A stretch of 64,000 nucleotides of DNA from Alphaproteobacteria bacterium (GTDB lineage: Bacteria; Pseudomonadota; Alphaproteobacteria; JAAXGF01), in assembly GCA_963555825.3 (NCBI GenBank), contig CAUVXB020000002.1:352001-416000 (forward strand). The letters run 5' to 3'. Below, piece after piece: positions 1 through 64,000 of this stretch. Every line of letters begins with the position of its first letter. Position 1 is the stretch's first letter. The translations under genes were made by a program, and so were the position numbers. The notes below the pieces were generated by a model. That model saw only the letters and a list, made by a program, of their open reading frames with translations. It had not been told where the DNA came from and made no database searches.

Positions 1-414
1 GATGCGGCTCGCCGGGCGGTCACCAACAACCGGACCCGGCTGTTATCGGGGGTGGCCAGGGAAGCCTTCAAGCTGCGCGCCGAGATCGTCGAGCGCTCCT
101 TTGCCCACAACCTCGATCGCGGCGGTATGCGCCGGACCTGGCTTCGGGGCCGCGAGAACGTGCACAAGCGATACCTGCTTCACGTCGCCGGCCACAACCT
201 ATCGTTGCTGATGCGCCAACTCATCGGCGCCGGCACCCCGAAGGAGGCCGTGGCGGGCGGAATTGGCGCCTTGTTCGTGCTTGTTACGCCCGCTGGAGCC
301 GTCCTGGTCGTTCAGATCGTCCTCATCGTCTCGGAGGATGGCGAAACCGCCTTCGCCGCGATATGCTTCGCCGTGGCGTGAAACCCGGTCAATGACGCCT
401 TTTTCAACGGGCTG
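1..414 (+). mobile_element. 3' end of an IS1182-family insertion sequence (transposase C-terminus to 381; element end about 414)
   Basis: ORF 52..381 carries ERSFAH..GGMRRTWLRGRENVHKRYLLHVAGHNL, typical of IS1182/DDE_Tnp_1_6 C-termini. It is followed by a TTTTTCAACGGGCTG end motif and TTA. Window-truncated. Confidence 0.8.
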
Positions 415-821
415 TTAAGGCTGGCGAAGACGTCACCCCAGTGCTCGAGGCGCGAGTTGTCGACCGGCTTGAGCAGGCCGGCGTCGCGCCAGCGCCGCGT
501 CGAATAGGTGCAGGGATGCGAGATGTCGGCCTGGAAGCCGGCGCGCATCTTCTGCATCGCCTCCTCCTCCTCGCCGAAGAAGCTGAAGGTCGGCGACTCG
601 CCGTGCTTGTCGATGTAGCCCTGGTGAAACTCGGGCAGCTCGTAGCCCGACCACTCGAACACCATAGGGTGGTTCAGCGCGCCGCGCGCCCATTGCGGCA
701 CGAGCGGCATGGCGACGGTGGCGAGGCCGACCGACGCCAGCACCCGGTTGAAGGCGCGGCGGTCGAGCTTACCCGCGCAGAGCTTGTCGACGAACTCGTT
801 CTTTTCCATTGGCTTGGTCAT
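415..821 (-). pseudogene. 5' part of a Tat-exported polyamine-type ABC substrate-binding protein (PotD/PotF-like), interrupted by the IS
   Basis: MTKPME..RRAFNRVLASVG (twin-Arg signal)..FEWSGYE..EEEAMQKMRAGFQADISHPC..LLKPVD. Family-like sequence stops exactly at the IS end. Confidence 0.75.
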
Positions 822-958
822 GGCGATCACTCCCTGGATGGACGCGCCCGTGCCAAGCCGCTCCGGCGAAGGCCAGACGCGTCGGTTACCCGGAGTGTGC
901 CACGATCGGCCGCATCTGCAAAGCGCGCGCGGCGCAGGGCAGCCATGCCGGTCGAGGG

Positions 959-1738
959 CTAGATCCCGCTGCCGCGGCCCGCGCCGATGCGCCCCAGCCC
1001 GGGCAGCTTGAGCGCCGGCTCGGTGACGTCGACGCCGAAGGTGAGACCCAGGACATTGATCTCGAGCCCCTCGTCGACGGCGATCATGACGCCGGCCAGG
1101 CCGAACAGCGAGACCTGCCAGCCGGTGCCGCTCGGCGCGCGCGCGAACAGGGCGCCGCCCGGCAGATAGTCCTTGCCGATCGCGGTCGGCGGCAGATCGA
1201 GGCTGAGCTCGGGCACCTGGCGCGCGACATAGGCGATGAAGGTGTTCGAGTTGGGGCCCGGCCAGACGCTGTAGCTGTCGTCGTAGGGATAGGCCTGGGC
1301 GGCGCGCTCGATGCGCTCGATGATCGCGTCGACGCCGTCGCCGCGCAGCTCGGCGATGACCTCGGGCGCGTTGCCGTACCACATGCCGTCGGCCGGGCGG
1401 TTACTGCGACTGACCGCGCCGCCGCCGCGCATGACGTTCCAGCCGATCACCTCGTAGACGGTGAAGGCCGGCGCGTCGGTCGGCTTGACCGCGAACCAGC
1501 TATGCACGCCGAAGGTGGCGCGCCAGCCGAACGCCCGCGCGACGTAGACCTGGACGATCGCCTCGGTCTCGGTCGCCGGGTCGGGCGCGATGCCGATCGA
1601 ATGCCGCGGCGCGGTGCGCCAGTCGTAGTTCTGTCCGAACACGCTCGCGTAACTCCCGATCAGCGGCGCCAAGATGACGGCGGCAACCACGCAGATGATA
1701 CGCCGCGTCTTACGAAAGCGCCTAATCGGCTTCGCCAT
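959..1738 (-). CDS. DUF3750 domain-containing protein
   Basis: WRTAPRHSIGIAPDP..VQVYVARAFGWR..HSW..YEVIGW..WPGPNSNTF motifs after an N-terminal hydrophobic segment. Confidence 0.8.
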   Translation of the reverse strand: MAKPIRRFRKTRRIICVVAAVILAPLIGSYASVFGQNYDWRTAPRHSIGIAPDPATETEAIVQVYVARAFGWRATFGVHSWFAVKPTDAPAFTVYEVIGWNVMRGGGAVSRSNRPADGMWYGNAPEVIAELRGDGVDAIIERIERAAQAYPYDDSYSVWPGPNSNTFIAYVARQVPELSLDLPPTAIGKDYLPGGALFARAPSGTGWQVSLFGLAGVMIAVDEGLEINVLGLTFGVDVTEPALKLPGLGRIGAGRGSGI

Positions 1739-2024
1739 ACGCGCCTCGCCCGTACTATCATTCTCGGCCATCACAGCAATATTGGCGGTCCGGCGCGGCG
1801 GAACAAGCCCTGAAGTGAAAAGTCCGCGCCGGCGGTCTGTACAAGGCGCGACCCGGTTCATAGACTGGCGCGGCCGTGACCGAACAATTCTCGACCGCCC
1901 GCTGGCTTGCCGCCTTCGCCGTCTACCGCGATCCGCGCGTCGTCGCCATCCTTTGCCTCGGTTTTTCGAGCGGCCTGCCGCTGCTACAGAAATCTTTGTC
2001 CGCGGCGCGGGACTTGGGGGGTCC

Positions 2025-3605
<1,581 letters not shown>

Positions 3606-3710
3606 CTCGCTTACATCGAACCTCGGTGGACGTTCGGCGATTGGTATGAGTCCCGTCGGCGTTGTCAGACGAACGCGATCCGGCCTCCGAAGGCGGCGAG
3701 GCGCTGAGTA

Positions 3711-4655
3711 TCAGGCGCCGGCGCGCCGGCGCGCGAGCGACCAGCCGATGATGGCGGCGAACACCACGGCGCCGCCGGCCATGGTCAGCGCGCCGGGCAC
3801 CTCGTCGACGAAGAGCCAGACCCAGAGCGGGCCGAGTATCATTTCGACCAGCGCGATCAACGTTATCTCGGCCGCCGGCACGTGGCGCGAGCCCAAGGTG
3901 AACAGCGCATGGCCCACACATGACAGGCAGCCGCCCCACAGGATGCACAGCACGATGTCGTGCAGCGATGGCGCGAGGTCGGCGGCCATGATGCCGCCGA
4001 TCGACATCGAGAAGAACGCGGCCCAGCAGACCGAGGCCAGCATGTCGACGTGGCTGTTGCGGCGCAGCGCGACGACGTAGAGCGCGAACAGCACGGCGGT
4101 CGCCAGCGCCAGCAGGTTGCCGATCACCGTGCCGCTGCCGAAGCCGTCGGCGACCATAACGGCGATGCCGACCATCGAGACGCCGATCGCGATCCAGGTC
4201 GCCCGGCGCACCCGCTCGCCCAGGATCGCCCAAGCGAAGACGGCGGCGAACATCGGCACCGACGAGAGCGTGAACAGCGTGTTGGCGACCGTCGTGTGGC
4301 TCAGGGCCTGGATGAAGCAGACACCCGCCAAACCGATCAGCGCGCCGGCCAGCATGGCGCTGGTGCCGGCGCGACGGAATTCGTGCAGCGCGCGGCGGCG
4401 GTGTCGGAAGACGAACAACAGGGACATGGCGACGCCCAGCGCGGCCGAGCGGTAGAAGATCACCTGCCACGGGCTGGCGTCGTCGATCTGGCGCAGGATC
4501 AACCCGTTGAAGCTGAGCAGGCAGGACGACATGAGCACGAAGCCGACCGCGCGCCGGTACTGCGCCGCCGTGTCGGCCGCGGCTTGCGGCAGAATGGCCG
4601 CCGCCACGCCGTCGGCCGGGGCGCGCAGGGCGGCGCCGGAGTCCGGACCGGCCAT
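3711..4655 (-). CDS. DMT/EamA-family transporter
   Basis: 10-TM double EamA pattern (ILGERV; E..LGPLWVWL..E.PG). Confidence 0.85.
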   Translation of the reverse strand: MAGPDSGAALRAPADGVAAAILPQAAADTAAQYRRAVGFVLMSSCLLSFNGLILRQIDDASPWQVIFYRSAALGVAMSLLFVFRHRRRALHEFRRAGTSAMLAGALIGLAGVCFIQALSHTTVANTLFTLSSVPMFAAVFAWAILGERVRRATWIAIGVSMVGIAVMVADGFGSGTVIGNLLALATAVLFALYVVALRRNSHVDMLASVCWAAFFSMSIGGIMAADLAPSLHDIVLCILWGGCLSCVGHALFTLGSRHVPAAEITLIALVEMILGPLWVWLFVDEVPGALTMAGGAVVFAAIIGWSLARRRAGA

Positions 4656-4762
4656 CAGCGCCCGGCCCGCCGGGCACGCCGGTTCTTTGCTTCGTCGCGC
4701 GGATACGCCATCATCGGCCGATTGAAGTCCAATCCCTCGCCTCTCGGGAGATTATTGCGCGC

Positions 4763-5734
4763 ATGGCTGTAATGCACCCCCCGCATGGCCGCGGCCAACC
4801 GCTCGTCGACCGGTCCCTCGCGCGCGCCGCGTTGGTCGCGCTCATGCTCGCCACGGGCCCGGCGGCGGCCTTCGACCCGTCGGCGCTCGACTCGGTGGTC
4901 AGCGTGTTGCCCGACTGGCCGTCCGGCGAGCCGCTGCCCGAGCGGCCCGAAGGCAGCGGCGTCGCGGTGATGACGGGCGGCTATATCGCGACCAACGACC
5001 ATGTGCTGGGCGCGGCGAAGAGTTTGCGCGTTAGGCTCGCCGACGGGCGCATCGTGGCGGCCGAGATCGTCGGCGTCGACCGGCTGACCGACATCGCGTT
5101 GATCAAGGCGCCGGTCGAACTGCCGCTGCGCGAGATCGCCCCGCCGCCACCGCTTGGCGCAACCGTCTGCGCGATCGGCAACCCGTTCGGCCTCGGCCTC
5201 TCGGTGACCTGCGGCGTGGTCTCGGCGGTGCACCGCACGGGCACCGGCTTCAACCCGATCGAGGACTTCATCCAGACCGACGCGACGGTCAACCCGGGCG
5301 CCTCGGGCGGCGCGCTCGTGGACGCCGACGGCCGCCTCGTCGGCATGGTCTCGGCGATCTTCACCAAGGGCGCCGACGCCGACATCGGCGTCAACTTCGC
5401 CGCCTCGATGCCGTTAGTCATGCGCGTCGTCGAGGACCTCGCCCGACACGGCCGCGTCATCCGCGCCAAGACGGGCCTGCGCGTCGCCGACCTCGACGAG
5501 GCCGACCGCGCGAGCCTCGTCGGCGCCCGCGTCACCCGCGCCGATCCGGGCGGGTCGGCCGACGCCGCGGGCCTTTCCGCCGGCGACGTCATCACTGCGA
5601 TCGGCGACCGCGCGATCCGCCGCGCCAGCGACGTCCCCAGCGCGCTCCACATGCACCGCCCGGGCGACCGCGTCGCCGTCGCCTACCTGCGCGACGGCAC
5701 ACGCCACGTCGCCGATTTCGAGCTTCGGCCGTGA
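4763..5734 (+). CDS. Periplasmic trypsin-like serine protease with one PDZ domain (HtrA/DegS-like)
   Basis: GSG..TNDHV, DIALIK, FIQTDATVNPGASGGAL catalytic motifs; signal peptide; C-terminal PDZ. Confidence 0.88.
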   Translation: MAVMHPPHGRGQPLVDRSLARAALVALMLATGPAAAFDPSALDSVVSVLPDWPSGEPLPERPEGSGVAVMTGGYIATNDHVLGAAKSLRVRLADGRIVAAEIVGVDRLTDIALIKAPVELPLREIAPPPPLGATVCAIGNPFGLGLSVTCGVVSAVHRTGTGFNPIEDFIQTDATVNPGASGGALVDADGRLVGMVSAIFTKGADADIGVNFAASMPLVMRVVEDLARHGRVIRAKTGLRVADLDEADRASLVGARVTRADPGGSADAAGLSAGDVITAIGDRAIRRASDVPSALHMHRPGDRVAVAYLRDGTRHVADFELRP

Positions 5735-5792
5735 CGCGCGCGCGGCTATATGATGGACGTGACATGTTGACGAAGCCAAAGGGGGGGAGCCG

Positions 5793-7046
5793 ATGAAAGT
5801 CGTCGTTCTGGGTGGCGGGGTCATTGGCATCACGACCGCCTACGAGCTCGCCAGGCGTGGCCACGAGGTCACCGTGGTCGAGCGCAATGCGGGGCCGGCC
5901 GAGGAGAGTAGCTACGGCAACGCCGGCATCATCGCACCGGGCCACGCCTATGCCTGGGCGTCGCCGCGCGCGCCGCTGATCCTGTTGCGCTCGCTGTGGC
6001 GCGACGACACCGCGCTTCGCTTCAAATTCAGCCTCGATCCGAAGCTCTACGCCTGGTCGCTGCGCTTCCTCGCCAACTGCACGGCGACGCGCAACCGCGC
6101 CAACACGCTCAACAAGCTGCGGCTCTGTATCTACAGCCGCGACGCGCTCAAGGCGCTGCGCGCCGACACCGGCATCGCCTATGACGAGACCACCGACGGC
6201 ACGCTCTATCTCTACCGCGACGCCGGCATGCTCGAGACCGGCATGGCCAACATGCAGCTGCTGACCGATCACGGGCTGAGTGGGCTGAAGGGCGTCTCGG
6301 CGGCGCGCTGCGCCGAGCTCGAGCCGGCGCTGGCGCCGGCCGTCGACCGCATCGCCGGCGCGATTCACTGCGCCTTTGACGAAAGCGGCGATTCGAACAA
6401 GCTGTGCCAGGGGCTGGTCGCCCTGATGGAAGACATCGGCGTGACCTTCCGCTGGGGCACCACGGTGACCGGTCTCGATGCCGAAGGTGACCGCATCGCG
6501 CGCGTTCTCACCGACAGCGGCGCGATGACCGGCGACGCCTACGTCATGTCGCTGGCGAGCTACACGCCGCTCGTTACGAAGGGCCTCGGCGTGCGCATGC
6601 CGATCTATCCGGTCAAGGGCTACTCGCTGACCGTTTCGTCCGAGGGCCACAACGGCGCGCCGGCGATGCCGGTCATCGACGAGCATAACCTGATCGCCTT
6701 CACGCCGATGGGCACGCGGTTGCGCGCCACCGCGACCGCCGAGTTCGCCGGCTACGACACCGGCTTCAAGCCGGCCGACTTCGGGCCGATGCTCAAGGTC
6801 GCGCGCGAGCTGTTCCCGGCCGGCGGCGACTACGACAAGCCGTCATACTTCGCCTGCCTGCGCCCGATGACACCCGACGGCCCGCCGGTGATCGGCGCCG
6901 GCCGCCATGCGAACCTCTACTACAACACCGGCCACGGCCACATCGGCTGGACCATGGCGGCCGGCTCGGCGCGCATCGCCGCCGACCTGGTCGACGGCCG
7001 CGCCCCCGACATCGACCTCGCCGGCCTGACGCCGGACCGGTTCTGA
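5793..7046 (+). CDS. dadA: D-amino acid dehydrogenase
   Basis: GGGVIG FAD motif, SYGNAG, YPVKGYS, LRPMTPDGPP, NTGHGHIGWTMAAGS. Confidence 0.85.
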   Translation: MKVVVLGGGVIGITTAYELARRGHEVTVVERNAGPAEESSYGNAGIIAPGHAYAWASPRAPLILLRSLWRDDTALRFKFSLDPKLYAWSLRFLANCTATRNRANTLNKLRLCIYSRDALKALRADTGIAYDETTDGTLYLYRDAGMLETGMANMQLLTDHGLSGLKGVSAARCAELEPALAPAVDRIAGAIHCAFDESGDSNKLCQGLVALMEDIGVTFRWGTTVTGLDAEGDRIARVLTDSGAMTGDAYVMSLASYTPLVTKGLGVRMPIYPVKGYSLTVSSEGHNGAPAMPVIDEHNLIAFTPMGTRLRATATAEFAGYDTGFKPADFGPMLKVARELFPAGGDYDKPSYFACLRPMTPDGPPVIGAGRHANLYYNTGHGHIGWTMAAGSARIAADLVDGRAPDIDLAGLTPDRF

Positions 7047-7080
7047 GCGTCCTCGGCGCCGCCCGAACTCCCGATTTTAT

Positions 7081-7149
7081 ATTATTAGTGTCAGACTCCT
7101 TTAATACCGTTGAAAAACAAAGAAATAAATGGTGTCCGACCCCATTATT
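7081..7149. repeat. AT-rich REP-like palindromic element, copy 1
   Basis: Arms TAGTGTCAGACTCC and GGTGTCCGACCCCATTATT; homologous to 36583..36655. Confidence 0.7.
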
Positions 7150-7185
7150 GTGAGACTCGCATGATTCGTGAACGTCGGCACCCGC

Positions 7186-8334
7186 TCAGAGCTTCTTGAA
7201 CTGCTTGCCGAGCGCGAGGCCCTGGCGCTGATAGGATGAGCCGATGCCGGCGCCGTAGAGCTTGTCGGGCACCGCCATCAGGCGCTCGTAGACCAGGCGG
7301 CCCATGGTCTGGCCGTGCTCGATGACGAACGGCACCTCGTGCGAGCGCACCTCGAGCACCGCGCGCGCCCCCGCCCCGCCCGCCTCGGCATGGCCGAAGC
7401 CGGGGTCGAAGAAGCCCGCGTAATGGACCCGGAACTCGCCGACCATGGTGTCGTAGGCGACCATCTCGGCGGCGTGGTCGGGCGGTACGTTGATCGGCTT
7501 CTCGGACGCCAGAATGTAGAAGTCGTCGGGCGTCAGGATCATGGCGTCTTCGCCCTCGGCGTGGATCGGCTTCCAGTACTCCAGCGGGTCGTAGTGGTCG
7601 ACCTTGTCGACGTCGATGATGTTGGTGTGCTGGCGCGCCTTGTAGCCGACCAGCCCGGTCGCCGGGTCGCCGCGCAGGTTGACCTTGATCGGCAGGCCGC
7701 CCGAGATCGCCTCCAGCTCGGTCTCCTCGATGAGCACCTGCTCGTCGTGCAGGCGGCGCATCTCGGTGTCGGTATACGACGGCCTGCCGCGCTTGAGCCG
7801 GATCTGCGCCAGCCGCGAGCCCTGGCGCACGACGACCGAGAAACCGCGCGGCGTGATCTCGGCGTAAAGCGGCCCCTTGTACTGCTCGGGCACGCGGTCG
7901 AACTCGGTGCCGCCGTCGGTGATCAGTCGGGTGAACACGTTGAGCCGGCCGATCGAGCTCTTCGGGCTGGCGATCGCCGAGAGCCGCTTGCCGAGGCGCA
8001 GGCTCTCCATCAGCGGCACGATGTAGACGCAGCCGCGCTCGAGCAGCGCGCCCTCGGTCAGGTCGATCTCGTGCATGCCGAAGGCGTCGATCTTGTCGCG
8101 CACCTTGTTGCCCTTGCCGGGCAGGAAGCTCGCGCGCACCCGGTAGGCGACCGCCCCCAGCCTGAGGTCGAGGCTGGCCGGCTGGATCTGGTCCTCCGGT
8201 ATGTCGACGATCGACTCGATCGCGCGCTCGCGGATCAACGCGCGGATCTCCTGCGACGGCACCGTGCCGGTCGTGCGCGTCTCCGCGCCGTCCACTTCGA
8301 GTTCGGGAAAAAGCGTCTCATGTGCCGCCAACAT
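7186..8334 (-). CDS. dcd: dCTP deaminase (long alphaproteobacterial type)
   Basis: QIQPASLDLRLG, PKSSIGRL, FYILAS, GEFRVHYAGFFDPGFG, LEVRSHEVPF, SYQRQGL. Confidence 0.9.
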   Translation of the reverse strand: MLAAHETLFPELEVDGAETRTTGTVPSQEIRALIRERAIESIVDIPEDQIQPASLDLRLGAVAYRVRASFLPGKGNKVRDKIDAFGMHEIDLTEGALLERGCVYIVPLMESLRLGKRLSAIASPKSSIGRLNVFTRLITDGGTEFDRVPEQYKGPLYAEITPRGFSVVVRQGSRLAQIRLKRGRPSYTDTEMRRLHDEQVLIEETELEAISGGLPIKVNLRGDPATGLVGYKARQHTNIIDVDKVDHYDPLEYWKPIHAEGEDAMILTPDDFYILASEKPINVPPDHAAEMVAYDTMVGEFRVHYAGFFDPGFGHAEAGGAGARAVLEVRSHEVPFVIEHGQTMGRLVYERLMAVPDKLYGAGIGSSYQRQGLALGKQFKKL

Positions 8335-8562
8335 GCCATTCCCCCTCGATGAAGCCGCGTCGCGCCCTCGACGCATCGTCGAATTATACTGAGATTAAGT
8401 TGAAATATCAACGACTTAGCCAAGCGCAACCAGCGGGCTTATCCACAATTCGATACACATGTTGGGCGCCGCCCAGCTGCCCGGATGGCTGCCGTTCCGA
8501 CGATATCCCCAGGTTCCACAGGGCGTGATCCCGCACCGTTGCCGGCGACGCGTCGCGTCTCT

Positions 8563-9360
8563 CTAGATCATCAGCAGGCGGCCGAAACCGGGCACCGGCT
8601 CGCGGTAACCGGCGAGCCTCAGCGCGTGCCACGCCATGGCGTGGTTGGACGACGTCACCGGCTTGCCGAGCTCGGCCTCGAGATCTTCGACGTACTCGAT
8701 CAGGCGCAGGTTGGTGCAGGAGACGAATACCGCGTCGACGCTCGGCTCGCGGCCCAACTCGAGCGCCGCGGCGCGCAGCGACGCGAGCGAGATGCGCCCG
8801 ACCTCGTTGTCGTTCTCGTTGTTGAACGAGCCCATCACCGGCACCTCGACGCCGCGCGCCTGGATGAAGTCGCGCATGGTCTGGTTGATCTCATCGATGT
8901 AGGGCGTCAACAGCGCGATGCGCTTGGCGCCGAGCGCCTCGAAGGCGGCCATCGCGCCGGTGATCGGCGTCGTGCACGGAACGCCCGGCCGCGATTCGCG
9001 AATGCGCGCGAAGACGTTCTCTTCGCCGATGATCATGGCGCCCGAGGTGCAGCCGTAGGCCACCACGTCGAGCGGCAGTCCGGGCAGGACGACCGATGCG
9101 GCCTCGCTCATGCGCTGCGCCATGGCGGCGAGCGTCTCGGGCGTGATCGTGCTGTCGTTGAGGATGCGGCTCTCGTAGAAGGCGACGCCCTCGATGTCGA
9201 GTATCTTGCGAAACTCGTGCTCGACGGTCTGGTCGGTGGCGAGCACGATGAGGCCGATCGCGGCGCGGTGGCCGATGCTCGGGTCGAGCTCGAACGGCAT
9301 ATATGTCTTGTTGACCAGGCCGGCGCTCTCGCCGACCACGGTCGCCGCTGCTTGGGCCAT
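8563..9360 (-). CDS. Asp/Glu racemase / maleate cis-trans isomerase family protein (EutA-like)
   Basis: IGLIVLATDQTVE, YGCTSG, LTPY, FVSCTNL, SSNHA. Confidence 0.85.
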   Translation of the reverse strand: MAQAAATVVGESAGLVNKTYMPFELDPSIGHRAAIGLIVLATDQTVEHEFRKILDIEGVAFYESRILNDSTITPETLAAMAQRMSEAASVVLPGLPLDVVAYGCTSGAMIIGEENVFARIRESRPGVPCTTPITGAMAAFEALGAKRIALLTPYIDEINQTMRDFIQARGVEVPVMGSFNNENDNEVGRISLASLRAAALELGREPSVDAVFVSCTNLRLIEYVEDLEAELGKPVTSSNHAMAWHALRLAGYREPVPGFGRLLMI

Positions 9361-9548
9361 GGTGAAAGCCTCCTTCGTCAGCGCGGTCTCTAGGCCCATT
9401 CTAACGTTTCATTCGCCAAACGTCACGCGGGGCGTCACTCGATCGCCGCCGTCGGCCGGCGGCGCCACGAGCATGCGCACCAATGTATCGATCGTCTCGT
9501 TTAGCGCGTCGTCGTGATCGATGACGCTGGTGCGCGGGCGCCAACAAA

Positions 9549-9810
9549 TACCAAGGATCAGTGATAAAGGCCCATAGAGATCGCGTCCGCTTTTCGCCGG
9601 TGAGGCAAGGCAGCCGCGGGCGATGCAGCGCATCGGCTAGGCAACCTGGCGCCCTCCGGCGATAAGCGGACGAGACCCGAAGGGCGGCTTGCCGAGGCTC
9701 TCGGACGTCGTTGCGCCCGTCTTGCGATGCGCTGCATCGCCGTGACGGGCGCGCCTAGCCGAGAACCACGGCAAGACGTCTCTAGGGGCCTTTATCACTG
9801 ATCCTTGGTA
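9549..9810. mobile_element. MITE with TA termini and perfect 25-bp terminal inverted repeats (IS630/Tc1-like)
   Basis: TACCAAGGATCAGTGATAAAGGCCC (9549-9573) is the exact reverse complement of 9786-9810. Internal inverted repeat GCGATGCAGCGCATCG / CGATGCGCTGCATCGC. No transposase. Confidence 0.8.
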
Positions 9811-9883
9811 TGGGCTCTGCATCGGGGCTGGCCGAACGGCCGGTCGACCGCTACCATCCTGCGCCAACACGGGGTCACGGCGC

Positions 9884-10894
9884 ATGAAAGTCATCGAATT
9901 TGGGCGCTTCGGCGCGCCACACGAAGTCTGCCGCTGCATCGACGTCGACGCGCCCGGACCGCCCGGCGCCGACGAACTCGTCGTCGAGATCGCCGCCTGC
10001 CCGATAAACCCGGCCGATCTTCTGACCATCGCGGGCAGCTATCCCGGGCCGACCGAGTTGCCGGCGCGGGCCGGCATCGAGGGCGCCGGCTGCGTCGTCG
10101 CGCTGGGCGACGACATCACCGCCTTCGCGGTCGGCGATCCGGTGATCAGCCTGGTGCGCGCCAACTGGGCCCAACGCGTCACGTTGAAGGAAAGCCAGGC
10201 GATCAAGCTGCCCGCGGGCATCGACATGCGGCAGGCGGCGATGCTCAAGGCGAACCCGGCGAGCGCGCATCTCATGCTCGACACCCACGTCGGGCTGAAG
10301 GACGGCGTCGCGCTGAAGGACGGCGACTGGGTCATCCAGAACGCCGCAAACTCGGCGGTCGGCCGTCACGTCATCGCGCTCGCCCGGGCGCGCGGGCTGC
10401 ACACCGCGAACGTCGTTCGCCGTGAAGCGCTGGTCGCCGAGCTCCAGGCGATCGGCGCCGACGTCGTCGTCGTCGATGGCGACGATCTCACCGAACGGGT
10501 CGCGACGGCGAGCGGTGGCGCGCCCATCGCGCTGGCGCTCGACGCCATCGGCGGGGCGGCCACGATGCGCCTCGCCGGCTGCCTGGCCGACGGCGGCACC
10601 GTCGTCAACTACGGTTTCCTCGCCGGCGCGCCCTGCATGATCGACACGCACCAGGCGATCATCCATGGCATCAGCCTGACCGGCTTCTGGCTCGCGCCGA
10701 TGATCGGCCGGCTGCCGCGCGCCGAGATCGAGGCCATGTACGGCAAGCTCGCCGCGTACATGGCCGACGGCACCATTGCGGCGCCGATCGAGGCGAGCTA
10801 TGGCCTGGATGATATCGGCGACGCCTTCGCGCATGCCGCGCGCGAGCGCCGCGCCGGCAAAATCCTGTTGACGCCGAACGGTCCGATACGTTGA
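9884..10894 (+). CDS. MDR-family trans-2-enoyl-thioester reductase-like oxidoreductase
   Basis: PINPADL..G.YP, GIEG.G, ANPASA, VIQNAANSAVG, GFWL, GKILL. Confidence 0.85.
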   Translation: MKVIEFGRFGAPHEVCRCIDVDAPGPPGADELVVEIAACPINPADLLTIAGSYPGPTELPARAGIEGAGCVVALGDDITAFAVGDPVISLVRANWAQRVTLKESQAIKLPAGIDMRQAAMLKANPASAHLMLDTHVGLKDGVALKDGDWVIQNAANSAVGRHVIALARARGLHTANVVRREALVAELQAIGADVVVVDGDDLTERVATASGGAPIALALDAIGGAATMRLAGCLADGGTVVNYGFLAGAPCMIDTHQAIIHGISLTGFWLAPMIGRLPRAEIEAMYGKLAAYMADGTIAAPIEASYGLDDIGDAFAHAARERRAGKILLTPNGPIR

Positions 10895-11083
10895 CTATCA
10901 CAGATTCAGCGTCTGGCATCGGCGCGACGAATTGTCGATGACGTCCATCGATCTGGATTAGAATGCGCCGCCCGCTCACAATGAGATGCTTCATGTCGCG
11001 ACGACGACCAACCGATTTGACGGTTTTCCGCGCGGCTCCCGCGCCGCGACGAAATCGGCGCCGACGGTAGGGGGACCGGAGGA

Positions 11084-12967
11084 ATGTCGAAGCAAGCGCG
11101 AACGGTGAAGGCAGCGCCGGAGAAGTCGCACGAGCAGCTGGTGGCGGATCTCGCACGGCTGGAAAGCCGCCTCGCCGAACTCGAACTGGCGCATGAAACC
11201 CAGTCGGCGGAACTAAAAACGCTACGCGAGAACGAGGAATGCCTGCGCGCGGTCATCGACAATTCGCCCAACGCGATCTCGCTCAAGAGCGCCGACGGCC
11301 ACTACATCTTCATCAACCGCGTCTACGAGAAAATCAGCGGCAAGACCAACGAGGCGGCCAGGGGCAAGACCTCGCACGAGCTGTTCCCGAAGGCGTTCGC
11401 GGATTCGGGCGTCGCCCAGGACCGCACCGTCATCGAGACCGGCGAGATCGTCGAGCAAGAGGAGGAGGTGCGCTTCGACGACGGCGAGCACACCCTGCTC
11501 ACGGTCAAGTTCCCGGTGCGCGATGCGAGCGGCGAGATCGTCGCGGTCGGCGGCATCTCGACCGACATCACGACGCGCAAGGAGGCCGAGCAGCGCGTCG
11601 AGCACCTCGCTCAGCACGACCGCCTGACCAACCTGCCCAACCGCGCGCTGTTCCTCGACCGCCTGCGCCAGGGCGCGGCGCATGCCCGACGTCACAAGGA
11701 CATCATGGGCCTCCACCTGCTGGACCTCGATCACTTCAAGGACGTCAACGACACGCTGGGCCATCACGTCGGCGACGAGCTGCTCAAGAGTGTCGCCGGG
11801 CGCCTGAACGCCTCGATTCGTGAAACCGACACAGTAGCGCGCCTCGGCGGCGACGAGTTCGCCATCGTGCAGACCGAGGTCAATGACCTGCGCGGCACGA
11901 CCGACCTCGCCGAACGCGTCATCGACGCGCTGAGCAAGCCCTTCGTCATCGAGGGCAGCCGCATCCACACCGGCGCGACAATCGGTCTTGCGATCTTCCC
12001 CGACGACGCGACCAACACCGAAGAGCTGTTGCAGAAGGCCGACCTCGCGCTCTACGCCGGCAAGGCGAAGGGGCGCAACACCTTCCAGTTCTTCGACGAG
12101 AAGATGAGCGCCAATCTGCAGACCCGTAAGGTGATCGAAGCCGATCAGCGCGACGCGCTGTCTCAGGGCGAGGGATTCGACCTTCACTACCAGCCGCTGG
12201 TGACGCTCGATACCGGCCGCATCATCGGTATCGAGGCGCTGGTGCGCTGGACCCACCCCGAGCGCGGCGCGATCAAGCCGCGCGATTTCATTCCGGTCGC
12301 CGAATCGACCGGGCTGATCCGCGATCTCGATACCTGGGCCATGCGCGTCGCGACGCGCCAGCTGGCCGAGTGGCACGCGGCGGGCCATCGGCTGCGCCTC
12401 GCGCTCAACGTCTCGGCGGCGCAAGTGCTGAGCAACGGCTACGTCGCGCTGGTCAAGAAGACGCTGAAGGACACCGGCCTCGAGCCGAGCGCCATCGAGA
12501 TCGAGATCACCGAGGACATGTTCCTGCGCACGCGCGACCCGGCGGTCGGCAAGTCGCTGCGCAACCTTGACAAACTGGGCGTCAACATCTCGGTCGACGA
12601 CTTCGGCATCGGCTACGGCTCGCTGACCTATCTGCGCCGTTTTCCGATCTCGAAGGTCAAGATCGATGCCAGCTTCGTCAACGGCATCGGCAAGGACGCG
12701 GGCGACGAGGCGATCGTTCGCGCGGTCAACGGGCTGGGCCACAGCCTCGAGATGCGCACCCTCGCCGAGGGCATCGAGACCGAAGAACAGGTAGCCTTCC
12801 TGCGCAACGAAGGATGCGACGAGGGCCAGGGCTATTTCTTCGGCCGGCCGGCCCGCCCCCGCCGACGCGATGACGGCGCTTCTCGAGGCAAAGAAATAGG
12901 AATTCCGCGCCGCCCGGAATTCTCGGGCAGGCTGCTGGATAGATTCGCACGGTCGACACCGCTATGA
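11084..12967 (+). CDS. PAS-GGDEF-EAL c-di-GMP signalling protein (probable true stop at 12899 after a 1-nt shift)
   Basis: PAS, HDRLTNLPNR, RLGGDEF, IEALVRW, EITE, DDFG.GY, AEGIET, QGYFF. Confidence 0.92.
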   Translation: MSKQARTVKAAPEKSHEQLVADLARLESRLAELELAHETQSAELKTLRENEECLRAVIDNSPNAISLKSADGHYIFINRVYEKISGKTNEAARGKTSHELFPKAFADSGVAQDRTVIETGEIVEQEEEVRFDDGEHTLLTVKFPVRDASGEIVAVGGISTDITTRKEAEQRVEHLAQHDRLTNLPNRALFLDRLRQGAAHARRHKDIMGLHLLDLDHFKDVNDTLGHHVGDELLKSVAGRLNASIRETDTVARLGGDEFAIVQTEVNDLRGTTDLAERVIDALSKPFVIEGSRIHTGATIGLAIFPDDATNTEELLQKADLALYAGKAKGRNTFQFFDEKMSANLQTRKVIEADQRDALSQGEGFDLHYQPLVTLDTGRIIGIEALVRWTHPERGAIKPRDFIPVAESTGLIRDLDTWAMRVATRQLAEWHAAGHRLRLALNVSAAQVLSNGYVALVKKTLKDTGLEPSAIEIEITEDMFLRTRDPAVGKSLRNLDKLGVNISVDDFGIGYGSLTYLRRFPISKVKIDASFVNGIGKDAGDEAIVRAVNGLGHSLEMRTLAEGIETEEQVAFLRNEGCDEGQGYFFGRPARPRRRDDGASRGKEIGIPRRPEFSGRLLDRFARSTPL

Positions 12968-13015
12968 TCGGTGGATAGCCTTTTGACGTCGTTGCACAAG
13001 CATGGGCCGAGACAC

Positions 13016-13345
13016 GTGATCAACCGGGTAGCAAAATTCCAGATGGGACAGGTCGTCCACCATCGCGTCTATTCGTTCCGCGGTGTGATTTTCGATATCG
13101 ACCCGACCTTCAACAACACCGACGAGTGGTGGGAGTCGATCCCCGCGGACGTCCGACCGCACAAGGACCAACCCTACTATCACCTGCTCGCCGAGAACGA
13201 AGCGACCTATTACATCGCCTATGTCTCGGAGCAGAACCTGGTGGTCGACGAGACCGGCGAGCCGGTCGGCCACCCAGAGGTCGGCGAGATGTTCGGTGAT
13301 CTCGAGAACGGCCTGTACACGATCCGCCACAACCACGCACATTGA
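13016..13345 (+). CDS. hspQ: Heat shock protein HspQ (YccV-like)
   Basis: AKFQMGQVVHHR..FRGVIFDIDP.F..KDQPYYHLLAEN..YVSEQNL. Confidence 0.9.
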   Translation: MINRVAKFQMGQVVHHRVYSFRGVIFDIDPTFNNTDEWWESIPADVRPHKDQPYYHLLAENEATYYIAYVSEQNLVVDETGEPVGHPEVGEMFGDLENGLYTIRHNHAH

Positions 13346-13379
13346 ACTCGCCACGGTATCGACGAAGGGATCGATAATC

Positions 13380-13967
13380 ATGCAGCTTCAGGGAATTCGG
13401 CCGCTGTCGAGATGGCTCGTCGCGGCAGCATTGACTGGCCTTTTGGTTGTTACGGCGGCGCCCGACGTCCGCGCGGCGCAGGAAGACACCTTCGAGCTCG
13501 AGCTCGTGCTGGCCGAGGCGAGCGACTTCTTCGGCGAGACCACCCACGGGCTGGCGACGATCTTCGAGAAGGTGTTCGCCGAACTCGGCGAGCCGAACGG
13601 CTTCATCAAGGGCGAGGAAGTCTCGGGCGCCTTCGTCTTCGGCCTGCGTTACGGCCGCGGCACCTTCCACCGCAAGAACGCCGAGACGGTCAAGATTTTC
13701 TGGCAGGGGCCGTCGGTCGGCTGGGACTTCGGCGGCAACGCCTCGCGCGCCTTCGTCCTGGTCTACGATCTCGATCAGCTCGACGATCTGTTCCAGCGCT
13801 ATCCCGGCATCGAGGGCAGCTTCTATTTCGTCGCCGGTCTCGGCGTTAACTACCAGCGGCGCGGCGACGTCACGCTGGCGCCGATCCGCACCGGTGTCGG
13901 CCTGCGCGCCGGCGCCAACGTCGGCTACCTGCACATGACCGCCGAGCACAGCTGGATACCGTTCTAG
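13380..13967 (+). CDS. eipA: DUF1134 envelope protein (EipA)
   Basis: Signal peptide; PNGFIKGEE.SGAF..GLRYG.G, WQGPSVGWDFG, PIRTGVGLR.GANVGYL. Confidence 0.85.
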   Translation: MQLQGIRPLSRWLVAAALTGLLVVTAAPDVRAAQEDTFELELVLAEASDFFGETTHGLATIFEKVFAELGEPNGFIKGEEVSGAFVFGLRYGRGTFHRKNAETVKIFWQGPSVGWDFGGNASRAFVLVYDLDQLDDLFQRYPGIEGSFYFVAGLGVNYQRRGDVTLAPIRTGVGLRAGANVGYLHMTAEHSWIPF

Positions 13968-14057
13968 GACCGCCCGGCAGCCCTGCAGCCAGCAGAACTG
14001 CAACGCTATGACATTTCCGCAGACCCATCCGTGGCGAATTCTGACGACGCACCGTTG

Positions 14058-14361
14058 CTAGGGCGCGGTCTTTGTGATCGTGAAGCGGAAATCCTTCCAA
14101 TGGGTCCATACCCATCCGCCAGCGTTGCCGCTGAAACCGCCCTCGGCGTACTTGACCCGCAGTGACGTGTTGAAGACGGCGCTTTTGTTTTTCTTAGGCG
14201 CAACGGCGAAGTTCACCAGCATTTGGCCCTTCTCATCGACGCTCCCCTCGATGTCTCCGACATAGGCTCCCGTATCGAACGGCGAGGAGAAGAGGTGATT
14301 TTGGATCCGCATCCTGGCCGCGTTTCGCGCCCACCCGGCCGAGATGTCTTTGACGACCAGG
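14058..14361 (-). pseudogene. 3' half of a lipoprotein gene split by IS3
   Basis: Removing the IS plus one CAGG joins ..GEWIL to VVKDISAG.. in frame. Confidence 0.8.
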
Positions 14362-14423
14362 TGAGGTGGTCCCACTTTGTTGGACAGTTTGGCAGCGCGG
14401 TTAAGGTGTATTCCGTTGTTTGA

Positions 14424-15353
14424 TCATGCTGCCAAAATCCTTTTTATCACATCCTGTTGCTGTTGTTGAGCCTGTGGGGATGTGGGCAAGGCGCGAGCCT
14501 TGTCCATCATATCCACAGGTTGACCGGCCCCGTAGGCCTCGGCCGGCGTTTGACCGTCGAGGGACGAATGGGGCCGCTCGGTGTTGTAGAAGCCGATCCA
14601 CTCGCCGATGACCCGTTCGGCGTGGAAGCCGTCGGTGAGCTCGTGTAGGTAGACCGCCTCATACTTGAGAGACCGCCACAGGCGCTCGATGAAGATGTTG
14701 TCCATGCAGCGGCCCCGACCGTCCATGGAGATGCGGATGCTCGCGTTCTTGAGCACGCCGGTGAAGTCGAGGCTGGTGAACTGGCTGCCCTGATCCGTAT
14801 TGAATATCTCCGGCTGGCCGTAGCGGGCCAGCGCGTCGCCCAAGGCCTCGGCGCAGAATCCAGCGTCCATGGTGTTCGACAGCCGCCAGGATAAAACGTG
14901 GCGCGTCGCCCAGTCCATGATCGCTACCAGGTACAGAAAGCCACGCTGGACGGGGATATAGGTGATGTCGGCGCACCAGACCCGATTGGGCTGGTCGATA
15001 GCCATCCCTTTGAGAAGATAAGGATAAATCCGGTGCATGGGATGCGGCACGCTGGTTCTCGGCGCCTGATAGATCGCCTCCAGGCCTATCAATCGCATCA
15101 ACCTGCGAACCCGGTGACGGCCGACGCAAACGCCGTCCCGCCGCAACTGGCGGACCATCTGGCGGCTGCCGTAGAACGGGTACTTCATGAACAACTCGTC
15201 GATCCGACGCATCAGCGCCAGACTCGAAGGGCTCTCCCCCCTGGGCGCATAATAGAACGAGGACCGGCCGATCGAAAGCAGGCGGCATTGACGGCTCAAG
15301 CTCAGCTCGGGGGCGTCGCGTGTGATCATCGCCTTGCGCTCCCCCCGGCTCAT
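14424..15353 (-). CDS. IS3 OrfB DDE transposase/integrase
   Basis: VWCADITY, FNTDQGSQF, DNIFIERLWRSLKYE, YNTERPHSSL. Confidence 0.95.
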   Translation of the reverse strand: MSRGERKAMITRDAPELSLSRQCRLLSIGRSSFYYAPRGESPSSLALMRRIDELFMKYPFYGSRQMVRQLRRDGVCVGRHRVRRLMRLIGLEAIYQAPRTSVPHPMHRIYPYLLKGMAIDQPNRVWCADITYIPVQRGFLYLVAIMDWATRHVLSWRLSNTMDAGFCAEALGDALARYGQPEIFNTDQGSQFTSLDFTGVLKNASIRISMDGRGRCMDNIFIERLWRSLKYEAVYLHELTDGFHAERVIGEWIGFYNTERPHSSLDGQTPAEAYGAGQPVDMMDKARALPTSPQAQQQQQDVIKRILAA

Positions 15354-15631
15354 CGCTTGAGCCCTCTGGCTAAAAAATCCCGTTCCACCGTCAGCTCGCC
15401 GATCTTGGCGTGAAGGTCGCGGACCTCGGATTCATGATCCCGGCAAGCGCGGTTGGCGCCGTTCGAAAACACTTCGCCCAGACCGTCCACCGCCTGGCGC
15501 TTCCAGGCGCTCACCTGGTTCGGATGCACCTTGTGCTTGGCCGCGATCTGCTGGATCGTCTTGTCGCCCCGCAGCGCTTCCAGCGCCACCCGGGCCTTGA
15601 ATTCCGCCGTAAACCGGCGTCGATTCGTCAT
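15350..15631 (-). CDS. IS3 OrfA (HTH_Tnp_1)
   Basis: RRRFTAEFKARVAL..VHPNQVSAWK..LTVERDFL; GATTTTTTAG slippery site at the OrfA/B overlap. Confidence 0.93.
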   Translation of the reverse strand: MTNRRRFTAEFKARVALEALRGDKTIQQIAAKHKVHPNQVSAWKRQAVDGLGEVFSNGANRACRDHESEVRDLHAKIGELTVERDFLARGLKR

Positions 15632-15698
15632 CTCGTATTCCTCCGTTATCCGGTGGAATACACCTTAGCTCCCTGTCCGATTTTCTGGGACCACCTCA

Positions 15699-16088
15699 CA
15701 GGATCCATTCACCGTCGAACCGAGTCGGTGAGATAATTTCGATATCACACTGCTTTTGCAGGCTGATCTCCTTGAGCGCCTCATACTGGCCTTGCAGCGC
15801 GGCGTATTCGGTCGCTTCCGGCCCATTGCCTTCGATGAAGAAGAGCGGCGGCAGGAACACGATCATGCCCATGGCCATCTTGAAATCATCTTCGCTGGAG
15901 CGCGCGTCGACCATCTTCGCGACCTCGACGGCGCGATCGATGACCCGGTGCACCTCGACGCCGATGTCCTCGCAAGTCAGGTGCTTGTATGTCACGGCCG
16001 ACACGTAGGACGGCGAAATCTCCTTCGATGGTGAGGCACATCCCGAGATCGTCAACGCGATCGTCGCTAGGTAGAGGTGTCTACGCAT
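15699..16088 (-). pseudogene. 5' half of a lipoprotein gene split by IS3
   Basis: Lipobox ISGC; stop codon supplied by the IS end. Confidence 0.8.
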
Positions 16089-16249
16089 GCTCAGGGCCCC
16101 TGTGATGCAATCTCATCAAGCGCGAAAAATTCCGTCGACTTCGACGTGGCTGTTTGGCCGCCGCGCTACGAACGCGCAAATGACGAACAAATAATATGAA
16201 ACCGCACGATATAGAAGCAACGGCCAAAGCGCGGCGACGAATACCCCAC

Positions 16250-17101
16250 CTAGCCTTCCCCGACGACGGCGCGTGCCAGTTCCTCGGCGTGATCGCGGGC
16301 GTAGTCGGCGAAGGCGATGGCGGGGCGGCCCGTGACGCGTTCGACGTCGTCGGCGACCGGTGCCATGCGGCCCGCGCGAATGTCGCGGAACAGGCCGTTC
16401 AGGTCGGCGGCCGCGCCGGCGTCCATGCCGCTCTCGGCGGCCCAGGCGTCTTCGCTCAGATCCTCGAAGACGACGCGGCGGCCGGTCGCGTCGGAGATGA
16501 TATCGGCGACCTCGGCGTGGCTCAGCGTCTCGGGTCCGGTCAGCGTGAAGGCCTGGTTCCAAAGGCCTTGATCGTCGAGCGCCGCGATGGCGACGGCGGC
16601 GATGTCGCGGACGTCGACGAACGAGACGCGCCCGTCGCCGACCGGCAGGCGGATCGCACCGCCCGCGGCCATCGAGTGGAAGTTCTGGTGGAACCAGTTG
16701 GGCCGCAGCAGCAGGTAGCCGAGGCCGGAACAGGCGAGCCGGCGGTCGGCGACGCCGTGGTCGCGCGAATAGCCGGGCGCGGCGTTTTCGTCGGCGCCCA
16801 TGCCCGAGATTCGCGCGATGACCCGCACACCCACGTTCCGAGCCGCCGCGATGATGTTGTCCTGCAAGGCAAGAAAGTCGGGATGACTGAAGGCGGTCAT
16901 GAAGGTTGCGTCGACGCCTTCGAACGCGCGCGCTAGTGCTTGTCTATCCTCGAACCCGCCAATCACCGTCTCGACACCCGCCGGCAGGCGTTGGGCCTGG
17001 TCGGGCGAGCGGATCAGGGTGCGCACGGCGCGGCCCTCGGCGGCGAGTCGGCGCAGCACCGCGCCACCCACATTGCCGGTCGCGCCGGTGACCAGGATCA
17101 T
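16250..17101 (-). CDS. NmrA-like atypical SDR NAD(P)-binding protein
   Basis: MILVTGATGNVG, LRPNWF.QN, SFVDVRDIA, LTGPE.LS. Confidence 0.88.
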   Translation of the reverse strand: MILVTGATGNVGGAVLRRLAAEGRAVRTLIRSPDQAQRLPAGVETVIGGFEDRQALARAFEGVDATFMTAFSHPDFLALQDNIIAAARNVGVRVIARISGMGADENAAPGYSRDHGVADRRLACSGLGYLLLRPNWFHQNFHSMAAGGAIRLPVGDGRVSFVDVRDIAAVAIAALDDQGLWNQAFTLTGPETLSHAEVADIISDATGRRVVFEDLSEDAWAAESGMDAGAAADLNGLFRDIRAGRMAPVADDVERVTGRPAIAFADYARDHAEELARAVVGEG

Positions 17102-17104
17102 TTG

Positions 17105-17917
17105 TCAGCCAGAGCGACCGTTGTCCGACGGCAGCTCGGCGGTCCGCGGATCGACCCGGCGGCCGTCGAACAGAACCTCGTAATGGAGATGCGCGCCGGT
17201 CGAGCGTCCGGTCGAGCCGACCGTGCCGATCGCCTGACCGCGCCGCACCCGTGCACCGCGACGCAAGTGTTCGGCGAACGCGCTCAGATGGGCGTACGCC
17301 GTCTCGGTGCGCGCGTCGTGGCGGATGCGGACGTAGTTGCCATAGGCGCCGCGCCGGCCGGCCTCGACCACGACGCCGTCGGCGACGGCATGGACCGGTG
17401 CGCCGCGGGGCAGCGCGAAATCGATGCCGCGATGCATCTTCGAATAGCCCAGGAGGGGATGCAGGCGCGGCCCGTAGCCCGACGAGATGCGCGCGCCGGC
17501 GACCGGTGCGCTGGCGAGCGTCAGTTCGGGCGCGCCGCCCGGCGCATCGGCGATCGCCGGCGCCACGTCGCTCGATCGGCGGGCGACGATGAAGACCCGC
17601 TCGACCGGGCCGCCGGGCCGCTGGATCATGACATGGTCGAAGTCGGCGAGCAGCGCCTCGAGGCGCGCGCGCAAACCGCCGCCGGCGGCCGGCGCCGCGA
17701 TCCCGGCGGTCTTGCCGATGCCCTTGATCTCGACGCCATGCGCCGCCGCGAGGCGCGCCAGTTCGTCGGCCAGCGCCGGCTCGCCCGCCCGCGCCGGGCC
17801 GACGTCGAACGCCATCAGCGCTACCACCAGCGCAACCGCCAAAGAGGCCCGCGCGCTGCGTACCGCCGCTGGGTTCGTCCTTGTTGCCGCAATCGGCATG
17901 TCCTGGCCATCATCCAT
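17105..17917 (-). CDS. M23-family peptidase with signal peptide and small N-terminal domain (start uncertain)
   Basis: ISSGYG.R.HP..H.GIDF, YGNY, YAHLS, GSTGRSTGAHLHYEV. Confidence 0.85.
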   Translation of the reverse strand: MDDGQDMPIAATRTNPAAVRSARASLAVALVVALMAFDVGPARAGEPALADELARLAAAHGVEIKGIGKTAGIAAPAAGGGLRARLEALLADFDHVMIQRPGGPVERVFIVARRSSDVAPAIADAPGGAPELTLASAPVAGARISSGYGPRLHPLLGYSKMHRGIDFALPRGAPVHAVADGVVVEAGRRGAYGNYVRIRHDARTETAYAHLSAFAEHLRRGARVRRGQAIGTVGSTGRSTGAHLHYEVLFDGRRVDPRTAELPSDNGRSG

Positions 17918-18136
17918 TGGGGCGCCGCGTTCGACGGGCGTCATTGCCGCCATGATGACCGATTCACGTGCCACAGGCATCATCCGATCGCATGATGTCC
18001 GGAAATTCCGTGTGTTCGCCTGATTTCCGCGTGGCATCGGACCGTCGCGCATGGCCACGATGCGAATTCGGCGCTTGCCATCGGACGCGCCGGGGCCGCA
18101 GACTCACGGCATCGCGTCACGACATCCGAGGAACCG

Positions 18137-19234
18137 ATGAGCGCACCGACCGTGATTTCCGCCGATTCGCACGTCCAGGAGCCGCCCGAGCTGTATGCCG
18201 AGCGGCTGCCCGCGCGGTTCCGCCACCGGGCGCCGCGCATCGTCGAGCGCGACGGCGCGCGCTATTCGGTGATCGACGGCAAACGGCCGCGCCGCATGGA
18301 TGTCGCCGCCGCGCGCATCAACGAGGACGACCAGAACCGCGAGTTCCGTGACGATCCGTCGGGCGGGCGCGACCTCGACCGGCGTCTCGCCGACCTGGCG
18401 CGCGACGGCGTCGGCGCCGAGGTCATCTACCCCAACCAGTCGCTGTTTCTCTACAACTCGGCCGACACCGGCTATCAGTTCGCCGTCGCCCAGGCGTACA
18501 ACGACTGGGCGCAGGAGCTGTTCGGCGGCCGCGCCGACCGCTTCGCGCCGGTCGCCATCGTGCCGATCGCCGACATCGATGGCGCGGTCGCCGAGGTCGA
18601 GCGCGTCGCCAGGCTCGGCTACCGCTCGATCAAGATCCCGATCACCGTCGACGAGCGGCCCTACAACCTGCCCGACTACGAGCCGCTGTGGGCCGCCGTT
18701 GCCGACGCGAACCTGGTTTTGAGCCTGCACGCGTTCTCCGAGTCGACGGACAAATACCCGGCCGACTGGGGCGAGGAGGACGGCATCGGCGGCGCGCTCA
18801 ATCACATGGCGATGAGCATGGCGCGCGGCCAGGAACCGGTCGCGCTGTTGATCGCCTCGGGCGCGCTCGAGCGCCACCCGGCCTTGCGCTTCGTCATCGT
18901 CGAATGCGGCGCCGGCTGGCTCGCCTGGCTGCTCTACGTCCTCGACGAACAGGTCGAGAAGAAGCACATGTGGGTGCGCCCCAAGCTCTCGATGCTGCCG
19001 AGCGAGATTTTCGCGTGCCAGGGCCACGTCACCTTCTCGGACGACCCGGTGGCGCTCAACAACATCGCGTTCACCGGCGCCGACTGCCTGCTCTGGGGCA
19101 GCGATTACCCGCACGACGAGGGCACCTTCCCGCATAGCCAGGCGGTCATCGAGCGCACCTTCGCGGGCATCTCGGACGCCGACAAGCGCAAGATCGTCCA
19201 CGACAACGCCGCCCGCCTCTACGGCTTCGGCTGA
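18137..19234 (+). CDS. Amidohydrolase family 2 protein
   Basis: ISADSHVQEP, AEVIYP, YNDW, VECGAGW, LWGSDYPH.EGTFP. Confidence 0.9.
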   Translation: MSAPTVISADSHVQEPPELYAERLPARFRHRAPRIVERDGARYSVIDGKRPRRMDVAAARINEDDQNREFRDDPSGGRDLDRRLADLARDGVGAEVIYPNQSLFLYNSADTGYQFAVAQAYNDWAQELFGGRADRFAPVAIVPIADIDGAVAEVERVARLGYRSIKIPITVDERPYNLPDYEPLWAAVADANLVLSLHAFSESTDKYPADWGEEDGIGGALNHMAMSMARGQEPVALLIASGALERHPALRFVIVECGAGWLAWLLYVLDEQVEKKHMWVRPKLSMLPSEIFACQGHVTFSDDPVALNNIAFTGADCLLWGSDYPHDEGTFPHSQAVIERTFAGISDADKRKIVHDNAARLYGFG

Positions 19235-19235
19235 G

Positions 19236-19271
19236 GCCGGGCTTTTCACCATGGACAGGCGCGTCATCGCG
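19236..19271. repeat. Orphan left end of the MITE at 29768..30301
   Basis: TCACCATGGACAGGCGCGTCATCGCG is identical to 29778 onward. Confidence 0.7.
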
Positions 19272-19472
19272 CCCGCCGGCGTACAGCAGTTCTGGTCGGC
19301 GGTGATCAACCTGGTCTTTCTCCTGAGCGCCGGGTTCGTCGGCGCCAGGCCGCGCCCAGCGCCATCTTACGGCCGCCGCCCGGCAATAAACCGATTGTGA
19401 ACCTGGACTGTGGGATATGAGGTATGATGTGATCGGAAGGGCTTTGCATTCAAAGGCAACGACGCCACGGCC

Positions 19473-20030
19473 ATGAGCTTATGGAAGACCCTGCTCCACC
19501 CCGACCGCGAAGAGGTGGAAATGAAGGAACGGCTGGTGGTCATCTCCGCCGCCAACCAGCTCCAGGTGGGCGAGTTCCAGCTCCTCCAGCTGGCCTATAG
19601 GGAATGGTTCGGCGAAGACCTGCCCGAGGCCCTGGTGGCCGAGCTGTTCACCTCGTACATGCTGCACCATCGCGTGCCCCACTGGGCCCGGCACTATGCG
19701 CGCCGCGTCATTGACGGCTACGAGCGGGGCGACCTGGACGATAATGCGCCCATGTTCCACCGTTACGACGACGACTACCACACCCAGGTGCCGCGGGGGG
19801 TCCAGCGGTTCTGCGTCGCCGCGGCGGGGGTGATCATCGCCGTCTTCGGCAGCATTTACATCGCCGGCCAGGTCGTCGATCCGACGGCGTCGATGCTGCC
19901 GCCGTATTTCGAGGAAAAGGACCTGCCTCGGGCCCTGCCCGACATGAGGGTGGACACCCGGGAACAGGAACTCTTCATCGCGCCTGGCGGCGCCGGTAAT
20001 TTCAGCGACGTCAGCCAGCCCAGGCCCTGA
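19473..20030 (+). CDS. Hypothetical protein with one C-terminal TM helix
   Basis: ATG start, strong GC3 bias, TM segment VAAAGVIIAVFGSIYIA. Confidence 0.7.
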   Translation: MSLWKTLLHPDREEVEMKERLVVISAANQLQVGEFQLLQLAYREWFGEDLPEALVAELFTSYMLHHRVPHWARHYARRVIDGYERGDLDDNAPMFHRYDDDYHTQVPRGVQRFCVAAAGVIIAVFGSIYIAGQVVDPTASMLPPYFEEKDLPRALPDMRVDTREQELFIAPGGAGNFSDVSQPRP

Positions 20031-20231
20031 ATCTTGGTATGAACCGGAACGTCGGTTCTTCCTGCCGACGAAACCTGATCGGATCCCTTGTCCGGGCTCG
20101 GTGCTTGGGCTCCGCTTCGCGAGAGCGCTTCTCGCCTCTTGGAATTGGGTTGCCGGTCGCCGCCGGCGCGTCTTTTCGCCTCTTGGCCAGCCGGTGTTGT
20201 CAGCCGCCCGATGAGCCGCTAAGGTCCGCCA

Positions 20232-20432
20232 ATGTTTGAATTCGCCGGGGAGGCCGAGCCCTTCGTAAACCTGATGTTCCTAGGTGCCACCGGCTATATC
20301 GCTCTCCACGGAATCCGCTTCCGGGACGAGGAAGGCGAATCGGATTTCGTGCATCTCCTGTTCGGCTGTATCGCGGCCGTTTTCTTCTTCCTGGTGCTGT
20401 TCCAGGACGTATTGGGATTGCTCCACTTTTAG
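20232..20432 (+). CDS. Small 2-TM hypothetical protein
   Basis: Two hydrophobic helices around an acidic loop; coding-like codon usage. Confidence 0.6.
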   Translation: MFEFAGEAEPFVNLMFLGATGYIALHGIRFRDEEGESDFVHLLFGCIAAVFFFLVLFQDVLGLLHF

Positions 20433-20554
20433 AGCAAGGCAACCGGCGCAGGGTCGGAACAGGGCTCCGTCCGGGTCGCCCGACGCCTACGCTATTCGCG
20501 CCGGCGGGAGTTTCCCCGATTCGTAGGGAGTCGATCTACGAAGCCGCCGAAAAT

Positions 20555-21049
20555 CTATTGCCTGCACTCTCCGACCGAGCCGCCCTTGCACTTGGTCGTG
20601 CCGTCTGTCCACGTCGCCCCGGCCATCCTGACCGCGCCCAGCTTGGCCCCGTCCAGGTTGGCGTCGGTGAGGTTGGCCCTTTCCAAATTGGCCTCTTCCA
20701 GGTTGGCCCCCGACAGGTCGGCGCCCGACAGGTCGGCGTCCTTCAAGATGGCCTTCATGAGCTTGGCGTTTTTCAGGTTGGCCCCCGACAGGTCGGCGCT
20801 CGTCAGATCGGCGCCACGAAGGTCCGCCTTCTCGAGATTGGCGTCCTTGAGCTTGGAATGGTGAAGGACGGCGTCCTCGAGAACGGCCCGCTTCAGGTTC
20901 GCGCCCTCGAAGTCCTTCCTCGCGAAATCGCATTTGGACCAGATTACATAGGCGGCCGGCGGGTCATAACATTCCGCGCTCGCCGGCGGCGGCGTCATAA
21001 GCCATACCGCCGCGAGCGCCGGTAACGCGAGTCGTACGCCATTGTTCAT
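20555..21049 (-). CDS. Secreted pentapeptide-repeat protein
   Basis: Signal peptide; A(D/N)LxG repeats; C-terminal WTDG..C..S.G.C. Confidence 0.9.
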   Translation of the reverse strand: MNNGVRLALPALAAVWLMTPPPASAECYDPPAAYVIWSKCDFARKDFEGANLKRAVLEDAVLHHSKLKDANLEKADLRGADLTSADLSGANLKNAKLMKAILKDADLSGADLSGANLEEANLERANLTDANLDGAKLGAVRMAGATWTDGTTKCKGGSVGECRQ

Positions 21050-21200
21050 GGAATCACCCAGGTCCTAACCGATTCGATGCTGGGCGCCTGCCGCGGAATG
21101 ACTGGCCGCGTGCTTCGGCGCAATTATTCGCCATCGGAAGCCTGCGTCCGTACAGGTCAGTAACGATCCCCGCCCGGTCAAACGACGTCCGGGCCCGTGG

Positions 21201-21374
21201 TCAGCCCAACCACATCGACAGCATAACGCCGCCGCCAAGGACGACGGTGATGCCGACGACAATGATCGCCATCACGGCAATTTGCTTGCCCACCGACGGC
21301 ATCGTGGATTCGTCTGTATCCTTGTCTGCTTCCGCCGCAGCGGGTTGTTCTTGAGATCCGCTACTTTCCGACAT
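21201..21374 (-). CDS. Small single-TM protein (57 aa)
   Basis: GGAGA RBS, acidic N-terminus, C-terminal TM. Confidence 0.55.
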   Translation of the reverse strand: MSESSGSQEQPAAAEADKDTDESTMPSVGKQIAVMAIIVVGITVVLGGGVMLSMWLG

Positions 21375-21506
21375 GAAATTCTCTCCCAATTGCGTGAATA
21401 TTTTCAATCGGCGGAATGACTTATCCGACCGGTCCCCGCGTCTGATAGGGGCGGTGGATAATTGCATCTACCGACTTTCATGACAACCCGGCAATCGCCA
21501 TTCCGG

Positions 21507-22139
21507 TCATAATGGTTTGTACATGCGTTGTTCAGCGTCTTTTTCGGGATTTCGGAGCACGCGCTGGCCCTCGGGCAGGGCGAGCTGCTCGGTCAGGTAG
21601 ATGGCGCGCTGGCGGACGGTCGCCGGTCGCGGCGTGCCGTAAATGACCCTGTCGATCAGGCCGGGGCCATCGATGGCGCCCTCGTCGATCATCAGCGCCT
21701 GGATGTAATCGGCGAGCGCCTTCTCATAGCGTCCCGTGCGGTCGTACAGGATCCCCCGGTTGGCGTAAGCGGCGGCGTGCACCGCGATCCCCGTGGCGTC
21801 GTCTGACTCCAAGTTATCGCGGAGGAAATCGATCAGGTACGTGAACTCGGCCTCGGTATCGGCGTAGCGCTCGCTCTGCAAGAACACTAGTCCCCGTCCC
21901 ATCAGCGCTCCGCGATGGTCGGGCGAGACCGCGAGTGCCGTGTTGAAGCGCTCAAGGGCCGCTTCGTACTTGCCGTCGCCCAACAGGATGTCGCCCTGGC
22001 GGACCTCGTAGTCGCCCGTTGGGGCCTCGGCATAATTCCTGACCACTGCCCAGAAACTGAACATGCCGAAGGTGGCGAGCGCCATCAGGATGATAAACCG
22101 CCTCAGAACTTTGGGGTTGGTGAACGTTTTCAGGTTCAT
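21507..22139 (-). CDS. Membrane-anchored TPR protein
   Basis: N-terminal TM; YEAALERFN.AL..P, ALMGRG, AYANRGILYD..G.YEKALADY. Confidence 0.82.
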   Translation of the reverse strand: MNLKTFTNPKVLRRFIILMALATFGMFSFWAVVRNYAEAPTGDYEVRQGDILLGDGKYEAALERFNTALAVSPDHRGALMGRGLVFLQSERYADTEAEFTYLIDFLRDNLESDDATGIAVHAAAYANRGILYDRTGRYEKALADYIQALMIDEGAIDGPGLIDRVIYGTPRPATVRQRAIYLTEQLALPEGQRVLRNPEKDAEQRMYKPL

Positions 22140-22159
22140 CGCGGTCCGCCGAACATCAC

Positions 22160-22402
22160 CTAGCCGTAAGCGGCGGCGAAAGCCAGGCACAAGAGCGCCG
22201 ACGTGACCCCGGCACGGCGTTTCATCGAGTCCATGTCTTCCTCGCCGGGAAGCTCCCCGGTTCGTCGCTGGGCCCGGCGCACCGACAGCACCCAGATCAG
22301 TTGCCGCACGGGGAAGAACAGGGCGATCCCAAGCGCCGCCACCCACAACCATCTGTATTCTGGAGAAACCGCTGCCTCCACGGCGAAACACCTTCGTGCC
22401 AA
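22160..22402 (-). CDS. Small 2-TM hypothetical protein (possibly prematurely stopped; start uncertain)
   Basis: WLWVAALGIALFFPVRQLIWVLSVRR..KRRAGVTSALLC; lies between the symporter and the TPR gene. Confidence 0.65.
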   Translation of the reverse strand: MARRCFAVEAAVSPEYRWLWVAALGIALFFPVRQLIWVLSVRRAQRRTGELPGEEDMDSMKRRAGVTSALLCLAFAAAYG

Positions 22403-22438
22403 TGATCGGCGCGACCGAGCGACGCGCGGGATGGTAAC

Positions 22439-22473
22439 AAAAAAATCGGGGGAAGGACATCGTCCTTCCCCCG
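22439..22473 (-). terminator. Intrinsic terminator after the solute symporter
   Basis: 12-bp perfect stem CGGGGGAAGGAC / GTCCTTCCCCCG with 3-nt loop, then T7 on the minus strand. Confidence 0.8.
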
Positions 22474-22496
22474 GTGAAAGTAAGGTTGGTATTCGG

Positions 22497-24488
22497 CTAC
22501 GTCCGCTGGGCCTGTTCCTCGGCGGTGTCGCCGATGTCTTCCACCAGAGCCTCGATATTCTTTTCGGGGATGGTGGACATCTCCATCTTGTAGGCGAGGA
22601 ACCACATCATGGCCACGCCGAGCAGCCAGAACAGGATCTGCCAGGCCCAGATGGAGGGCATGCCGAAGGTCCAGCCATCGACGCCGGCGTCCGGCGCGCC
22701 GAAGATATCGTTGCCGATGACGGCGCCGGGGCCGATACCGAAGAACATCCAAGCGATCGTAATGATCCAGGCGACCGGAACCAGCCCTTTCTTCGACGCG
22801 GGCAGGCTCGCGTGTTCTCGCAGGAAGTTGTGGTACTTCATGCGGTGGCCGAGATCTTCCGCGCTCTGCGTCATCGACGAGACGATCACGCAAGTGGTGG
22901 CGTTGAGGAGCATGCCCCAGCCGGCCGAGTGAATGGTAAGCGGCCAGCGGCCCCAGAAATCGATTCCCATGTCGCTGAGAATCCCGAGGCCGAACTTTTC
23001 GGTAAAGATCACGCCGATGATGCCGGCCAGCAGGCCATAGGTGGCGCCCTGACGCGTGATCCACGGAATCCAGCACACGGCCGCCAGCGGCGTCCACATC
23101 TGGAAGCCGAAGGCCACCGCAAGACCGCCCAGGAGCACCAGGGCGTCACGTGAGTACGTGGCCACCAGCAGGGCGGCTACGACGATGAAGCCAACGCCCA
23201 TGCGCCCGGCCAGCTTCTGCATCCTGTGCGTGGAAGCCGGGTTCAGGTAACGCTTATATAGATCCCGGGTGAGAATCCCGCCGGCGGTCGACATGTATGC
23301 CGCGCCGGTGGATTGCATGGCCGCCAGGGCGCAAACCGCCAATATTCCGACGAGCCACGGCGAGGTTTCCGAGATCAGGTTCATATAGTGCGCCACCAAC
23401 GAGTCCGGCTTTGCCGCAATCGAAGCCGGCAGCACATTGGAAATCGCCAAGCCGGCCTCCGTCACCGCCGGGTTGGCGCCCAGAAGGTGCGCGCCCATGC
23501 CCGTGAACGCGGTGAAGAAGAACAGGATGAAGCCGATCCCGAGCGAGGACGCCCACACCTGCTGCGGCGCGAACGGCCGCGGATCGGTGTTGGAGAACGA
23601 CCACATGGTGAACGCCGGGGCCGACTGAATGCCCATCAGCGCGAACATGTAGGTCAGGCACATGATGCCTGTCCACAGACCGCCAACCGGAGTCGCCTTG
23701 CCGAGCCCGGCCGTCCACTGGATGACCCCGGGGATGGCGAAATAGGCGTTGTAGTCGCCCCCTCCATAGCCCTGGGTGGTGCCCCACTTGCCGACGTCCG
23801 AAGCGGCCAGATTGGCCAATCCCTGTTGCATCGCATCCCAGCCGCCGACCGCGTTCAGCGCGATCGAGCCGTATATGATGATGCCCATGGCGAGCAGGAT
23901 GCATTGGAGGGTGTCGACGTAGGCCACGGCGCGCAGGCCGCCCGACGCCACGTAGATGAACACCACGATCGACAGGATCCACATGCCCACGTTCTGTGTG
24001 AACATGCCGTCCGGGAAGGCATCCGTCACCGTGATGACGTTGAACAGATACCCAGACGCCCCCAACTGCACGCCAAGATACGGAATGGAGTACAGCAGGG
24101 CCACGATCACCGTCAGGATGCGGATGAAGTCACCCTGGAAATAGGTGCCAAGCATCTCGCCCGGCGTCACGAAGCCGAAACGCTTGCCCAGCATCCATTG
24201 GCGTTTCAGGAAGATGACCCCAGTGAACGGGATGGTGATGGTGTAAAACGATGCGTACGCATACTGGAAGCCATCGCGATACACCAGACCCGGGTGGCCC
24301 ATGAAGGTCCAGCCCGAAAACGATGTGGCGGTGGCCGCCAATATAAACACCCAAAGGGACAGCCTACGGCCAGCGATGAAGTAATCGGTGGCTGTCTTTG
24401 CCATTTGCGCGCTTCGCCAGCCCCAATAGATGCAGTACACCCAGTAGAGCACCACAAACATGAACAACCAGATAATTTTTGCAGACAC
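22497..24488 (-). CDS. Sodium:solute symporter (SSS/SLC5), possibly for a monocarboxylate
   Basis: DYFIAGR, TSFSGWTFMGHPG, GGLRAVAYVD..Q, LAAMQST; about 14 TM; GTG start. Confidence 0.9.
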   Translation of the reverse strand: MSAKIIWLFMFVVLYWVYCIYWGWRSAQMAKTATDYFIAGRRLSLWVFILAATATSFSGWTFMGHPGLVYRDGFQYAYASFYTITIPFTGVIFLKRQWMLGKRFGFVTPGEMLGTYFQGDFIRILTVIVALLYSIPYLGVQLGASGYLFNVITVTDAFPDGMFTQNVGMWILSIVVFIYVASGGLRAVAYVDTLQCILLAMGIIIYGSIALNAVGGWDAMQQGLANLAASDVGKWGTTQGYGGGDYNAYFAIPGVIQWTAGLGKATPVGGLWTGIMCLTYMFALMGIQSAPAFTMWSFSNTDPRPFAPQQVWASSLGIGFILFFFTAFTGMGAHLLGANPAVTEAGLAISNVLPASIAAKPDSLVAHYMNLISETSPWLVGILAVCALAAMQSTGAAYMSTAGGILTRDLYKRYLNPASTHRMQKLAGRMGVGFIVVAALLVATYSRDALVLLGGLAVAFGFQMWTPLAAVCWIPWITRQGATYGLLAGIIGVIFTEKFGLGILSDMGIDFWGRWPLTIHSAGWGMLLNATTCVIVSSMTQSAEDLGHRMKYHNFLREHASLPASKKGLVPVAWIITIAWMFFGIGPGAVIGNDIFGAPDAGVDGWTFGMPSIWAWQILFWLLGVAMMWFLAYKMEMSTIPEKNIEALVEDIGDTAEEQAQRT

Positions 24489-24711
24489 GATCTCGCCCCC
24501 GTGATCTTACATTTCCGGCGCCGAAAACGCCGATCAACCACCGGTCGGGTGTTCAAGCAGGAGCAACCCTCGGCATGATCAATGCATTTCGCGACACCAC
24601 GTCACCATAACAATCCTGCCTCACATGGCCAAGCGATATTTCGCCCCGCGACACAACATTTACGCCACCAGAAGGATACCGCCTGGGGGATTACCCCCAA
24701 AATTTGCGATT

Positions 24712-24790
24712 ATTTTGTGCGCTGCATCATTATACTTTCGCGTCGCAGATCAATGCTGCAACTGCGTGATAGTTTTTGTGTGCTGCACCA
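24712..24790. promoter_or_regulatory. Cluster of TGC-rich motifs resembling PhaR/AniA operators upstream of the symporter
   Basis: TGCGCTGCATCA (24718), TGCTGCAACTGC (24754), TGTGCTGCACCA (24779) in an AT-rich intergenic region. Confidence 0.4.
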
Positions 24791-24849
24791 ATAGTCGACT
24801 TGCAGGGCGAACCGCGCGGTATCGTCCGCGGCCTTCGGTCGCGCGACGG

Positions 24850-25788
24850 TCAGGGAACGGTTGGCAGGGAAACGTGGAATGTGGCGCCTTCGCCGGGACG
24901 GCTTTCGACGCCGATCCGCCCGTTGTGCCGCTCGACGATCGCCTTGCTCAGCGCCAGACTGAAGCCGGCCCCATGCGGCTCGCTCTCCAGGGTGTCGCCG
25001 GCTTCCAGGAACTGGGCGAAAATGATGCCATGGCGGGCGGGCGGAATGCCGGGTCCGTTGTCGCTGACGGCAACGCGCGCGGCCCCCTCGGTGGTTTCGA
25101 GTCCAAGCGTGACGCGGCCCGTGCCGGGCTCGGAAAATTTTGCCGCGTTGGCCAGCAAGCTCTCGATCACCTGAGCCAGCCAGCGCCGATCGCCACGAAC
25201 CGTCGCGCCCGGCTGTGCAACCGCCGCCTCCAGGTTCACGCACTTCAAATCGAACAGCGGCCGCGTCGCGTCGATCGCCACGTCGATCGGCTCGCCGATG
25301 TCGAATTCGGCCGGTTCCCAGTCGAGGCGCCCCGAGCGCAGCCGCGACCAGCTGACGATCTGGTCGATCAAATGCGACAAGCGCGCGCCTTCGGCGATGG
25401 CGATATCGAGAAAACTCGCCCGTTGCTGGAGCGTGAGCTCATCACCGTCGGCGAGAATTTCGGAAAACGAGCATAGCGAGGTCAGCGGCGACAGGAGCTT
25501 GTGGGAGATCGCCCCAACGAACCCGTCGGGCAACCAACCAGCCTCCGTCTGGAGACCGTCGTTGGCGGCTTGCAGCACCGTCATGGCGTGCTCGAATTGG
25601 CGCAGCTTCGCTTCGAATGCGCCGCATTCGTCGATCAGCCCGCCGATCTCTCCGAGCATGCTCTGGATACCCGACTGGGCGTCGGCAAAGGCCGCTTGAT
25701 TGACGCCCTCCAGCGTCGCGACATTGCGCTGGTGACGCGCGAGCAGCGCGTCCCAATCAACGCCTGGCAGGGTGAACTTAGTGGTCAT
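24850..25788 (-). CDS. Soluble HisKA-HATPase protein with phasin-like N-terminus and degenerate H-box
   Basis: FTLPGVDWDALLARHQRNVATLEGVNQ.. then SHKLLSPL, NAAKF, DNGPGI, GAGFSL. Confidence 0.8.
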   Translation of the reverse strand: MTTKFTLPGVDWDALLARHQRNVATLEGVNQAAFADAQSGIQSMLGEIGGLIDECGAFEAKLRQFEHAMTVLQAANDGLQTEAGWLPDGFVGAISHKLLSPLTSLCSFSEILADGDELTLQQRASFLDIAIAEGARLSHLIDQIVSWSRLRSGRLDWEPAEFDIGEPIDVAIDATRPLFDLKCVNLEAAVAQPGATVRGDRRWLAQVIESLLANAAKFSEPGTGRVTLGLETTEGAARVAVSDNGPGIPPARHGIIFAQFLEAGDTLESEPHGAGFSLALSKAIVERHNGRIGVESRPGEGATFHVSLPTVP

Positions 25789-25903
25789 TCTCGCCTACCG
25801 TTCCGCGATCCACGCTTCGGCGCGGTCACCGGCTGCGCACTGTACAGGGGCGGCGTTCGAAATGCTATTGTCGCCGCCGGAGCGTGACGCATTCGCGGCG
25901 TCG

Positions 25904-28663
<2,760 letters not shown>

Positions 28664-28665
28664 CG

Positions 28666-28908
28666 TCAGTCCTTCGCGCCGGTCGCTGGCGGTGCCGGCG
28701 ATGTCTCGACGACCGCGAACCACGCGGTCAATCGCATCAAGGCGATCAACCCGGCCCAGGCGGCGAAGAGGTAGACATAGAACAGCGGAATTCCGAAGAC
28801 GTAGGCGTCGATGTTGAACAGCAGTAGTACCGGCGCATTGAAGGCGAGAACCCCGAGCAGAAACAACGCGACCATCCGCTCGCGATTGATTTTCCGGTGT
28901 CTGATCAT
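28666..28908 (-). CDS. Small 2-TM partner protein of the type found upstream of SLC5 genes
   Basis: LFLLGVLAFNAP..VFGIPLFYVYLFAAW; stop lies 2 nt before the kinase start. Confidence 0.75.
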   Translation of the reverse strand: MIRHRKINRERMVALFLLGVLAFNAPVLLLFNIDAYVFGIPLFYVYLFAAWAGLIALMRLTAWFAVVETSPAPPATGAKD

Positions 28909-29324
28909 AGTGGCCGTCGTCCCTACTCGCGGTCGCCACGAGGCCGCCCATCCGGGCGGTCACGTCGAAACAAACCGCCAACATTGTAACCCGTGGCGGC
29001 GCCACGCGGGAGTCGCAATTCCGGGCGCCGGCGCGCCGCCGAAACGATGCGTCAGAATTGCGCCTGCGGCCTGCGCAGTTCGACCATCGAGGCGGCGGTC
29101 GCGAGGGCGTCGCCGAGCGTCCGTGAGCCGCGCTGCTCTACGAGGTCGATCGTGCACAGAAAGACCGTCGACCATCGTCGCCTTGGTCGCGACATCGTCG
29201 GCATAAGCCGCCGGCCCGACGACGATCCATAGTGCGATCGCGGTTTCCTACAACACGGCAACGCCGAGCGCGGCGAACAGCAACGCGACGGTGGCGCGCG
29301 GGGTCATCGCTCCCAGGGCGCGCG

Positions 29325-29702
29325 TCAGTCCTCGACGCCTTCGACCAGGCTGCGCACGCGCGCGACGACCTCGCGTGTCGAAAACGGTTTGGTGATGTAG
29401 TCGTCGGCGCCCAGCGCCAAGCCCTTCTCGATCTCGACATCGCGTCCCTTGGCGGTCAGCATGATGATCCGTATGTCGTGCCAATCGGGGTTGCCCCGGA
29501 TCGACCGGCAGACGTCGTAGCCGTTGCGCTTGGGCATCATCACGTCGAGCAGCACGAGCCTGGGCTTGCGGTGCTCGATCGCGCGCATCGCCGCTTCGCC
29601 GTCCCGCGCCACGCGCACGTCGTAGCCAGCCCGCTTCATCATGAACTCGAGCGAGATGACGATGTTCGGTTCGTCATCGACGATCAGCACCGAGGGTTTC
29701 AT
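29325..29702 (-). CDS. Single-domain response regulator
   Basis: LIVDDEPNI, LLDVMMP, MLTAKG, GADDYITKPF. Confidence 0.92.
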   Translation of the reverse strand: MKPSVLIVDDEPNIVISLEFMMKRAGYDVRVARDGEAAMRAIEHRKPRLVLLDVMMPKRNGYDVCRSIRGNPDWHDIRIIMLTAKGRDVEIEKGLALGADDYITKPFSTREVVARVRSLVEGVED

Positions 29703-29767
29703 GGACGGGTCTCTTTCCCCTGCGTCGGCCCGTGACGGCGGGTCCGGCTCCGTGCCGACGAGTCTAG

Positions 29768-30301
29768 CCCGGATTTCTCACCATGGACAGGCGCGTCATC
29801 GCGTCGGGCGGAGCCGAGCCGCCAGGAGAAGGCCGCCGAGCGTAGCCTGGGCTACGCGCAAGGCCTTCGACGCCGCGGGCGGCCCGCCCGGCGCGACCCT
29901 TAAGGGCGGCGGATCTCGGACGACAGGCCGCGTCAAAGCGCTTGCCCGATGCGCGAGTACTCACTTGCACGATTCCACGGTACGTAGGACGGCCTTGCGC
30001 GGTCGTCCGGCAAGGCGCCCGGCGCGCCGTGATGCTGGGCGCATCACAAGCGCCGGGCAACGCCGCCGGCGGCCGCGCAAGGCCGCCCTCCGGGTCGCGT
30101 TTCCCGCCCCCTCGGGGCGTCGGGAACGCTCGCCGATGCGAAGGCATCGCCTTCGCGCCCCTTCCTGCCGAGGAACGGGAAACGCGATCCTACGTGCCGT
30201 GGAATCGTGCAAGGGAGTACTGGCATCGTGGCCCGCACGCTTTTCCTAGCCCGTCGGCCGATATCCGCCGTGCCGCACCTGTCCATGGTGAGAAGTCCGG
30301 G
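29768..30301. mobile_element. MITE with 24-bp TIRs (CCCGGA.., IS1380-like ends)
   Basis: CCCGGATTTCTCACCATGGACAGG pairs with CCTGTCCATGGTGAGAAGTCCGGG, 1 mismatch. Confidence 0.75.
29956..30221. mobile_element. Second MITE nested inside the first, 34-bp TIRs
   Basis: AGTACTCACTTGCACGATTCCACGGTACGTAGGA pairs with TCCTACGTGCCGTGGAATCGTGCAAGGGAGTACT, 2 mismatches. Confidence 0.7.
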
Positions 30302-30393
30302 TTGGCCCGGAACAGCACCTGCGGCCATAGCGACAAACGGCGCTCGACACGGCCGCGAAAGTCGGGCAAACCGGCAGGAGGCGGGGAATTGGC

Positions 30394-31530
30394 ATGACCG
30401 ACGACGTGACCGGCATCATCGATACAGTGGCGGCGTTCACGCGCGACCGCGTGGCGCCCGAGGCGGCCGGCTGGGAACGCGCGCGGCGCGTGCCGCTCGA
30501 GACGATCCGCGGCGCCGCCGCGCTCGGCCTCTGCGGCCTGATGGTGCCGGCCGCGCACGGCGGGGCCGGCTGCGGCATGAGCACCGCCGCGCGCGTCTTC
30601 GAGGAGATCGCCGCCGGTTGCATGGCGTTCGCCTTCAGCCTCGAGGTGCAGAACAACTTCGCGCGCAGCATCGCGAGTTTCGGCACGGCCGAGCAGATCG
30701 CGCGCCATCTGCCGCCGCTGCTCTCCGGCGCGCGCATCGGCGCCTTCCTGTTGACCGAGCCGGGCGTCGGCAGCGACGCCGCGGCGATCACCACCCGCGC
30801 GACGCGCGACGGCGACGGCTGGGTGATCGACGGCGAAAAGGCTTGGGTCACCAACGGGTCCGCCGCTGACCTCTTGTTCGTCTTCGCCCAGACCGATGCG
30901 GACGCCGGCTGGCGCGGCATCGCCGCCTTCGTGATCGACGCGACCGCCGATGGCGTCACGCGCGGCGCGGCGTACTCTCTGTTGGGCTGCCATGCGATGG
31001 GCACCGGCGGTTTCACCTTCTCGGGCGTGCGCGTCGCCGGCGACGCCCTGCTGATCGGCCCTGGCGAGGCCTTCAAGGAGGCGTTGCACGGCATCGACGT
31101 CGCGCGCGTCGGCGTCGGCGCGTTGTGCTGCGGCATGATGCGATCGGGCCTCGCCACCGCGCTCGACTACACCGCCCGGCGCGAGGCGTTCGGCCGGCCG
31201 ACGATCGAGTTCCAGGGCCTGCAGTGGATGCTCGCCGACGTCGCCACCGATCTCGAGGCGAGCCGGCTGCTGACCCGCGAGGCGGCGCTGGCGGTCGACG
31301 CCGGCGCCGGCACGGTCGCCGCGGCGCACGCCAAGAAGTTCGCGACGCGGGCGGCGCTCAAGGGCCTCGCCGACTGCATGCAGGCGATGGGCGCCGCCGG
31401 CTTGAAGGACGATACGCCGCTCGCCCGCCACCTCGCCTGCGCCAAGACGGCGCAATTTCTCGATGGTACGACGGAGATCCAGAACGTGGTGATCGCACGC
31501 GACTTGATGCGGCGCGGGGGCGGCACATGA
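30394..31530 (+). CDS. Acyl-CoA dehydrogenase family protein
   Basis: LTEPGVGSD, GEKAWVTNG, REAFGRP..EFQGLQW.LAD, DGTTEIQ. Confidence 0.92.
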   Translation: MTDDVTGIIDTVAAFTRDRVAPEAAGWERARRVPLETIRGAAALGLCGLMVPAAHGGAGCGMSTAARVFEEIAAGCMAFAFSLEVQNNFARSIASFGTAEQIARHLPPLLSGARIGAFLLTEPGVGSDAAAITTRATRDGDGWVIDGEKAWVTNGSAADLLFVFAQTDADAGWRGIAAFVIDATADGVTRGAAYSLLGCHAMGTGGFTFSGVRVAGDALLIGPGEAFKEALHGIDVARVGVGALCCGMMRSGLATALDYTARREAFGRPTIEFQGLQWMLADVATDLEASRLLTREAALAVDAGAGTVAAAHAKKFATRAALKGLADCMQAMGAAGLKDDTPLARHLACAKTAQFLDGTTEIQNVVIARDLMRRGGGT

Positions 31531-32699
31531 CCGCCGCGCTCAGACGATACCGCCTGAGCCGCGTCCAGGCCGAGCTCGAGGCGCACGACATCGCCGCCTG
31601 CGTGCTCTTGGATCCGCTCAACATCCGCTACGCGACCGACAGCGTGAACTTTCAGGTCATGCAGATGCACCTGCCGTCGCGCTACGCCTTCGTGCCGGCC
31701 GAGGGCAAGGCCGTCGTCTTCAACCTGGGCAACTGGTCGGGCGGCAGCGAAGCGACCGAAACGGTCGGTGAGTACCGCATCTCGACACCGGTCGCGCATT
31801 TCTTCGCCGGGCCCGACGTCGAGGCGCGCGCCAAGCACTGGGCGGCCGAGATCGCCGAGCTGGTGCGCGCCAACGGCGGCGGCAACCGGCGCCTCGCGAT
31901 CGACCGGACCGAACCCGCCAACTTCCACGCGCTCGCCGCCGAGGGCCTCGAACTGGTCGACGCGCAACGGCCGATGGAGCTCGCGCGCGCCATCAAGTCG
32001 ACCGAAGAGATCGGCCACATGACGCGTTCCGTCGAGGTCGCCGAGCTGGGCATCGCGCGTATGCGCGAGGCGCTCACGCCCGGCATGACCGAGAACCAGC
32101 TGTGGGCGCTGCTGCACGAGACCAACATCGCCAACGGCGGCGAATGGATCGACTGCCGCCTGCTCGCCTCGGGCGAACGCACCAATCCGTGGGGCCAGGA
32201 GTGCAGCGACCGGGTCATCCAGGCCGGCGAGCTGGTCGGCTTCGACACCGACATGGTCGGCCCCGAAGGCTATTGCGCCGACATATCGCGGACGCTGTTC
32301 TGCGACCCCGGCACGCCGACCGACGCGCAGCGCGACCTCTACAAGACCGCGGTCGAGCATATCGCGCACAACATGGCGCTGCTGCGTCCGGGATTGAGCC
32401 TGCGCGAGCTCGCCGAGAAGAGCTGGCCGATCTCGGAGATCTATCAGGCCAACGCCTATCCCGAGATCGTCCACGGCATCGGAATGTGCGACGAATACCC
32501 CGCCATCCCGCCGCTGCACTTGTGGGACTACCTCGGCTACGACGGCGTCATCGAGGAGAACATGACGCTCTGCGTCGAGAGCTACACCGGCGCGACGGGT
32601 GGCCGCGAGGGCGTCAAGCTCGAACAGGAAGTGATGGTCACCGCCGACGGCTGCCGACTGTTGTCGACGTTTCCCTACGAAGACGACCTGATGGCATGA
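31527..32699 (+). CDS. dddP: M24 peptidase-fold protein, DddP (DMSP lyase)-like
   Basis: YRL.RV..EL..DP.NIRYATDS.N; SGERTNPW.QE; FDTD; YCADISR; Y....HGIGMCDEYP; CVESY; GVKLEQ. ATG overlaps the upstream TGA. Confidence 0.7.
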   Translation: MTAALRRYRLSRVQAELEAHDIAACVLLDPLNIRYATDSVNFQVMQMHLPSRYAFVPAEGKAVVFNLGNWSGGSEATETVGEYRISTPVAHFFAGPDVEARAKHWAAEIAELVRANGGGNRRLAIDRTEPANFHALAAEGLELVDAQRPMELARAIKSTEEIGHMTRSVEVAELGIARMREALTPGMTENQLWALLHETNIANGGEWIDCRLLASGERTNPWGQECSDRVIQAGELVGFDTDMVGPEGYCADISRTLFCDPGTPTDAQRDLYKTAVEHIAHNMALLRPGLSLRELAEKSWPISEIYQANAYPEIVHGIGMCDEYPAIPPLHLWDYLGYDGVIEENMTLCVESYTGATGGREGVKLEQEVMVTADGCRLLSTFPYEDDLMA

Positions 32700-32712
32700 G
32701 GACCGGGCAGCG

Positions 32713-35700
32713 ATGACAGGCGCGCGCATCGCGATCGACATCGGCGGCACCTTCACCGACGTCGCGGTCGGCACGGCCGACGGCTACGTCACCGCCAAGA
32801 CGCTGACGACACCGGCCGAGCCGGTTACCGGCGTGCTCGACGGCATCGCGCTGGCGCTCGAACGCGCGGCGCTCGCGCCGGCCGACGTCGCCTGCATCAT
32901 CCATGGCACGACGCTCGCGACCAACGCGCTGATCGAGCGGCGCGGCGCGCGCGTCGCGGTGATCGGCACCGAGGGCTTCCGCGACACGCTCGAGATCGCC
33001 TACGAGCGGCGCTACGACCAGTACGACGTCTTCCTCGACAAGCCCGACGCCTATGTGCCGCGCGAGCGCTGTTTCACGGTGCCCGAGCGCGTCGACACCG
33101 ACGGCCGGGTTCACCGGCCGCTCGACGAGGCGGCATTCGACGGCCTGATCGCCGCGCTCGACGCCGCCGGGACCGAAAGCGTCGCGGTCTGCCTGCTGCA
33201 CAGCTACGCCAACCCAACGCACGAGCAGCGCATCGGCGAGATGCTGCGCGCGCGCCGGCCCGATCTGTCGCTGTCGCTGTCGTCGGAAGTCTGTCCCGAG
33301 ATCCGCGAATACGACAGGCTGTGCACGACGGTCGCCAACGCCTATGTGCGGCCCCTGATGGCGCGCTACCTGACCGAGCTGGAGCGCGGCTTGATCGCGG
33401 CCGGGCTCGACTGCGCGCTCTATATCATGACCTCGGGTGGCGGCATGACGACGGTCGCCACGGCGGTGCGCTTTCCGATCCGCATGATCGAATCGGGCCC
33501 CAGCGGGGGCGCCGTGCTGGCCGCCAAGCTCGCCCGCCGTCACGGTCTCGACCGGGTCGTCTCGTTCGACATGGGCGGCACGACGGCCAAGGTCTGCTTG
33601 ATCGACGACGGTCAGCCGCAGACCTCGCGCCGCTTCGAGATCGCGCGCGCGGCGCGCTTCATCAAGGGCAGCGGCCTGCCGGTCCTGATCCCGGCCATCG
33701 ATATGATCGAGATCGGCGCCGGCGGCGGCTCGGTCGCCTCGGTCGACGGACTGGGGCGCCTGGCGATCGGGCCGAAGAGCGCCGGCGCCGTGCCGGGGCC
33801 GAGCTGCTACGCCAAGGGCGGCATCGAGGCGACGGTCACCGACGCCGACGCCACGGTCGGCTTGCTCGACCCGGACGCCTTCGCCGAAGGCCGCCTGAAA
33901 CTGGATCTGGATCTGGCCCGCGACGCGCTCGGGCGCGACGTCGGGGCGCCGATGTCGATGTCCGCCGAGGACGCCGCCTACGGCGTCGCCGAGATCGTCG
34001 ACGAGAACATGGCCAACGCGGCGCGCGTACACGCGGTCGAAGGCGGCAAGGAGCTCGCCGACCGGACGATGATCGCGTTTGGCGGCAACGGCCCGCTGCA
34101 CGCCGCGCGCGTCGCCGAAAAGACCGGCGTCAGGCACATCGTCGTGCCGCCCGATCCCGGCGTCGGCTCGGCGGTCGGCTTCCTGGCGGCGCCGATCACC
34201 TACGAGATCGTGCGCAGCCACTACACGCTGGCCGAAAATTTCGACTTCGAGGGCGTCAACGCCACGCTTGCCGAAATGGCGCGGGAAGCGATCGACGTGG
34301 TGCGCCTCGGTGCGCTCGATCTGCCGCTCGCGGTGGAACGCCGGGCGTTCATGCGCTACCGCGGCCAGGGCCACGAGATCGAGGTCACGGTACCGGACGG
34401 CGCGCTCGACGCCGGCGCCCTGACGCGGCTCTGCACAGATTACGACCGGACGTACAGCCGCCTGTTCGGCCGCGCGGTTCCCGGCATGCTCGTCGAGATC
34501 GTCAACTGGGGCGTTACGGTGACCGCCCGGGCCGTCGACGGCGACGCCGCGCCGACCGCGCCCCGCGACGATGATGGCGAGGCCGAGCCCGCGGGCCACC
34601 GCCGCGTCTGGCTCGGCAAGGCGGGCGACTACGCCGAGGTGCCGTGCTTTCGGCGCGCCGACCTGGCGCCCGGCCACCGTATCGACGGCCCGGCGCTGAT
34701 CGTCGAGCCGCAGACGACGACCTACGTCGCCGGGCCCTTCGCCGCCGAGATCGACGACGCCATGAACATCGTCATGACGCGCCGCGAGGAGACCGCGCGG
34801 TCCGCCGCCACGGTTGCGGCGAGCACGGCAATCGACCGCCAGGCGATGTGGAACCGCCTGCTCGCCGTCGTCGAGGAGCAGGCGCAAGCGCTGATGCGCA
34901 CCGCGTTCAGCCCAATCGTGCGCGAATGCGGCGATATCTCGGCGGGCATCTTCGATACCCGGGCGCGCATGCTGGCCCAGGCGGTGACCGGCACGCCCGG
35001 CCACATCAACACCATGGCCGAGGCCTGCGGCAAGATGATCGAGGTCTTTCCGGTCGCCGACATGCGACCGGGCGACGTCTACCTGACCAACGACCCATGG
35101 ATCGCCGCGGGCCACCTCAACGACCTGCTGCTCGTCGCGCCAGTCTTTCACGACGGCCGTGCCGTCGGCCTGGTCTCGTGCACCTCGCATGTCTATGACA
35201 TTGGCGGACGCGGCCCGACGACCGACGGCGCCGACGTCTTCGAGGAAGGCATCCGCCTGCCGCCGGTGCGCATCGTCGCGGCCGGCACGGTCGATCGCTA
35301 TCTGATCGATCTGGTGAAAGCGAATTCACGCACGCCGGTGCCCAACGAGGGCGACATCTACGCGCTGATCGCGTGCTGCGACGTCGGCGCGGCGCGCACC
35401 GCCGAGATGATGGGCGAGTTCGGCCTGGCCGGCCTCGAAGACCTCGCCGAGTATATCCTGACGACCTCGCGCGACGGCGTCGTCGACGCCATCCGGCGGA
35501 TCCCCAACGGCGTCTACGACAACGTCATGCGGCTCGACGGCTATGACTTCGAGATCGACATCGCGGCGCGCATGACGGTCGACGACGAGACCATCGAGAT
35601 CGATTTCGACGGCACCTCACCGTGCTCGCGCTTCGGCATCAACGTGCCGCTCAACTACGCGACCGCCTATTCGGTTTTCGGCATCCGCTGCATCGTCGGT

Positions 35701-36543
35701 CCCGAGATTCCGAACAACGCGGGATCTCTCGCACCGATCCGCGTCGTGGCGCCGGCCGGCTGCATCGTCAACGCGATGGATCCGGCGCCGGTAGCGATGC
35801 GCCACATGATCGGCCAGACGCTGCCCGACGTGATGTTCGGCTGCCTGCACAAGGCCCTGCCCGGCCGCGTCCCGGCGGAAGGCACCGCGTGCCTGTGGGA
35901 CGTCTCGCTGCGCAGCGCGGCGAGCGTCGCGGTCAACGGCAACGCAACGGTGTTCGCGACCGATCCGATTCACAACGGCGGCACCGGCGCGCGGCCGACC
36001 AAGGACGGGCTGTCGACCACCGCCTATCCGAGCGGCGTCTGGGGCAGCCAAGTCGAGATCGCCGAGAGCAGCGACCCGATCCGCTACCTGCGCCGCGAGA
36101 TCAGGCCCGACAGCGGCGGTCCGGGGCGTCACCGGGGCGGCATGGGCCAGCTGGTCGAGGTCGAGAACCGCGAGGGCGCGCCGATGCTGCATCCGGCCGG
36201 CGTCGAGCGCATGAAGTTCCCGGCGCGCGGCCGCGCCGGCGGCGCCGACGGCGCGCTCGGCATCCTTCGGTTGGGCTCAGGCAAGCGCCTCGCCGGCAAG
36301 GGCGTCCACGAAATCCCCGCCGGCGACAAGCTGGTCGTCGCCACACCCGGCGGCGGCGGCTACGGGCCGGCCGGCGAGCGCGAACCCGAGCGCGTCGAGG
36401 CCGACGTCCGCTCGGGCCTGGTCAGCCGCGCCGCGGCGAAACGCGACTATGGCGTGGTCCTCGACGACGAGCAGTTCATCGACGCCGACGCAACGGCGCG
36501 GCTGCGCGGCACCGCCGACGACGACGACCACGGGACCGGCTGA
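32713..36543 (+). CDS. Fused hydantoinase A+B / 5-oxoprolinase-family ATP-dependent amidohydrolase
   Basis: DIGGTFTD, HGTTLATN, ESGP, DMGGTT, FGGNG.LH, NDPW...GHLND, TPGGGGYG. Confidence 0.9.
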   Translation: MTGARIAIDIGGTFTDVAVGTADGYVTAKTLTTPAEPVTGVLDGIALALERAALAPADVACIIHGTTLATNALIERRGARVAVIGTEGFRDTLEIAYERRYDQYDVFLDKPDAYVPRERCFTVPERVDTDGRVHRPLDEAAFDGLIAALDAAGTESVAVCLLHSYANPTHEQRIGEMLRARRPDLSLSLSSEVCPEIREYDRLCTTVANAYVRPLMARYLTELERGLIAAGLDCALYIMTSGGGMTTVATAVRFPIRMIESGPSGGAVLAAKLARRHGLDRVVSFDMGGTTAKVCLIDDGQPQTSRRFEIARAARFIKGSGLPVLIPAIDMIEIGAGGGSVASVDGLGRLAIGPKSAGAVPGPSCYAKGGIEATVTDADATVGLLDPDAFAEGRLKLDLDLARDALGRDVGAPMSMSAEDAAYGVAEIVDENMANAARVHAVEGGKELADRTMIAFGGNGPLHAARVAEKTGVRHIVVPPDPGVGSAVGFLAAPITYEIVRSHYTLAENFDFEGVNATLAEMAREAIDVVRLGALDLPLAVERRAFMRYRGQGHEIEVTVPDGALDAGALTRLCTDYDRTYSRLFGRAVPGMLVEIVNWGVTVTARAVDGDAAPTAPRDDDGEAEPAGHRRVWLGKAGDYAEVPCFRRADLAPGHRIDGPALIVEPQTTTYVAGPFAAEIDDAMNIVMTRREETARSAATVAASTAIDRQAMWNRLLAVVEEQAQALMRTAFSPIVRECGDISAGIFDTRARMLAQAVTGTPGHINTMAEACGKMIEVFPVADMRPGDVYLTNDPWIAAGHLNDLLLVAPVFHDGRAVGLVSCTSHVYDIGGRGPTTDGADVFEEGIRLPPVRIVAAGTVDRYLIDLVKANSRTPVPNEGDIYALIACCDVGAARTAEMMGEFGLAGLEDLAEYILTTSRDGVVDAIRRIPNGVYDNVMRLDGYDFEIDIAARMTVDDETIEIDFDGTSPCSRFGINVPLNYATAYSVFGIRCIVGPEIPNNAGSLAPIRVVAPAGCIVNAMDPAPVAMRHMIGQTLPDVMFGCLHKALPGRVPAEGTACLWDVSLRSAASVAVNGNATVFATDPIHNGGTGARPTKDGLSTTAYPSGVWGSQVEIAESSDPIRYLRREIRPDSGGPGRHRGGMGQLVEVENREGAPMLHPAGVERMKFPARGRAGGADGALGILRLGSGKRLAGKGVHEIPAGDKLVVATPGGGGYGPAGEREPERVEADVRSGLVSRAAAKRDYGVVLDDEQFIDADATARLRGTADDDDHGTG

Positions 36544-36582
36544 CGGCAGCGCAGCGCCCGTAACGCCACACAACACACCGTC

Positions 36583-36655
36583 TATTATAATAGGGTCAGA
36601 CTCCTTTATATACCATTGCTAGTTATACGTTAAAATAGTGTCTGACCCCATTATT
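36583..36655. repeat. AT-rich REP-like palindromic element, copy 2
   Basis: ATAATAGGGTCAGACTCC...AGTGTCTGACCCCATTATT. Confidence 0.7.
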
Positions 36656-36680
36656 AAGGGCGACCTGTTAGCGCGGTGAT

Positions 36681-37163
36681 CTACGATTTCAGCGCGAACA
36701 TTATTTCACCGGCGATAGGGGCGTCTCGCGCGAGTTCATGCTGATAAAGCGCCATTCGCGCATGTCGGCCAAGTTCCTCGCCGAAGACGTCGATCAACAG
36801 GTCCGACGCGCCGTTGAGTACCTTCGGAGCATCCTTGAAACCAGGCGCCGCGTTGACGTAGCCGACAAGCCGGATGGGACGTAGAAGTTTGTCGAGACGA
36901 CCAACGACCAGCCGGGCGAGAGCCAAATGGTTCAGTGCCATCAGGCGCGCAGATTCGTAGCCGTCCTCGATACTGAGCTCGCCGCCAACCTTGCCGGCCT
37001 TCGGGATATAGTCGACTCCGGCGTCGTTCTTGACCGTTCCGTAGGTCCCGGAAACGTAAAGAATGTCGGCGTGGACCACGCCCGCCACAAAACTGCCGAT
37101 TGCCGCCGGCGGTTCTGGAACGACGATCCCAAGCTCTTTCAATCGGTCTCCGATCCCCGCCAT
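36681..37163 (-). CDS. RidA/YjgF-family protein
   Basis: RLKELGI..P.PPAAIG, LYVSG, GYVNAAPGF, NGASDLL..VFG..GRHAR. Confidence 0.85.
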   Translation of the reverse strand: MAGIGDRLKELGIVVPEPPAAIGSFVAGVVHADILYVSGTYGTVKNDAGVDYIPKAGKVGGELSIEDGYESARLMALNHLALARLVVGRLDKLLRPIRLVGYVNAAPGFKDAPKVLNGASDLLIDVFGEELGRHARMALYQHELARDAPIAGEIMFALKS

Positions 37164-37396
37164 GACCATCCCTCCATGCCGCCCGGCAGGAAATTGTATA
37201 TGAATTCGAAACCGTCCAGAAGCGACACGGCGCTGCCCACCAAGGAGGCCGGCCGACAACGGCGCCCCGCCACTCAGGCATCACCAACGCGCAACAAACT
37301 TTGATCGGGTCGGGCTCCTTTATTCGTCTGATGATGATCGAATAAATGGGCCCTCAATTAGATGGAGCCCCAATTACATGGAGATAGAGCCGGCAC

Positions 37397-37891
37397 CTAT
37401 TCCAAGGCGGCGAGCCAGGCCTCGACGCGGCGGCGGTTGACGCCGAAATCGTCGTGGCCGTAGTACGAACGGCTGTAGATCGCGAGCGTCGCGCGGCCCG
37501 CGTCGAACGCGATGAAGCGGACGGTGATCGCGTCGGGAAAACGGAACACCAGCGAGCGCTGGACGAAGTCGTAGTGCAGCGCCGCCGCGTCGTCGGTGCC
37601 CGTCCGGGTCACGTGCGGCTGGTCCGCGATCATCGCCATCCAGCGGTCGCGCAGCGCCGTCGCCGATATCTCGAACACCGGGCTGGCGGCATGCGGCGGC
37701 GCCGCGCAGAAGCCCTCGGGGCAGACCAGATGCTGGTTCGGGCGCCCGTCGAGCGCGAGCGTCGCGAAGTCGATCGCGACGTGGTCGGCCGATCCGAATA
37801 CCATCGTCAGCATCTCGTCGCGGCCGATCACGGCGACCGCGACGGCAACGACACCGAGGACGCCGAGGACGACCTTGAGGCGCGTCGGCAC
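37397..37891 (-). CDS. DUF1499 domain-containing protein
   Basis: PN..LVCP..C, VQRS..FRFPD.I.V, IYSRS.YG..DFGVN..RV..WL. Confidence 0.85.
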   Translation of the reverse strand: MPTRLKVVLGVLGVVAVAVAVIGRDEMLTMVFGSADHVAIDFATLALDGRPNQHLVCPEGFCAAPPHAASPVFEISATALRDRWMAMIADQPHVTRTGTDDAAALHYDFVQRSLVFRFPDAITVRFIAFDAGRATLAIYSRSYYGHDDFGVNRRRVEAWLAALE

Positions 37892-37894
37892 GGG

Positions 37895-39604
<1,710 letters not shown>

Positions 39605-39676
39605 GCCCCTCGCCCCATCACGCCGCCCGGCTCCTGTATGCCAGAAAAGCGCACGGCGCGCCAAGCCACGTGACGC

Positions 39677-40633
39677 TCAATAGCCGCGAACCGGATCGAC
39701 GACGTTCTCCAAGGGCGCGCCCGCGAGCCAGCGTTGGGCATTGTCGCAGAACATCTCGGTCGAGCGGCGCTCCCAGCCATCGTAGACGCTCGAGCAGTGC
39801 GGCGTGACGATGACGTTGTCGAGCGTCCAGAATGGGCTCTCGGGCGGCAGCGGCTCGGTCTCGAAGACGTCCAGCGCGGCGCCGCCGAGGCGGCCCGACC
39901 GCAAGGCCTCGATCAGCGCCGCGCCGTCGACGACACCGCCGCGCGAGACGTCGACCAGCACCGCGCCCGGTTTCATGGCGGCGAGCGCGCGGGCGTCGAT
40001 CAGGTGGCGCGTCGCGCCGGTCAGCGGCACGCAGACGACGACGACATCGGCAGCGCCGAGCGCGTCATGCAGTCGGTCGGGGCCAAGGACCTCGTCGACC
40101 GCCTCGGTCGGCGCCGGGTTCGCGCGGACGCCTAACGTGGAACAGCCCATCGCCTTAAAGCGGCGCGCCACCGCCTGGCCGGTCTTGCCGAGACCGACGA
40201 TCGCAACCGTCCGCCCGTCGATGCCGGCGACCGTGGCGATGCGCCAAGCTCGGTCCCGCCGGTCGCGCTCGAAGGCTGCCAGACCGAGGCTGAACGAGAG
40301 CGCCGCGCCGAGCGCGTATTGCGCCATCTGCTCGGCGGCGACGCCGGCGGCGTTGGTCACGGTCAGGCGCGCCGGGTCCCACGGCGCCAGATGGTCGGTG
40401 CCCGAGCCGCCGACCGAGAACCAGCCGAGCGTCGGGCAGGCCATGATCGCGGCGCGCGGAAAGCCCGGCGTGCCGTCGAAGCGGATGCCGTAGATCCCCT
40501 CCGGCGCGAAATCATCGAGCATCGCCGGCAACGCCGCGTAGCTCGTGCAGCAGCGAATTTCGGCGTCGGGCAGACGCGCCTCGATGATGTCGATGAACGT
40601 CTCGGGATGGTCGTAATGGACGATGAGCCTCAT
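39677..40633 (-). CDS. D-2-hydroxyacid dehydrogenase
   Basis: VTNAAGV, IVGLGKTG, VSRGGVVD, LDVFETEPLP, TPH. Confidence 0.9.
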   Translation of the reverse strand: MRLIVHYDHPETFIDIIEARLPDAEIRCCTSYAALPAMLDDFAPEGIYGIRFDGTPGFPRAAIMACPTLGWFSVGGSGTDHLAPWDPARLTVTNAAGVAAEQMAQYALGAALSFSLGLAAFERDRRDRAWRIATVAGIDGRTVAIVGLGKTGQAVARRFKAMGCSTLGVRANPAPTEAVDEVLGPDRLHDALGAADVVVVCVPLTGATRHLIDARALAAMKPGAVLVDVSRGGVVDGAALIEALRSGRLGGAALDVFETEPLPPESPFWTLDNVIVTPHCSSVYDGWERRSTEMFCDNAQRWLAGAPLENVVDPVRGY

Positions 40634-40721
40634 CGGCTGGTAATGCTCTCTCGAACGCGGTGGATCGCCATCGAGTGTCCCGCAATTCGAGCGCCGCCGC
40701 CAGAACCCATATGAGTGTGCC

Positions 40722-41804
40722 ATGACGCCACGCCCCCGCCCCCATCTCGACACGCTGAGCGCTTACGAAGTCGCGAAGACCGGCGCGCCCGGCCAGGCGC
40801 GGCCGCGCCAGTTGGCGCAGAACGAGAGCGCGACGCCGCCGAGCCCGCTGTCGATCGCCGCCGCCGAGGCCGCGCTCGCCGAGGTTCGGTTCTATCCCGA
40901 CCCGTCGTTCGGGAGCTTGCGCGCGGCGATCGCCGCCGCCGAGGGCCTCGACGCCGGGCGCATCGTCTGCGCGGCGGGCTCGATGGAGCTGATCTCGCTG
41001 TTGTGCGCGATCTACCTGGCGCCCGGCGACGAGGCGCTCTACAGCCAGTACAGCTATCTGTTCTACCGGACCGCGATCAGGGCGGTCGGCGCGCTGCCGG
41101 TCGCCGCGCCCGAACCCAAGTTGATCGTCGACGTCGACGCGATGCTCGACGCGGTCACCGACAGGACTCGCATCGTCTTCCTGGCCAACCCCAACAACCC
41201 GACCGGCACGCTACTGACCGGCCAGGAGATGGTACGGCTCCGTGACGAATTGCGCGACGACGTGCTGTTGGTGATCGACGCGGCCTATGCCGAATTCGTC
41301 ACCGATGCGGCCTACGACCCCGGCGCAGCGCTGGTCGGCGCCGGCGCCAACACGGTGATGCTGCGCACGTTTTCGAAGATCCACGGCCTCGCCGGTATGC
41401 GCGTCGGCTGGGGCTACATGCCGGCCGACGTCGTCGACGTGCTGCGCCGCGTCGATACCGCGAGCAGCATTTCGGTCCCGGCCGTCGCCGCCGCGACGGC
41501 GGCGATCGGCGACACCGCGCATGTCGCGGCGCACCGCAAGCGCAACGCCGAAGCGCGCGAGCGGTTCACCGCCGAGGCCAACGCGCTCGGCCTGACCGCC
41601 TATCCGAGCCAGGGCAACTTCGTGCTGGTCCGCTTCCCCGGCGGCGCGGACCAGGCCACGGCGGCGCACGCGCAGCTCATGGCCGACGCCATCGCCGTCC
41701 GCCCGATGGCCGGCTACGGCCTCGCCGACTGCCTGCGCATCACCATCGGCTCGGACAATGATATGGCAGCCGTCATGATATCGTTGCGGGCCTACTTCGG
41801 TTGA
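40722..41804 (+). CDS. hisC: Histidinol-phosphate aminotransferase family
   Basis: LAQNES, FYPD, LANPNNPTG, DAAYAEF, RTFSKIHGLAGMRVGW, LRITIG. Confidence 0.85.
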   Translation: MTPRPRPHLDTLSAYEVAKTGAPGQARPRQLAQNESATPPSPLSIAAAEAALAEVRFYPDPSFGSLRAAIAAAEGLDAGRIVCAAGSMELISLLCAIYLAPGDEALYSQYSYLFYRTAIRAVGALPVAAPEPKLIVDVDAMLDAVTDRTRIVFLANPNNPTGTLLTGQEMVRLRDELRDDVLLVIDAAYAEFVTDAAYDPGAALVGAGANTVMLRTFSKIHGLAGMRVGWGYMPADVVDVLRRVDTASSISVPAVAAATAAIGDTAHVAAHRKRNAEARERFTAEANALGLTAYPSQGNFVLVRFPGGADQATAAHAQLMADAIAVRPMAGYGLADCLRITIGSDNDMAAVMISLRAYFG

Positions 41805-41825
41805 AGTCCAGGCCGCGACTGCGGC

Positions 41826-41905
41826 CCGCCGACCGTTCGGCGGAAGCATGCGCGGCGATTGAGCGCAGGGCAGCTTTGCGCAGCAAAGATGACCGCACAA
41901 AAAAG
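41826..41905. repeat. Dispersed intergenic repeat, copy A
   Basis: Shares CCGCCGACCGTTC, GCATGCGCGGCGATTGAGCGCAGG and TGACCGCACAAAAAAG with 61849..61970. Confidence 0.7.
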
Positions 41906-41907
41906 AG

Positions 41908-42552
41908 TCACTTTCGCTCGGCAAACACCAGGTGGGCGGCGATAGCGCACAGCACCGAGGCGGTGAACCACTGCTGGATGCGCCAGGCGTTGCGGTGCGT
42001 CGCCAGCCAGTCGCCGATATGGCCGAAGAAGAAGGCGACGGCAAGGTTGATGGTATTGCCCAGCACGTTGAAGATGATGCCGAGCAGGATGAACTGGGCG
42101 AGCACGCTGCCGCGCTCGGGGTCGGTGAACTGCGGCACGAACGACAGGTAAAAGAGCCCCGACTTGGGGTTCATCAGGTTGGTCACGACCGCCTGGCGGT
42201 AGACGCGCCACAGCGGATCGCGGTCGGTTTTGCCGTCGCGGCCCGGCACCGCGCCGCCGACGATCAGCGTGCGCGCCGCGAGGTAGATCAGATAGCCGGC
42301 GCCCATGTAGCGCAGCGCGTCGTAGGCGACCGCCGAGGCGGCGATCAACGCGGCGACGCCGAAGGCCGCCGCCAGGCACAAGACGAACGAGCCCGACGAC
42401 AGGCCGAGCACCGAGACCGCGCCGGCGAGCCGGCCCTGGCCGACCGAGCGCGCGACGGCGAACATCATGCCGGGCCCGGGCGAGGCGCCGACCGTCAGCG
42501 TCGCGACCAGGAACACACTGAAGGCCGGCCAGTCGGGGAGTAGGGAAAACAT
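41908..42552 (-). CDS. LysE/RhtB-family translocator
   Basis: SPGPG, G.GYLIYL, TNLMNPK..LF...F.PQF. Confidence 0.9.
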   Translation of the reverse strand: MFSLLPDWPAFSVFLVATLTVGASPGPGMMFAVARSVGQGRLAGAVSVLGLSSGSFVLCLAAAFGVAALIAASAVAYDALRYMGAGYLIYLAARTLIVGGAVPGRDGKTDRDPLWRVYRQAVVTNLMNPKSGLFYLSFVPQFTDPERGSVLAQFILLGIIFNVLGNTINLAVAFFFGHIGDWLATHRNAWRIQQWFTASVLCAIAAHLVFAERK

Positions 42553-42582
42553 GGGGATACGGACTGTTGAACGGTTGCGGGC

Positions 42583-43539
42583 TCAGTCGATGAATCTCTC
42601 GCGCTGGCGCCGGAAACTCCGGACGTCGCCCGGATAGGCGTCGACCGGTTCGGCGCCGTCGCCCAGCCAGTCGGCGAGGCGTGCATAATATGCTCCGATT
42701 GCCTGGCAAATCCTAGCCGCGTCACCGTCGAGCGCCGCGCCCGCTGTCGCGGCGCCGACGCGGCATCTGTCGGCGGTCGCACGCTCGAGCGCGAGCGCCT
42801 CGGCGACGGTCCTGCCGACGCGCGGCCCCTCGATGTCGCCTTCCGCCGCCACGGCCATAAGGCTCGGCGCCGTCCCTGCCGCGCCGAACAGATCGACGAT
42901 CGACTTGCCGTGCATCATCGTGTCGAACGACGCCGTCCAGACCGTGCTCGCCCGCGCTTCGTCGCCCGCGTGCCAGAGCACGAAGGCGTGCGCCAGCGCC
43001 TGTTCGACCGCGACGACCAATTCGGCCAGCAGCCGGTTGAGGTGCTCGGTCGCGTCGCCGAACAACGGTTCGGCATCGTCGGCCGGCGCGGGCGTGGCAC
43101 GCCGCTTGTCGTCGAGCCAGGCGGCATGCGGCTCGCGGCGCGACAGCGCGTCGGCGACCAGCGCCTCGGCATGCGCATCCCCAGCGCTCGCGAGCGGCGC
43201 GCGAACCGCTTCGAAGGCCTGGTAAAGCCGGCCCTCGAGCGCTAAATCTGCGTCGTACATGTCGGCATGGCTACCGCCGATGACGGGTAGGCGCGCCGTG
43301 AAGGGCTCCTCGGCGGTGCATAGCTCGGGCCGTCCGCCCGCCGCGACGATGTGCTCGAGCACGCGCATGGTGTTGGCGACGTCGGCGTTGTTGACCCGGG
43401 CGATGTCGCGCGCCGTTTCGCCATCGCCCCAGGCATGCAGCACCATGATGTGAAGGAAGTACTGGTTGACCGCCGTCAGATCCCAGCGCAGCACCGCGTT
43501 GAGTCGGTCGTGCCGCGTCTCGCCGTTAGCCGACGTCAT
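42583..43539 (-). CDS. Tandem bacterioferritin-like protein (two degenerate Bfr domains)
   Basis: Domain 1: LNAVL..LTAVNQYFLH..WG..DLALE..EPHAAWL. Domain 2: HLNRLL..AVEQ..H..SFDTMMHG..PRVG.TV.EAL. Confidence 0.7.
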   Translation of the reverse strand: MTSANGETRHDRLNAVLRWDLTAVNQYFLHIMVLHAWGDGETARDIARVNNADVANTMRVLEHIVAAGGRPELCTAEEPFTARLPVIGGSHADMYDADLALEGRLYQAFEAVRAPLASAGDAHAEALVADALSRREPHAAWLDDKRRATPAPADDAEPLFGDATEHLNRLLAELVVAVEQALAHAFVLWHAGDEARASTVWTASFDTMMHGKSIVDLFGAAGTAPSLMAVAAEGDIEGPRVGRTVAEALALERATADRCRVGAATAGAALDGDAARICQAIGAYYARLADWLGDGAEPVDAYPGDVRSFRRQRERFID

Positions 43540-43585
43540 GCTCAACAGTCCTTACGCCGCGCCGATCGGATGGCCCTGTCGGCGC

Positions 43586-54237: not shown

Positions 54238-54884
54238 CAAACTGCTAGAAATAACTTGTCTCACATGCTAGCATTTATCGAGTCAACTTGGCCCATCGAC
54301 GCGACCGGAACTGCCATGTGCTACGGTAACTTCGATAGGCGCGCAGAAACATCTGGGTACTGACCCGAAGCTAAGAAGCAGAGTGCACAGCATGTCTGAC
54401 AACACACCCGCGGCCCCACCTCCACCGGAACCAAGCGCCCCACGGCCTGTGCCAGGACCAGAACCTGCTAGCTCGCGCGGATGGAAATCGGAACTAATAA
54501 GCCTCATTCGATTTTCTTTTGGCCCGCTTTTGGGAGCAGTAGTACTTACGGCCACCTTTATTGGCGGGATCTACTTTTATAGGGCTCAAGATTTTGATCA
54601 AATTCGCACTGTCAATGATGTTTTGACAAAACGTTGACTCGTGTTGCCAGCGTCTCAGACGAGAATATGAAGACAGCTGCTAAGATAATAAAACTTCAGA
54701 ATGAAGTTGTTAACAGCACAATTCGAGGAGTTGAAGTTAGTGAAGAATTGCAAAAGAAAAGTAGCGAACTTTCGAAGAAAATTGCTGATGCGACTGTTGC
54801 GGAGGGGCTCGCAAAGTTGGAGGTCAAAAGGGCAAGCTTTCTAGAGAAGCAAGCGCTTAGCGAAAAGTTGACGACGGAAAAGGA

Positions 54885-55665
54885 GCGCGACAAGGCCAAG
54901 GCAGAGGCGGAGACGGCACGGTTGGAGGCAACGGAAGAGCGCAAGAATGGCCGAGGATGCTCGACAGGAGGTAGCTAAAGCGACCAAGTCAGCCGCTGTA
55001 GCGTTGGAGCAGGCGGAGGCGGCCGGAAGAGAAGCGGCAACCGCGACCGCAGATCGCGACGAGGCCAAGGGAGAGGCGGAGACGGCACGGTTGGAGGCAA
55101 CGGAAGAGCGCAAGAAGGCCGAGGATGCTCGACAGGAGGTAGCTAAAGCGACCAAGTCAGCCGCTGTAGCGTTGGAGCAGGCGGAGGCGGCCGGAAGAGA
55201 AGCGGCAACCGCGACCGCAGATCGCGACGAGGCCAAGGCACAGGCGGAGACGGCACGGTTAGAGGCAACGGAAGAGCGCAAGAAGGCCGAGGATGCTCGA
55301 CAGGAAGTAGCTAAAGCGACCAAGTCAGCCACTGTAGCGTTGGAGCAGGCGGAGGCGGCCGGAAGAGAAGCGACAACCGCGACCGCAGATCGCGACGAGG
55401 CACAGGCGGAGACGGCACGGTTGGAGGCAACGGAAGAGCGCAAGAAGGCCGAGGATGCTCGACAGGAGGTAGCTAAAGCGACCAAGTCAGCCGCTGTAGC
55501 GTTGGAGCAGGCGGAGGCGGCCGGAAGAGAAGCGGCAACCGCGACCGCAGATCGCGACGAGGCCAAGGCACAGGCGGAGACGGCACGGTTGGAGGCAACG
55601 GAAGAGCGCAAGAAGGCCGAGGATGCTCGACAGGAAGTAGCTGAAGCGACCAAATCTGCTGCTGT
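54885..55665 (+). repeat. About 4.5 near-identical 168-bp coding tandem repeats (56 aa)
   Basis: AGGCGGAGACGGCACGG recurs at 54905, 55074, 55242, 55404, 55572 (spacings 169, 168, 162, 168). Confidence 0.92.
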
Positions 55666-56289
55666 CGCCGAAGAACGAGCAGCATCCCTGACTAAGGATA
55701 ATGAGAATAGGTTAGATAATCTACGACTGTTATGGGATAAGGTCCAGAGAGCTAATCGTGAAAAGCAGTCAGCCGAAGAGGAGGAAAAGCGTGCTCAGGC
55801 TCAAATAACGGACCTCAGAGCTGAAGCAGAGAGACTAAATGCTCATCTTTCTACCTTAAAGAAACAAGAGATTCAATATTTGCGAGATGACTTGGAGGAA
55901 ATTATTTCTGAACGCCTTCGGGACATTGTCACATGGCGAGAAAAGGCGAGTGCACTTGCAAAATCGATTGTTGAGAACGACGATGAAGATGGACGATTGC
56001 TGTAAGTTGAGATTTTGAAAGACGCATCCACGTCACAAGCGCTGCCAGAGACGGTCATCAAAGCTTACTCCTCTGACCGTTCACGGGAGAATTTCGAGAG
56101 GATACGGCATATAATTGGAATTACAGCAGATCAATTCCAGGACATAGTTCAAGACGGAGCTAATTACAAGATGTGGATACATGTTCAGAAATTTGGGTAC
56201 TTTGGAACACTAGTGAATACAGGTGAAATTCCGATCGATGTATTGTTGTTCAGATACTTTGATAACAATATAATTTCAGATGTACGACT

Positions 56290-57044
56290 CTTGCCTATCC
56301 GGTTATCACCCACACCCACTATATGTAGTGTGTCTCCTTGGACTGCAGGCAAGGGCCGGCGCAGGCGCATTGAGGAGGCGATCCGGCTAATTCTTGATTG
56401 TTCTGAAAACCGAACCGGAGTTTAATTCACGTCACGTACTTAACATCGGGGGACGGAACGGTGGCGACCAAGGGAAAAACGAAGAAACCCACGGCCAGAC
56501 GGGAAGCTGCTGATGAAACGACATCGTCTGAGCGATTGACGGCACTAGTCGAAGAAAGCGACGCGCTGGCACGAATCGTTGCGAAGAACCCGTCCGCGCC
56601 TGTTAGTCTCCTGCGCGTTTTGAGTCGCAGCGAAGACGAAGCGACACGCAAGAACGTGATCCTCAATCCGTTTACTCCATATGACGTATTGAGCGAACTT
56701 GAAAACCAGTTCACAGAGCTATTTGTGAATAATCCGGCACTCGAATCCTACAATTCAATGAAGCTCTGATTTCCTGGAATATTCCATCGGTGTCGTTCAC
56801 CTCCGATTTCAGATAAATTTCAATGAAGTGACGGTCCTTTATGCAACGTGGCGTTTTGCCAAATCCGACTCAATGATTAGGATTTCCACCACGCTAAAGT
56901 GTCGCCTAAAAGCCGCTACAATGCCGTCCGAGTCCCTGCTCGGCATCGCCGGAGATATCTCCGCTTCGACCTGCACCGAGCTTTACTCAGGAAAATGGGT
57001 GCACACTACATATAGTGGGTGTGGGTGATAACCGGATAGGCAAG
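56290..57044 (+). mobile_element. Non-autonomous IS1595-family (ISSod11-like) cassette with passenger ORF
   Basis: Perfect 43-bp TIR CTTGCCTATCCGGTTATCACCCACACCCACTATATGTAGTGTG; 8-bp TSD GTACGACT (56282-56289 and 57045-57052); residual SLLGIAG..ELYSGKWVH resembles a transposase C-terminus. Confidence 0.85.
56461..56769 (+). CDS. Leucine-rich-repeat-variant (LRV/HEAT-like) passenger protein, probably truncated
   Basis: EAA.E.TS.ERL..L....LARIVAKNPSAP..LL..L.......R.NV..NP.TP..VL..L...F.E....NP. Confidence 0.65.
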   Translation: MATKGKTKKPTARREAADETTSSERLTALVEESDALARIVAKNPSAPVSLLRVLSRSEDEATRKNVILNPFTPYDVLSELENQFTELFVNNPALESYNSMKL

Positions 57045-57338
57045 GTACGACTTTGGTCAAGATATTCTTCAGTTAGGCTTCCATCGTTCGATGATTGGTA
57101 TCAAACACGTACCTACCGCGTGTATCTTGATGCAGATTCATTCTCTGCATTTCGAATTACAAAAGAAGAGAGCGAACGTGGATGGAACCTCTTCGATAAG
57201 GATGATATTGGTGCAGAACTCATTTTTGGTCATCCTAGCGTTATTCCACACTTGGGACCTGATCAATTTTTGAATTACTACGGAATGCCACATGCACTAG
57301 ATACAAGAAAAGGTGGATCAGAGGTCCTGTTCATCTTA

Positions 57339-58276
57339 GAGTCCGGCCGAATAAGAGTTGAGTGGAATCAGTCACTTGTGTTTCCTTCGTTGTGGTTGAA
57401 CAGCGATGGAGGCACAAGATGTGGACCGAGACCACGACCCAAATATGAGCGCAAGGGGCTGCGCTATGCAAGCGATCTTACCGAGGCGGAGCGGGCGCGT
57501 GCTCGGCCCGCTGCTGCCGCCATTCCGGCTGGGACGCCCGCGAACGACGGACCTGCGCGAGGTGGTGAACGCGATCCTGCATGGCGCGCACGGGTTGCCA
57601 GTGGCGGATGCATCGAAGGGCGCCGAAGGACTTTCCGCCGAAGAGCACGGTCCAGGAGTACTTCTACGCTTGACGCACGCGAGGCGACGCTGAACCGATC
57701 AACCACGAGCTGCTCATGCGGCACGCGAGGCCGAGGGCCGAGAGGCCAGCCCGTCCGCCGGTGTCGATCGACAGCCAGTCGGTGAAATTTCCCGGAACGG
57801 TCGGCGGTCGCGGGTATGCGACGCCGGCAAGTTGGTTAAGGGGCGCAAGCGCCAATATCCTCGGACACCACGCGGTCGTCGCCGGCATGGTTCACGCCGT
57901 CCGATATCCAGGACCGCTCGGCGCGCCGCCCTGCTCGCCTCGACCGATGGGCCGACGCCTGGAAAATGCGCCACGTACATGCCGCCGATGGCGCCTACGC
58001 CGGACCGAAACTCGGCAAGGCGTCTGGAAAAGATCGGCCAGTGGACGCTGGACTCATCGTCAAGCGAAGCGACCGACGTGATCCGGGCTTCAAGGTCCTG
58101 CCCCGGCGTTGGGTGGTGGAGCGCACCTTTGCCTGGCTCGGTCGCAACCGCCGTCTCGCCAAGGGACTTCGAGGCCACCATCGCCAGCGCCGAGGCCTGG
58201 CTCATGATCGCTGCATCCAACGTTCACACGAAGGATCGCAAGGCTTTGAAATCCAAACAATTCATTCCCGGCCATC
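57339..58276 (+). mobile_element. Heavily indel-ridden IS5-family copy (degenerate or low-quality sequence)
   Basis: Collinear with 58280..59203 and starts with the same GAGTCCGGCCGAATAAG after TTA. Confidence 0.8.
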
Positions 58277-58279
58277 TTA

Positions 58280-59203
58280 GAGTCCGGCCGAATAAGAGTT
58301 GAGTGGAATCAGTCACTTGTGTTTCCTTCGTTGTGGTTGAACAGCGATGGAGGCACAAGATGTGGACCGAGACCACTCGACCCAAATATGAGCGCAAGGG
58401 GCTGCGCTATGCAAGCGATCTTACCGAGGCGGAGTGGGGCGTCTCGGCCCGCTGCTGCCGCCATGCAAACGGCTGGGACGCCCGCGAACGACGGACCTGC
58501 GCGAGGTGGTGAACGCGATCCTGTACATGGCGCGCACGGGTTGCCAGTGGCGGATGTTGCCGAAGGACTTTCCGCCGAAGAGCACGGTCCAGGAGTACTT
58601 CTACGCTTGGCGCACCGAGGCGACGCTGAACGGGATCAACCACGAGCTGCTCATGCGCGCGCGCGAGGCCGAGGGCCGAGAGGCCAGCCCGTCCGCCGGT
58701 GTGATCGACAGCCAGTCGGTGAAAACCACGGAAAGCGGCGGCCCGCGCGGGTTCGACGCCGGCAAGTTGGTTAAGGGGCGCAAGCGCCATATCCTCACCG
58801 ACACCGGCGGGCGGCTCGTCGCCGGCATGGTTCACGCCGCCCATATCCAGGACCGCGACGGCGCGCCGCCGCTGCTCGCCTCGATCCGATGGGCCTTCCC
58901 CTGGCTGCGCCACGTCTTCGCCGATGGCGCCTACGCCGGACCGAAACTCGGCAAGGCGCTGGAAAAGATCGGCCAGTGGACGCTGGAGATCGTCAAGCGA
59001 AGCGACGACGTGACGGGCTTCAAGGTCCTGCCCCGGCGTTGGGTGGTGGAGCGCACCTTTGCCTGGCTCGGTCGCAACCGCCGTCTCGCCAAAGACTTCG
59101 AGGCCACCATCGCCAGCGCCGAGGCTGGCTCATGATCGCAAGCATCCAACTCCTCACACGAAGGATCGCAAGGCTTTGAAATCAGAACAATTCATTCCCG
59201 GCC
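58280..59203 (+). mobile_element. IS5-family element; transposase 58360..59179 with two frameshifts
   Basis: [49 protein letters not shown]. Confidence 0.9.
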
Positions 59204-59654
59204 GTTCATCTTAGACATGTACGATAGATCGAAAGGGTTCAACATTTCGCGTAGCGAGGATCTGAATCTAAATCTAATATCAAATCCTCGCCTTCGTGGC
59301 CTATTTGTAAAACTGGTCAATGCGGCGGTGGAAAAGAACCAAGAAAGTATCCAGAATTTTATCGACTCATCCATTAATCTAAATGTAGGCGGAAAGATCG
59401 CGGCTGCTGTGTTGCACCCATCATTTACTATCGTGGCTGAGTAACTGAAAACTATTGGTACTGAAAATGAAGATGAGGAAATGGTTGAGATTCTCTGCAG
59501 ATATCAGAGACTTGACGGCATTATGCGTGAATGCTCGTTTGTATTTCGAATTAACAAAAAATCTTCGCAAGTCGAACTACATGGTTTCAAGGAACGGCGC
59601 TGAAACCTGGCTGTGGACTCATTATCGGGCAACCGAATGGAAATGGCAGCGAGC

Positions 59655-59780
59655 GTGATCATGGCCACCCAACGAGGATGGCAGGGCGACCGCTTCGTGC
59701 GCGCCGGCGACTGCATCTTCCGCATCGCCGCCGACGCGCCGCTGCCCCATCGCGAAGGCCTCTCGCCGCTCGACGACTAA
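59655..59780 (+). pseudogene. 3' remnant probably belonging to the desuccinylase gene begun at 53731
   Basis: GC-rich codon usage returns: DRFVRAGDCIFRIAADAPLPHREGLSPLDD*. Confidence 0.55.
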
Positions 59781-60947
59781 TATCAACGGGCATTAATCAG
59801 AACCCATGGGCCCATTTTCGGCGTCCGATCGACATGATCTTCCAGGGTTGATCGATGAGCCTGTTCCAGGCTTCGCAACACAGCGCGACGATATCGTCGT
59901 AGGTCTTGAATATCCTGTTGGAAAGCCAGTTATCGCGCATGAACTGCCATATGTTTTCGACGGGGTTCAGCTCGGGCGCTCTTGGTGGCAAGAACATCAA
60001 TGTGATGTTGGATGGGATCTCGAGCCTGCCGGTGGTGTGCCATCCGGCCCGGTCGATGATGAGTACAGCGTGAGCGCCTGGTGTCACCAGGGCCGAGATT
60101 TCATCAAGATGCCATTGCATGGCCTGAGTGTTGCAGCGGGGCAGGACAAGGCCCGCACCGACACCGCGCGCGGGACAGATGGCACCAAAGATATAGGCCG
60201 ACTTCGTGCGTTGGTCCCGGAGCGCCGTGGGTCGGCTGCCGCGTCGCGCCCAGCGCCGGGTGAGCATGGTTTTCTGGCCGACCCGGGCCTCATCTTGCCA
60301 CCAAATTTCTATCGCGGTGTTGGCCGGGAGCCTGGCTCGGATCTCCCCCAACCCGGCGGGGAAGTTTTTTTTAAATCCTCGACGGCAAACTCGTTCTGCC
60401 CCTTGTGGCGTGGTCGCGCCGATATCTTGCGAAACCCCAGCGCCCTCAATTCACGGCCCACCGTCGTCTCATCAACCGAAATGCGGAACTCTTCGAATAT
60501 CCAATGCGCCAGGTCCTTTCGGCGCCAACGCACGACACCGTGGATCGCCGGAATCGGTCCGCTCTCAACAAGCCGAGCGAGCGCTTGTCGCTGCCTGTCA
60601 TTGAGCTTGGCCGGCTTGCCTGTCGCCTTGCCGTCAATCAGACCATCCGGCCCCTTGGCGTTGAAACGGAGAACCCAGTCACGGACCACCTGGAGCCCGA
60701 CAGTACCGATCCGCGCCGCCTCCGTGCGACGGCCACCATCGTAAATCTCAGCCAGCGCAAGAAGCCGCCGGCTCTGTCCAGCATCCTTCGACGCCTTGGC
60801 TAACCGCCGAAGCGCCGGACCATCAAAATCTTCCCGTAACGCAACCGCTCTGCCCATAGCGAACCTCCGTATCAGTTCGCCTCATTGATTCAGACTTCTT
60901 GCCGTTTGGGAATCCCCTAAATGAGTCTCCTTCAATGCTCGATGGTA
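59781..60947 (-). mobile_element. IS630-family element with TA termini; transposase in two frames (60309..60857 and 59797..60351)
   Basis: HTH part RLLALAEIYDG..VRDWVLRFN; DDE part WQDEARVG, IDRAGWH, PELNPVEN.W; A8 slippery tract at about 60365-60372; imperfect TIRs. Confidence 0.92.
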
Positions 60948-61113
60948 TAAGTATGTGCGACCTCACCCGCCCACTTAAACGTAGGCAGCCATTTTAACGT
61001 AAGCAGTATACATCTAACGTTGTATGAGTGAGCTCTTGGCACTGGCGTCTGACTACTGTAAATCATATACTGCTTACATTTAAAAATTCCGTCCCCCGTG
61101 CTATGGTTGTCAG

Positions 61114-61772
61114 ATGAGCAAGACCCCCCCCCCCCCCAGCCAGCCGACGAACGCCTCGAGGATGAATTCGTGACCGGCGCCTATGGCCTCGACGGGCTCG
61201 ACGATTCGCTCCGCTTCTATGCCGAATGGGCCGAGCGCTATGACGAGCGCATGGAGGGCCGTCTCCGCTATGTCGCGCCGCGCGTCATGGCCGAGCGCTT
61301 GGCTGCCCATCTCGACGACCGCTCGGCCGCCATCCTCGACATCGGCTGCGGCACGGGGCTGACCTGCCAGTATCTCGCCAACCTCGGTTTCTCGACCTGC
61401 GACGGCATCGACGTCACGCCGGCGATGATCGCCAAATCACGCCAACGCGGCATATACCGCGATCTCTACGAGGCCGACATCACCAAGCCGCTCGACCTGC
61501 CGGACGCGGCCTATGACGCGGCGATCTCGTCGGGCACCTTCACACACGGCCACGTCGGCTCCGAGGCGATTCCCGAGATCGTGCGCATCCTCAAGCCGGG
61601 CGCCCTATTGGCCTGCTCGATCCACAAGGACGTCTGGCAAACGAAGGGCTTCGAGGCCGCGTTCGACGCGCTCGAAGCGGCCGGTGCCATGCGCGCGGTC
61701 GACATTCATCTCGACGAATTCTTCACCGGCCTCGGCAAGATCGGGATGTACTGCGTCTTCGAGCGGCTTTGA
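61114..61772 (+). CDS. Class I SAM-dependent methyltransferase; ATG at 61114 is out of frame across a C14 tract
   Basis: Y..WA..YD, ILDIGCGTGL, DGID....M...S...G.Y, G.FTHGHV. Confidence 0.85.
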
Positions 61773-61826
61773 CTGACGCATAATCCGATCGACTGAATTT
61801 GGTCGGATTCTAACAGCCTGCGCCAG

Positions 61827-61970
61827 TCTTAATGGGACAAGAGGGGGGCCGCCGACCGTTCAGCCACCCTTGATCCCATAAGAACGGCTTGATCCCACAA
61901 GATTGGCATGCGCGGCGATTGAGCGCAGGTCACCAAAGGTGACCGCACAAAAAAGGTGACCGCACAAAAC
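61827..61970. repeat. Dispersed intergenic repeat, copy B, with internal direct and inverted repeats
   Basis: Shares blocks with 41826..41905; CTTGATCCCA(T/C)AAGA twice; AAAGGTGACCGCACAAAA twice. Confidence 0.7.
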
Positions 61971-61971
61971 T

Positions 61972-62721
61972 CTACCCAAAAAACTGGCCGCCGTTGACGT
62001 GGATCGTCTGGCCGGTCATCTGGCGCGAATCGTCGGACGCCAGGAAGACCGCGGCGTCGGCGATCTCGTCGGGCGCGACCAGGCGGCCGAGCGGCATAGC
62101 CCGGGCCATGTCGGCGAGTTCCTCCTCGGTGTTGCCATAGCGCGGCTGCGCGGTGTCTGTGAGGCCCGGCGCGATTGCGTTGACCCGGATGCCGTGGCGC
62201 GCGAGTTCGAGCGCCGCGGCGCGGGTCAGGCCGACCAGACCGCCCTTGCTCGTCGCGTAATGCACGCCGCGCGTGCCGCCGGTGAACGCGACGATCGAGG
62301 CGATGTTGATGATCGCGCCCGGCACGCCGCGCGCCACCATGGCGTTCGCCGCGTCGCGCGCGGCGAGAAACGCGCCCTTGAGGTTGACGTCGATTACCGC
62401 GTCCCAATCGGCCGTGGTTGCCGCGAGGAAGTCGACGCGCGGGAAGATGCCGGCGTTGTTGACCATGATGTCAACCCCGCCGAAGCCATCGGCGGCGCCG
62501 ATCATGCGGCCGATGTCGGCCTCTTCAGTGACGCTGCCCTGGACCACCGCGGCGCGGCCGCCGGCCGCCTCGATGCGCCGGACGACCGCCTCGGCGGCGG
62601 CGCGGCCGTCGAGGTAGTTGACGACCACTGCCGCGCCCTCGCGCGCAAAGGCCACCGCGATCGCCGCGCCGATGCCCTGCTGTGCCCCGGTCACCACCGC
62701 GACCCTGTTTGCCAATCTCAT
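61972..62721 (-). CDS. SDR-family oxidoreductase
   Basis: TGAQQGIG, NNAG, YATSK, VNAIAPG, TGQTIHVNGG. Confidence 0.92.
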   Translation of the reverse strand: MRLANRVAVVTGAQQGIGAAIAVAFAREGAAVVVNYLDGRAAAEAVVRRIEAAGGRAAVVQGSVTEEADIGRMIGAADGFGGVDIMVNNAGIFPRVDFLAATTADWDAVIDVNLKGAFLAARDAANAMVARGVPGAIINIASIVAFTGGTRGVHYATSKGGLVGLTRAAALELARHGIRVNAIAPGLTDTAQPRYGNTEEELADMARAMPLGRLVAPDEIADAAVFLASDDSRQMTGQTIHVNGGQFFG

Positions 62722-63683
62722 GGAGCTTCCCGGTTAAGGTTGGTCGGTCTCGCCGACGGGCGGCGGTTGGGGCGCGGGTTGACCAGGAAGAGGCCCGCGA
62801 ACATGACCGCGAGCGCGGCCCAGACCCAGGCGCTGTGCCGCTCGGCTAAGATCGCGATGCCCCACAAGACGCCCGAGGCGGTGACCAGATAGCCGGTCTG
62901 CGCGGCGAACACGGGGCCGGCGATGCGCACCAGCTCGATATACATCAGATAGCCGACGGTGTTGACCACGACCAGCACCACGATCCACCACTCGATCTCG
63001 CCCCAGGGCAGCGCCAGCGAGACCCAGCCGTCGGTCGCCCAGACCAGCGGCGCGAGCATCGCCGCGCCGGCCAACTGCATGCCGCAGAGCAGCACGATAG
63101 CGTCGCTGCCGGCCGGCCGGCGCAGCGCGATGAACAGGTTCTCCGACGCGTACGACGCCGGCACGACGAGCGCGAGCAGCACCCAGCCGACCATCGCCGG
63201 ATGTGGCAAGCCCGCCTCGGGCACGACGATCATCAGAATGGCGAGCAGGCCGAGCACGATGCCCAACGCGCGCAGCGCCTCGGCGCGTTCGAGGCCAAGG
63301 CCGAGTGCGAAGACATAGGTCATCAGCGGTACCAGCACGATGACGATGGCCAGCACGCCGGCCGGCAGGTGGGGCGCCGCCGAGTAAAGCACCGCCGTCG
63401 GCAGCGCCGTGCCGAGCAGGCCGGCGACGACGTAGAACACCAGGTAGTCGCGCCTGAGCGGCGGCAGGCGGCGCCGGGCGAGGCAGTAGGGCAGCAGAAT
63501 GACGCCGCCGAAGAAGCCGGCGATCAGCGACAGGCCGAAGGGATGCGCGCCAGCCTCGGTGACCAGCTTGGCGGCCGGGAAGCTGAGGCCCCAGATCGCG
63601 CCGCCGACGAACAGGAGCGCCAGCGCGAGCGCCAGGCGCGCGCCGTGGAGCCGGTTCTCAGGCGTGGTGTCGGGCGCCGCCAC
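62718..63683 (-). CDS. DMT/EamA-family transporter
   Basis: 10 TM; AGPVFAAQ.GYLV..SGV.WG..IL.E. Confidence 0.85.
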   Translation of the reverse strand: MAAPDTTPENRLHGARLALALALLFVGGAIWGLSFPAAKLVTEAGAHPFGLSLIAGFFGGVILLPYCLARRRLPPLRRDYLVFYVVAGLLGTALPTAVLYSAAPHLPAGVLAIVIVLVPLMTYVFALGLGLERAEALRALGIVLGLLAILMIVVPEAGLPHPAMVGWVLLALVVPASYASENLFIALRRPAGSDAIVLLCGMQLAGAAMLAPLVWATDGWVSLALPWGEIEWWIVVLVVVNTVGYLMYIELVRIAGPVFAAQTGYLVTASGVLWGIAILAERHSAWVWAALAVMFAGLFLVNPRPNRRPSARPTNLNREAP

Positions 63684-63689
63684 GCGCGT

Positions 63690-64000
63690 TCACATCTCGG
63701 GGCGGGTTTGCTCGCCGGTCCAGTCGTCTTCGATGTAGAACGGCTCGGGGTGCTCGTGCAGGTCCTCGAAGCGGCAGATCTCGGGTGTCGCGCCGAGCGG
63801 CACGGTGCAGCCGCCGCGGAAGGCCCACTCACCGCGCGACGGCGAATCGGCGGCCCGGACATAGCTGTTGAGCATCAGGCAACGCCCCCGATCGGAGCGG
63901 TTCCGTGGCGAGCCGTGAACCGTGTAGAGCGTCCAAATCAAGAGATCGCCGGGCTCGAGTTCGCAACTCACCGCGTCGGCGGGGTCGAGTCCAGCGGCGA
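63690..64000 (-). CDS. Phytanoyl-CoA dioxygenase (PhyH) family protein, C-terminal part (window-truncated)
   Basis: ELEPGDLLIW...TVHGS..N.SD..R. Confidence 0.75.
   Translation of the reverse strand, partial: AAGLDPADAVSCELEPGDLLIWTLYTVHGSPRNRSDRGRCLMLNSYVRAADSPSRGEWAFRGGCTVPLGATPEICRFEDLHEHPEPFYIEDDWTGEQTRPEM

Follow-up and report, generated by a model that had tools for sequence, protein, structure and literature searches.

The gene under study lies in a window of 64,000 nucleotides of alphaproteobacterial DNA, the whole stretch that was analysed. It encodes a soluble histidine-kinase-like protein, hereafter HKL (P0001), and stands between the gene of a transceptor histidine kinase of the SLC5/STAC type and that of a sodium:solute symporter (Table 1). 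The neighbouring kinase is CbrA-like: its residues 8-583 match PDB entry 10ed_A (E 5.9e-77), which is named 'CbrXA SLC5-STAC' in the accessible part of its source (PMC13022988). A longer reading of this gene, as a 1033-residue open reading frame at 25904-29005, was rejected because its orthologues start at the methionine of MLQGW and a distinct small ORF, itself conserved, occupies the sequence upstream. That small membrane ORF, which occupies a CbrX-like position, has no Pfam family; relatives carry a conserved copy upstream of the kinase, as do 35 of 77 other loci. In 70 of 77 loci the SLC5 kinase has a homologue of the stand-alone receiver beside it, and the receiver is likely to be the cognate response regulator of this kinase. 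The arrangement around HKL is itself maintained: the order small ORF, SLC5-type kinase, HKL, symporter recurs in five other loci, and the symporter gene directly follows HKL in every HKL locus for which downstream sequence is available (five loci).

Table 1. Genes and protein segments of the HKL locus, with window coordinates
Feature	Coordinates	Strand	Basis or remarks
Sodium:solute symporter family transporter, 663 aa	22497..24488	-	Pfam SSF, E 6e-28
HKL-transporter intergenic region	24489..24849	-	conserved TGCA-rich repeats and TTGGC block; 5-locus alignment
HKL (P0001), soluble histidine-kinase-like protein, 312 aa	24850..25788	-	ORF, translation, Pfam, orthologues, dN/dS
HKL aa 199-310, HATPase_c (CA); N, G1, F and G2 boxes intact	24859..25194	-	Pfam, E 6e-25
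HKL aa 90-153, DHp (HisKA); degenerate H box H96-K-L-L-S-P-L-T	25330..25521	-	Pfam HisKA and residue tables
HKL aa 86-89, L-P-D-G; family-specific break between N-terminal helix and DHp helix 1	25522..25533	-	AF2 and residue table
HKL aa 12-85, single unbroken predicted helix	25534..25755	-	AF2; pLDDT 81-91 along the helix
HKL aa 4-38, phasin-derived segment	25675..25779	-	hhalign, shuffle control, profile search, AF2
CbrA-like SLC5/STAC transceptor histidine kinase, 919 aa	25904..28663	-	ATG at 28663; HisKA and HATPase_c
Membrane ORF in CbrX-like position, 80 aa	28666..28908	-	ends 2 nt before the kinase ATG
Stand-alone receiver without output domain, 125 aa	29325..29702	-	Pfam Response_reg, E 2e-30

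Several systems built on SLC5/STAC kinases have been described, among them CbrA (with CbrX), CrbS and RpuS. The partner of CbrA, CbrB, is an NtrC-type regulator. CrbS and RpuS are hybrid kinases that work with LuxR-type regulators, and RpuS/R controls an adjacent solute:sodium symporter, according to the part of the source that was available (PMC9100948). The symporter beside HKL resembles the one described there, while the present locus differs from the CrbS, RpuS and CbrA systems, as far as the accessible accounts describe them, in that its kinase is not a hybrid and its receiver stands alone. No mention of an accessory kinase-like gene was found in the accessible portions of the papers on these systems.

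HKL consists of a HisKA domain (Pfam E 4e-9, 36.8 bits for a cut-off of 26.9) and a HATPase_c domain (88.3 bits for a cut-off of 26.4), preceded by a long N-terminal helix. The view taken in the original prediction, that there is neither a transmembrane segment nor a sensor domain, is upheld: the highest 19-residue Kyte-Doolittle window reaches 1.09, and Pfam finds no sensor domain. By Pfam and hydropathy HKL has no SLC5, STAC or PAS part, so that on its transporter and STAC domains it falls outside the SLC5/STAC class. Its kinase core does parallel that of the neighbour, as had been noticed at the outset: BLASTP aligns aa 41-309 of HKL with residues 750-1017 of the neighbour's open reading frame at 35% identity (E 2e-48). 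The L-P-D-G break that ends the helix is peculiar to the HKL family. In a residue table of 20 HKL rows and 45 SLC5-type kinase cores, L86, P87 and G89 are present in all 20 HKL rows, whereas the 45 cores carry K and D/E at the positions of P87 and G89.

What sets HKL apart is its N-terminus, for which a likeness to phasins had been proposed. The proposal stands for aa 4-38, which run from a pre-helix F-x-L-P-G-x-D motif through the initial ~27 residues of the long helix, and does not extend beyond them: aa 41-88, starting where the BLASTP match to the neighbour begins, are homologous to the pre-HisKA coiled-coil linker of SLC5-type kinases, a linker helix that the neighbour's kinase also has. 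Several comparisons bear out the homology of the shorter segment. HKL and the sole Phasin_2 protein of the genome (P0122) are 37% identical over 52 aa in BLASTP (pairwise E 2e-6). Against the 65,221 six-frame ORFs of the genome, an HMM of HKL aa 1-62, built from 15 orthologues, found as its best non-self match the sole Phasin_2 gene (E 4.8e-4, the next match being at 0.051), and the reverse HMM, built from 29 phasins, matched only the phasin and the HKL ORF (E 0.017 for HKL), the two being reciprocal best non-self matches. An hhalign comparison of the HKL N-terminus with phasins gave a probability of 95-96% and a score of 47.7 over 32-35 columns, against 10.6 +/- 2.0 (maximum 18.2) for 200 column shuffles, none of which came near the observed value. 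When the 62-position profile of aa 1-62 was run against 1,835,955,588 proteins, it returned 29 matches at E<=0.001, namely two HKL proteins, 22 small proteins of 87-184 aa and five repeat proteins with several matching stretches; Pfam finds Phasin_2 in 20 of the 22 small proteins. The structural models agree with these alignments, the helix starting at the aligned residue in the AF2 models of both proteins (residue 12 in HKL and 26 in P0122). The common block reads F-x-h-P-x-x-D, followed by a helix with R-N-x-E-A-h-x-x-A-N, and it is the best-conserved part of phasins. Taken as a statement on ancestry, then, the homology of HKL aa 4-38 to the N-terminal block of alphaproteobacterial Phasin_2 phasins is confirmed by sequence comparison.

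The single-model comparison suggested along with the original prediction gave another answer. Whole HKL has no Pfam match to Phasin_2 (PF09361; gathering threshold 24.9 bits) at E<=1, and neither aa 1-60 alone nor aa 1-89 has a Pfam match at E<=10. To conclude from this that there is no phasin similarity is true of that model, but the conclusion is overturned by the family profiles. An ESM Atlas look-up of aa 1-60 returned only unnamed clusters with a score of 0.80, which is the chance level.

The tip of HKL is part of phasin helix 1 together with the pre-helix motif, and not a whole phasin. The genome's own phasin is modelled by AF2 as a helical hairpin with helices at 26-77 and 82-139; the aligned part corresponds to about one quarter of a phasin, and the second helix of the hairpin is missing from HKL. 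Thus HKL and the Phasin_2 phasins of the PhaP/ApdA type, including P0122, have the same block and the same aligned helix start, while HKL shares only the first ~35 residues with proteins of 87-184 aa and, in place of the small hairpin of ~100 residues that characterizes Phasin_2, runs on into the kinase linker. In addition, E38, invariant in 14 phasins, is replaced by alanine (A24) in the subgroup to which the window's own protein belongs, and the hydrophobic moment of the shared helix, a crude measure, is lower in HKL (0.14-0.24) than in the phasin (0.33-0.44). In the openly accessible literature searched, no description of a phasin-kinase fusion was found, in keeping with what had been stated at first.

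The kinase core has lost some of its residues and kept others. The first reading of the window's protein, with acceptor H96, lysine at H+1 (K97) and a G2 box reading GAGFSL (aa 273-278), is correct, and the degeneracy it pointed to turns out to be family-wide. At the position of the acceptor histidine, proline occurs in 12 of the 20 HKL rows and histidine in eight (two further representatives, outside the residue table, also carry it). At H+1 the family has K (9 rows), R (5), T (3) or A (3), never an acidic residue; at H+3, leucine or valine; and at H+4, serine in every row, or alanine in one family member (P0123). All 45 SLC5-type cores retain H-E-x-R-T, with histidine, glutamate, arginine and threonine at the four corresponding positions. 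In the accessible part of the source, an acidic H+1 is given as required for autokinase activity, and threonine or asparagine at H+4 as required for phosphatase activity (PMC3510030). The nucleotide-binding residues, in contrast to the catalytic ones, are preserved at the level of sequence: N214, D243, G245, G247, G273 and G275 in 20 of 20 HKL rows and K217 in 19. The variant G2 box, which had been read as a sign of lost function, keeps both invariant glycines and is therefore no evidence against ATP binding. With its nucleotide boxes intact, HKL may bind ATP.

These residues suggest that HKL is most likely a pseudokinase whose autophosphorylation residues have been lost throughout the family. 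Given H96 and the intact ATP boxes, the protein of the window might nevertheless retain some kinase activity, and one may ask whether the protein of the histidine-bearing lineage is an active soluble histidine kinase, phosphorylating itself on H96 and supplying the same receiver. Such a kinase would account for the presence of the histidine, for the intact N, G1, F and G2 boxes, for the preserved docking positions (see below) and for HisKA and HATPase_c scores above the Pfam cut-offs. We regard it as improbable, since lysine at H+1 and leucine at H+3 stand where glutamate and arginine are found in 45 of 45 related cores of the active type, and since the histidine is replaced by proline in most HKL rows while the rest of the protein stays conserved.

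Besides the ATP site, HKL has kept positions on the face to which receivers dock. At H+7 (T), H+8 (S/A), H+11 (S), H+12 (F/Y), H+15 (I), I129 and residue 132 (K/R/A) it agrees with the SLC5-type kinases. Of these, H+8, H+11, H+15 and, on alpha2, I129 and residue 132 correspond through the alignment to receiver-specificity sites of HK853, as taken from the titles of PDB entries 4jas and 4jau; HK853 also matches the HKL fold in Foldseek (E 1.5e-19). The same residues might instead be conserved for dimerisation.

The HKL family is small: 13 full-length orthologue clusters, at 90% identity, were found in 5.8 billion sequences, with orthologues at 49-91% identity. Its distribution is patchy, with HKL in three of 12 genomes of the same family and in none of 48 genomes of other families. 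In a tree, HKL and the 45 SLC5-type cores form one clade against six other kinases of the genome (SH-aLRT 95), which places the HKL core within the SLC5/STAC kinases and sustains the derivation first suspected from its likeness to the neighbour; HKL itself is monophyletic (support 100) on a stem branch of length 1.15. The neighbour kinase is the nearest paralogue of the HKL core in the genome (E 2.4e-44, the next kinase being at 1e-27). The local duplication first proposed is possible, the AU test not rejecting it (p = 0.22); any such duplication must be old, because the proteins are 35% identical and the stem is long.

The HKL ORF is genuine and conserved, and purifying selection acts on it. 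In comparison with a relative that is 89% identical, its dN/dS is 0.29 (NG86) or 0.21 (YN00), with 0.25 for aa 1-40 and 0.14 in the DHp domain, and this disposes of the possibility, raised with the original prediction, of a decaying duplicate. A decaying chimera, or a phasin likeness due to chance or convergence, would fit the long stem, the small and patchy family and the Pfam result with Phasin_2. Both are very improbable and already contradicted: reading frames are intact in 20 of 20 HKL rows, 80 columns are invariant across 15 sequences, the dN/dS values are as given, and the shuffle controls and the whole-library profile search favour homology to phasins.

The reading that we somewhat favour, from the pattern of lost and kept residues, is that HKL is a pseudokinase that docks the receiver of the pathway, with its phasin-derived tip serving as a tether or an input. 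The protein has three parts: the tip (aa 4-38), the predicted helix of 74 residues at whose end it sits, and, beyond the L-P-x-G break, the DHp and CA core. Judging from residue conservation, this core may dock the stand-alone receiver at 29325-29702. The docked HKL might then act as a phosphatase or sink, or else read the phosphorylated receiver in the manner of DivL; the phosphatase variant is weakened because H+4 is Ser/Ala and not Thr/Asn. The tip, for its part, may associate with the phasin coat of PHB granules or else with a phasin partner, and the L-P-x-G break speaks for tethering and against a rigid helix that transmits signals. In this way the transceptor pathway and the symporter next to HKL would be linked to the state of the carbon store.

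The closest precedent for receiver reading is DivL of Caulobacter, in which the HisKA and HATPase_c fold is likewise kept and the acceptor histidine dispensable. Its structure (4q20) is the second-best Foldseek match of HKL (E 4.6e-19) and also a sequence match. In the accessible part of the source, the kinase module of DivL is described as having taken on a new task, that of reading whether a single-domain receiver is phosphorylated (PMC4211667), and this is the mode proposed here for HKL. The two proteins are otherwise unlike. DivL is large, membrane-anchored, equipped with several PAS domains and embedded in a cell-cycle network, and its histidine is replaced by tyrosine; HKL is soluble, has 312 residues, Pro or His at the site, an SLC5/STAC-derived core and a phasin-derived tip, and its receiver binding is putative.

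A second precedent, RetS of Pseudomonas, is a kinase-like regulator that acts on another kinase without phosphorylation of its own; it disrupts the GacS dimer, according to the available part of the source (PMC8498467). Unlike HKL, RetS is a hybrid membrane sensor; in HKL the ATP-binding boxes are kept. Chains 6dk7 and 6dk8 of RetS are sequence and fold matches of HKL. One could accordingly imagine that HKL acts within two-component signalling only, its phasin segment having been exapted as a helix for dimerising or capping and having nothing to do with PHB. It might, for example, form a RetS-GacS-like DHp heterodimer with the SLC5 kinase, or its CA domain might phosphorylate the neighbour's histidine in trans. 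The latter would explain why the ATP boxes are kept although HKL's own histidine is dispensable; the paralogy with the neighbour kinase, the place of RetS among the structural matches and the fact that HKL contains no more than a fragment of a phasin speak for the explanation as a whole. We found no linkage of HKL to PHB genes in the genome, which also suits this explanation. It is possible, if on balance unlikely: the phasin block is kept in HKL proteins down to 49% identity, at the dN/dS of 0.25 noted above, which is more than a generic coiled coil needs, and the invariant L-P-x-G break leaves helix and DHp domain uncoupled.

Returning to a pseudokinase with a phasin-derived tether or input, the genome encodes PhaC, PhaR and one phasin and is therefore able to make PHB. 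In a bolder version, which is speculative and rather doubtful, HKL would reside on the storage organelle itself: its tip would insert into the phasin coat of the PHB granule or bind a phasin partner, and the state of the granule surface (growth, shrinkage, phasin occupancy) would gate the binding or dephosphorylation of the receiver, so that the transceptor pathway and its symporter would receive a direct report on the carbon store. HKL would then be the first case of a bacterial storage granule serving as anchor for a two-component element. If the tip does target the phasin layer, PHB carbon storage and the signalling of nutrient uptake would be joined by a direct molecular link; how cells monitor their own reserves is still an open question in the field. 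Histidine pseudokinases are few in bacteria, and each case studied (DivL, RetS) has yielded a new wiring principle. The HKL family offers a compact, soluble case in which catalytic residues have been selectively erased, receiver-specificity positions and the ATP site kept, and a piece of a granule coat protein acquired. Even without a link to granules, it defines the conserved N-terminal block of phasins from alphaproteobacteria as a module that can be transferred, which suggests a motif for interaction rather than a generic amphipathic coating.

A last observation concerns the region between HKL and the transporter gene. A sigma-54-like reading of its TTGGC block was discarded, the spacing, judged by eye, being one base short of the consensus, and neither the Rfam scan nor the promoter/terminator scan of 24300-26100 rose above background. 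Contigs from RNA libraries cover the stretch in part, with most of the SLC5 kinase gene uncovered, a gap that carries no meaning, and their depths cannot rank genes; those over the transporter end at 24582-24592 in three runs of two studies, a weak hint. The region probably holds the transporter's own promoter.

Apart from HisKA (aa 90-153, E 4e-9) and HATPase_c (aa 199-310, E 6e-25), no Pfam domain was found in HKL, the 312-residue histidine-kinase-like protein, at E<=1, and NCBIfam returned sub-threshold generic kinase matches only. No membrane helix was found either, the highest 19-residue Kyte-Doolittle mean being 1.09; the original prediction of a protein with neither transmembrane segment nor sensor domain thus stands. 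In an AlphaFold2 model built from 15 orthologues (mean pLDDT 80), residues 1-11 are predicted to be extended and residues 12-85 to form a single unbroken helix, interrupted at residues 86-89 ahead of the two DHp helices (aa 90-113 and 120-151) and a CA domain, which is modelled with low confidence at its ATP lid (aa 253-274). The closest structural matches to the model are HK853, DivL, YycG, GacS and RetS. The helix break coincides with an L-P-x-G motif specific to the HKL family, SLC5-type kinases (SLC5-HK) having L-K-x-D/E at this position.

The catalytic residues were compared in 20 HKL rows, some with identical cores (L125 and P0011, L014 and P0010), and 45 SLC5-HK cores. The acceptor histidine (H96), invariant in the SLC5-HK, is His in 8 HKL rows and Pro in 12. 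The residue that follows it (H+1), Glu in all 45 SLC5-HK, is Lys in 9 HKL rows, Arg in 5, Thr in 3 and Ala in 3; H+3, always Arg in SLC5-HK, is Leu in 19 and Val in one; H+4, always Thr, is Ser in all 20. In two further HKL representatives a basic residue comes after the His, Lys in P0123 and Arg in P0124. Other DHp positions are alike in both groups: H+7 (T), H+8 (S/A), H+11 (S), H+12 (F/Y), H+15 (I), I129 and residue 132 (K/R, A in the window's subgroup). By alignment, H+8, H+11, H+15 and two alpha2 sites correspond to A268, A271, T275, V294 and D297 of HK853, named in PDB titles as the residues rewired to switch receiver specificity. The nucleotide-binding residues N214, D243, G245, G247, G273 and G275 are kept in 20/20 HKL rows, and K217 in 19. 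The aligned residues show that the autokinase positions have been erased selectively in the HKL family, with the ATP site and the positions that match the receiver-specificity sites of HK853 retained.

The nearest paralogue of HKL in the genome is the neighbouring long kinase (E 2.4e-44, 35% identity over HKL aa 41-309 by BLASTP; next kinase 1e-27). A tree was computed from 15 HKL cores, 45 SLC5-HK cores (every second locus taken, 38 further ones being left out) and 6 further kinases encoded in the genome. The HKL cores form a single group (SH-aLRT 100) with a long stem branch (1.15), nested in the SLC5-HK clade (SH-aLRT 95) at a position that the tree does not settle. The local duplication originally proposed may have taken place as an old event: a tree with HKL constrained as the sister group of the SLC5 kinases from its own lineage was worse by 8.9 log-likelihood units and was not rejected (AU p = 0.22). 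Elsewhere in the genome (contig C2, 132389-134863 and 151689-154163), two histidine kinases encoded some 19 kb from each other, both 32% identical to HKL by tblastn, have identical kinase cores, which suggests a recent duplication.

The N-terminus had been called phasin-like. The Pfam Phasin_2 model matched neither whole HKL nor aa 1-89 or aa 1-60, but every family-based comparison pointed to phasins. The host genome has exactly one Phasin_2 gene, and its product (P0122) is 37% identical to HKL aa 1-89 over 52 residues (pairwise BLASTP E 2e-6). An HMM built on residues 1-62 of 15 orthologues, run against 65,221 six-frame genome ORFs of at least 50 aa, retrieved this phasin first after HKL itself (E 4.8e-4; next match 0.051); versions covering aa 1-40 and aa 1-88 gave E 0.0059 and 0.0013. 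Conversely, when 29 relatives' phasins were made into an HMM, it retrieved nothing from the same ORFs but the phasin and HKL (E 0.017 for HKL); at the same database size, this HMM matched all 15 HKL orthologues inside aa 2-61 (E 1.9e-4 to 0.34). With hhalign, the two profiles aligned over 32-35 columns (aa 4-38) with a probability of 95-96% and P of 6e-9 to 7e-8; the score of 47.7 compares with 10.6 +/- 2.0 (maximum 18.2) for 200 column-shuffled queries and 17.8 for the reversed query. A 62-position profile of seven DNA-derived HKL N-termini, searched against 1,835,955,588 representative proteins, gave 29 matches at E<=0.001: two HKL proteins (E 7.7e-26 and 6e-9), 22 single-stretch proteins, all small (87-184 aa; best E 4.2e-7), and five repeat proteins with several stretches, LysM arrays among them, which we take to be spurious. 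Phasin_2 was present in 20 of 25 matches scanned with Pfam (22 small, 3 long) and in none of the three long ones; among the matches of this search, the HKL N-terminus was found on no other architecture. In the AlphaFold2 models the long helix begins at the same aligned position, residue 12 of HKL and residue 26 of the phasin. HKL holds the best-conserved block of phasins, namely the pre-helix motif and about half of helix 1, and lacks the hairpin of helices characteristic of a phasin. Judged on these alignments, the likeness is real but short, and by Pfam's definition HKL is no phasin. Together, the comparisons show at the level of primary structure a chimeric ancestry, a phasin block joined to an SLC5-type kinase core. 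As had been anticipated, no description of a phasin-kinase fusion was found in the literature searched, subscription journals lying outside its scope. Three relatives also have Phasin_2 matches inside open frames 304-329 aa long (G009:C125:1403-1684, G011:C81:11591-11833, G026:C1:1963464-1963754); these could be longer phasin-domain proteins or mere long open frames in GC-rich DNA.

The HKL family is small. Among 5.8 billion protein clusters (8000 candidates scored, 1554 at E<=0.001), full-length relatives amount to 13 clusters (312-322 aa, 97-100% coverage, 49-91% identity). Of 60 relatives' genomes, full-length orthologues occur in 3 of the 12 of the same family (G002, G009, G011) and in none of the 48 of other families. 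From 185,579 species genomes scanned, 79 loci were retained, two of them full-length, in G009 and G011. The remaining 77 are SLC5-type kinases, because they align to HKL only from about aa 29-58 onward, at the ends of long frames with 436-796 aa upstream where the contig end does not cut. Three more loci of full length came from metagenomes: L124 (89% identity), L125 and L126. Against L124, dN/dS is 0.29 (NG86) or 0.21 (YN00), compared with 0.14 for the SLC5 kinase and 0.25 for the receiver; by segment it is 0.25 (aa 1-40), 0.63 (aa 41-88), 0.14 (DHp) and 0.32 (CA), rough values from one sequence pair with dS about 0.18. Eighty columns are invariant across 15 HKL sequences. By these measures the gene is maintained under purifying selection, with no sign of the decaying duplicate that the original prediction had allowed for.

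Features of the HKL locus, in minus-strand order
Feature	Position	Strand	Remarks
Stand-alone receiver	29702-29325	minus	
Membrane ORF, 80 aa	28908-28666	minus	TGA 28668-28666
SLC5 kinase, 919 aa	28663-25904	minus	ATG 28663-28661, 2 nt past the small ORF's stop
HKL	25788-24850	minus	
Gap, 361 bp	24489-24849		between HKL and symporter
SSF symporter, 663 aa	24488-22497	minus	
TPR protein (Pfam)	21507-22460	minus	
Pentapeptide-repeat protein	20555-21049		secreted-looking; Pfam E 2e-32

The small hydrophobic ORF stands ahead of the kinase as cbrX (described in PMC6591292) stands ahead of cbrA. A mechanical ORF of 1033 aa (25904-29005) was rejected as the kinase gene, being over-extended; the kinase starts at MLQGW. 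Its residues 8-583 match PDB chain 10ed_A (E 5.9e-77), named 'CbrXA SLC5-STAC' in the CbrA preprint (PMC13022988), so that by sequence the neighbour is a CbrA-like transceptor. As had been looked for, HKL homologues of the same architecture stand beside SLC5 kinases: the order small ORF, kinase, HKL, symporter is kept in G002, G009, G011, L124 and L126, HKL always being immediately upstream of the symporter. A CBS-DUF294 gene in opposite orientation lies between kinase and HKL in G002, G009 and G011, with glycosyltransferase-like ORFs in G009 as well. HKL is an addition specific to its lineage, because the 77 SLC5-kinase loci carry the widespread module without it: a receiver homologue in 70, a PAS-exonuclease in 56, CBS-DUF294 in 36 and the symporter in 11. 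This module (window 25904-29702; L018-L094) comprises the receiver, a PAS protein with a DEDDh exonuclease (RNase_T), the small membrane ORF, the kinase and, in the opposite orientation, a CBS-DUF294 nucleotidyltransferase; no DNA-binding regulator was found near it. Neither the PAS-exonuclease nor the DUF294 gene is present in the window's genome, which has PhaC, PhaR and its one phasin, all distant from HKL.

Without SLC5 and STAC domains, HKL falls outside the SLC5/STAC kinases; in its working it would most resemble DivL and RetS, being a member of neither family. It would dock the transceptor kinase's own stand-alone receiver without being able to phosphorylate it, and would therefore work either as a phosphatase or sink or, in the manner of DivL, by reading the receiver's phosphorylated form. 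L-P-x-G would disconnect the long helix from the DHp, and the helix may then act as an arm; the phasin-derived tip of this arm would attach to the phasin layer on PHB granules or to whichever partner the conserved phasin block has. That HKL is a pseudokinase acting on this transceptor pathway we consider probable; an association with granules or phasins is doubtful. The main points against are the shortness of the likeness, the lower amphipathicity of the HKL helix, the replacement by Ala, in the window's own subgroup, of the Glu invariant in phasins, the distance of HKL from the PHB genes, and the residue at H+4, Ser in the HKL rows and Ala in one member (P0123).

The interval upstream of the symporter is a candidate for a promoter and for regulator binding; across five loci it keeps an invariant TTGGC block as well as TGCA..GCA..AAA elements in repeated copies. 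RNA-library contigs cover the symporter in four runs from two studies, with ends at 24582-24592 in three runs of the two studies, and parts of HKL in two runs of one study; they are compatible with HKL expression and a separate symporter promoter, and prove neither. The symporter is only 72.7% identical in amino acids to that of L124 (5800-7758; dS 0.79), far more diverged than the kinase (95.5%, dS 0.16) and HKL (88.7%, dS 0.18), which suggests that its gene has been recombined or replaced. Synteny of the TPR gene extends to G002, L124 and L126.
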